Origin: Vermamoeba vermiformis
Taxonomy: Eukaryota
DNA length: 64,000 bases
Direction of reading: 5' to 3'
Assembly: GCA_045837725.1 (NCBI GenBank)
Contig: JBEWZL010000056.1
Location: 372,001-436,000, forward strand
Both the position numbers and the translations under genes were made by a program. Positions 1-64,000 of the stretch are shown here, in pieces (positions within the stretch are counted from its first letter, which is position 1; each line of letters opens with the position of its first letter). Under the pieces are notes generated by a model. That model was not told where the DNA came from. It searched no databases and saw only the letters and a program-made list of their open reading frames with translations.

Positions 1-262
1 GTATTTGCTGCTGGACAAGCCTATGTGGTACGTTTCGGAAAGTCTATTAGTCGATCGTAAATTAAAGCAATGTTTTGTTTAGGCGTTGAGTCGAGCAACA
101 AGCTTATCAGTACGTAATAATTAATTATTTTTGACGTAAGTAGAGTCTAGCGATTAATTCAAATTCAAGGGATTGAAGTTGCTCGGAACAATTGATCGAA
201 CGAAGATCAGGTCGTCGTCAGCAGTTGTGCAGTTCTACGCCCAATTAAAAACCCTTTCTTAG
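1..262 (+). CDS. PIF1: Pif1-family DNA helicase, 3' end (partial; exons 1-27, 83-109, 170-262)
   Basis: Splicing two GTACGT..AG introns gives VFAAGQAYV-ALSRATSLS-GLKLLGTIDRTKIRSSSAVVQFYAQLKTLS*. GQAYVALSR is helicase motif VI of Pif1/RecD-type helicases. Absent from the ORF track. Confidence 0.85.
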
Positions 263-494
263 GGATCACATTGTAAATAGTTCCAATTGTACAGACAAAA
301 GAAGTATCTTTCGGCTCCCACAATTCCACTTTTAGCTCACCACGTGCGGCAATCACTTGTGTATTTCAATTTTTTCCCTAGTTTGGTAACCAGTCACCAC
401 GTTTCCCGGCAGCAACGCAACATCTTATTGAAGTTGAATGGAAGATATTGTTTAATTATATTATTACCACCCATAATTGATCAACGTTGCAACA

Positions 495-3400
495 ATGTTT
501 AAAGCTTTAAAAGCAGGTCGTAGACGATCTTCTCCAGGTACCTATTTATGTATACAATTGATTTCGTTATATAATTATTGGCCAAGAGGACCCTTATTTT
601 CATATTTTATGTACTAATTTTGCGGTTTATTAATAATGCCTCTCTTGCGCAGCATTCGGTTCTCTAAAGAATCAAGCAGAAGCCTTATTACGAAAGTTAC
701 AACTACGAGTGTCCGAAGGAGTTGGGCCTCAAACAATTGTCAAACTGTATAACGTAAGCGAAGCGAATCTGCGATCCTCCGATCTTTGTAGGTCTGACGA
801 AACCTTTTAGATACTCACAAAATGGAATATACTATCAACTCACGGAGAGGAATCAATTCTAGCTTTAAAGCAGACTCTTAAACAATTGGGACGCAGCCTG
901 GATGCGTGCGAAAAACAAACTGAATTGACGACTATCCACAGTTGTTTAGAAGAGGCGGTGAAGGTACTATTAACTACCCCTTTGATTCGTTTTCGTTATT
1001 TTACCACCGATAATTGCAAACGTAGACTAATATTCGCGTTACAGAATTGCCGTCAAGAAGGTATGTTGGGCTCTCTCGCTGAAAGTGAAGAGGACGGAGA
1101 TGCAGGAGAGGGTAAGTCGTGCCATTAATACCGCGATTGCAGGGTAAACGCGTTTTCTTTATTTTTGCCAACGTGTTACATGTAGATTCTAAATCTGGAG
1201 AAGAGTTAAGCCACCCAAAATCAGCACCTGCACTGACTGGGGGCAATAAGGAATATATTCGAGTATACATCAATTCAGATACCACGTTCCGGAGCTTCGT
1301 TGTAGCCTCGGAAGAGACCGTGCGAGAATTTTTGCAAAGAATAGCTCCCAAGCTCTCTTTATCAGACGATTATAATGAAGGTAAGCGTAATTTTAAAATG
1401 CTAATTCCGAAATCGAGGCGCGATAATTCGCCTGGTTTCGCATCCGTTCACCACTCAAGTCCTGTCATGTCTAAAATAGGAAAATTATCAAGCTTGTGCG
1501 TGTGTCATGTCATTCTCGTTAGTCGTAGGCCTGTCAACGAATTCGCATATTATAATGACCTAATCTGTTGTTATGTTGCGCTTAATATTTCGGAATCAAT
1601 CCATTTCAGACGTTCACTCGTCCGCGTGGAGCGTATCCAAATTTTCTTTTTTTAATTTTATGTTGAATCAGCCTCCTTTATATCTAACCATTTCTATACG
1701 GACGGTGGTGTTTGGTTTTGCGGAGTTAGGCGGCTTAAATCACGCGAATGTCACTTATCGGCAATTTTCCAAAACAGTTTTGTTCGTTTGTCTTCCTTTT
1801 TTCACTTTCTAACCGAGTGAATGCAACAGGTTGCGAGTTGTTCCTCGTCAATACCAAAACGCAAAGCGAGGAGCTGATCGCAATGGATGACAAGCCTGCT
1901 AAACTCAAGCGCTCCATCAGCGCCAGCGGATCTGGAAAGTTTATGCTTAAAAGCAAAGTTAAGACCGACGAACCAAAGAGCAGTACAATACATCGCTCGA
2001 GCAAAGCGATTGATAGTGCAGCTTCATCACCTCAGTTGAACAGGTAACTTAATCCGTAGTCTTAGTTCAAATTCTGCTAGTCTTTTCATTTTTCAACTAA
2101 GCAATATTATAGATCAATGCAGAATACAACATCCGCATTTTAAATTCTGATAATCAATTAATGAATTTATTGACTTTTCCGTGGTTTCGGTTCTCCATCC
2201 AGATCGCATACTTAAAAACTTTATTAAACCAGGCCCAAGATGGAGGGAATCAAAGTATACCTATCCGATGGTACATTCAAAAGCATATTCATCTCTGGAA
2301 ATGAAACTGTTGGACAGATCACGTCTAAAATTCTCACAAAGTTGTCGCAGCAGCTCAATATTGATACTAGCAAGTACTGGTTGTTTGAAGCTGCCAAAGG
2401 CTCGCGGGAGAGCGAACACAGACGTTTGGGTAAGAACATGATTCGCGCTCAATTGATACCAAAGATTCTCTCGACACAAAATCTTTTGGTGAAAGATCCG
2501 ACAGTTGGATCGGATCTTCGCCCGAGACTTTAAAATAATATTTTTGATTATTATCGTCACTAATATCCTTTGTCTTGCAGATGATTCTGAACCTATTTCT
2601 CAAGTTTTACACTGGAGTCCGGATGTGTGCTTAATGGCGCACGAAGATGTTGCAGCTGGCAAATTAAAGCGCCAGGCATCATTTTTGGATGAAAGGTGTG
2701 TTTCACGATTTGATTTATAATTATGGCCTCCAAATAACTTTCGGTGTAATTTAGATCCTACTCACAAAGCGAGACAGACCTCGAGTCTTCACCGCAATCT
2801 TCAGCCTCTTTGTTGCGATCAGCGAGCAGTTCATCGCTCAGTTTCAGCGAATCAAGCCCTCCTCTTGCGGGCTCACCGTTAGAGTTCACGGGCCCGAAAC
2901 TGCAGCTCAGTCGCATGGGTCTCGAGACACTTCCCTCACGTGTCATGACCGAAGGCGTGCACGTGAAGACCATGCACATTGGTTTCAATCAATTGTCGTC
3001 GCTCGATGACCTTAAAGACATGACACAGCTAGTCACACTCAAAGCAGCGCAAAATCGCATTAGCTCCGTGCCCTCATTCATCGGCACTATGAGCAATCTC
3101 GAAGTGTTGGACTTGACGGGCAATCAAATCAGTTCACTGCCCAAAGAATTCTATTCGCTCAACAAACTCAAAAGACTGCATCTGAGCTACAACAGGCTCT
3201 CGGTGATCGATGCTGCATTGTCCTCATTACACAGCTTAGAAGAGCTTACATTGGCATGCAATGAAATTCAATCGCTGCCCAACGAAGTGTTCAAGCACAT
3301 GAACAAGTTGATATTGCTCGATCTGTCGCAAAACAACTTAACACAGCTTCCATCATCTATCCAATCGTTAGTTAGTCTAGAGGAGCTATATATATCGTGC

Positions 3401-5579
3401 AATCAACTCGCTCATCTCCCCACCGAGGTCTATCAACTAAAATCGATGAGGAGTTTGGATGTGAGCAACAATTCTATTGAAGTCTTGCCGGAGGGACTAC
3501 TCAACCTAGTCAAACTTCAAGAGCTCATCGCACAGGTATAATATTGACATTCGGATAATTGTGCGCGATTAACTGACAGTTTGTAGGGCAACCCTATCAA
3601 ACAAGCGCCAATTCATGAAATCCAACTGTTGTCTGTTGGGGACCTTAAACGCATTCTAGTACCGGGATGCGATGACTTACAAGTGGTATGTTGGCACCTT
3701 GACCTTTTATGGTTTCGAAATATTGACGAGCTAAATTTAGCCTGACCGATCTGGGCGGAGATTCACCCGGAGCAATGTGTCAGTGATGGACTTATTGCAA
3801 ATTGTTCCTCAAGAGCTAAGAATGTAAGTTCTTAATTATTCCTAATCTTTACGTTCACGCAAATGCTAGTACACAACGCGCCTTATCCTGATCCTCTTCC
3901 TTTTAGATCGGCGGATTCAGATCTTGGCAAAACAAACAGTGTGCCCGTATTACGAAGCAGTTCGAATGTGAGCAATGAATTAATTGTCACAAATAAGGAA
4001 GAATGTAAGTTTCGTTTTCCTATCGGCAAATTTGTGTCACCTCGCCGACAAATTGACGTACTTTTCAAATGTTAACAATTCTATATTTAGTGATCAAACT
4101 TGAACGCGAGGAGTTGAGCAAGCAAACTGGAGCATTTGCCGAGACAGGCACTAAATATTTGTTGGATGACCATCACAATGACGATTATTACACCTATTTT
4201 CACGGTCAATGTAAGTTGCGAGATTTATGGTGATTTTTCTAATTATGGCCATTTAGTGCATACAAATTATGTTGGTGCTGAATTACTTCAAGGCATCCTC
4301 GTGATTAGCATATTGACCGACACGGAACAACTTCAAGGCGAAGAAGTTTATCGTGTGCTCGTGAAGACTCGTGAGCGAGATCTGTCCTTGCTGCTGCCCA
4401 AAAAGACTGTCAAGACCAGCTCTAGCAAGAGCAAGACGAACAAACAACACGTAAGCTGTTCAATTGAGCACTATTAGACCGCGCTAACCACATCGCTATT
4501 CAGGCTGTGCTCAAGGCCGCGGTGAATTATTTGCGCGACACATACGGCATGAACATCTCGAGCATCAAAGAGATCAGCGACAGCTCGTTCAGTGAAGAGC
4601 TATTGGACCTCGAAGAACGACTCAACACCACTGCCTTCAAGTTCGGCATTTTGTACTGTGCTCCCAATCAACGTACGGAAAGTGAATACTACAACAATGG
4701 TAAGTCATACAGACATTTGTTGAACGTAACCATTACTGATGCCCTATATTAGTGAATGGCAGCAAAGATTTTGACGAGTTTTTGGAGATGTTGGGCGACA
4801 AAGTTAAACTGCAAGGCTGGACTAAATACAATGGCGGTCTCGATATCGAATGTAAGTCACACGAGCACCATCTGTTGCATTTGATACTTATATTGCTACA
4901 GCTGACCGCAGCGGAACTCATTCTCTGTATGCCGAGTGGAGCAATTTTGAAATCATGTTCCACGTCAGCACACTGTTGCCCTACACCCCCGATGAGGATC
5001 AGCAACTCGAGCGAAAGAGACACATCGGCAATGATGTAATCGTGCTCGTCTTCCAAGATGAGGACTCGGCGCCTATTCAGCCCGAACTGATTCGCTCGTA
5101 CTTCAATCACGTGTTCATTGTGGTCCGTCCAGTGACTATCGACGGCAAGAAGTACTACAGGTGCGTGCGAATCTTCTTGATTCTGTGTGTGCAATACTAA
5201 GTTATTCCGCGTACAGAACTGCAACAGCATGGAAAGACGGCGTGACACCATTCGGCCCTGCAGTCCCCGCTGATCACTTGTTCTCCACGGGCGAAGAGTT
5301 CCGAACCTATTTGCTGACTAAAAGTAAGTCACTCGCTTTGACAAATGTCGTGCAATCTCTAACATACCTGCAGTGATTAATGGTGAGCGCGCTGCTTACA
5401 CTGCCCCTGGTTTCGCCAAAGCCATGACCCGCACACGCGAGCAGATGCTGCTAGAACTCTCGCAGAAGTTCATGCCCTCTAAGCCCCGTCATCGCAAGTC
5501 GATCGCCCTCAGGCTGCGCGATGGCATCAATGCGAGCAGCTCACGTCGCAGCTCGCGCGAAGTATTCGAAAAGCTGTAG
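495..5579 (+). CDS. Multi-exon RapGAP with two Ras-association (RA)-like domains and an LRR array
   Basis: RA-like segments [28 protein letters not shown] (~1250-1380) and [25 protein letters not shown] (~2245-2430). LxxLxLxxNxL repeats at 2900-3540. RapGAP motifs [27 protein letters not shown] and [10 protein letters not shown] (Asn thumb). ATG 495 links in frame through GT-AG introns. Confidence 0.85.
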
Positions 5580-5911
5580 AGCCTTTCGACAAATTTTGTT
5601 TAATTGTTTAGTTGCGTAGCGTTAGAGTCGAAGCATCAAAGCGAATATCAGTCGTTATTTGACAAGGCATTTTTGTTTAGAGTTCGGTGCCTGGTCGGTT
5701 GTATCAGCGTATTGTAAATAACAGAGCGCGATCAGCCACTCGAACGATGTATCATAACCTCTGCCTTGGATAATAAAGCGATTCTTTTTGATCGAACTGT
5801 TTGCCAGAAACTTAGTGTGAATTTCACGCGCGGAACTTTTCACCGAAGCAACGCAACATATTTCGTTCTACTTCCGTCGCGCATGAACACTCAAGTATTT
5901 ATTAATTAATA

Positions 5912-8118
5912 ATGCTACCAAGGGCATTCTCCCAAGTTTGGGGGTGTAGATCCAGATCACTAATTTTAAAGAAAGCGTTGTCTTCTCAGAAGGTAAGAAT
6001 AGCTATTTAATTTTTTTTGTGAAGAACGTACTGATACATGTGGTTATATTGTGGTATTTGAATTATATTAGGTTTCGGGAATAAAAATAATTTATAATTA
6101 ATACTTTCTTGTAGCAGACTCGACCACTGCTTCGTCAAAATAGCAACAAAAATATTGGTGGATGTTTTTCTTTTATTTCACGGAGTTATGTAAACAAAAT
6201 AATTGACGATCCAACTCCGGTGACAGATCGCGCCGCCCAGCCTCACGTAACAACCACAAAGAAAAATCCACTTGATATAGCGTCTCAAGAGACAACGCCG
6301 CGGACACCAAAACAATTAGCGAAACTCATATCGCACAACTCAATTGAACGACGTTTTCATTTGTGCCAGCACTTCTGGCAAGAGTATCAAAAGTCAGGCC
6401 ATCCCTTTGATGCCGATGTATATTTAGCTTATTTATTGTCTTTGGCCAAACAAAAGCGTGATCTCCAAGTGATTTCATTGTTTATTGAAATGAAAAAACA
6501 AGGCTACGTGCCCGACACCCTCGCGTACAACGCAGTGATGAGTGTTTATGCGCACAAAGGGTATGCATTAATACTACGATATACCTGGCTAACAACTGCA
6601 CTACAGAGATTTGCAAAGTGTGTTGGACATCTTTACAGAGATGAAAGAGCGTCGTGTGACAGTGGCCGTGCCAACATTCAACATATTAATGGGTGCTTAT
6701 ATGCGCAAAGGACAGTTTGACAAAGCTATTGAAATCTTCACGGAGATGCAGAATATCGGACTCGTTCCTGACACTACGACTTACACAACTTTGATTACTA
6801 TTTATGGCAAGAAGCACACCCTCGACAAAGTGATGAGTCTGTACAATGAAATGGTTGAAAACAAAGTGAAGCGCAATGTCGTAACATACAACGCGATTAT
6901 TGGCATATTCGCCAAACAGGGAGATCAAGTCGTCGTGGACAAATTTGTGCAATCAATGCAAACAGAGGGCATCAAGCCAGACATCAACACCTTCAATGGC
7001 CTGTTGCACTTGCTGGCCAGACGTGTGTTGGACAGACGTGAAGTGCTGGCTCGTGTCACACAAATTCGCTCTAAAATGAAAGAGCTGTTGTTAGCTCCCG
7101 ATGTGATCACATTGACAGGGCTGATGAAGGTCTACTGCTCTATTGGTAAGCGCCTGCTTAGTTATAGTGAATGACAGCTAACGCCCCCTATTAGATATGG
7201 CGGACAAAGCAGTCGAGATCTATCGTACATCTGTGAGCAGTGGCTTCAAAGTCAACATTGCAGCTGTGAATGTGATGCTCAACACATTTGCAGCACAAGA
7301 CAAAGCAGTCGATGCCGAGCGAATGTTCACCGAAGCCAAGCAATCAGGTCTCAAGCCCAATGCATTCACTTACGCAGCCATGTCTCGCTTGTCCGTCAAG
7401 AATTTCAGTACGTTGTCGTGCCTCTTTCGAACGAATTCTAATCAGTTACAGCGATGTGCATGCAGTACTTCAACGAGATGAAGGCAGCAGGTATCAAGCC
7501 GCGCACAGTGAACTACAACGTGCTGTTGTACTCGTGTTACTGGCACAACAACATTAAAGTCGCCAAGACACTCTTCACGGAGATGACACAGGTCGAGGGC
7601 CTCGTGCCTGATAGTCAGGTGGGTCTCTTAAAAGAAGCAGTGCGTGAGCCAGACTAACGATATTAAAACAGACAATTGATGGCTTAATGAAGCTGAGTAT
7701 TCGTGTCGAACAGTTTGACTTCGCATTTGAACTGCTCCAGTACGTGAAGGAGCACAATTTGCAACACGTGTTCCACAAAGACATCGCTCTAGTATTTACC
7801 AAACAAGTGCTCGCTAGATTGATGGTGTTCTTGCCACGTGATGCTGAAACCACCGCAGAGATCCGCAACACTATTATTCGATGGCGCTCCTTGTTGCGCA
7901 GTTTGCCCTCAAAGCTTGCTTTCGAGCAGTATATAACGCAGTTCTTGGACTTCGCATTAGAACACCGTGCCAAGTTGCTGGAGTGCTGGGTGACTTCGCG
8001 TACTGAAAAACGCTCGCGCAACACGGACGTAGTTGAAGATCTGGTCTGGAAACCCAACTTCAGCAGTGAGACAGTGCATGACAATGAACTACACTTAGAG
8101 TCGGAGCCAAATAAATAA
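5912..8118 (+). CDS. Pentatricopeptide-repeat (PPR) protein, probably mitochondrial
   Basis: Many P-type PPR motifs (PDTLAYNAVMSVYA, PDTTTYTTLITIYGK, PDINTFNGLL, PNAFTYAAM). The N-terminal MLPRAFSQVWGCRSRSLILKK...SRSY is Arg-rich and acid-free and splices in frame to ORF 6220. Confidence 0.88.
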
Positions 8119-8198
8119 GCACTAGGCAATTTTGTGTTCGAGTTTTTGTGCTTCCAGAACTTTCGCGTGATTTTTGTAATGTTGAGGACAGATCGACC

Positions 8199-9955
8199 AT
8201 GAGCTCCATATTAGAGAAAATTGTTCAGCAGCGGCTGATTGATGTTCAAAAGGCCAAGGAAAACACTACCCTAGAACAGCTCAAGGCCAGATTGAATACT
8301 TTTACGCAGATTGACTTCTACGCCCGAATACAACGAGATGTAAATAATAAGGGCCTAGCAGTGATGGCAGAAGTAAAGCGCGCGTCTCCAAGCAAAGGTG
8401 ACATCGCTCCTCACATTGTAGCTGCGGATCAAGGTTTATCATACGCAACAGCAGGTAAATTGGGTCTCAAAATCATTAAAATAATATTATAAAATTATTA
8501 CATATTCCGGTTGAGTATTTCACTCGTTCTTTGGCTGATCTCACTTTTAGGGGCAACCGTTATTTCATGTTTGACGGAGCCTACTTGGTTCAAGGGCACA
8601 CTGCAAGACATGACTGATATTCGAACTGTTATTGAAAGTGTTGCGGATCGACCAGCTTTGTTGCGAAAAGATTTTATCGTAGACGAATATCAAATATACG
8701 AGGCTCGTGCGTGCGGTGCTGACTCGTTGTTGCTGATCGTCGCCGCGCTGTCACACCAACAGCTTGTGGTACGTAGTGCGAGTGCAGTCTTAGTGCTCGA
8801 GACTGACGACATTGTGCAGGACTATTTGCGGTGTGCGCGCAGTCTGGGCATGGAGCCCTTAGTCGAAGTGAACACGGACGACGAGATGCGTGTCGCGGTG
8901 GAGATTGGGGCTAAACTGATTGGCATCAACAACCGCAACTTGCACACCTTCACTGTGGACTTGAACACGACTGGAGACCTGTTGAAGACACTGCAGAACA
9001 TTCCACAAGACATTATCTTTGCTGCGCTTAGTGGCATCGTTGATCGCAAGGTACAGCAGTGCACTATTGTTTTATTAGCCTAATGCTCGCATAGGATGTG
9101 GAATTCTTTTCAAATATTGGCGTGCACGCTATTCTCGTTGGCGAGTCACTCATGCGAGCACAAGACCCAAAAGCCAAATTGAAAGAGTTGCGCGGCGATT
9201 ATGAACCCTTAGTGAAGATATGTGGCTTGACAGATGTCCATGAAGCACTCGAAGCTGTCAAATTTGGCGCAGATTTGATTGGTCTCATCTTCGCACCTCA
9301 ATCCAAGCGCAAAGTGTCCGTAGATGTAGCCAAACAAATCGTTGCAGCGGTGAAACAATTCCGTGGCGACGCTGGACAGGTCGGCGAGTTGTTGACATCG
9401 GAGTTAGTTGGCAAGGACAAGTTAATTGAGAGTTGGTTCAGTTGGCTAGCAAGTGCTGCGAAGTCACATCGCCCACTCGTTGTGGGTGTGTTTGCAGACC
9501 AATCTCTCGATGAAGTCAAGTCTCTGGCACAAGAGACAGGTGTAGATGTCATTCAGTTGTCAGGTGCTGAAGAGTGGTCGTTTATCCCGTCCTTATCCAA
9601 GCCTGTATTGCGCGCTGTACATGTCGCTCCAGCGGGTGACCCTGTGACCCTCGAGTCCTTGCCACTTCCAGACCGTCCAGTAGGTCTGTTACTCGACGCT
9701 GTTGATCCAAATTCCCCGCACTTGCGCGGTGGCACTGGTCAACAAATAGCTTGGGGTCGTGCTGCACCACTTGCTCGTGCTGTTCCCCTCGCTTTGGCCG
9801 GAGGACTCAAGTCAGCGAATGTGGCTGCAGCTGTGCGCACATTCCGCCCCCGCCTAGTCGATGTGGCATCGGGCGTGGAGATCAGTCCTGGCAAGAAAGA
9901 TCTAACACAAGTGCAACAGTTTATTCACAATGCTAAGCACGCGTTCGAGTCCTAA
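8199..9955 (+). CDS. trpCF: Bifunctional indole-3-glycerol-phosphate synthase / phosphoribosylanthranilate isomerase
   Basis: IGPS motifs AEVKRASPSKG, SCLTEPTWFKG, LRKDFI, LVEV, IGINNRNL, LVGESLMR. PRAI motifs VKICGL, LLLD, GGTG, LAGGL, VDVASGVE. Three short introns. Confidence 0.95.
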
Positions 9956-9997
9956 TCTAATAAATACTCGGTTACTATTAACAAAAGAAACTAAACT

Positions 9998-12705
9998 TTA
10001 TTCGTATAAATGGTTGATCTCATCGCGCAACAGAGTGAGATCTTTCTCTTGCTTGCTGATCTTAGCACCTTCGCGTCGCTTGGCTTCAACTTCAGCACGG
10101 AGGGCAGCGGGCAATGTCTCTTTGTAATCTTGTCGCTTGTGCAAAACATCATATTCGACGAGCATGTAGTACTTGCAGTAGTTGCGCAGGTACTTGAGTT
10201 GATAGGTGTCCGCCAGCACGAACAGGTCCACTGCATTTTCAATATTTACATAGTCCCGCAGCTTGATTTGACTCAACTCCAACACTTCTTGAATGTTGAA
10301 CTGGTGGCACGTGATGATAAAATCAACCAAGTCGTCAGCTTTGACCTGTAACGCCTGTTAGCCAAGCACTCACCGTATATTTCAACTTATTCAACTTACG
10401 TTAATTTCACCGGTGTAGATGGCATTGACAAGGGCCAAAAAGATGCGTGGAGAGGTCTCGTCGCCTAATGAAATCACGCTCTCGCGGCTTTCCATCATGC
10501 CCGTGCGGAACATGGCGGCAAAGTACTCTGTGATAGGGTATTAATGTCAGCAATCGTCACTTACACGAGCTTGATACTCACCAGATCTGACCACTAAAAT
10601 GCTCTTATGCAATTTAAACAGCTGATCTTGCACTTTGAATGTGACGTCAGAGTACTCGATATTAGGCTGTTCAGAGCCGAGTTCCATGAACATCAAGTCA
10701 TATTCGCGGACCACTTGTCCGAGGTCTGTTTGCAATGAACGATTGATGTCCTGTCACTAAGAGTTAGAGCCACCTAACCAGAGGCAAGCAGTACTCACTC
10801 TAACATCGAGTTTGTAACGCTTCCAAGTCGATTCAAACGTCTTCTTGTACTCGGGCAGACCACTGTAAGCATAGAGCAAGGCGTTCTTGAACTCAATGTA
10901 GGAGATATTTTTCACGCAGTGCGAACGGCTGTATTGATCGTACTCGAATTGAATAGCGCCTACAACAAGTGTTAGAATCACATATGCACCATTATCCATC
11001 ATTGCGCTTACCGTTCTCAAGGTCACTCAAACAGTTCCACATTTGACGTCGCAAATTCAACACGGCTCTGTGTGCGTAAATCAGCTTGCCCTCAACTTCG
11101 AACTTGATGTCGGAGAAGTTGTGATCTTCTTCTTTTTCAGCTGCTTCTAACAAGCGGACCATGGCTTGACCCAAGTGCGTGCCGACAGAGTTCAACTTCT
11201 CCATCATTGCGGCATCGAACTTGGTGTCGAGGTTGACCAGCAGCTCGGAACGCTTTTGAATCAAATAGACGACTGCCTTCTCTTGCGATCTTCTGTCATC
11301 TGTCACACGTCGCACAATGATGCCTGAAATCGATGCAAAGACACTCAAAATAGCGAACAAGAGCAGTGGTGTCGCGACTACAACCCACGGCAAGTCCAAC
11401 ACTCCATCGAGTTTGACGCAGACGAGAATCTGGCGCTTGATTAGCACGTGCCCAGGACTCAGAAATATGAGTGAGACTTACCTGAAAAGCAACGACGCAC
11501 AAGTAAATAATGAGCACAAAGCTGTACCAAATGAAAGTGGCGGAGGTGCGACGGAACTTGTCGTGAAATGATGAAATCATGTCAGCACGGAACAGTATGA
11601 TGAAAAAGATGAGTGCCAAGACATCGGGGATCCAGAACCACAGCGCGCCTAGTCCGAACCTGAAGTGCGATGAGTGAGTCAAATTCGATTAGACAAAGTG
11701 GCCCTGGCGACGACTTACCAGCTGGCAGTGGGCAACACACCGTCAGTTTTGAGGAAGAAAATAATCTCAGAGGTCACGCAGTAGAAGACTGGAATAACAT
11801 GTGTTAGTTATGTATATATATGCCTTATTAGTAGTGCATGATCTTCACTTACACAGGCCGAATATCGATAGAGTGCCCGGAGCGTTGCAGCGACCTTCGC
11901 ACTTTGGACAGCCGACTAGTGCCACACCAGCAATCAGCCACACAAAATGTCCTACGTAGATAGGCAGTGCCATGACTAGAATACAATGCAATATTAGCAC
12001 ACTGCCTTATATGGCAACACTCGGCACTTACGTGTCGCCAATCCGTCCATCAGAAAATCGAGTTTGAAGGCAAAGAAGGTGCAAGAAAGAGCGAAACACA
12101 AGCTATTCACCGCCACAAATGCCAGTAGTGATATCCAAGTGAGTCGTTTGTTGTCTTGGCGGTGATTCTTCCAGTACAAACCCATCAGGATCACGCCCAA
12201 AAAGTATAAACAAATAAACAATATAAATAATGGCGCGAAGACGGCTCTAAGAAAGAATTAGATTATGCAAGATAATATACAATTCTTACCGATAAGATAT
12301 TGATATAACTGCATCAGCGCGTAAGGCGAACACTGCGATCCACCTGGATCATGCGATTAGTTAAACCTTAGTGATTATAATAATCATACTAATTACAATA
12401 TCTATAACTGTTAGTGACAGTGCTATTGCTAAGCTTTTAGACTTTAAATTGTAAATTTCGATTTTTCGATCGTTATTGAACGATTCTTGAATTTAATCTT
12501 ATAATTAATTTGTCGTTACTGGTAATAAGTAATATATGAGGGTGCATAATACATTCGCTTGGATCATATTAAATGTCAAATTTAATTACCAAATAAATAG
12601 AATCCAGAAGCCAAACCACACACTGAGGGACAATGCAGGCTTAAATAATATAGAGTCCATGCGCTCTGTGTGGTAGTCGTCGAGAACTTTCTTTAAGGCC
12701 ATCAT
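9998..12705 (-). CDS. Multi-pass membrane protein (TMEM185/Fragile-X-F-like) with two C-terminal BTB/POZ domains
   Basis: Repeated TM hairpins with 'KLDG..W..V..PL' signatures (VKLDGVLDLPWVVVATPL, FKLDFLMDG). BTB motifs FSDIKFEVEGKLIYAHRAVL and YSDVTFKVQDQLFKLHKSILVVRS, plus a BACK-like ENAVDLFVLADTYQLKYLRNYC. ATG at 12705 read by eye. Confidence 0.8.
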
Positions 12706-12940
12706 TTTGGGCAACGGCCGTTGAGTTAGGTTATTTATCAAGGGGTGCTAGACGCGAGAAGCAGCGAATACCGATCGCCTGCTGTGCTATATACAAGTTA
12801 AATAAATAAGTATCGGACAGAAATATTTGATTGCCCAAATTTCTAACCCGAATTTAGACCCACGTGCTTCTTTGAATCTTTCGCCGATTATTTTATCATA
12901 ATCAACCGTTCGTTGAACCGAACAGCAGTGCGTCTTGTCA
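12706..12940. promoter_or_regulatory. Compact bidirectional promoter region
   Basis: Only 235 bp separate the divergent ATGs at 12705(-) and 12941(+). Confidence 0.5.
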
Positions 12941-15743
12941 ATGAAACTGATCGTGGTATTCTTTGCCATACTATGTTCCGTGTGTGCTGTTGGTGCCACT
13001 ACATTTACGGATGTTGTTGTGCGTGAGATAACTTATTCGACAGCAACAATTCAATGGAATTTAGATCCAGCTAATGGCAAGCCATATTTTAATATATATT
13101 AATTATGATATCGATATTGTAATTAATATAGTAATAGGAGTATTAATTAAATATGGCACGGATGCGTCCTACGGCAAAACAATGAGCCCATTGGAGGGTG
13201 GTCCTGTTACTAACGCAATATATTATATTAGTGGATTATTGCCAGCGACAGAATACCATTTTGCTGTCTGTGCTGGCTCAGAAGCAGATTGCTCTGGAGA
13301 CTACTCATTCCAAACGCTGCCTGCTCCAGATCAAACGCCTCAACCACCCAATCTCCCTCGACAGCATGAAGATTCGTCGTTATTCCCTTTCCCTAGGTAC
13401 GAACTATTAATTTTTCAAGTTGCCTAATAAATTTCTTAAGGGTGCCAGCCATTGATGGCAACACTTTCACAGTGAATGAAGACTGCTCTAATTTGCAAGA
13501 ACTATTGGTCACTGCAGCTGCTATCGAGGGCCCGCTCAATCACGAGATTGTCATCCCTGCCACGGTGGATTGCAGTCACATTGGGCTCGAGAATGAGTAC
13601 CATGCGTGGATCTTGCCAGCACGCAGCGAGAGCAGCACAGGCGAGATTGTGATTAGAACATCTGATGTCGAGTTCTTGCCGCCTCAAGGATCACGTGTCA
13701 CACCTGAGTACCGTGCGCACATGCCCACTATTAGAGCCAATGCGTGGGGTTTGGGTGATTTGTACTCTACTGAATGCGTTGTCGGTAATGTACAGAGTGT
13801 CTTATTCACATGAGATCTAACGCGTGCCAGGCAAGTACTGGTGGTCATTCTTGGACATTAATGATGGCAAGTGGGGGCTCAAGCGATGCGTGGCTGTCAA
13901 TCCCGATACTTGGGAGACTGTGCCGCACACTGACTTTGACACAGTGGCACCAAGCACGTGCACCCCTGACAGCTGGTACTACAATACTAGTGCTACAGCG
14001 CCGTCTCGTGGTGTGTTCTATTGTTCGCCCAATGGTCGGCTCTATCCAATGCGCATGTCAAATATTCAAAGCTTTGCAGCAATTGAAGGTGCGCACCATT
14101 ATCGACTGTTAGGTCTGCACTTCAATGTTGTGTCCTTCCCTAACCCGCCGCCTGACTACTGGAGCCCGGCCTTCGCGACACCAGGTGTGTATTACAAGGG
14201 CTGGTGGTACTTGTATGCCACATCGCATCACATCACCTTCGATCGCTGTCTGTTCATTGGCGGTGAGTATCCAATGCGCATTCAATCGGGGGTCTATGGC
14301 CAGTCAGACTACTTGGCAGTGCTCGACAGCTGGTTTGAAAATGTCACTTATTGGCTGTCGAATGTTGACGCTTATGGCTGCAACCCTTGTACTTCAAGTG
14401 GCATTCAGGTGACGGGAGGGTCATTCGTGAAGATAATCAACAATTATATTGATACGACTGGTATTAACTTGTTCGCCTCGGATGATGCGGATCAAATGAC
14501 CTCGGATGTGGAAGTACTTCGCAATCATTTTAGACGACAAGAGAAATATCGTCTTGGTTCGCAAGAGAACGCTGACTTCAATGGCAAATATTATCAATCG
14601 CGTCACTTGATTGAGATGAAGCGAGGCACGCGATGGTTGATTGAAGGCAACGTGTTTGATCACAACTTCCTCGCACTGAATCAAGGTGGTGCCGTGGTGT
14701 TGAGCAATCGTGTAGCTACCAACACGAGCTTCAGCTTGAGTGACATCTCAGTCGTCAGCAATCACTTCATGCACGTGCCTCAAGCATTTGTTGTCACTGG
14801 TCACAATCCTGGCGCTTATAATCAATATCGGCCTGGTCAGCGCTTTGAATTCTCCAACAATCTCGTGCACAATGTCAGTGCTGCTCAAGTGGCAGCTGGT
14901 GCGCCCTTGGCAAGCAAAGGATTCGCAGTGCTCGTGCAAATGGGTATCGAGGACTTGACATTCACGCACAACACTATTGTGGACATTGAGCCCCCAGGCT
15001 ACTGGCCTGCCGTGTTTTGGTTCTCAGACGGTCCTTCAGCAGGTTTGTTAATGCGCGACAACATCATGGAACTGCGTTGGGGTGATGGGTACGGTGGAAT
15101 TGTTGCACCTGGTTTTGTTGAAGGGACTGCCTCGTTCAATGGTTATTTCTCGAACTGGCACTGTGACAACAATGTGTTCGTTAATATAGCACAACGAGAC
15201 AAGGCTAATTATCCGAGTGACAACTACTGGGTCAATGACACCTCGGAACTGACGTTTGACACCAGCTACAAGATGTCAAGCAACAGTCTCTTCAGCGAAG
15301 GAGCACCAGTGACAGCGGTGTCAGGTCCTGCATCGGATGGCACTGACATTGGTGTCAATCACAAGAGATTGCGATTGGCCCTGGGCTACATTGAAGACAG
15401 CATTCAAGTCGCGCTTGACAGCACTCAGTTCAGCGTGTCATTCACCGCACCAGATACCACTACTCCGTGCTACATTGACGTGGCTGCCGACGCGTCGTTC
15501 ACGTCGTTTGTGCGTACCGAAGGCAGTGTCAAGGACAACACACGACAACTGACAGCTGTTGGACTGCAACCAGCGACTAATTACTACTATCGTGTGTGGT
15601 GCTTTCATGGCTATTCCGGTCAAGCTAAAACAACAGCTTCATCGCTGGTACCTGGGCCGCGTCCAACTTCAAGCAGAGGCGTTTCAAGCTTGAGTTCACC
15701 TCTCGTTCTAATCATTTGCGTTGCTTTAAGGTGGCTACTGTAA
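12941..15743 (+). CDS. Secreted/cell-surface protein: signal peptide, FN3, right-handed beta-helix (pectin-lyase-like), FN3, GPI/TM tail
   Basis: Signal MKLIVVFFAILCSVCAVGA. FN3 signatures ISGLLPATEYHFAV and GLQPATNYYYRV. Parallel beta-helix repeats (VKIINNYI, VEVLRNHF, LIEGNVF, FEFSNNLV, LTFTHNTI). Ser/Thr linker and hydrophobic C-terminus. The first intron (13077-13131) is GC-AG. Confidence 0.8.
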
Positions 15744-16117
15744 TATACTGATATAAAAAAGTTTATTTTACTTCAGTCGTTTTCGACCGTTGGTGAATTC
15801 TGCCCGACATTTTGTCGGTCCGGTGTCGAGCTCAACAAATCGTCTTACACGTTGCACTCTTCGTGGATCAGCTCTTGTAGATAACAACAATTGTATTGTG
15901 TTTAAATATTTATATTTATTTGTATTTTTAAACAAGGAGCCGTCGTCTTGGGTAAGCAGAGAAAAAACAAGAGACAGATTGAACGAGAAAAATAATCAAA
16001 AGTATATTACGTGCGAACTCATAGAAGCAATTAGACAATTGTCGCGGATTATTGGCATAGAGTGAAATATTAATATTCAAAATTTTCAGCCTTGGATGAC
16101 CGGAAGAAAACTGCGAA

Positions 16118-19100
16118 ATGCTTACAGAACTAGTAGATAAAGTATACGAGTTCAATTTATATCTCGCGAAGCTCCAAAAGAATGATCCGTCAGTTGATCA
16201 GCTCTCTTTTCGGATGGATTTCGTCCTTCAAGGCAATGATAATTGGCAGCAGAAAATAGCAAATGCACTCAAAGATAACACAAACGTAACCAGCTTAGAT
16301 TTGAGCAGGTAAGAATCGATCTATATGGTATTTTGATTAAATTGCATTTATTGAAATTACCGCCCGATTCAACTTGGGAGTACTAAATAATGAATTGTCA
16401 CAATTAAATGATGCATGGGCATATCGGACGTCATAGTAAAATTATTAGTGATTTCAGTGCCTATTTCGTGACACGAGACCAGATCAATAAAAATTCACCA
16501 AACCGTTGCAATTTTTTCAAGTCTCGCTTGGACTTGAACTAGCCATATGCAATATTATGGCCATATCGATATTAGTGATTTCACCGGAGTTTAGGCATTA
16601 TTATCGTACTAATAACTTGGTATATTTTTCAGAAATCCTAGCTTTGGCGATGAGGGGGCTAAAGAACTGACGCATGTGCTGCGCGATAACAAATACATCA
16701 CGAAAGTCAACTTGAGCGCGACGAAATTAGGCCACGAAGGCTGCGAGGCCTTGGCTGAAGCGTTGCGGACTAATGAAGCGATAACAGAGCTCAATATAAG
16801 TGAAAATCCCGGTACGTTAACTGCAGACTTGTTTATTTGCATTACACACTATAGCGTTAAATTGTGCCACATCCCAAGTGTGACACACACATCCGGACTC
16901 AGACTGTTGGTCTTAACTTCCCTCTTCTGATGAATATATTGCTTCGTAGATATGAAAGATGGATTGGACGCATTGTTGGACTCGTTAAAGTATAATAGGA
17001 CACTACGGACGCTCGATCTGTCCGGAGATCAGATCGGACCAAACAAAGTACGTGATATCGAAACATGGGATCAATTGACACGATTTTACGAGCTTATTCA
17101 TGAATTGATTCATTTCCGGAAATAGCACCATCCAGAAATAGCGCGGTGCACAAAACTTATTGTGCCACACATTTTGCTTTTATTTCCATATTTGTTGTGT
17201 TTCTAATAATACTTATCACAACTATCAATAGGTTGAAAAATTTGGAGCAGCTTTGCATGCCAATACAACACTACTCGAACTCAATCTTTCAAATAATGTT
17301 CTGAAAAGTGAGGGTGCAGAGGACTTTTTTGCCGTGCTGCGGTCACCAAATGTGCATTTGAAACACTTGGATGTGTCGCAGAACGAACTCGAGCCTGATT
17401 GCGTGAGTGCTGTTGCATCCGCTATTCGCGCTAATTCATCGCTCGAGTCGCTATCTATGCGTGGCAATCCAATTGGACATTGCTTAGCACCAATCATTAA
17501 GGCATTATCAAAGAATGGAACATTAAAGTAAGTTTATATCATTTAAATGGTTGTACATCGCGAAATTATTCCTAATTAGTACATGACGATTCCAAACACA
17601 ATCTTCCTCTGTTTTAATTTCTAATGAACCAAATGAACAGGAAACTAGACTTGAGCAGTACGGGTATTGGCCGCAAGGGCGAGTCCGAGTTTGCTCAGCT
17701 TTTGGAGAATCTAAAATTGCGTGCCCGAGACGCGAGTCGCGTCCAAGTGCTGGATGACTCGGAACCGGGCCAGCAATCACCAACCAACGTGCCTGATGAT
17801 AGTACATTGCAGAGTGGCGATGAGCGCAAACACGATAAGAAGCGCAAGAGCAGCAAACGGCGGATAGTGCAACAAGAAGATGACGACAACAGTTACAACA
17901 GTCACAATAGCGGCAAGAGCACGAGCAGCATGACTGATTTGCACATCTCCAAAGACAATAGATGTGCACTAGAAGAGCTTATATTAGCAAGAAACAATAT
18001 TGAGGGAATGCGATTGATTAGTGTAAGTTTCCAAATATGGAAATTATTGCAATATTCGGAATTTATACTAATCCAAAATAGGCTTTGAAAACAAATGAAA
18101 CGCTCACTGCGTTGAGTCTGGCGAGCAATCCACTATCACAAGACTCTTTTGATGCATTGTTGCAGTACGTATTAACTAAATTCCTTAAACGTATCACAAC
18201 TCATTCATTGTGTAGTCTCCTCCAAACGAGTCCTTATTTGAACTCGGTGGATTTGAGCGAAGTTGCACTGATCGGTGACAAAGAAGCCGTTCAGTTCGCA
18301 GACATGTTGAAGAACGAAGCGGTGACTATTTCAGGTCTCAGTCTGGCACGCACTCGCATTGAAGAGCGCGGCAGTCACACGCTGTTAGAGGCTGTGAAGA
18401 AGAACAAGACACTTATTTCACTCAACTTGAAGGGAGTGCGCATCAGTACCGAGGACCTCAAAGACATTACAAATTGGTTCGTGACTAGTCCCACGATGTT
18501 TATATTAGAAGTCGATCAAGATGACAAAAAAGGACTGTTACGAACAAAGAATTTGGAGCACTTGGGCTTGTCACGATTCCCTCCAGCCTTATTTAAGATG
18601 ACCAACTTGCAGCGACTGAACATCAGCAACAATCAAATCGTTGAAATTCCCGATGACATTGCACATTTGAAAGAACTCCGCGAACTCGATGTCAGCAACA
18701 ATAGATTGGTCGCACTACCTCCGGCACTAGGACAGTTGAAAGACACGCTCAAGTCACTGAGATTTCATAATAACCCGTTGAAAACTCCGCCAAGAGACAT
18801 TATTCACAAACCTGTGAAAATTATTTTGGGCTACTTGAAGGATCTTCAGGGCGGTTTTGAAGACATTTATCGTGTAAAAATGATGGTCGTTGGCCAAGAA
18901 AATGTCGGCAAAACAACTTTGTTGAAACTGCTCTCCAAGAAAGCACGAAAGAAGTATGTAACTCAATTTAACACTATTGCCAACATCGAATACTGACCAA
19001 TGTTTAGAATGCCTAAGAAACCTCGCGAAGAAGAGAAAGAGAACAAATCGAAGCCCATTGCCATGTTGCACAGCAAGAAAGGGCTTCGGAAATATCTGAG

Positions 19101-22100
19101 TACTGACGGCATTGATATCTCTGACGTGTAAGTTTGACGATAACTTCATGCGTGTTCATGTGTTAAAATATGCTATTGGACAGTACGTTAGAAGTCACGT
19201 TTGATGAAGACGGCAAAAAGGTCAAGAAGCCCGTGACAGTATCGACATGGGACTTTGCAGGCCAAGAGATCTACTACACAACACACGAGTTTTTTCTCTC
19301 GGATCATTCAGTGTTTCTACTTGTGTGGGATTTATCCAAGGACGAACAAGACAGTCGCGTGGCATTTTGGTTGAACTCAATTCACTCACGCGCCCCCAAT
19401 GCGCCGATCATACTCGTTGGCACTCATTTAGACGATCCTGTCTGTTTGCAAGAAGGCTACGTCGAGAACGTATTGAAGAAGTTAAAAGAAAAATACAAGC
19501 CTCGATTCCCGATGCTCAAACACGCCTTCGCTGTTAGTTGTGCGTGGAGCAATGCTGACGGCATGATTGCACTATTAGAGTCCATTCGAGTAACGATATC
19601 TGAAATGTCTATCATGGGCCAGTCTATTCCCAAGACGTAAGTGAGGTTGCTTTCATGACTTTGCAAACTAATCGTATCACAGGTACTTGGCTCTTGAGAA
19701 CGTGATTCGCGAAGAAAAACGCGTGTGTAATCCACCGTACAAAAGCTGGAAGACCTTCACGCAGATGGCATCTCTATGTAATATAAAAGGCGACGAGCTG
19801 AAACGCTGCGCAGAAGTACTTCACGCGATGGGTTCTATCGTGTGGTTTGACGACCCCAAACTTGGCCTCAACGACTTGGTCATTTTGGATTGTAAATATT
19901 TGACGAACATCTTTGCGACTATCATCACGACGAAACACAACTACATCAAGGACGGAATTTTGCCTCACTCTGTCTTGCGCGTAAGTTTTAAATCATTCAT
20001 CTTACTCGGCGTGCACTGACAGACTTACAGCACATTTGGAAACCTCCTCAATACCCCTTGGAAATTCACACTCAACTGCTGCAGTTACTCGAAAAGTTTG
20101 AAATCGCTTACCGGTTAGACCAGTCCAGTCTGCGAGGGCGAAGTTCAAGTTTCTCATTAGATGTGCCAGCAAAAGCACACTTCGCTCCTGGAGATCTCGA
20201 GTTCAGTCTAGTGCCCAGTCTGCTGCCGATTGAACGACCGAACATTGACGTTCTGTGGCGAAAGTACGACTTGTCTCAAGTGCAGTACGATCGTATCTAC
20301 GAGTTTGAATTCTTGCCCAAAGCGCTGTTCTCACGTCTTATGGTCCGATTGTTGTACTACGCCGACAAGATCCACAAGTACTGGCGCAAAGGACTCGTGG
20401 CCTCAGCTGACGACACGCTGTTCTTGCTCGAAATGTTCCCGACTAAGAACAGAATTCAAGTCACTGTGCGTGGAGGAAAGAACCCTGGTGCAGTGTTGAA
20501 GGACCTAATAGAAACCATTGAAGGCTTTATTGTTCTTACGAACTGGTGGCAGATCAATGTCACTCGTAAGATCACGTGTCCTCACTGCCTTCAAGAACTT
20601 GCCAGCCTCTACAACCCGCAAGAAAGTGACAGCGAGAGTGAATCAGTCTCGACGGTGTCACGGTCACTGAGAACTAGCTTTGACGAGTACTCATCGAAAG
20701 CGACCTTGCATCGATTCGATCGCAAGCAGAAAGAAAAAGAAAAGAAGAAGAGCAAGAACAAGCATAAGAAGCTCCCCAAGAAGACTAAACAACAGCGCCA
20801 CTCTATTTCTGTTACCGAGAATAGCAGCCAAGAACTTATCACAGCTTCTATCTCGAACTCCAATCCCGAGTTGTTCGAACCAACAGTGTTTGAACTGGCG
20901 GAATGTGAACGAGCAGCATCAGCTGGTGTTTGGTTCTTGCGCTGTCACGGCATTCACCCTGTGCGATTAGACGCTCTCGCACCGGACATTACCTTGTCAG
21001 ATCACGAGCGATTCAAAATTCCCTACGATGAATTGCACCTCGGCGAAGAGATTGGTACTGGTACTTATGGTAACATCAAGAAAGCCGAGTGGCAAGGCCA
21101 AATCGTTGCCGTGAAACAATTGAAGCGCGAAGAGGAAGGTCCAGGAGAGCGCGAGAAGGTGTTCAACGACTTCAGGCGCGAAGTGTGGATTATGAGCGGC
21201 ATCAAGCACCCTAATGTCGTCAATTTGATTGGCTTCTGTTTGCAGCCGCAGTTCTGTTTGATCATGGAGTTCTTGCCGTACGGTGATCTCTACTCGTTCA
21301 TTCACAACAAAGAACAAGTTCTCGATATGCCACGAGTGCTCAAGATTGCATTGGACATTGCATGTGGCATGCGACATCTACACTCTGCCACACCGCCATT
21401 CGTGCACCGTGATCTTAAGTCACCCAATATTTTGGTAAGTACATAGGCACGAAAGATGAAAACAATTATTAATTCTCTTGTAGATGGTGGACAGTGATCC
21501 TATGAAGCCTGTTATGGCGAAGGTCGGTGACTTCGGCCTCAGTTCGCGCATGTTTGTTCCTTACCTGCGCGAGACTATGCGCCATCGTCTCGTTGAAAAT
21601 CCAACGTGGTTAGCTCCGGAAATTACACGTGAGGAAGAATTCAACGAGAAATCTGACATCTACGCGTACGGCATCATCTTGTGGGAACTCTTGACGCGCA
21701 AACATCCTTTCGAAGATTGGGGCTTCAACTTCATGTTCGAGTTGGAAGACGCGGTCAAACTTGAGAAGAAACGACCTGACATTCCTTCTGATTGCCCTGA
21801 TGTGTTGTCCAAGCTAGTGCGTGACTGCTGGGAGGACGATCCAACTTTGCGCCCCTCGTTCACTGACATTATGGAGCTGTTGATCACCCTCGTCAAAGAG
21901 AAGTGCGCAAACAAGGTGACAATACCGCCAACTTACTACGTTGGCACGCGCTGGGAGAGTGGTACGTAATGTAAAGTGACCGCAAGGAATGCTGCTAACA
22001 ATTGGGGTAGAATTTGTGACTGAAGATGTGCATCGCACGCTTTCAACTACTCACGACAGTGCGCGAAGACGTGTGTCACGCACTAACTTGCAGTACAGCA

Positions 22101-23906
22101 ATAACAACATGGAGGACAATGAGTTTGGTAAGCCTCTATCTCTTTATTCACGCGACTGGTACTAACCACTAGCAGACCCTTCTCCTGCCTCACTCAAGCT
22201 GCAAGGCCGTTTCTTCAAGAAGCTGAAATGGTACAACCCTGACGTGGAGATTGTTGAGCTGCTGTCAGTGCCGGAGAACCAGATCTGGGCAGGTGGAAGT
22301 GACGGCTCCGTATCAATTTGGAACTCACTGAGCGGTGAACTTGTCGATCGTAACTACAACGTGCATCGCAACAGTCCAATCACGGCTATGATTACGATTG
22401 GCCAAGGCACAGTTGTTCCTCCAACGTCAATGACCCAGTTGACGCGTCACGCATCGAACACGCAAGTGACGACGCACAACACAGGTGTCTGCGTGTGGAC
22501 GTGTGGACAGCACGATGACAAGATCAATGTCTGGGCGGTACGACCACTCGAGCAACAGACCAATCTGTTGGTTACTTCGCAAAACATGATTGCTATGTTG
22601 TTCGTGAAGGTTGATGGTGCGAACAAGGACAAGTCGTGGAGACAACGCATCTGTCAGATCAAGGACAGACAGCTGCTGGTTCATGAGGCTGACAAGTTGT
22701 TACACGTACTTGAATTGGAGGGCAACAATCACGGTGTCGCTGATCCCTTCGCGCACGGTGAGAATTGCTTCTACTTGGACTCACCTGAACCAGCACGTTA
22801 TTACTTCCAAGTTCCGCATCAGGACAGCTTCCAGGACTGGCTCATGGTCTTGAAGGCCTGGCAAAAACCAACGTCGCTGGATGGCAACATGATCCGCCTA
22901 GCTTCCATTCAGAACACGCACACTGTCGGTCTTACATGCTTAGTGGAAGTGAGCGGACAAGTCTGGTCTGGTGACACGCGCGGCAACATCTGTGTCTGGG
23001 ATGTGAAGGTAAGTGCACATCATTGCTGACATCTGCTTCTAGAACGCTAACACTTTATTGTAGGAGCGACGGTTGCTGAAGCGATTGAAGTTGTTCCGTG
23101 AGGGTGAAGCAGACGTTCCATCATCCACCAAAGTCAGAACGATGCTGTACGCCAACATGTTCGTGTGGGTGGCTATCGAGAACTACTTGTATTGCATTGA
23201 CCCGATCCGCTATTCAATGGTCTCTACAGTCGTCATGCCGAGTGGTATCAACTGCATGATTGGCGTGAAGTTGGCAACCGGAAAGAAGCTGTGGGTAGCT
23301 CTCCAAGACAGCACGATCAAAGTGTTCGACATTGAAGAAGGGCTCAAGGAATATCGTCGCAAATACTCGATTGCCTCTGCTTCCACACCAATCATTGAAG
23401 TGCACGACGAATCGAAGCGCATGACAACACGTCTGGCCCTGGTCGACAAACACGGTGAAGAGAGCAGTCCTTCATTTGAGCACAAGGGCAACAACACCAA
23501 TCACAACAATGCGGGCAGTGACGCAGATGTGACGCCAGTGCGAAAGACATCACGCAAGCACCGTGAGATCGAGTCCAAACAACTGCGACGTCATCAACGC
23601 GCAGAGTTCCCGTGCATTAAGACAATGGGCCCTATTCCACTCATGGGCGTGCAAGACTTTGTAAATATTCAATCCAACTGGATCTGGTCTGCTGGTGACG
23701 ACGGAGTAATTCGCATTTGGAACGCATCGGTAAGTCTTTTGTCTATTCAGACTCAAGCATTTCATAGTCTAATCTCTGTATTGTAGACGTATGAAATGTT
23801 TGCTGTATTGGAGAAGAAGCACGATGGACCTATTACGATGATGATTCTTTGGGGCACAACTGTGTGGTCAGCGAGCAAAGGAGGCACGATCTGCATCTGG
23901 ACTTAA
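16118..23906 (+). CDS. Roco-family kinase: RNI-like LRR, LRR, Roc GTPase, COR, TKL kinase, WD40-like propeller with PH-like insertion
   Basis: Roc motifs GQENVGKTTL, STDGIDI, WDFAGQEIYYTTHEFFLS, LVGTHLD. COR LHAMGSIVWFDD and LFSRLMVRL. Kinase GTGTYG, VAVKQL, HRDLKSPNIL, DFGLS, WLAPE. WD-like C-terminus VWSGDTRGNICVWD and IWSAGDDGVIRIWN. Confidence 0.93.
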
Positions 23907-24121
23907 CCAAACTGTACTATTATTGCGATTCTTGTTCTGAAATCATAAATAATGTAAATATGCAACTACTAGTGGCTGGTCTTTTTATTTCAGTCTTGGT
24001 TGTCACAATCGTCACGTGGTTCAGCACGATGTGAGTAGTTTTTGCGAGTCTATTAACTCGAGGTAATAAGTAGATCTACAACACATCTATTGGTCTTAAA
24101 GTGATCAGTTCCTTAACAACT

Positions 24122-26588
24122 ATGGAGACCAAGTAGGTTCAGACCTATCACAAATATTCGTAAATTACGATTCAATTTTGAATTAAACAGCAGCTTCAAT
24201 TTTTACGATTATATTTTACCAAGTATATTTCAATCTAAACGGTTTAGTCGAATGCGATTAATGATTTTAATTTTTAATTTTTCAATTTTGTAGAGATCAA
24301 TCCCAGAACACTTCTGAGGAGGGCCAAAAATTGCAAAATATTGCTCAAAATAATGGGTCGGAAAATACAGTTGTATTAGAGCCGTCTAACGAAAAGAAGG
24401 AAAATGAGCAGAAATCCGCTACCGACACGACAGTTGAGAGTCCACAGAAATCGATTATGACTCCTAGTGAAGTCGTTGAAGCAACAAACGCGAATTCATC
24501 AAAAAAACTACTTTCAAATCGTCAGATCGCGAGCGTCATTGTCGAGATACTTAAAGATCATGGAGGATCGCTACCATTGGAACATATTGCCGAGGAATTC
24601 GCTAAAAAGACTCAAATACCATTGATTATGCTGGTTAGAATTAAATTAAAGGTAAGGGTAATTATTTTTCAGAGTCCGATCTCACATTTTGCAACAGACC
24701 TTCTTAGAGCGATTTCGTGAATTTGATGTTACCCAAGGCGTGGTTAAATTAGCACAACCTAAAGTCAATGCCGATCCCGCTATAACTCAACGCAAAGCAG
24801 AGCTCGTGGAGTGTTTGAAAAAATACCTCATGTCGTCAGATCCACCCATTCTGACGTTGAATTACATTAGCAAAATGTTCAAAGACGACAAGAAGATTCA
24901 CATTCGCGACTTTATCAAACAAAGCGTCAAAGTGTTTCTGAAAGGCGAAAGCGCAACATTTACAGTAATTGAAGGAGGAAACAACCGCGCAGCCGTCACG
25001 TTAGCGGAACTGGCACGTGACAAGCCTGACATGGTCACCGAGTTCATGAAGCGAATTACAGGCCCAGTGCGCGATGACGCCGACGACAAGGGCGATGGCA
25101 GCGATGAAATAGAGAACACTAATGCACCGTGGGACGAGCAACAACGTCACGCGTTTGACAGACTCTGCACGTGTGACATCAGCCGTAATTTTGATGTGAG
25201 AAATGTCGGCAAGAAAATCCTTAAAATTGGCGTTCAAGACGGGCACAGGTTCGTGCAAATATTGATGGAAAAGGCTTTGGAGAAACCTGCTCGTGCTCAT
25301 TTATTTGCAGCATTGTGCTCGTACTTGACAAAAGCCTTCCCAAGCGTAAGTAGAGGTTTAATACTTCGTTTGTTTGCTAAATTCTGCGATTCAGGAATTC
25401 AAAGCCAACTTGCTGGAAGCTGTGTGGCAAAACTTCAAGCGAGTTTTGGAGACCAGCAAAGAAGGAGAAGACGGACAGTGGTACGCGCTGTTCACGTTCA
25501 TCAAAGTACTGTTCAAGAAGAACTTCCTCAAAGCGACGACTGTGTTCAAAATAGTTGCACATTTGATCTATGCCGTGGAACATCCCAAGCCACATCACTT
25601 AGCTGTGCTATATCCGCTGTTTGACAGACAACCATTGCTCACTGAGCCGAAAATATTCGACGATTTGGCGCACACTCGTGGATCAGCAGTCGAATTTCAA
25701 CAGACCTTGCAACGCATCAGTGCTTTGGAAAAACTTTGCACGTTTAAACCAAATAACAACAATAATAATACAACCAAAGCCGAGGTAGAGAATACAGCTG
25801 ATGACGCAGAATCAGCTGACAACAAAGAAGTGAAGTCTGATGATGAAGAACAAGTGATTGACGAGAAGTCAGTGCCTCCTTCGACTCCGTTGTTAGACAG
25901 CGTGAACAACAATTTTGCTGCTGCGCCTTCATACCAAGGCACGGAATATCTATGGGTCAATACCCTAGTCTTATTCAAAGAGTTTGTCGAGGCCTTGAAT
26001 GGTCAACTGGTCCTCGCAGTCGACGCGCAGTTCAACAATGATGATTCTTTGGGTCTATTAACAGTAGGCACAGCTCAACGAGTATACATATTAGACATTA
26101 CATCCGGCGATGCAACTCTTGTTCAAGCCTTGTTTGGTCAATTGAAAACTACCTTTGAAGACGCGCGTGTCGTCAAAGTGATGCACGACAGCAGACCACT
26201 AGTGTCGCACTTGCAACTGACAAAAGGTGTTGCAATCAACAACATTTTTGACACGCAAATCAGTTACGAGCTGTTGAGACAAATGCAGCACGATAATCAG
26301 CACACAGAACAAGTCACACCTTACAGCGAGCCATTGGGCATGAATGGACTGTTTGAAAAGTTCTCGCTCGGCCCTAATGTCAACAAGACACTCATCTCGG
26401 TGCTCAATCGCTCTGAAAACACATTTTGGAATGTTAGACCGTTGAAGCTACCTGTTGTGGAGTATTTGGTCTTTAACGGCAAGAACTTGCTCAGCGCGTA
26501 CTTCAAGCTGATCCAGCAGTTAACGGTCGAATTCCATACCTCTATTTGGTTCATTAATCATGCTTATAGCAAACAATTGAAAAAATAA
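24122..26588 (+). CDS. Predicted RNA-binding protein: two winged-helix/LOTUS-like domains, MIF4G-like domain and a degenerate DEDDy 3'-5' exonuclease (EXD1/Egalitarian-like)
   Basis: ATG 24122 splices (GTAGGT..TAG 24293) in frame with ORFs 24331, 24689 and 25374. wHTH-like IVEILKDHGGSLPLEHIAEEFAKK..LKTFLERF. MIF4G-like LMEKALEKP..LFAALCSYL..FIKVLFKKNFL. Exonuclease VLAVDAQ, VKVMHDSR, NIFDTQI, WNVRPL..EYLVFN. Confidence 0.75.
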
Positions 26589-26730
26589 TGGACAGAGTGA
26601 ATGTTGCGTAATAAACTGTACAGCTTTTTTTTTCTTATTCGGGCATTTTATCAATTTTATTTGTTAACGCCGCTTCGCTGCGACCACGTCATTGTAAATC
26701 CCTCACAAAACTGAACAACATTAAATAACC

Positions 26731-27412
26731 ATGGCTTTTACTTCTTACGGGTAGGTAACAAATTTGAACGATTGGGTCCATGGAACTGACGCATCTTCGA
26801 AGTGGTGGTGCTGGCAAGGTAGAGATTCAGCTCATTGCTCAAACTGGTTGGGTGAACCGTAAGTAGAGTAGTATCATCATTTGAGACTTCAATTGCAAGC
26901 GGATCAAGACCCAAAAGGGATCACGCTTAGTGCCCTGGTTGAGAAAATATTTATCCGATATTACTTGTACTGATAATATTACTCCACTCATTATGTTGCA
27001 TTATTTTTGATTATTTACTCGTTTGTGCAGCGTTCCTTTGTTAATAATTAAATATTTACTAATCTGGATTTACCAGCCTTCGATAACAAATGGAGTCCTA
27101 GCGCCACTTATAAAGTCAATGTGCCCGAAAATGAGACTTGGGCTGACGTGTTGCGAAGACTCAAGGAAGTTGTTGGTAAGTAAATGTCGGAACTACATCC
27201 CAGCTCCGGAGAATTATTTGGAAAGACACGCAGCTTATGCTCTTTAATGAATAGGCGCTGCTATTGCACCTCGTGTTGATAAGGCTTGGGCTGTCAATGG
27301 TGACGGTGAAAAGCTGAATTACGATCCCACGAAGACCCTGCAAGAGCTCGGCATTTCCAACACCAAAAAACCGACCATTCGCTTCCCTAACACTATTGCT
27401 ATGGCCAAATAA
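26731..27412 (+). CDS. 110-aa small protein with probable ubiquitin-like (beta-grasp) fold (exons 26731-26750, 26803-26858, 27077-27175, 27255-27412)
   Basis: Four exons with canonical splice sites sum to 333 nt: MAFTSYGGGAGKVEIQLIAQTGWVNPFDNKWSPSATYKVNVPENETWADVLRRLKEVVGAAIAPRVDKAWAVNGDGEKLNYDPTKTLQELGISNTKKPTIRFPNTIAMAK. 'ETWADVLRRL' and 'KTLQELGI' match UBL patterns. Confidence 0.7.
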
Positions 27413-27474
27413 GAAGCTGTACTGATTGGCTCAGGATAATATCGACGCAAGTCATAATTGCATTAAACTATTAT

Positions 27475-28174
27475 TTATTTCTGCTCCTCGCTTAGATCTT
27501 TTTTCAAAATTGTAATATCTCGTCCCAAATATTGCTTTTGTTCCAAAATTTTGAATCCATAATGTTCATAGAGTTCCTACAAGCAAAAGTCAGTGGATGG
27601 ACTCATCTGTCAAAGTCACAGCCGGCACTTGCGACTTTATCTTCGGTCCATACATGAATATGAGGGTAATTCAGTTCTTTTGCTTTGCGAAATATAGCTC
27701 TAATTAGCATACCAACGATCCCCTTGCCGTGCAACTCCGGAATAATGCCAACCGCCGCGAGCCTGAAAAAACCAATGATGAGCCCATAATTACGTGGTAT
27801 TTTTAAAAATATTTACGACTATAATATCCTTTGTGACTGCTCCCGAACAATTTTAGTAGATCCACAATCAATAGAGATACTTACCAGGGAAAACGAGGGT
27901 CGGCAGGTATGTCGTAAACTTCTAAATTAGCAGTGCCGACTAATTTACCCTCTAACGTAGCTACAAAGTTGACTGGAGCTCGATCAGTATTTGATTGCCT
28001 TTCTAGATCCTTCTCTACGCCTTGAATATCGTATATTTGAAAGTCCACGTATGTATAATCGAAATATCCCCATAATAATGACGCCACTTCCGGAATAAGA
28101 TGCTTCTTGTTTGCCAAGTAGTCGATCTCGATCCTGGATCGAATATCGGTTGTTTCTCCTGCCTGATTACTCAT
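27475..28174 (-). CDS. GNAT-family N-acetyltransferase
   Basis: FVATLEGKLVGTANL..PWLAAVGIIPELHGKGIVGMLI (motif A)..HVWTEDK(V)ELYEHYGF after splicing two introns. Confidence 0.8.
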
Positions 28175-28343
28175 TACAAAGTAATTCACTAGTATTTATG
28201 AGGTATTGTGGTCGAAAAGTAGGGCAGAACTAAATTAATGGAGTTTCCAGGGCTTTTTATATACGGAACTAGAAAAGACCGAACACGGAGGTTTCGAAGC
28301 TTCGAAATGTGTAGTGCGGAGTACATTCTTTTATTAATATTTG

Positions 28344-29069
28344 TTATTCAATGTACAAGTTGTTGGCTCGGTGCCATTGCTCAACATTTTGGTCGGGGAA
28401 CTGATCAAACAGCGCATACGTCTCCGAAGGCTCAACATCTACACAGTGTCAGTTCATACACTTCAGTTCGAACGCTTACCATCGACCCACGAGGCACGTG
28501 ATCCCCACATTAAGTGCGACTTCTTAGGAGGCTTCGGCAAAGGCGTGTCTGTTCATCGACTTAGATGCGTGACACGCTGTGATACTTGCCTTATTTACCT
28601 ATTGACGCGGCGAATGGATGGACATTGTTGGGGTATTGTGGTAACAAAAACCACAGATTTGACGCCTGTGACGAATGACACGTGTCAATTACTGAAAAGG
28701 CTGCTTCGGGAGACTTACGCATTCAGAGCAAAAGTGTCGTTTGGTCGGACTCAATTCACCATTCTCACGCTTGACTTGATAGACTTTAATGAACTCTGTG
28801 CCTTGCACTTTGAGGGTCGTGTTGTCTGCCATAATATTTACGGCAAATCCTCCGTTGCCGGCTGATAAAATGGTCAGTTTGTGCGCAAATACTGGTACTA
28901 AACTTTACCTGTCTTTCTGCAGATCGAGCAAAAACATCGATTGTACTAAGATAAAAACATGTTAATTATATTATTATGATTAGAAAGAGTTAGCACTTAC
29001 AGGGTAAGGCGTGTGACTGACAACTTCAAAAGTCACTTTTTTGCAATGACACGAACCTCTTAATAGCAT
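28344..29069 (-). CDS. GFA/CENP-V (Mss4-like) zinc-binding protein, copy 1
   Basis: Spliced protein MLLRGSCHCKKVTF..PYPYNRCFCSICRKTAG..RHFCSECASNLW..HPFAASIDTPLP..SRASWV has the GFA CxC, CxCxxC and FCxxC motifs. Six exons; not in the ORF track. Confidence 0.88.
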
Positions 29070-29289
29070 TCTCGTTGTGCTAATGTATGATTTAATGTTT
29101 GTAAACACGTTGAAGAAAAAATCAGGTCGAGCGGCAGAAAATGTACCTCCGCGGCGCTTCTGCTTCTAAACGCCGCCGAGATACTGATTTTTCAATAATA
29201 ACCAAAAAGATCATTTAAGAATTAAAGCCAGTGTTAATCTAACGTGACAAGGTCCGCAACGTCTGTCTATGTGCATAATTTATATGAAT

Positions 29290-30150
29290 TTACAAAGCCA
29301 AATTAGATCCATCCGCGAACTGAAAATATAACTCATCCCAATTATAATCCAACGGTTTCTCTAATATCCCATAATAATCCCACGCCAGTTCTATGTTCTG
29401 TGCCGCAATTACATGCGAGAAATCTCGTCGGTCCTGGAATAACTGCTCGCTGTACATTAATATCTGCAACACGTCTCCAAAGTACCAGTGTTTATCGAGC
29501 ACACGAAGTTTCCTTTGGTCCATATACTCCATATAATACGCGAATCTGCCGTACCAAGGGCTGTGCGGATCCACCACGAGGTAAAAGTGCGCCATGTCAT
29601 CGAAATAATAGCCGAGCGTGGCAAAGCACAGCAGTCCTTCATTTGAATAGCCGTACCTCCTGCCCGTGCTCGGTGTGGTGACAGCACTATTGCCATATAA
29701 GGTTAAACCAGTGTTGTTGAACGAAGTCATTTCGCACAGGGTGAAAAAGTGCGCGTAGTCTGGCGGCACCAAGACATTGGCATTATCGGCGGCATTGAGC
29801 AGCGGAATAATTCGGTTAGGGTCTCCGTGGTGTTCGGTGATGGAATTCGATATCCTTTGCAGAAATTTAACGGCTTGGTGGTATGTGTTCAGATGTCGCT
29901 CAAGAACTTCGCATTGAAATAAAAATTTGAACGGCTGTTTGAATAATAGCTCCCTAGTCTTATCTCTCTTTAAATATAATTCTATTATTGGAAATTTCTT
30001 GCTGAATAAGCTGAGCCTGTGGTTGATAATAAAACTCGGATTCGTTGTTATTCTTTTGTGCAGGGTTTTGCATGTCATTGCCCACGTAGTTAATAGTGAT
30101 TTGATGCTTATATGGTTTTGCAGTAAATACAACACAGAGTCACGATCCAT
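29290..30150 (-). CDS. Intronless protein with degenerate N-terminal F-box and C-terminal SMI1/KNR4 (SUKH)-like domain
   Basis: 286-aa uninterrupted ORF. F-box-like MDRDSVLYLLQNHISIKSLLTTWAMTCKTLH. SUKH-like VPPDYAHFF...GLLCFATLG..FYLVVDPHSPWYGRFAYY. Confidence 0.55.
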   Translation of the reverse strand: MDRDSVLYLLQNHISIKSLLTTWAMTCKTLHKRITTNPSFIINHRLSLFSKKFPIIELYLKRDKTRELLFKQPFKFLFQCEVLERHLNTYHQAVKFLQRISNSITEHHGDPNRIIPLLNAADNANVLVPPDYAHFFTLCEMTSFNNTGLTLYGNSAVTTPSTGRRYGYSNEGLLCFATLGYYFDDMAHFYLVVDPHSPWYGRFAYYMEYMDQRKLRVLDKHWYFGDVLQILMYSEQLFQDRRDFSHVIAAQNIELAWDYYGILEKPLDYNWDELYFQFADGSNLAL

Positions 30151-30626
30151 ACTTATTAAATCCGCCTGACCGTTAAACGATTAATAAAATTAATAGTGGT
30201 TTCGTTTAAATATTGTCCACTATTAAAATAATTTTTAACAATAATTATTAAGCAAATTGCATTATTTGCAAAGATACAGTGTTAATTGCGGATCTTACGC
30301 GTGAAATTGCGCTTGTAGCTCTGACCTTAATACATTAAATACTAGCGGGCAATGCAATGTTGTTGTTTACTGTTCTAGCTGGAAAAAATCTCCTTATCCT
30401 TCATATTCTCACGCAATTAAGTACTCTTATCTCTGTAACAAAAACAAAACAACACAAAAGGTTCTGCAATGCATTGATAGCCGTATTGATTTGTCTTAGT
30501 GTATGAATAGTAGGTTGGACGTCCAAAAGATTTGAAATTAAAAAATAATTGGCGCAGTTGACACGACAATTGATTTAAAACTATTACTAAAATACATCAC
30601 ATAGGTCTATAAAATCCAGCAAATAA

Positions 30627-32162
30627 ATGGAGAATTTACCGCAAGAAATCCTGCGTGAAGTCGGCTTATTGCTCGATATTCACAACATTATCAATCTCAG
30701 TCACACCAGCAAGGCATTCAACGAGAACAAGTTGTGGACATTGTTGCTTCGAGAACAAGCGATCAAATTGCAACCACTGCTTGGCTCAGTGCAGCCTGGT
30801 CGATTGAACTGGAGAACACTGGCCTTGCACGCTCACCACACAGCAAATTATGTGTCGAGGAAGTTTGAGATGGGCCCACTGCAATTAGAACGGCTCTTGA
30901 GTGTACTGAGAGCGACACGGAGGCTGTTGGACCAGCAAAAGGCGAGAGAGACCATTCGCGGCCTGTTAAATAATGTTCCCGATATGGTAGTCACTTCTGG
31001 CTACAACGAAGGGAAGTGTTTGACGTACCGCGCACCAGTGCTGTATTGGATCTGCCACTGTCAGCCCGCACAACAAGAAGACAAGAAATTCATAGCAGAG
31101 ATAGCACTCGACGAGGTCTTGAAGAACACCGCTGCTGTTAATGTGCCATCACTTGCCACGCCTTGGCAAGGTGATTCAATTGACTGGCCAATCAACGCTG
31201 CCATCATGCGCCTGTGGACAGAAGGGGTCAAACGACTGCTGCAAGTTGAGAACATTGCGTTGGACGTGGTGTCAACAATGTCAACGGATTATCAGCGCGT
31301 TCGCGTCTCACCCTTGCAGTGCACCGTTCTCGCGGTGACAAATAGGAAGTTTCTTAAAGAGTCACAGAACCTCTCCCTCTATGATATACAAGCAGAGCAC
31401 GAGCACAGATTCGTGTCACAAGGAGTATACAAGACCATCAAACTAGCGGACAAAGTGATCCCAGCGCGAGAGCGAGGACTCGAAATACTCAAGCTGCTTT
31501 TGACACGTGTCAATCCAAATCAACCGAACGGAGCTATTACGAGCGTTGGAGAGGATAATTTGCTGGCCAAAGCCGAAAATATTGAAGAGCGTGGCTTTAC
31601 AGCACTGCACATGGCGTGTTATTATCAAGTGTTTGGCACGTGGGTCGATGGCACCAAAGCACTCATTGACGCTGGGGCCAATGTTAACGCAGAGTCAGCG
31701 GGATTGCATTTAACACCACTGCACATGTTGTTCGCGAATATTCAATACCTCAGCACGCGCTTTCGACACGAGTATTGGAGTGAAGAACTTGAAGTGTCAC
31801 AACTGCGACGAGTGGTGGAGCTGTTCCTCGCGCACGGTGCAGATCTGTCGCTGAGCACAACCGACGGCATGAATGTGCTACACTACGCACTCGTGGCACA
31901 CAAGCACCTGCCCTTCGACGAGTCCATCATCAGTCTGCTGCAACAACATTGTCCTCGTGCAGCAGCAGTGCCACTGCCCTGTTCAGTGTGCGTGCGGTGC
32001 AAGAAGCGCTACGACGTCAGTGCCAACAACAGCACCGCGTGTGCCATTCATACTGAAGCGTACGACGAGTGTAGTCCGTACACCACTGAGGGCTCTGACA
32101 CCTATCCTTGTTGTGGTGGCAAGGAGGACTCTCGTGGTTGTAGTTTGGCCTATCATCTGTAA
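30627..32162 (+). CDS. Intronless F-box / ankyrin-repeat protein with C-terminal CHORD/Btk-like Zn motif
   Basis: F-box MENLPQEILREVGLLLDIHNIINLSHTSKAF. Ankyrin repeats GFTALHMAC..LIDAGANVNA, LTPLHML..FLAHGADLS, GMNVLHYA. C-terminal CVRC..C..H..CCG....GC...H. Confidence 0.8.
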   Translation: MENLPQEILREVGLLLDIHNIINLSHTSKAFNENKLWTLLLREQAIKLQPLLGSVQPGRLNWRTLALHAHHTANYVSRKFEMGPLQLERLLSVLRATRRLLDQQKARETIRGLLNNVPDMVVTSGYNEGKCLTYRAPVLYWICHCQPAQQEDKKFIAEIALDEVLKNTAAVNVPSLATPWQGDSIDWPINAAIMRLWTEGVKRLLQVENIALDVVSTMSTDYQRVRVSPLQCTVLAVTNRKFLKESQNLSLYDIQAEHEHRFVSQGVYKTIKLADKVIPARERGLEILKLLLTRVNPNQPNGAITSVGEDNLLAKAENIEERGFTALHMACYYQVFGTWVDGTKALIDAGANVNAESAGLHLTPLHMLFANIQYLSTRFRHEYWSEELEVSQLRRVVELFLAHGADLSLSTTDGMNVLHYALVAHKHLPFDESIISLLQQHCPRAAAVPLPCSVCVRCKKRYDVSANNSTACAIHTEAYDECSPYTTEGSDTYPCCGGKEDSRGCSLAYHL

Positions 32163-32295
32163 TATACTGCCATTAAACACATTAGCGGCTTGGTTTCACA
32201 GCTTGAGCTCTGCTACTTTAAATCGTGCTGGATCTGCAGTCCCGTTAAATATGCACTACTTGTCATTATAATACGGTGCCATGAGTTTAATAGCA

Positions 32296-33095
32296 TTAAT
32301 CTATGTACAAACCATTGGCTTTGTGCCACTGTTCAATGCCTTGAGTCGGGTACTTGTCAAACATTTCATCTGTGTCGGATGGCTTCACATCTGGGAATCG
32401 TGAGTACAAATCTGATAAATAAATATGACTATTACCGTCGACCCATGAAGCGCGCGATCCCCACATCAGATGCGTTTTCTTTGGAGGTTTGGGTAAAGGC
32501 GTATCTGGAAGATTGATCAAATTCTCGTCTATCTCTAGATAAGCTTGAGTGTTGCATACCTATAGCACCAGCGAATGGATAAACATATTCAGCGTATTCA
32601 TGGCAGTGAATCCAAAGGTTAGAAGCCTATTCAAAGGTCGATCAGGTCCCTAATTCAGTTGCTAATCGTGGCTTACGCATTCAGAGCAGAAATGTCGCTT
32701 GTGAGGACTCAATTCACCATTGTCGCGCTTGACTTGATAGACCTTAATGAACTCTGCGCCCGTGTACTTTAGTGTCGAGAAATCACCCATAATATTGATA
32801 GCACAGCCTCCGTGACCGGCTAATATAGTATAATTAATTATTAATATATTAATTAGAACGATAACAATTGTATTTTACCTGTTTTGCGGCAAATTGAGCA
32901 ATAGCAAAGATTGAACTGCATTAAAAAAATTACTACAGCACTCAGAATGACGTAGAATAGGACAATACAATGCAATATGCGCGGAGATAATAAAGGATTA
33001 TTTTTAAGATATTTTTTGGTACTTACAGGGTAAGGCGTGTGACTGACAACTTCAAAAGTCACTTTTTGGCAATGACATGAACCTCTTAATAGCAT
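32296..33095 (-). CDS. GFA/CENP-V (Mss4-like) zinc-binding protein, copy 2
   Basis: [67 protein letters not shown]. Same intron positions as copy 1. Confidence 0.88.
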
Positions 33096-33301
33096 TTTAG
33101 TCAATGCTAGAAGGTCCTAGTATTGTAATGTCTGTTGCAGCGTAGTAATCTAATGAAAAAGTCCATTGAAAAAATTAACGCAAAGTATCCTCGCGACCGA
33201 AAGAGAACCGTAGGCTAGCTTGCCAAACAATAAATAATATTTAGCTATTAATAGCCAAATATATGTTGTATTTCGCAGCTTTTTACAGTTAGAATCGACT
33301 T

Positions 33302-35445
33302 CTATTCTTGCGGCAAGGCTATGAACAAATCGATAACGACCATAATAGTTGAAATTACACCCATTGACAGACCAATGAGACCTAAGAGCCACACTGGAAT
33401 ATGAGACTTGTCAAAGAGTGGTTTTCGAGCTTCAGACCGCGAGAGAATCAAATAGAACATGGCTGGGAACAAGTACGAAGTGCACGTGGTGGATGTGGCA
33501 CCAGTGAGGGCTAAAATACCCACAATGTTCGGAAATATCATGCCGACCACCATAGGCACGAATACAGTCACTAGTGTGATGATAATGCTCTCCCAGCGTC
33601 GTACCTCGTGATACACTGTCGCTGGATCTCGATGCTTCTTGATCAAAATCAACAACATTTGCGATGAATGGCGCAATGGGTGTGAAGCGGTAGGATAGGT
33701 GCATATAGTAGAGACTAGGAGCAGTATTCTGATGACGTTGATGAAGGCTTGGTCATTCGGGTAATTGTTTAGCACGTTGCCCAAAGTCTTCGCGCCAAAT
33801 GTAATGTAACCAATCTCTCCGAGGGCCAAAAATGTTGTGAACACCATGCCAATACAGCCAATAATACCCTAATATATAATATTAAAACATAGTCCTTTTA
33901 TCATTGATGGACCTCGTACCCAGTTAATTTTAGTTTTCACTTCGGTCTTCATTTCGTTGTAAGCTATTAACAAATGTTAGAATTTACTCTTATCTACGTG
34001 TAAATAAATTTATCTTTGTAACGGCGATAAAATTACACGACAATTACCTGGCAATAAATTGGTATGGCCTGCAAAACCAAACGCGAGCACGGGCATGACG
34101 AGAAATATGCCCTTATTGATGCTAATGGCTTGCAATTGGTCGAATGAGACTCCGCCATTCACGAGCAAATACGCAATGCACATTGCTGCGAGGACCAAGT
34201 TTGACACCATGGACAACATGCTGATCCACCTCAGATCTGCGAATCGCTTCACGAAACACCTATATGACACGACTATATGAGTACTCGATATATATTAATT
34301 AATATTAATTTCATTACGTACAATGGCAGCACGATGACCGTGGTCATGATGGACACATTCAGCCACCGATTGTCAATAGCTGTGTTCTCAAATTGCAGCC
34401 AATCGACCAGGGATTTAATGAGATCGCCGGCAATGACTAAAAAGCCCGTCGCACTAAATAAGGAAAGGTTATGTAACATGATTGCGGGTGCATAAAGTTG
34501 GGGTCTGACGTACGCTCCAAAATTCAAAAATATCGTGCCGATTGAGACTGTAACATATCCTGCTGTGCCTAGCGCGGAATATCCAATGTCTTCGTATTGA
34601 ATATGCGACTCAGTCTTTCCTAGAAACATAAAAGTCAGATCCACTGCACCACGATCCGATCGGAGGCCAAAAGAGCCTGTAACTAAACATACTATAATAT
34701 TTTTCCATTTCTTCATTTGAGTCATCTTCTTCCTCAGCTTGCTCTCCGTCTTCTAATTCAAGGACAGATGTGCTGTCACTTTGATTATCACCAACTACGG
34801 CGACGTTCATATCACCGCTATCTGTATTATAACTATCTGTTGTTGATATTTTGGCCTTTCTTTTCGGTTTTGGTGATGGTCCACGTTTGACATTACGAAC
34901 AAACTCGGATGTGATCCCATCCACTTCACCTCGTTCTTCTAGAAATAATAATCGTCTGCTTTTAATAGCCAAAGGCACACACGATATTAATATCCACATT
35001 GAGTACGCTGATATTGCGGCAAATAAAAGTAACAATACAGCTCCAAACTGGAAAAATCGAAAATTAGATCCACACCATTAGTTTAATTTTAAAATTCAAT
35101 AAAAAAATCCGCATAGTAATTGCACAGTATTATCTAATGCTGTTACCATTCCGATTAATTTACCCCGGCAGTTAATTATAAATTATTCCTAAACTTACCA
35201 CATAGCCTGTTACATTAAATACAAAAGGCAGAGACAATAATCCTTTCATGATTGATTAATAATTGATATTGGGATCGATAATCAATGCAGATCTTACCGC
35301 CACCCAACGTGCTGATCGCCAAGTTCACTGAAAAGCCAAGCAGATCAACCTGCTGCTTTGGTCGCAGCATATGCCGACTGGTACCTTTATCGATGTCCAA
35401 ATCGGACTCATCTAAGGTTATAGGCTCCTCGTGTGGTCCATCCAT
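33302..35445 (-). CDS. Amino-acid transporter, AAAP/SLC38 family
   Basis: NLAISTLGGG, FGFAGHTNLLP, GEIGYITFG..GNVLNNY, TGATSTT..YLFPAMFY. About 11 hydrophobic segments across the exons and an acidic cytoplasmic loop. Confidence 0.88.
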
Positions 35446-35623
35446 TCCACTTTTAATTAAGATAAAATAGGAGATCGAACGGTCTACGAAAGAGGAACAA
35501 CAGTTGTTACTTATAGAGCCCTTAAAAGTTAAGAACGAGTACTACTATCAATAGAAGTTTATTTCGGAAATATACTGTTATTCCATTATGAGTGCTGACA
35601 GTTTAGCGGACTGATTGCCGTTA

Positions 35624-36544
35624 TTAAGGCAACAATACCATGCCACCACCTGCAGAGATGTTTTGACCGACAATCCAGCCAGCTTTGATTGGATCCACTA
35701 ACCACGCTACAACACGCGCAACATCTTCGACAGTACCTGATTCAAACATTATTAATAGGCTTGTCTTGCTAGCAGTAATAGCGAGTCATACTTACCAAGG
35801 CGTTTGAATACAGAGGCTTCGATGCCGAATTTGAGGAATTCAGGTCCACCAGCAGCGCTCATATCGGTGTCAGTGAATCCAGGCGAGACCGTGTTAATTC
35901 TGATGCCTTTAGTGGCCAGATCACGTGCTAGAGTGACCGTGAAGCCTTCAAGAGCTAATTTGCTCGGAATGTATACTGGTGCTCCAACTATGGCCTTAGT
36001 ACCACTAGTACTGATGTTGATGATGGATCCACCCGATGGAATGTGCGGGACGACGGCTTGGATAAGAAATAGAACGGCCTAATATAATGCATATCAATAT
36101 AATTGTCCGCCGAAGGTTTGAGAAGCGGAGAAATAGGTACCTTAGTGTTGGTATTGAAGACACGATCAAACTCGGCTTCAGTAATTTGACCGAGAGGCGT
36201 CATGCCAAACACTCCAGCATTGTTGACTAAAATATCGATTTTTCCATATTCAGCGATGACTTTGTTAACGAGATCTTGGTGGCCCTTCAGATCTGTTACA
36301 TCGCTTCGGATAGCGAGTGCGCGAACGCCAAGAGCCTTGATTTTATCGACAGTCTGATAATATATGTTAGGTCGTAATAAAAACTTTCTGGTGCGCAATC
36401 TCTACGTGCTTTTTGAGCGGCATCCGCGTTGCTAACGTAAGTGATCGCAATATCTGCTCCTTCCTTAGCGAGTTCGACGGCAATGCCTGCACCAATACCT
36501 CTTGAAGCACCAGTGATTAAAGCGATTTTACCCTTCAAAGACAT
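35624..36544 (-). CDS. Classical short-chain dehydrogenase/reductase (FabG-like)
   Basis: TGASRGIG, DILVNNAG, IINIST, YIPSK (YxxxK), IRINTVSPGFTDT. The first intron (36354-36409) uses a GC donor. Confidence 0.93.
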
Positions 36545-37280
36545 GTTGACGAAGCGGATTTGAGTTCGAGCGAATGTTTGACTGAATACAACTTGTGTTA
36601 ATCGATCTATTTGTGTTGAATAGGAATGCTACATTGCTCGTCTTATATAGTTGTTGTGGATTTTCAATGTTTGCATTGTAAACTGTCTGGAAGCTTTTAG
36701 AAACTTACCTTCTCAAATCTTCAGTCCATATTTGGAAATACTCGCCGCGATGCTAGCATGTGCTACAATGTTTGAGAAACTTTCCAGACGTGACGATTTC
36801 TTCCAGATGCTCTTTCACACGGAAGTGAAGAGGAGTACCACAAATCACATCCGATGACAAAAGAGCGATGTTGATCCGGATGCGCAAATTGTAATGAAGC
36901 TGTAACATGACACTGCTAGGGTGTGTAAGTAAACCATGTCCTTGCGAGCATCTTAGCACAAATAGTCGCTACGCTGCCCCATCCGCCTCTACGCGTCACT
37001 GCACCAGCGGACCTGCCTTCACATTTCTCCATTCTAATCTTACATAAGATTGGAGTTAGTACACGATGTTTATCGATGCAATGTGAGTTAAATGGAATCG
37101 AATGTCAAATTGAATGAAATGTCACGTCCAAAAATGGAATGGACCACGAGGGGACGCTATTTGGAACCTGTGTGTAGGCCGATTTCGCAACGCTCAAAAA
37201 TACTCTTTTTTAAACTGTACCTTCACAAAGAGCCACCTTGCTAGCGGATCTGCCCCGTGGAGATCAGCCATTCAAATCCA

Positions 37281-40200
37281 ATGGCGCGAATTATCTTCTT
37301 AATCGTATCTGCGTTGCTTATACTAGCGAGTGCCGCGCCTCTTCAAGTAGTGGACTTCAGCTATCGACTCAAGCAATTTGAACTCATCGACACTGTACTG
37401 GACGCAATTGCTTTAACGGCGAAGTTCGATCAGCCAGTCTATCACAACGTAAGCTGCTTCGATAATGGAAAACAAGAAACCGCTGTATTTGCACCATGTT
37501 GTGCCTATAGAAATGTTACTGGCTGCGTTTCTAGCGGGAACGATAACGTACCTTGCGTGGATTTTGAACATCCGAGCTTGAACAACACAGTTGGCTACAA
37601 AGAATGGACTTACTTCTATGCACATGTAGATAACTACGATTCTTGCCACTCCGTGGTTATAGAGAACTATGCAATTGGTAAGTGGATGCAGATCAATGCC
37701 TGAAATAGGTTTTTTTAAAACAATAATATGATAATAATATAATGATAATTGTAGGTGGAGATTTATTTTCATACCTTTCTTTTTAGTCAAGCCTTTTTTT
37801 GCTCGATATTTTGATAGCTCAAAATTAATTTACCTGCAGGATTATCGTATTTAGCAGTCTCAGTTCGAGGTATTTATCCTCAATACACAAATGCCGACTT
37901 TTTATCGGTTACTGTGGCTGGAAACGCCCAAGCAATGTGTTGCCATGAGATCCGGCGGCGCAACCCGAACTGGAACGGTGATCTGCACTTTGGAGTCGTG
38001 GGAGGCGCTGCATCTACGTTTGATATTGTACTATGGAGTAAGTAGTTGTTTTCTATCTCACGAAATCTCCAAATGCGGGCGACACTTGATTCGGAATTGC
38101 TGAAACTCGTTAAACTAATTCATTAATGATTTCGATATAGATACCACTAAACTACCAGTAGAAAGGTTTTGGTTCTTGCGTAAGCTTTGTTGAATTTGCG
38201 CGGTAAATTAGGTCAGTTTCTAAAATCGCTCGCGTTTAGCAACGGTCACTGTCACGTGCGATGGCTACGAATTCACCTCTAATCAATGCGATGAGGGACT
38301 TGGTTGCTTCTTTGCTCCACCCACTCAGGATCCATTGTACGACGTTGCTCGATCTATGGGGTGAGTAATCAATACCACATTAATCATACTTACTAACCTA
38401 TATAACCAGTTCAATAGCACGCATTGAGCCTCAAGCACAACAGTTCTCCATTAGTCTCATAACGAGACAAGTGCAATATGTGAACATTAAGGTACACATT
38501 TGACACGCGTCATTTTGAAGCTAACGCGAGTTTATCCATAGAATTCAAATGTCATATTTCCGTTCCCCAAGTCTCGACTCTACGACACGAGTTGCAGATA
38601 TCACTTCCCATCACTCGTCAATGCAGCTGGTGAGCCCTTAACGGACAGCATTGCACCGCCAAGTCTGAAGCACGTGCCTTGCACAATAGACGGCTACAAC
38701 TACAACTTGGAAGGTACGTTCTCGAGCTTGTGGTTGTCAATCTAATACTCAATTAGCATTCCGCACGTATGTTAACCAACTGGGCCAATTGAACCCTGAA
38801 TCGTACACCGACGCAGGAGAGGCGCTGTTGAAAGTCCTCCCTTACGTCACATCAGACAACTGGACTGCGTGCAATGAACTCGTGCACGACAACTTCCTCG
38901 ACCAATCAACCACACAAACTACGATCACTGACACGACTTCGTGTTACGAGGTTGAGCCAACTGAAGCTTATGCCAATGACTCGTGTTGCAATCCTAAGTA
39001 CGTATACTAGTTATTAGGCTCCTCGTGTTCTAATATCTTACAGCACTCAACTCACTGACTGCTGTGCTGCACGTGACGTCATTGCGTCAGTTGACTCGTA
39101 CTCCGTGTTGCAGGACAATGTGCAAGGTGCTTGTTCAGCGTATAGATGTTCATTGGTAAGTGTAGTAGTTCTACTCTTCCTATTCCATACTAATGTACTG
39201 TTATTAGAACAATCTCGGGGACTATATTGTCTTGTCCCAGTCAAGTGATAATCGTAGATCTGGTTGTGCAGCACGAAGCACTCAAGCAACGGTCAGCACC
39301 TTCAGTTCGAGAAAACAACTGTTGGCGTGCATTCAAAACTTCCAGCCCCAACAATGCTCTCATGAGTACGTCCATCAGAACGATTTTTCTGGCGTCTAAT
39401 ATTGTACACTAGTTCTACCTGTCGTGCCCTGGACATCAATTCAGTGTGCTTGCCCTCGGGCCAATGCTCTATTCCGTGCCAAAAAGACAGCGATTGTGTC
39501 ACAGACGCGTGCACGACATTCCCGTACACGAACATCACTACGTGCAGGACACTCGGTGCAGCTGACTTGGTCGCGTACAACGATACAGAACTCATGGGAC
39601 TTGGACTAAAGGTAAGGCTAGCACATCTAATATTTATTGTACTAATAGATCTGTGATAGTGCTTGGAGACCACATTGGATCCGATCATTTTGTTCTATTT
39701 GAGAGATAATTTAGGCCTGCCAGGTAAGTTGTACAATATACCAGTGCATGGGTGACTAACTTCAATACAGCGAACCCAACACAAGATAGTATTATTGACG
39801 CATTGCTCGCCAAGGGCACCAAAGGCGCGTGTCTCGGCTTAGCACCTGTCAACAACGAGACGGAGTGCAAAGCTGTCCAGTCGTGCAATTGGTTGCCTTG
39901 CAACTCCGAATCTAATCAATATTGCAATGAAGGTGAGTGCTATCAATGTGAAGCTTTCTCATTATTAATGGTGTTGTGTAGCGACCTGCTTGGAGCCACT
40001 GTTAGGTTCAGATCAGTTCTGCGGCACGTGCAATGCAGGGCTGTGCATTGAAGTAAGTGGGGTCATTGATCACTTGCATGACTAACACCTCCAACAGGTC
40101 TCCACATTTGATCACTGCGAGTACAGCACTGTGTCGAATGATGAAACTGCGTGCACGAGTGTTGGTGGCACATTCAGTGGCTTGAGTTACTCGCCCGTTA

Positions 40201-43054
40201 TCTCACAGCGATGCTTATCCAACGCCACCACTCAAGTCACGTGTTATCAAGCGGAGTTTTGCAGTTCTGCCTCGGTAAGTTGACGCAATTATGATTCGCT
40301 CCTTCTTACGATGTCTTCAGGCAAATTGTGCTAATAAGTGCTATGTGAGCGGAGTAAGCTCGCAAACTGAGTGCGGCACTATTGGTACTATTGGCGGAAA
40401 AACACCTTCGTGGGTTACATGGGTACGCAACAACAGTACTTATGGCCTGTGCACTCTCAACTTTAACAACTACGCTGCTTGCACTGGCGCTGATGCTCGG
40501 CTTAAATACTGGCCTGGCAGCACGTGGAAGTCTGGTCTGTTTGACACGCAAAACACTTGCGAGGCCTTTGGTCGCTGTGACTCGTTACTCGGATTGTACA
40601 CTGAACAGTCGTGTACCTCACAGTCTCACTGTGTAGGCAATGAGGCACTGACCAACCAGTCTGCTTGCGAGGCACAAGGCACGTGCGATGACTTCATTGG
40701 CTGCGTGTTCCCATTGCGAAGTGACTCTTTGGACTGCGCGATTCCATTGCAGTGGAGTCCTATTGGATGCATTGACTTGGCAATCGGTAACGAGACACAG
40801 TGCCTCAGTGCTAACGGGTATGTAGTTGGCACCGAATATGGCTCGTTTGTTAATTTATCGTCGTTAGTACATGGACCACGCAGGCTACCACGCGCGAAGA
40901 GTGTGAGTTCAAGGCACAAGTCTGCTTTGAAATGCTCTCATCTGGCGTGCTGTCACAACGTCCTCGCTCAGGCTCACAGTTCCCAGTCAACTACTCCTTC
41001 AAAACTCCGGCTGAATGTCGTGCTTGCGGAGGTGTGCCGGGCAATTACTACTCGTGGAACCCGTCGTACTATTGGGCGCCCCGAACTTTCACACCATTTG
41101 AATGGCGTCAACGACAGATGACCAATGGAAACTATTGGATTCGTGAACCAAAAACAGAGTACTTCTTCGACATCGTGCAAGCAGCTGTTGGCAGGAGATT
41201 TGCCAAGGTCCTCGAGTCTGAAATGTTGTGCCGGTACGTGATATTAACTCGCAAAAACGATGCTAACGTTAGTCTAGTTACGACCAACTCCAGTCCTCAT
41301 TGCAAGGACTCGTGTGTGACTGCACAGGCACGGGAGCCACTGATTGCTACGACGGTTTCTCGTCCTCGGTACTCGCGCTGGACTCGTTCTGTTCAGGTGT
41401 CGCCGATTCATTCAGCGCTGGTGACGTGACTATCAGCTGCGACACTGACTTGAAAGTGCTCAAAGCTAATTGTTTGCGCGTTGAGGTCTCAGTCATTCCC
41501 ATCTCGCAATTCCAATCGCTTGCTGTCTCCTCGCTCAGTGCTGCCTCGATCTCGTCGTCACAAGCTGCCCAACGACTCTCGGTAAGTCTTTTCAGGAATA
41601 GGAAACACCGCATCTAATTCAAGCAGGCCCTTTACATCAAAAACAGCGCAGGCGTTGCGGTTGGCCAAGTGTTGTCGAGTGGATTTAAGATTCAAACTGA
41701 TCTCTCGTTCAAAGGAGATATTAACGTCTGTCTCACCTTCCCATCAGTAAGTTCAGCTGCGAAGTGCCGCTGTTTTGCTAAGTGCTAATCCTATCAATAG
41801 GACTTCACGTCAGATCTACCGCTAGAACTGTTCGACTACGCAGTGCCTAATGAGGACTACACTGAGTTCGTGCCACTCGGCTGGACTGATCGCGTGTCAG
41901 TGAATGGCACTGTCTGTGTGACGCTGCAGAACACGTCAGTGACGTACTTCCCTGTGGGTCTGCAACAAAACTGGGAGAATGCAGCGTTCATATCAACATT
42001 TTTCCCAGCACAAGTGTTCTACCTCTTCTTCGGTGCATTCATGTACTTGCTCGTGTTGCTCTTTACGTCATATCATTTCGGCGTGCACATCAAACTCCGA
42101 GAGTCTGAACGACCGTTCTTCAACTTATCCACCTCTGCATTGTTCATCTTGATAATATTCTTGATAAGTACGTACTGGACGAGTTCCGTGAAGAATTGTT
42201 GTTAACTTATTAACGTCAGATCGATTCATCTACATGATACTCATCGTGTCCGGAGTGATGGACAGGAACGGTGAAGTCGAAGTTATTTTTTCATCGTTCC
42301 CTGCGCTGTTGTTCTACGTCATCTACTCGATCATTGTGCTGCGATGGTAGGTCAAAAAAAGCCGTGTTTAACAATGTGATTGACACGACGACTTTAGGGC
42401 CGAAATCTATCACTTCACCATTCAGACTGGACAGCGCGGTGGCTTGTCGAAGCTCAAGCCTGTCATTATCGTGTTGAATTCATTCTTGTCCTTGGCTTTT
42501 GTGCTGCTAGTCATCTTGTACTACTCGCTCGATGACAACGCACCACGTGTCATTAACTGCGCGACACCTGACTCAGAACTCGAGCAGTTGACACGCGGTG
42601 ACATTGTAGCGATTGCATACAAGACCTTCTATGCTGCAGTGTCCATCACATTGTCAGCTCTGTTCATTATCTATGGCGCACGGTACGTCAACCCAGTTTC
42701 TTGCAAAAGAAGGTCGGATCTAAAAGTCTTTGCAGTGTGATGCATCTTGTCTTGGCCTCGGTTAAGAAAGACTCTAACGCTACGTCTGAGAAACGCCGTA
42801 CACGCATGAAAGCATTCGAAAAGGTATGTGTACCATACTTGTGACGCAAGTTCTAACCCATGTCAACTTGACAGTTGTTGGCCGTGTCGTGCGTTTGTAC
42901 AGTATGCTTATTGGCTCAAGCAGCATTCTTATTATGGAGCTCGGTACTCTCAAACAATAGTGCCTCAAGTGGGCAAGAGAAGTTCTTTGGTATTCTCACA
43001 TTTTTGTTAAACAACAAAGGTGATACTTGGTGTACATCTAAAGCAATGTGTTGA
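37281..43054 (+). CDS. Very large Cys-rich ectodomain receptor with C-terminal THH1/TOM1/TOM3-type multi-pass (7TM-like) domain
   Basis: Signal MARIIFLIVSALLILASA. More than 20 exons with Cys-rich repeats (NNETECKAVQSCNW, TQNTCEAFGRC, NQSACEAQGTC). TM region with IRFIYM, FPALLFYVIYSIIVLRWAEIYH and FIIYGAR. The 3' end is uncertain. Confidence 0.72.
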
Positions 43055-44274
43055 TTCGAATCAGCATTAAAGAACCAGGACTAAGGCAAGTACCTCTAAT
43101 CCATTAAATATAATACCAACGCTAATTAATATTGTGGTGCGTTCGATAATTAATTCTAAATTGTGGCCAATTTTTTGGTTGCGTAATAATAATTTTCCTA
43201 ATTTCTTAACGGTAATATTTTGAAGATGGCCGTCAGATCCTGGACAGCTGTGTCGGGATTCGAACTACGTTCAACAGTGAATACACTGGTGTTATTAGGG
43301 GTACGTATCATTTTTTGTAGATACTGAGAAGCTATTCGGTGCAATAGACTAGTAATCGCGGACTGATTTTTCCTGTGATCTGTTCACCCACTCACAACGT
43401 ATTTCGTTCGATAACAACTTCTAAAGGCATAAATATGCGACATAAATGACAACAATGTTCACCTCCGCGCGGTGCGGAGAGCGTACAATTCTTACGGCAC
43501 ATTCGTATCAATTTTCTCGAGTTTTTTTGTACCGCCGCACAATCTGGTGTTCGGATTAACGAATTTCCTTATCAGGGTCCGAGATACGCTTGGCCCTGGT
43601 AGGCGAGATATGTCGCTTCGTGAACGCCCTTTTCATTGAAAATTATTGAATTTAAATTTAAATATGTTGTCTCATTTATTAATTCGCCGTTCCTCTCGGG
43701 ATACGCGGGATTGGACTCCGCGTATAAACCCTTTATACTGTATGCACATACAAGTATTCCTATACTTTACCACTTCGGGGTTAGTGGATCGCTGATGACA
43801 CGTGTCATCGAGTGGATCTGCGTAATTACAAATATCCTCGAATATTTTCAATAATTTATACGACGCGTAATAAAACAAAATTAATGCGAGGTAATGTCAA
43901 TTCGTCACTGGCAATGCATTCCGTGTACTGCCTCGTAAAATTTATCTTACGAAAAAATTTTCGAGCAGATCTGAGAGCAAACAACTTTTTAAATCGTAAT
44001 GCAATAGTATTGCGGCATTAGTCTATATAAGGCGCAGTCGATGAGGGGAATTTGGTCGCGTGTGTGAGCAGTGGCTTTCCCTTATTTGGACTAGCAATTT
44101 TTAAAATTTCTGTCGAGTTTCCTTCAGATTTCTGTGCGTCAATATTTTATACACAGCCTCATACGCTTTGATATTCATTTAACTTTACGCTCAGCGAACG
44201 GAAGGTCACAGATCTGCCGTTCATACCCCAAATTTTATATATTTTTTCTCTTTTCGTACTATCTTGGCTACACT

Positions 44275-46349
44275 ATGAATATACTGCTACAATTGATCCT
44301 GATGCTACTGATCGTCACGTTCTTCCCGTGGATCATGTTCTGGAATTTGTTCCGTATCGGCCGCTTCACCCGCGTCTCAGAAAAGCTGTCATCAGATCAA
44401 CGAGTCCACAAGCGGCCAAAGCTTGCTAATTGGGCCTGGAACCAAGAATTCACGCCTGAGAAGCTCTACATCCCGACCTCACTCGACGACTTGATGAAGA
44501 TTCTCGCTAAAGCCGCTCAAAAGGGCAAAAAAGTCAAGCCGATCGGCAGCCTGCACTCGTGGTCCGGATGTGCCGCGATTAATGACGGTATTGCCATTCG
44601 ATTGGACCACTTCAACAAGGTCTTAACCGTGGATCGCGAGAAGATGTTGATCACAGCCGAGGTACGTTGTGAATCGATTTTCTAGAGCGGATCTGACAGC
44701 GAATAATTTCTCCAGGCCGGCATCATTTTGAAGGACTTTTATGCTCGTCTTGACGAAGAAAAATGGGCATTATCATCGTTGCCTAATGTCAATTGCATTA
44801 CCTTAGGAGGAGCGATTGCTAATGTAACTCACGGTACCTGCATCCAGGTTGGAACTTTTTGCGATCTCGTTCAGGTAAGCAAATTAGCGTTGCTCATAAA
44901 TAGATATGCTATAGTAATAGCCGACGTATAATTGGCAAAGCGAAAGAAATTTGGTATTTATTTCGTTCTGTTTGACAAATTCGTCTTACGGCAATTTTAA
45001 TTCCGCTTAATTAGAGAGCAAGTAATATATCGTCTAGTATGTCTTATTAACGGAATTAATTACCCAATAGGCCTTGAAAATTATTGTTGTTCGCAATGGA
45101 AAGCCCGAGATGTTGGATCTTCGTCGCGATACCTCGGATCCCGAAGAATTGCGCCTCTTCGAAGCAACATTGACCTCGTTTGGCGCTATTGGCATCTTAT
45201 ACTCCATCACCATTAAATGCAAGCCCACTTTCAACATGTTCGTGCATATGCAGCTCAATCCGTACACAGATGTGAAGCATAAGATCTTAGAGGTGGCTCG
45301 TAAATCATATTCCGTGCAAATAGCCGTATTTGCGTCATTCCCTAAACCCATGATTCGCTTCAAGACTCAAACTCCGGTCGATCCTGTCGTTCCATTGGTG
45401 AGTTGTCAATTTTACCGATTTAGCCTTATCTGGCAAACGTCACGTGATCGTGAAACTGACTTGATATTGATTTGGATACAGTGGAAATTTATAACGATGC
45501 TTTATTTGAATTGATTGTTGGAATATTCAAGTTAATTTTCGACGAGATCAGCCTTATAAATTAATTATTTTCGTTTATAGCCCGTCAAGCTCGGTGGTCT
45601 TTCTCAAGTCGAAACTATTGCATCGTATATTGCTTTATGGGCCTATTCTCCAGTCTCTTCTTTCTTGCAAAAACATACCGCAAGAATTTTGAGCAGATTC
45701 GCCGGCAGTCCCTTCATCTTCAAGCAACAAATGCAATCGCCTCACACTTGGCTCACTAACTGGCGCGATGGAGAGTTGGAAACCACCCTTATCAAGTTTG
45801 TAAAGGCTACTCCTTGGATCAACCTCGAATACGCCATTCCGCTCGATAGAATCCTCGAGGCAATCGATCAATTGCTCGCCTTGGCTTATGAGTATCGCAT
45901 TAAGCACAACTACAAGCGTTTCTTGCCTATTATTTTCAGACCAGGTAAGATCCCGCAATCGAAAAAAATTTGAATCCTTGTAAATCGATTCTAATTAGTA
46001 CTTTATAGTCGCTGCTGATACTCTTGGCTATATGAGCCCTACTAAAGGCAGAGAAACTGCTTACGTCGACATCACTTACGACATTAGCGACAAGAACGAC
46101 ATCCGCTTCAAGTTCTTCCAAGACGTCGAAAAGATCTTGTTGAATTTAGACGGCCGTGTCTCGTGGTCACGATTGTTCTTGAAGGACAAGAGCCAAGTCA
46201 TTCAAGCTTACCCCGAGTACTACAAGTTCTTGGCGGTCAAAAACGAGTTGGATCCGCAGAACATGTTCAGCAACGAGTTCTCGGACGCTGTATTGTTCCA
46301 AAAGACTCCTGGCAAGATCGCTAGCGGTGGTATGAATTACGAAGGTTAA
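44275..46349 (+). CDS. VAO/PCMH-family FAD oxidase, L-gulonolactone/D-arabinonolactone oxidase-like, with N-terminal membrane anchor
   Basis: LANWAW, VKPIGSLHSWS, ITLGGAIANVTHGT, FGAIGIL, LEYAIP, DPQNMFSNEF. Hydrophobic N-terminus. Confidence 0.85.
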
Positions 46350-47227
46350 TCGTACTCTACGTTACTAAATTTCATGTAAATAATGCATATTACTTTAAAA
46401 TTCCAATGAATAAATTTTAATAATACTTGATCAAGTATTGATGTGTTCAAATGCGCGTTGTCGCTGCGTATTAGCCGCACGGACCTCAATACAATCTAAT
46501 TGTGGATTAAATATGAATATGGACTTGGTTGTCCTTTGATCTAAGGAAAAGTTTTGGCTTGAGAATTAATTGGTCTGAAGACCAAGAAAGGTTTTATTCG
46601 TTGTGTTTTATAAGTGATAGTACTGTCGATGATCGATAAGACGATTCAATTCAGACTCGATTCAGATTGAATGAAATTTATTTCGGTACGGTACACTGAA
46701 AATATGAATAGCTTTCTATGTGGCTGAAACTTAGTAGTCTCAACCAACTGAACTTTATAGATTTTGTTGATTTGAAGGGGAGAGTAAAGTGCTATCACCA
46801 ATTCGAATCGAAAGTAATAACTGGAACGTTCTGAGTGGTCATGTTGCCAACGCTTGGATCGGAGCTAGTAAAGCATGCGTTGACAGGGCCTTCCACTTCC
46901 ATATCGGGCATTTTGTTGGGCGAGTTGTGGTGTTCTGGGTGAGGGATTAAAAAATTAGGTCCGAAGACGAGAAATATTTTGCTCATTTAGCATCGAGTTA
47001 TTTGTTGACTAGGTAATGATAAGATATGTACCTTAGGCAGTTGAATTGCGATGATATCACTGCTTCTCTTGTGTTTCGAACGGATTTCTATTTTTGCCTC
47101 TGGCTAATCTCGGCATAACAAGATAATTTTGCCGAAACGCAGGACAGAAAAAATAAAGCGAGTAGTCATAAATCAAATGTTCCGAATGAATGCGCTTCTA
47201 AAATATTCTATTTACACATTTTACATC

Positions 47228-49561
<2,334 letters not shown>

Positions 49562-50370
49562 TGTACAATGTCAGATCTGCAGTATTTAATGACGACGTTA
49601 GTACCACTTGTGGTGCTTGATGGATTATTTTATAACAAAAGTTACAAAGCGCGTTGGTATATTTAGTTTAGGCGGAATAATTCATCCACGTTTTTGATTT
49701 TGAATTTTTTCGTTAAAATTTCACGAGCAAAGTTAAATAATCTTACCTTAAAAACCTAAAGCCAAGTTCTTGACCAAATAAGGATTGAATTTCTCAACCA
49801 TCAACATGTTGATTGGCATCGTGGATATTTGCTGGACCAATAAGACTCGGGCATGAACGTGCGTTGTTTTTCTAATCTTGCTATTCTGTCCAAAGTACCG
49901 GACATTTGAGGCAGCTTGCTCTTGCAAACAGCCACGTAGTTGCCCAACCAACGAAGTGAAATCTTTATGCGAGAAGGATCCTCTCGTTCTGAATTATACC
50001 ATAAACGTTAATATAATCAAGGCTGTATAATTACACGTTATTATTAAGGTAACAACAGTGCTGTTACGATTTTTCGGACCACCAAAAATAATTCAATAAA
50101 TCATAAATTCTATCTTTAGAAATTAGTTAAGAGCTGCCATCGATTTCCATATTACGTAATTATAACGGATATAATTATTACGATTTATTCTGTATTAATT
50201 AGCTCACGTCCGTAATAATGGATTAGCTTACTACTAGTAACCGAGGTTTAAACTAACTGTTGCCGTTGAACGGGAAGGCATTTATCGTTTTACGCCATTA
50301 ATCTTAGTATCTTGTTATCAATACGATTGATTTACTTTACAATAATTTTATGTTACAAGGTTTTTTGGCT

Positions 50371-52590
<2,220 letters not shown>

Positions 52591-53462
52591 ATGTTGTTAT
52601 CAGTACGATTTTTTGGAAATAATTGACTGGAATTTAATACCACAGCTCGATAATCTAGATCGCGGATAAATTCCAAAATTAGAGGAGGGTTGTCCCAGCG
52701 TTGATAAAAATGGTAAGTTTGCACTGATTAGTGTTGGATTTCATAGTTAGTTAAAGCAATCAGCTGCTAAGCGAGATTGGGATTGGAGCGTTTTTGGCGA
52801 GATCGAATCTCATCGGTAAGCTCAGGATACCAGACAGGAAGGTTTTTGACAGAAAAGCAATGACATTATGGGAATAAAATTACCTTGATTCAATAAATGC
52901 AGGGTGACATCTGTGAGTTGCAGGCTTGCAAAAACTTTGGGCGCGTTCGAACTAAATTACCTCATGACAACCACAGATGGATCAAGGCCTTGTTCGCGTG
53001 CATTGATCTAATTCTGTTATTGCAGCGTTAGTAAGTATTAAATCAGGAGAGAAGTCAGACTTGGTTTTGACTCGCATTCACTGCCCCACTTAGTTTAATA
53101 TTGATTTTCGTCCAACACAATATATTTGTAAATTATTTGGCAATAGGAATTTATGTTATTTAAATTACTGCGCTGGTTGGCCAATTAATCTAAATCTCAA
53201 AGCAGGCAAAAGAAACTTACAATTGCCACAGAGTCTAATGTATTCCCAACAATAATACAAACGTAATCGTAGGCTCGCTAATTATGAATGGCGCCAATGA
53301 AGATCAGACCGATCTGATAGAGTTCGCTTGATCGAATAGTGCCGCATGGTTGCAGCTCAAATCGGCTGTTAAGCAATGTGCTGCTCTTGGTTGAATGCAA
53401 ACGGGCACTAAAGTAAAAGATTTTGGTACCAGTGAAAACTCGCAATTTTATTTTTGTAGCAG

Positions 53463-55767
53463 ATGGAGCACAAGAACAGCGCTACTTTTGGGCCCCATCG
53501 GCCTAGCATAAACACACAGAGCAATATAGTCATGGGCATGCGTAGCCAGAGCATACCTGCGGCTGCGGAAAAGCCTGTCTCCCCGCGACCTTCAGATTCG
53601 ATAATCGAGGTCGGAAAGACAGCAGCTAAGGCGATTAAAGGAGAAAAAAGTGCCAAATTTGAAGAAAGCATTGTAAATAACACGAACCAAAAGCAGCCCG
53701 TAGTTCCGTCTATAAAAAATATGGCGCTATTAATTAGATCGAAGCGAATGACAGTAGCTGCGTCACCGAAGAAAGTTATCATACAAAGAATAAAGAGATC
53801 AAAAAGCTTGTCAGATGGCTTCAAAAATAGTTGGGATTATTCGTCAAACTTCGTTGATCCAGAAGAAGCCTTTGAAGATGAGACACTTAAGAGCCTGCAA
53901 GAGAGCATGGAATTGCTTGAATTAGAGAAGAAGGATTTCGAGAAAATTAAAAACACAATTATAGCACGAGGGCAAGCTGAAGATTCTCCTCGCGGTACAC
54001 CTGATCTGAAAAAAGAAAATGGAATCGTTTTAGGAGTCTCAAAAGAAAGAATGGTCAAATTGATAACTAATCCAGTCAATAGTATAGGTAGGAAAATTTC
54101 AATTGTTTTGTAACGGTTATTTTTGGATTCGCATCTCTTTCGAAAAATACTAACCGACGCATTTCAGAACCCGATACTCTTCATCGTTTTCTACTCACAT
54201 ATAGACTTTGGTTTTCCGCTGAAGAACTGCTGCGGATGATCTGCGACCGGTAAGTAAATTTCAAATTTTAATTCTATTGTCACTGGTCCTGACGACTCGG
54301 GCAGCTATAAATCAACATCTCGTGGTCGCTCTGGAAGCATGGTAGCATATAATAGTGATGAAGAGGCTCGTGTAGCGCTTTGGGTAAAGTAAGTCTAAAA
54401 ATAGTCCTCCGGCTCTCGTTCTTACGAATCATATCAGAGTGTTGGATGTAATTAAAATATGGATAGCAAGGAACCCGCACGATTTTATGACGCCTTCTGC
54501 TCGAACTCTGCTCGAAATCTTTACTAGCGAAGCAATCACCTCTGTAAATAACCTTCAAAACGTTACCAATAAGAAATCATTACTGCAGCTGATAGACATT
54601 CTCATGAGCTCCGTAGCTGTACGTAAACCAGCATTGTATTTAATTTATCTATGGATTTAACCCGTGCTGCAGAAACTTGGAGCCGGTCCCACCATTAGGC
54701 GGTGGTCAGTCCGTGCCAAGAAGAGCGGATACATGCGCCCATTGCAGCCTGTAAAGAAGGAGAAATTGACTTCAATCCTCGAGATTGCCCCTGTCGAATT
54801 TGCACGTCAGTTATCAGTGTACTGGAAGAAACTGATGGATCGTATACAACCGGCGGACTTTATCTTAACGAAGAACAACAACGCAGGACGAAATGCATTG
54901 ATGAGCTTGACAGACGAGTTCAACACACTGACGAACTGGGTCACGCACGAAATTGTTACTACGGCCAACTTGAAACAACGTGTCAAACTCTTGGAACACT
55001 TCTTGCTCATTATTAAGGTACACACGAGTCTATATTACTCATAAATGCTAATGTTATTAATTCAGAAACTGTTGGAATTGAACAACTTTTTGGGTGCCAC
55101 GGGTGTTTTCTTTGGCACGCAAATGATGGCTTCTCAAAGGCTTAAACAAACGTGGAAGGTACAGAAATAACTTTAATTAGTGTTATCATATGACTAATTA
55201 ATGGATTGCAGGAGATCAACAAGAAACACAAAGATTTTATTACATCGTTGACGGCACTCTTCGGGCCACTAGGCAACTTTGCCATGTTGAGAAAAGCAAT
55301 TGCGAATAGGTTTAAAACTGTTGACTCGCCCACAATTCCATTTCTACGTAAGTTTTATTTGTGTTGATTTGATTATTGTGTTGCTAACCATCCCCAAAGC
55401 AATCATTCAGAAGGATGTAGTTGCGTTGCACGAAGTTTATCGAGACACAATAGAAGATGGCTTGATTAACATGAAAAAGATCGAGTCACTCGGCACATGT
55501 CTCCTATTCTTTTGGGAATGTCAACAAGCATCGTACAAGATTATCGAAGTGCCGCAGATCCAAGCGTTCATTCAGACAATTGGGCCTATTGTAGAAGACC
55601 GCAAGTTAATGCAGTATTCAAAGCAATGTGAACCACCAGTTCTCGAGCATTCGAAAGAGTATAAAAGGCGGACGAAAGAAAAGAAAAAAGAGCAGAAAAA
55701 GAGAAAACGCGCCAAAGCGGCGGAAGATCCAATCAAAGCTATCTTTGGCTCGTTAATGAATAATTAG
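53463..55767 (+). CDS. RasGEF (REM + CDC25 domains)
   Basis: REM: FLLTYRLWFSAEELL, VLDVIKIWI. CDC25: EFARQLS, EFNTLTNWVTHEI, ELNNFLG, RLKQTWK, PTIPF, GLINMKK, YSKQCEP. The start may lie in a short upstream exon. Confidence 0.9.
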
Positions 55768-55887
55768 ATCGTATACGGCCTAACGTGTAATATTAGTTGT
55801 ACATATGTAATTGTAAAAGTGCATTTTTGGTTTTTTAATGTTCTTTTTTGTTCAGTAATTATTACATGAGTTCATGAACGAAACGCA

Positions 55888-57692
55888 ATGGATCTGCGTC
55901 GAAACCATTCCGTTTCTATCTTGGCCCCTCTTGAACTTCATGATTTATTAAAAGAAGGTACGATTTGGACCAGTTTTGTTGCGTTCTAACGCCATCTATT
56001 TAGAAATTCGTCAGCTGATCTACCCCAAGCAATTGCAAATACTGGGCGCTGATGATCGTGCCATTAGATTAGCTTTAGATGACGAATCATTATGGCTATT
56101 GGCTTCATATTGCCGTACAGCAGGTAAACTTAATTTCGAATATTCGTAAAAAATATGTAAATATTCTACAGTTAATTTATTATTTTTTCTGGCAACTATA
56201 TGAGTACTTCTATCATTTTATGATTTTTTTATGCTGTAATAAGCTTATGTTTATTTTTATCATTTTTGACAGACGCAATTCGCGTTAATATTGACTCGCC
56301 CTTTGTCGCTATGAATTGGAATCAGCTTAGATCTCACTTGGATACGATTCAATGGGACAGATATATCCCTAGAGCTTGGTCAGACAAGTCACCGATCGAG
56401 ATCCACACAGTCAGTAACGCATCTGTGCTTTATCACACAGGAGCTATTACAGAGCGAGTCAATCAATATTTCAATGACGCCTATCGTACAAAAAAGCTGA
56501 AAAACGAAGTACCAGTTCCGCGCTTATTCACACGCGTGCACAACAACAAAGTAATGTTTAGCGCTGAAGTCATGGACTCGATGCACATGCGATTCTCCAT
56601 GGACCCATTGGCAAGCAAAGACGCAAATATTGACGAGGCAAAGGACCGTCAAAGATTGCTCGCCATCAAAGCTCACCGCTCAGTTGCAGAAGAAGAGCCC
56701 GTGAAACTTGATGCAGTGGACTTGCCTAAGCCTGAAAACACCAAGTACGGCGTGTTCACACGCGATCCTATGCTGCTCACGTCAGACGAAGGATATTTGG
56801 TCAAACCAAAGTGGATGTCGATCGCGCCAATGCGCGAGACTACTGCTGCCGCTCTGTTAATGGAAACGCAATGGTCATTCTTACAGACCAATCTTGACGC
56901 GCAAAGTAACTCGGAAGCGAAGCACAACCGAGAAGAAGAAATCACAGTATGGGATCCGTTCTGCGGAAGTGGCACGTTCCTGCTCGAAGCTGCACAAATG
57001 TTCATTCGGTCACAGACATCTGGGTTGTTCCCACCTATTCACTTTGCAGAGAGGAGGATAGGATTTAAACATTGGCCCAGTTTCGATGAGAAAGCTTACA
57101 ACAGTTTTATTAACAAACGAAAACACGCTCTACAGGATCTGCTACTTAGCCGAAGAAACAATAGCCAAGTAGCGCTCTCAAAGAAGTTCACAGGTCCTAA
57201 ACTACGACTAGTCGGCAGTGACATTAACAAGTACTGCGTGGCCATGTCTCAGATCAACACACAGTCAATGAAAAAGATGGTTTGTTCGCACTTTGAAGGC
57301 GAGATGCGCGATCTAGTTTCCGAGTGGATGGACTCCAAGGTCAGCTTCGAGTACATTGCCTCCGATTTCCAATTCATCGATCGATATACTACATTCAACT
57401 GGCCTAAGACTCACATTATCGCGAATCCACCTTGGGGACACAGGCTTGGCGATTCATCGGTGAGTTTACAACCCTGACAGTCAAATCATCTAACCTATCC
57501 CTTTAGATGTTGCATAAAGTATTCCCTCGATTTATGCGGTTATTGAAGCAAAGAAAGGAGCTAAAAGAAGTGTTCATTGTCAACGGCTCGCAAGAATTGC
57601 ACCGAATGGATCCAGCGCATTTAAAATGGAAATCTGTGTTCAAATTCAGCTCGCGAGGCTTGCCTGTACAGTTATTAAAGTTACTCGTGTGA
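55888..57692 (+). CDS. THUMP-domain SAM-dependent RNA m2G methyltransferase (RlmL/UPF0020-like)
   Basis: APMRETTAAALL, WDPFCGSGTFLLEAA, LVGSDIN, IIANPPWGHRLG. Two upstream exons (MDLRRNHSV..LKEEIRQL..YCRTA) splice in frame. Confidence 0.85.
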
Positions 57693-57874
57693 ACCTGTTC
57701 GCAGGACAATGGACATATCTCGTAATTTTTTGGGACATATCTCCGCTCAACTGCCAACAAAAATAGATTTTCGGCCGAAATTGACCATTCACTCGCTCCA
57801 AGTCCCATTGTGTACATTATTTATTATTATCTATATATTTATCGATAGTTTAGTTGCAAGATCTGGTGTAAATT

Positions 57875-60353
57875 ATGTCGGGCACACTAAGGAACAAGAA
57901 ACCAAAGGAAACGCCAAAGAATCTGCAATGGAATAATTTTCAGAAAAATTTGGCAGTTGCACAGACCAGTTTTTTACAATATTTCGGCAAACGTGAAAGC
58001 AAACAAGTACCAAAAGAATTTTCAGTCGCGAATGCGAAAGTCAAAAAGCTTCAAGAAAATTTCGAAGAGCTTGTTAAGGCTTCAAAGTACTATATTAAGG
58101 CATCCCAAGGTAAAGATCGGGCGTCAAATTTTTAACGCGCCGAAAGATTTTTTTTCAACGATCAAGTGTGATCCGAAACTCAAATTTCTACCCTTTCCTC
58201 CAGGATACTCTGCCAGTAATGCTACCTTCGTGGAATCTCTTCAGACCTTGTCAACGACCATCGGAGAAACGCACAATCTTTGTGAGTATCTTTTTCTATC
58301 AATTCAAAAAATTTCTAATCGTTAAATTTGGCTTTGATTCTTTCAATTAGTTGATAATTTGTAATTTATTTATATTTATCGTTATGATCGATTTTAATCA
58401 ATATTCAATAGCTCCCGTCTTATTGAAAGTTGCGGAATTGGAAACTAAAATTGAGACCTCTTATGCCAAAATGGTAGGTATCGCAGTATTAGCGCTTATA
58501 TAATAATTTTACACGAGTTCGTTGCAATTTTTGGCGGCCTGGGAATATTTATTTATTTATTTCTTTTAGCGCGAGGATCTTGGCAAGTTGGTGTTTTTTG
58601 TAGAAAAATTCAGCGATGAGAAAATAGACCCTGCGAGAGAATCGTACAAATCGTGGAATAGATCACGATTGGAATATGATGCAGCAAAAGACCGTTTAGA
58701 TCCGCTCAAGAACGCCTCACACCTCAGTCCCATCAATTTGCTTGTCGCACAAACTAATTACTACCACGCGCGTGTCAAAGAACTGACGCGTTATTTGAAC
58801 GCCAGCGACAAAATGGGTGCTGTGCTGTGGGAACGTGATTTTGACTTCTTGCAAGAACTAATCAACTGGATGGAGACTATGCACGGCATTCTGTTGACAC
58901 AGTACTCGCTGCTTTACGATCAAGAGCAGCTCACATCTGCGCTGAGCGAGACCTCCAACCAGCGTCGTACTACGTATTACACGGCAAAAGACGAGAAGGC
59001 CCGCGTCAAGCGCGAGAAGGAAATCGAAGCCTATCAGAACAGGTGCGTCGTATGATTGAATTCACTTGTTCGTTTTATTAATTGTTGTGTAGATATCAAC
59101 CATTGATTGCTCTTTTGAGCGCTGAAGATTTGGCACTCGTTAACGCGTTGTGTGTCACCGCTGCTAGTGAGCAAGAACAGACCCTCGAGTCACTCGTGCG
59201 CATTCTTGACGCGATGAAACAGACCTTGCCAATCATCAAGCTCGGTATCACTAAGGAAGTGAGCAAGACTACAACTGAGGCTACTTTATTCCGTGGTAAC
59301 ACCACCGCCACCAAGTTGATGACTGCCTTCACAAAAATGACAGGTAATTCCATTGCGTAATTACTTGACTACGGATTCTAACAGTCATATAAACAGGTCG
59401 TGATTACTTGAACAAATCCTTGAAGGATGTTATGAGCGAAGCTATTGCTGACGTTCAAAAGAATGGCGATAAAATCGAAGTAGATCCGTCAAAGATGACC
59501 AACAAGGACGAAGCAGCGCGTCAACAAAGCATCGATAATTTGAAAAATGTCGTTGCTAAGTTCCTCAACGCCATTCTTGCGTCTATTGACATCTGTCCCG
59601 TGCCCTTCCGTGTCATGGCCAATCATTTGCAAGCAGAAGTTGTCAAGAGATTCCCTGACAGCAAGTACCAAAGTGTAGCAGGCTTCATTTTCTTGCGATT
59701 CTTCTGCCCTGCCATCTTGGCTCCTGAGTCTAACGGCCTGTACGGTGGTTCACTGACCGAGAAAGAACGACGATTGTTGATTTTGGTCAGCAAAGTGCTG
59801 CAGAACATTGCTAACGGCGTGGACTTTGGCAACAAAGAACCTTACATGCAGGACTTGAATTCGTTCATTCACGAGAACGTGCCAAATGTACACAAATTTT
59901 TCGACAAACTCGTGGTAAGTGCACCCTGACGCGACTGCAGATCCGCTTGTAATCAAGTACTAATGGTATTTTTGTCAGACTGTGCCCGTCAATATCGACG
60001 ACTACGAGCCTTTATGTTCATTCCAGAATGCACTCAATGTTGAACTGCCGAGTTTGCATAAGAAGATCACATCCAACCTGGACAAGATCGGCAAATGTTT
60101 GATCCAATACAAACAAGCAGTACGTGCCTTATATATGATGAAAAATAGGATTTAATTAACACGGTTGTAGGAATGCATCTCACCTTTGGCTGTTATTTTA
60201 GCGGAGTTGGATGAGGCGGTTGATCCTTCACTGACACCCTTTATTCCTCCTTCTGCCATGGCAATGCACGCTAACAATAACAACTCGAAGCGAGAAGTGA
60301 AAGAGAAAGAAAAAGAGAAAGAGAAGGACAAGGAGAAGGAGAAAGAGAAATAA
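57875..60353 (+). CDS. BAR-domain RasGAP
   Basis: N-terminal helical BAR-like region (WNRSRLEYDAAKDRL). RasGAP arginine finger TLFRGNT and FIFLRFFCPAI, SKVLQNIAN, KEPYM. Lys/Glu tail. Confidence 0.88.
60298..60350 (+). repeat. Low-complexity (GAGAAA/GAGAAG)n encoding a KE-repeat tail
   Basis: aaagagaaagaaaaagagaaagagaaggacaaggagaaggagaaagagaaa immediately before the TAA. Confidence 0.8.
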
Positions 60354-60630
60354 GTACTATCAAATTGTTTTCCTCGATTTAATTTATTGTAATTTTTAAG
60401 CATTTAGAATGCCTTGTATGTTATAACCTCCATATTAAATTATTAGACTTACTTGCAGGTACGCGATCCTCGAATCTCGCCCCGACCGAAATTCGGCTGA
60501 GTTTTCATCGAAATACTTTTGAAATCTGGCGCAGTTTCGCAAGTCTCAGGAACCGAGAATGGAACTGAGAAATGAATCAGGCCAAGATCTTTGGTGGAAT
60601 TAGGCATAGTATCTTCCTATCCTGGCAACT

Positions 60631-61419
60631 ATGACCACGCTTGCAAGCCTCAAGGAGTTGTACTTGCTCGGTTTTATTCAAGACGTTGAGTACATTGCTA
60701 GGTTAGCTTTACTGGGCATCTGCGATCCCAATATTAATAGCGAGGTGATTGATGATCCTGTGCCCGTGGAGCCAAAGCCTGAAGAGTCTTTAATTGCATC
60801 CGCGCCGGAAGTGATCGAAGAAGAAATTGTTTTCGTGCCCGTTGTGCCTCCAAAGCCGATCATAGTACCAGAAGCTCCTAAGCGCATCTTGCCTCGTATA
60901 GTGCCTAAGAAACCTAGCCGTCCTAAACCAAGTAAGTTCTAATTATGACGTCACTATTTTTGCTAAACACGCACTTTTAAAGGGAAGCTTATTGCCAAAC
61001 CTAAGCGTCCTCTGAATAAGCGGAAGCCTCTGGTAAGACGCTGGAGATCTGCGGGACGCATCATTGCCACACGTGAACAAAACGTGCATTTAGCGGATTC
61101 GATCTCAGAAAAAGATCGACGCCGAGATAGCTACTTAAAATCAGTGCACCACCGCAATAGAAAAAGAAATATGGAGCTCATTCGCAACTTCAGAGCTGCT
61201 AAGAAGTGGTCTGCCACCAAACACGATCGGCCGCGCAAGATTCGCAAGTCTAGGGTGGATGGAACTGAAGAAAAGCTCTTCCAAGCACGCATTTCTAAAA
61301 AGAACGTTATCCTCTATAACGAGAGATGTACATTATTCGACAGAAACGTTTGGGCTATGAAAGAGCTGCGTAAATACCATTTGGAGGTGTCTCAGCTGAG
61401 CGAAACAGAAGAAGCTTAG
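60631..61419 (+). CDS. Hypothetical protein (Pro/Glu-rich segment followed by highly basic region)
   Basis: Two ORFs joined by a GTAAGT..AAG intron (~60932-60982). No recognisable domain. Confidence 0.55.
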
Positions 61420-61678
61420 GAGCGAAACGTTATTAGAGCATTTTTTTCTGCAATTAGCTAGTTGGTTGCCCGATAGATCAAGTCAGTCACTCGCAGTAGG
61501 CCTGACGTAAGTGAATGCACCGTGGAACGCAGCAGTCCGTACCAAGCAAGAGGGAGTTGTTGCTCTTGCTGTAATTTTAAGTAAAAGCTTTTAGTGTCAA
61601 TAGTCGAATGTTGTTCCGAAGGCAGCTCGTAGTCCGCAGGAAAAAAATAGTCTTTATTTTTACTGACAAACCACAAGA

Positions 61679-62478
61679 ATGGGAACAAAAGGTACTGGCG
61701 TGACCGAAGTACTAATATTTCACGCACTATGGGCGTGCAGTGCTATATTGGTTTTGCATCCGCCAGACGCAATCAGAACACTTGCGCCAGAATTGGGGCA
61801 GCGAATCTTTTACTGCTTATTGTTTTATAATTTTGGCCTTGCCATTACGTGCAAAATATTCAAAAGACACATTGAATTCGATATTTGGCTGTTCTGCTTT
61901 TTCACGAGCATAATGCAGGTAATAAATATTCAATTTCGTTTCGAAAAATAGCAATATCAATATTAACGGTTAAAATTATTAAGGTACTACCGGATTGGTT
62001 TTTGGCGGCTCAATTAAAAACATTGGTGTTCCCTGACAAAACTTTTCCGAAGATCGGAGCTGTATCTGCTTACATGGCTTTAGCTTGGTCTCCAGTATTC
62101 TTCATGACTATATTCTTTACTCGTATGCTCAGCACACGCATTCATCAGCTGTCTTATGTGATTGCTGCTTTGATTTCGAGTTTGATTTTATTCGTGGCGG
62201 AAGCAGATCCTGTGCACTTGAACATGTGGAAAGCAACGCACATCGAGCACACAATGTTTCACAAGAACATTGCAGCCTACGTTCTCTTGCCAGAAACCCT
62301 ACTAGGAGTCGTCGCGTTTGCTGTGTACAATTGGACGAGCTTGGCCAAGGCAGGGCTCGACAACATTTTTGCCAAGCTTTTTGGTGGCTTGTTTGTGATG
62401 TTGTCGTACACTGGGGCCTTGGTACTATCTTATTTCTTCATAGAATCGCATGGAAGAGCTTTTCTCCCGCTCAATTGA
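61679..62478 (+). CDS. Uncharacterised polytopic membrane protein
   Basis: Two exons (intron ~61919-61983), about 7 hydrophobic segments, and motif-like VLPDWFL..LVFP, AW and LPETLLG. Confidence 0.7.
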
Positions 62479-62774
62479 ACACGTAATCGGTCACGTGGTG
62501 TCTCGAGTGGATGGGCTTGCCCAACTTTCGTAACGTGAATGGGCGCCATAAACACCACCTTCACAATCAAGTAAGCCATTCGTGTACAGATATATTAAAT
62601 CTTGTCGTTGTTAGCACCATTTACACGTCGGTCTCCGTTTCTCTCCGGCTGACAGTTTGAAATGCGAGATAAAATCAGATTGTGTGAATTACAACGAGTA
62701 AAATCAAAATCGATTAATAACAATAACTTATTTGACAGTCACAACGAAAGCGGAGACGCTTTTGGCAATTAAAA

Positions 62775-64000
62775 ATGCGGATCGCAGCCCTGTGTTGCTT
62801 TATCTTATGGCTAGATCTGTGTTTCTCTGCACCGAGTAAGTACCGTTATTTATTTAATTATACTCTATTTAATTATATACGAAAATTCGCTTCCGTAGTT
62901 GCGAATTAAATTCTTGCTTCCATGTCTAACCGTAAATCCACCACTAAAATTATTATTTTAATTTTAGGTTTCATGTTTGTGACATCTATTCCTAAATCTT
63001 CGACCTACGGAACTCTGCGCGAGATACGAATTGTCGCCCAAAATTACTCTTCGTGGGAATACAAAGCATGCGTGGCAGACGCTTATCATGGGATTGGAAA
63101 GGTGTACAGCCTAAATATAAACTCAAACTATAGCTATGAATTGCTCCCCGAAACGGCCCCGAACAATGGGACTATGAACTACGCTTTGACCTCGATCCAA
63201 GGTTTGACAGAATGCGGTTACGCTGCATTAGTGGTATGTGTATATATTAATACTAGTGCTCCATTTAATTTATTTGACGTAGAATACATCGCTATACAAT
63301 GTGATCGACGGAGACACAAGTGTTGCAGATCTCGCCGCAAGTACCAATTGGCAGCCACCGTTTTACGCAGTATGGATAAACAATCAAGTGGAAACTTTTC
63401 TGTTTACAGGGGTACGTGGCGCCGATAAAATGACGCAACTCAGCTAACACTATTCTAATTAGCAAGGTGTTGTCAGCCGTTTGAACACGACTACTCTCGG
63501 CGCATACAATTACTCTGTATTTTCTGACGGAATGGAGTTGATCAAGAGCTGGGAGCTCTATCAGGAGCCTATTAGTAAGTACTGGTTGTTGAAGCGGGAT
63601 TATAGTCGTTAACATCGTCTGTTTAGCCAAGACATCGTACATCGCCTACTCAATGAGCCTCATCGATAACAGTGCTTGGAAGGCAGTTGTGGACAAGTGT
63701 AATCCCGATTGCACGAGAGATACGACGTTAGGAGACTCATTAGGGTTTCCTACCATCACGGCTAACAGCACGCATTGGTTCTCATGCTACAAAAGTTTGT
63801 TCATTTACCAAAATGTCCTTACATCTGGCACGCATCATTGCACTGTCGCTGGACTTACGGATTCCAGAATGTTGCAGATTGACGCGGACTACCCAATTGA
63901 ATCGAGCAATGCCGAGGACCCGATGTACAGTTGCGTGATGGACGACACAACGATGATGCTCTTAGTGTTTGATTCCAACAGTTTCAAATACACTGTGTAC
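62775..64000 (+). CDS. Secreted/surface protein, 5' part (runs off the window)
   Basis: Signal-like MRIAALCCFILWLDLCFSA followed by GTAAGT intron. Later exons have several N-glycosylation sequons and Cys residues. Confidence 0.6.

Follow-up and report, generated by a model that had tools for sequence, protein, structure and literature searches.

The gene on the plus strand at 24122-26588 of the window, by which is meant the whole 64,000-nucleotide stretch of DNA that was analysed, comprises four exons and encodes a 736-aa protein, as deduced from the sequence and its translations. On balance, the explanation that we favor is that its product could act as an RNA-binding adaptor without catalytic activity, comparable to Egalitarian and EXD1. 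Pseudo-nucleases serving as RNA-binding modules, such as Egalitarian, EXD1, and Exuperantia, have been described chiefly in the animal germline and in the transport of mRNA in animals. The present protein appears to be an expressed and strongly conserved pseudo-nuclease in a microbial eukaryote; all orthologues found have lost the active site, and a MIF4G domain is inserted into the protein. The features of the gene and of the encoded protein are collected in Table 1.

Table 1. Positions of the exons, introns, protein regions, and catalytic motifs in the window.
Feature	Positions	Strand	Remarks
Exon 1	24122-24132	+	start codon and 8 further nt; codons 1-3 and the beginning of codon 4
Intron 1	24133-24293	+	161 nt, GT..AG; joint 24132>24294 in contig
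Exon 2	24294-24651	+	encodes residues 1-75 (N-terminal tail) and unit 1 up to two thirds of its length
Winged-helix-like unit 1 (putative)	24508-24757	+	residues 76-143; contains intron 2
Intron 2	24652-24697	+	46 nt, GT..AG; contig joint 24649>24696 (cut +2)
Exon 3	24698-25345	+	contig joints; read-through of orthologue P0004
Winged-helix-like unit 2 (putative)	24788-25009	+	residues 154-227
MIF4G/HEAT-like helical domain	25136-25760	+	residues about 270-461; Pfam core 25241-25583
Intron 3	25346-25394	+	49 nt, GT..AG, interrupts MIF4G domain; contig joint 25345>25395
Exon 4	25395-26588	+	ends with stop TAA at 26586-26588
Acidic low-complexity linker	25773-25937	+	residues 466-520; pLDDT <50
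Exonuclease-homology domain (DEDDy/RNase D fold), catalytically degenerate	25938-26585	+	residues 521-736
ExoI motif DAQ	26022-26030	+	Asp retained, Glu to Gln
ExoII motif HDSRPL	26184-26201	+	catalytic Asp to Leu (alignment to Egalitarian)
ExoIII motif YLVFN	26463-26477	+	Tyr retained, Asp to Asn

The exon structure was examined with transcript contigs and orthologues. All three intron joints are found in contigs of one public run (X1), with one contig per joint and none covering the full gene; the contig reaches 48 nt on the shorter side of the first joint and 134 nt on the shorter side of the third. A 725-aa orthologue (P0004) continues over both internal exon junctions, corresponding to introns 2 and 3, and its N-terminus is ME, as at the start of the window protein; no ATG is present in the 62 nt upstream of exon 1. 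The three joints and the uninterrupted orthologue bear out the proposal of the first-pass annotation that this stretch encodes a single polypeptide. Four uninterrupted 725-aa open reading frames were obtained from orthologues on contigs of 2238-2675 nt, and genomic contigs of ~364 kb from the same species hold the gene as pieces of 219 aa and 391 aa. At the orthologous locus L001, introns lie at the same places as introns 2 and 3. A tblastn reading of L001 in which MIF4G and exonuclease would share one open frame was ruled out, because the intron matching intron 3 lies in frame and contains two stops. Raw RNA reads from two further sources labeled with the same species (X13 and X15, with 23 and 8 matching reads, respectively) matched mostly over part of their length and mostly at 90-95% identity, and were left out of the gene model. 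The sequence AATAAA occurs ~22 nt 3′ of the stop codon.

The C-terminal domain had been assigned to the EXD1/Egalitarian/RNase D type, which is confirmed by a Pfam match above the cut-off and by Foldseek on the AlphaFold model of an orthologue. For Pfam DNA_pol_A_exo1 (PF01612), whose cut-off is 23.6 bits, the score is 35.7 bits in window exon 4 (P0003 residues 186-332) and 33.8 bits in P0004, and the exonuclease domain of an 83%-identical orthologue (residues 510-725) is modeled with pLDDT values of about 85-96. With the orthologue as query, the best sequence match among solved structures is Drosophila Egalitarian (PDB codes: 9RVY-9RWB and 9UJU) at an E value of 1.4e-11, followed by EXD1 at 1.2e-4, and Nibbler gives no match at E ≤ 1 in the same search. 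Foldseek of the orthologue domain likewise places Egalitarian at the top of the solved structures (7.8e-9), together with T. brucei RNase D (2.7e-8), EXD1 (3.8e-7), the EXO domain of Nibbler (4.2e-7), Rrp6, and E. coli RNase D, all in the range from 8e-9 to 1e-6. The best viral structural matches are a medusavirus DEDDy exonuclease (4.2e-10) and the Pandoravirus salinus protein S4W2Z7 (2.9e-9); these viral proteins have no reported MIF4G and are compared with the window protein on the exonuclease fold only. In a FastTree phylogeny of 113 exonuclease domains, the branch leading to the clade of the window protein is long and none of its neighbors is supported, the nearest row being at a path length of 2.9, and a kinship to Egalitarian specifically, over RNase D-like domains generally, is therefore not established.

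The loss of three of the four catalytic acids, read earlier from the motifs DAQ, HDSRPL, and YLVFN, is upheld by an alignment of the 113 exonuclease domains, which consists of 110 relatives, the window, and two orthologue rows. The ExoI Asp and Glu columns contain D in 84 and E in 82 of the 113 rows, the ExoII Asp column D in 86, and the ExoIII Tyr and Asp columns Y in 79 and D in 81, whereas the window reads D-Q-L-Y-N at these five positions. The full set D-E-D-Y-D is present in 59 rows and gaps fall at these columns in 22; 21 rows keep two acids or fewer, and three of these belong to the window's own clade. P0004 reads D-H-L-Y-N, with DAH at ExoI and YLVYN at ExoIII, and L001 has DAQ, HDSRAL, and YLVYN at ExoI, ExoII, and ExoIII, respectively, so that the three replacements of metal ligands (Glu by Gln or His, Asp by Leu, and Asp by Asn) are common to the window, P0004, and L001. 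With three of the four metal-binding acids missing, the domain should not cut, and it should represent, as judged from its residues, a structural member of the DEDDy family that is not enzyme-competent. The structural motifs around the former substrate groove, H-D..R, FDTQ, and W..RP, are kept. From the dN/dS of the exonuclease domain, which is about 0.09 (0.087, computed between the window and L001), a maintained pseudo-enzyme can be deduced.

A still-active nuclease with a non-canonical site or another substrate would also account for an intact and conserved fold that retains the first Asp of ExoI and the Tyr of ExoIII. This is very improbable, however, because all three orthologues have lost three of the four metal ligands, with Q in some and H in another at the ExoI Glu position, and because a single Asp-to-Asn change of this type serves as an active-site mutant of human RRP6 (PDB code: 3saf).

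The middle of the protein had been described as an eIF4G-type MIF4G domain, and this description is sustained mainly through the orthologue P0004, in which residues 291-388 reach 46.9 bits with Pfam MIF4G (PF02854; cut-off 30.8 bits). In the window, the domain is divided by intron 3, and the half in exon 4 taken by itself has a score of 20.7 bits (E 3.9e-4). On the exon-3 side, MIF4G matches at E ≤ 1 were obtained in three of six orthologue rows, none of them the row of the window itself, and the best of these has an E value of 0.0043. The AlphaFold model of the orthologue contains ten helices between residues 256 and 452, for which the pLDDT is only 50-66. As leads only, the ESM Atlas neighbors of this region include a MIF4G-bearing cluster (0.91) and CNOT1_CAF1_bind (0.87). 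The dN/dS of the domain is 0.05, and that of the acidic linker that follows it is 0.33, with 19 of 52 linker residues identical to L001; a run of Asn residues at 25752-25769 lies just before this linker. MIF4G is a docking domain for helicases and nucleases, and its usual clients are a DEAD-box helicase, a decay factor, or a translation factor; to our knowledge, helicase binding is not universal among MIF4G domains.

The pairing of MIF4G with a dead nuclease fold could also be understood without RNA, in terms of a protein-only scaffold or pseudo-enzyme regulator in which both domains serve as protein-interaction modules, for example at a decay or deadenylation complex, and the exonuclease fold does not bind RNA directly. 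This alternative, which we consider rather unlikely, is consistent with the CNOT1 CAF1-binding MIF4G lead among the Atlas neighbors, with the docking of a DEDD nuclease by MIF4G in the CCR4-NOT complex (PMC3510486), with the lack of net positive charge on the exonuclease domain (18 K+R vs 20 D+E, i.e., not basic overall), and with the strong purifying selection on the protein despite its absent catalytic site (dN/dS 0.115 for the whole protein). Against it, Egalitarian and EXD1, in which this fold is best characterized among the close relatives, bind RNA through it, and the motifs around the groove are conserved. The CCR4-NOT arrangement resembles the window protein in pairing MIF4G with a nuclease fold of the DEDD superfamily but differs in that CNOT1 and CAF1/POP2 are two distinct polypeptides and in that CAF1 belongs to a different subfamily, the DEDDh enzymes, whereas the window protein has a DEDDy fold in one chain.

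For the N-terminal part, the two LOTUS/wHTH units suggested by the first-pass annotation could be recovered as weak signals only, namely a subthreshold WH_Egal hit, no OST-HTH match, and low AlphaFold confidence. Pfam WH_Egal (PF23713) is the sole winged-helix family that touches unit 2 of the window, with an E value of 0.12 and 13.4 bits against a cut-off of 27 over model positions 2-59 of 69, and it appears at E ≤ 1 in only two of the six exon-3 orthologue rows; OST-HTH (PF12872) gave no match at E ≤ 10 on P0001 (exon 2), P0002, or P0004. A WH_Egal-like profile was made here from 40 WH units of 15 relatives. Against this profile, hhalign aligned unit 1 end to end with a score of 18.0 (P 0.0014), which was reached by none of 30 column shuffles, and unit 2 with a score of 10.9, which was reached by 5 of 30 shuffles; the comparison of unit 1 with unit 2 gave a P value of 0.083. 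The same profile in hmmsearch gave the units 2.2 bits, compared to up to 8.8 bits for shuffled sequences, and phmmer of each unit against solved structures returned chance-level matches only (E of 0.4 or above).

Structural predictions of this part are of a similar kind. In the AlphaFold model of the orthologue, a pLDDT of 62-78 is reached in unit 1 for the first 40 residues (the first helices) only, and the model of exon 3 computed with five orthologue rows has a mean pLDDT of 39.9, too low for a fold search. Unit 2 in this low-confidence model shows three helices and then a beta hairpin (with H27-45, H69-82, E87-91, and E97-101 among the elements), an order that would suit a winged helix-turn-helix. 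The ESM Atlas leads for the N-terminal region, all below 0.9, are WHD_Egal (0.85) and LOTUS/OST-HTH (0.84, 0.78, and 0.77). The dN/dS values are 0.08 for unit 1 and 0.02 for unit 2, the latter being the most conserved part of the protein, as opposed to 0.41 for the poorly conserved N-terminal tail (residues 1-75). The two units are probably LOTUS-like winged helices, although the signals behind this assignment are weak and no more than suggestive.

The phylogenetic spread of the full architecture is narrow. A search for relatives of P0004 residues 55-470 recovered only P0004 itself, a search with exon 3 gave only three close relatives at 84-99% identity, and a metagenome scan gave one locus. 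In the representative search, the best-matching stretch fell in the MIF4G part only for P0005, an orthologue fragment, and for the other 110 relatives the best stretches all start at query residue 131 or later. Alignment A3 took in the 34 relatives, out of 110, that have at most 360 aa and more than 150 aligned residues, and the exon 2 row (P0001) was left out. In the sequences searched, the full family is thus limited to a narrow clade of close relatives with 75-99% identity, which is not the distribution that a core factor of silencing, conserved across lineages, would lead one to expect.

This bears on the earlier proposal of a germ-granule-like, small-RNA-silencing, or translational-control adaptor, in which LOTUS and MIF4G would recruit helicases of the Vasa/eIF4A type and link the protein to Argonaute/PIWI. 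Precedents for such a role exist in other systems: extended LOTUS domains bind Vasa (as cited in PMC13186709), EXD1 works in the piRNA pathway (bioRxiv 10.1101/2025.08.03.668247), and Nibbler and MUT-7 pair a HEAT-like N-terminal domain with a DEDDy domain in small-RNA trimming (PMC11347159). In the present protein, however, the LOTUS identity is not established, given the missing OST-HTH match, the hmmsearch scores at shuffle level, and the hhalign score of unit 2, and the family is confined to its narrow clade. The proposal is therefore quite improbable, and the germ-granule-like or RNA-silencing role, the recruitment of a helicase, and the Argonaute/PIWI link that it would entail are unsupported.

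The statement that this architecture is unlike that of any described protein has to be divided. It does not hold for the combination of winged helices with exonuclease homology, since Egalitarian has the same published order, with an exonuclease-homology domain placed after LOTUS-like winged helices (PMC13186709); within what was searched, it does hold for the MIF4G insertion. WH_Egal and DNA_pol_A_exo1 occur together in 10 of the 45 scanned relatives of at least 400 aa, and MIF4G is not among the 25 of 35 Pfam families listed for these 45 relatives. Among the literature matches listed, a fusion of MIF4G to an exonuclease of the LOTUS/Egalitarian/EXD1/RNase D type is not described. Within the sequences searched, the MIF4G insertion looks new, and it is present in the narrow clade only.

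Comparisons with characterized proteins could delimit the resemblance. Egalitarian, like the window protein with its putative units, carries winged-helix-type units on flexible linkers and then a DEDDy-fold domain, and its LOTUS-like wHTH domains and exonuclease-homology domain form a single dsRNA-binding pocket for which the catalytic residues are dispensable, as reported in PMC13186709. Egalitarian differs in retaining all five DEDDy residues, of which the window protein retains only the first Asp and the Tyr, in having three of the so-called Egl domains rather than two putative units, and in being devoid of MIF4G. It also has a helical RNA-contacting domain (XAD/EHD) after the exonuclease-homology domain, whereas the window protein has no such domain and stops 36 residues past ExoIII, with one further helix after the ExoIII helix in the orthologue model (residues 706-724). 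The window protein has no obvious counterpart of the regions by which Egalitarian binds BicD and dynein light chain.

EXD1 from Bombyx and mouse (PDB codes: 5FIQ and 5FIS) binds RNA with an RNase D-like fold whose active site is degenerate, and the window protein shares the degenerate fold; small-RNA recruitment by EXD1 proceeds via its inactive exonuclease-like domain, as stated in bioRxiv 10.1101/2025.08.03.668247. EXD1 is, however, much shorter, with chains of 243 aa, and lacks both MIF4G and winged-helix units, and it is less similar to the window protein than Egalitarian is. In Nibbler and MUT-7, a HEAT-like N-terminal domain that aids RNA binding stands immediately before the DEDDy EXO domain (PMC11347159). 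These two proteins and EXD3 resemble the window protein in having a helical-repeat domain upstream of a DEDDy fold, but they are active nucleases in which the two domains adjoin, whereas the helical domain of the window protein scores as Pfam MIF4G and is separated by a 55-residue, fast-evolving linker from an exonuclease fold with a degenerate active site.

For the RNA-binding adaptor, a plausible division of labor can be outlined. The exonuclease-homology domain would hold RNA by its former substrate groove and the nearby surface, as in Egalitarian and EXD1, and the two N-terminal units may provide extra contacts to RNA or a partner, comparable to the Egl domains of Egalitarian. MIF4G, lying between flexible and fast-evolving linkers, could offer a docking platform for another protein of RNA metabolism. 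By these contacts, the whole protein might direct particular RNAs toward decay, transport, or the control of their translation. If binding to both RNA and a helicase proves true, nature would here provide a compact model of the coupling of RNA selection to remodeling, and the Egalitarian-type architecture would extend beyond animals; if not, it would represent an ordinary lineage-specific domain shuffle of RNA-metabolism modules.

A more specific version, in which an Egalitarian-type module (LOTUS-like units plus a dead exonuclease) became fused to MIF4G in a lineage-restricted manner in a non-animal microbial eukaryote, so that RNA selection and client recruitment would be hard-wired in cis, is conceivable but doubtful. 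Were it true, then together with the related giant-virus proteins it would imply that Egalitarian-like adaptors are far older and more modular than animal mRNA transport. Elsewhere in the window lie a gene for tryptophan synthesis (IGPS-PRAI) and one for a ROCO kinase, which argue against an animal as the source; the unicellular protist assumed in the first-pass annotation is plausible. The gene has no paralogues within the 64-kb window.

The gene under study is a single spliced gene of four exons terminating at TAA, as delimited from the sequence, frame analysis and exon translation, and the protein after splicing comprises 736 aa. Contigs from a public sequencing run (X1), tentatively taken to be of RNA, carry all three exon joints (24132>24294, 24649>24696 with the cut at +2, and 25345>25395), each supported by one contig, the whole gene being spanned by none. 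The 725-aa orthologue P0004, which shares 82% identity across exon 4 and 599 of 720 aligned residues over the whole protein, is uninterrupted across the exon 2/3 and exon 3/4 junctions and likewise begins with ME. Four 725-aa members of its cluster sit on contigs of 2238-2675 nt, which are probably mRNA-derived, so that the whole protein would come from one message. On genomic contigs of ~364 kb, the same cluster shows 219-aa and 391-aa pieces corresponding to exons 3 and 4, and a more distant orthologue locus from a genomic metagenome (L001, 77% identity) has introns at both of the same internal positions. The window is eukaryotic, and its introns are short and of the GT..AG type. Since animals do not make tryptophan, the tryptophan-biosynthesis gene further upstream speaks against an animal, and a microbial eukaryote is the likely source.

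Coordinates of the gene, its domains and motifs, and neighbouring genes (window positions)
Feature	Position	Strand	Remark
Gene	24122-26588	+	four exons
Exon 1	24122-24132	+	
Exon 2	24294-24651	+	
Exon 3	24698-25345	+	
Exon 4	25395-26588	+	ends with stop TAA
Introns 1, 2, 3		+	161, 46 and 49 nt; all GT..AG
Unit 1 (putative winged helix)	24508-24757	+	derived boundaries
Unit 2 (putative winged helix)	24788-25009	+	derived boundaries
MIF4G Pfam core	25241-25583	+	crosses intron 3; from orthologue residues 291-388
Six-Asn codon run	25752-25769		closes MIF4G domain; length and composition differ between orthologues
ExoI motif DAQ	26022-26030	+	
ExoII motif HDSRPL	26184-26201	+	
ExoIII motif YLVFN	26463-26477	+	
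IGPS domain end fused to PRAI	9095-9955	+	further upstream; tryptophan biosynthesis; PRAI E 3.4e-36
ROCO-type kinase, large, multi-exon	18082-23786	+	directly upstream; LRR repeats 18082-18996, COR-A/COR-B and kinase domain 19992-21446, PH and beta-propeller-like 22166-23786
Ankyrin-repeat protein	30627-32162	+	
RMKL-like (UPF0020) methyltransferase domain	56224-57477	+	

Prokaryote-style gene calling cut the P0004-cluster orthologue into exon-sized ORFs on genomic metagenome contigs, where the exon-3 piece bears the name 'YeeX (DUF496 family)' (P0117, P0118, P0121 and P0123). This label looks spurious because Pfam DUF496 reaches an E-value of just 0.022 at best, in three of six such rows.

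The C-terminal exonuclease-homology domain (ExoHD) retains an intact RNase D-type fold. Exon 4 passes Pfam DNA_pol_A_exo1 (35.7 bits, cut-off 23.6), and AlphaFold models orthologue residues 510-725 at a pLDDT of about 85-96. Among solved structures, a sequence search with the orthologue ranks Egalitarian best (9uju_C, 1.4e-11; 9rvy_D, 7.4e-11), followed by EXD1 (1.2e-4) and Rrp6 (5e-3 or weaker). Foldseek searches with the orthologue domain return Egalitarian chains (E 7.8e-9), T. brucei RNase D (2.7e-8), Rrp6 (about 1e-7), EXD1 (3.8e-7) and Nibbler (4.2e-7). In a viral library, the top matches come from giant viruses that infect amoebae, namely the DEDDy exonucleases of medusavirus (4.2e-10) and Pandoravirus salinus (2.9e-9).

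The active site was compared in a domain alignment of 113 rows, comprising 110 relatives and three rows from the window's clade. The first-pass annotation had read the three motifs as DAQ, HDSRPL and YLVFN with three acids replaced, and the alignment agrees exactly: the ExoI Glu, ExoII Asp and ExoIII Asp are substituted by Gln, Leu and Asn, respectively. The losses match in the orthologues (D-H-L-Y-N in P0004; DAQ, HDSRAL and YLVYN in L001), and three of the four metal ligands are gone in all of them. The ExoI Asp and ExoIII Tyr are kept. Residual nuclease activity is considered very improbable. The D-E-D-Y-D set is complete in 59 rows, 22 have gaps at catalytic columns, and 21 retain two acids or fewer; because the window's clade contributes just three of these 21, site loss is recurrent in the subfamily and not confined to this gene.

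Nei-Gojobori dN/dS ratios between the window and L001, which are approximate because dS is about 1.25 and near saturation, are 0.115 for the whole protein, 0.08 for unit 1, 0.02 for unit 2, 0.05 for MIF4G and 0.087 for the exonuclease domain, compared to 0.41 for the N-terminal tail and 0.33 for the linker ahead of the exonuclease domain. The four blocks are under strong purifying selection and the linkers under weak selection. The exonuclease domain is constrained despite its degenerate site, and the overall pattern is that of a maintained pseudo-enzyme with folded domains on flexible linkers.

The middle MIF4G domain claimed at first reading is borne out by Pfam, in which the orthologue core scores 46.9 bits (cut-off 30.8); the window's exon-4 half on its own reaches 20.7 bits (E 3.9e-4). 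Ten helices are predicted across residues 256-452 of the orthologue model at a low pLDDT of 50-66. ESM Atlas neighbours, taken as leads, include a cluster with 20% MIF4G-bearing members (0.91) and CNOT1 CAF1-binding MIF4G clusters (0.87).

For the two N-terminal units, the boundaries agree with those first proposed, but the winged-helix fold is not established. Pfam OST-HTH has no match in the window exons or the orthologue, and across the units neither AlphaFold model is confident (mean pLDDT 39.9 for the exon-3 model). These models predict helix, helix, helix and hairpin in order, and by dN/dS against L001 conservation within the protein is highest in the units. A winged-helix profile was built by jackhmmer from 40 units of 15 of the 110 exonuclease relatives. 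Unit 1 aligns to it end-to-end by hhalign (score 18.0, P 0.0014, equalled by none of 30 column shuffles); the score of unit 2 was equalled in 5 of 30, and the two units align to each other at P 0.083. In hmmsearch with this profile, the window units did not rise above shuffled sequences, and when the units were searched one by one with phmmer against solved structures, all matches were at chance level. Pfam WH_Egal gives unit 2 a score of 13.4 bits (E 0.12), covering positions 2-59 of the 69 in the model, and reaches E<=1 in just two of six orthologue rows of exon 3. For residues 60-215, every Atlas neighbour with a name belongs to a winged-helix family, all below 0.9 (WHD_Egal 0.85; OST-HTH 0.84, 0.78 and 0.77; also WHD_TTC3 and WHD_eIF2D).

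Egalitarian is described (PMC13186709) as carrying three 'Egl domains', which are winged helices of LOTUS-like type, followed by an ExoHD and an adjacent helical domain; these domains, joined by poorly conserved linkers, jointly build a dsRNA-binding pocket, and its putative catalytic residues, some 15 Å away from the RNA, are dispensable. Another source (bioRxiv 10.1101/2025.08.03.668247) reports all five DEDDy residues in Egl, and small RNAs recruited to EXD1 via an inactive exonuclease-like domain. In Nibbler/MUT-7, the DEDDy domain is active and is preceded by a HEAT-like domain at the N-terminus (PMC11347159). The window protein would share the winged-helix-then-ExoHD logic with Egalitarian, its own winged helices being putative, and shares the dead site with EXD1; in placing a helical repeat ahead of the EXO domain it recalls Nibbler. 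Unlike all three, it has a bona fide MIF4G and just two putative winged helices, and its chain carries no further domain beyond the ExoHD. In the literature searched, no fusion of MIF4G to an exonuclease is described. Of the candidate new architecture first proposed, the variation on the Egalitarian/EXD1 kind is new, but the kind itself is not.

We consider it somewhat probable that the dead exonuclease fold would hold RNA in place of cutting it, that the N-terminal units would add RNA or partner contacts, and that MIF4G would dock a client, for instance a DEAD-box helicase or a factor of RNA decay or translation. A protein scaffold acting independently of RNA is rather unlikely. More doubtful still is the specific germ-granule or silencing adaptor of the first-pass annotation. 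In observation that annotation was largely right: its exonuclease motifs and MIF4G hold exactly, whereas its winged helices are unproven. In interpretation it was partly right.

The full architecture was seen solely in close relatives, namely P0004 and its cluster, P0131, P0132 and P0133 (99%, 86% and 84% identity in exon 3, respectively) and L001. Orthologue residues 55-470 used as query matched nothing besides the orthologue itself. HMMER with exon 4 against 1.84 billion representatives retrieved 111 proteins (E<=1e-3), of which just one, the orthologue fragment P0005, has its best stretch in MIF4G, the rest matching in the exonuclease domain alone. A Pfam scan of the 45 of 110 relatives with at least 400 aa found DNA_pol_A_exo1 in all 45, WH_Egal in 10, an AAA/Spore_III_AA ATPase in five, and PUF, KH, PurA and nucleotidyltransferase in one protein each; MIF4G was absent among the 25 families listed, out of 35 Pfam families matched. 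In one relative (P0009), six WH_Egal stretches precede the exonuclease domain. In a FastTree phylogeny of the 113 domains, the branch leading to the window's clade is long, and no neighbouring placement has support.

The best non-orthologous relative, P0006 (EukProt, 554 aa, E 3e-20), contains two tandem DNA_pol_A_exo1 stretches, the aligned one having D-E-D-Y-D intact. The combination of a DEDDy exonuclease with a Spore_III_AA/AAA-type ATPase recurs in P0014, P0018 and three further long relatives of the 45, and P0014 also shows a weak N-terminal OST-HTH match.
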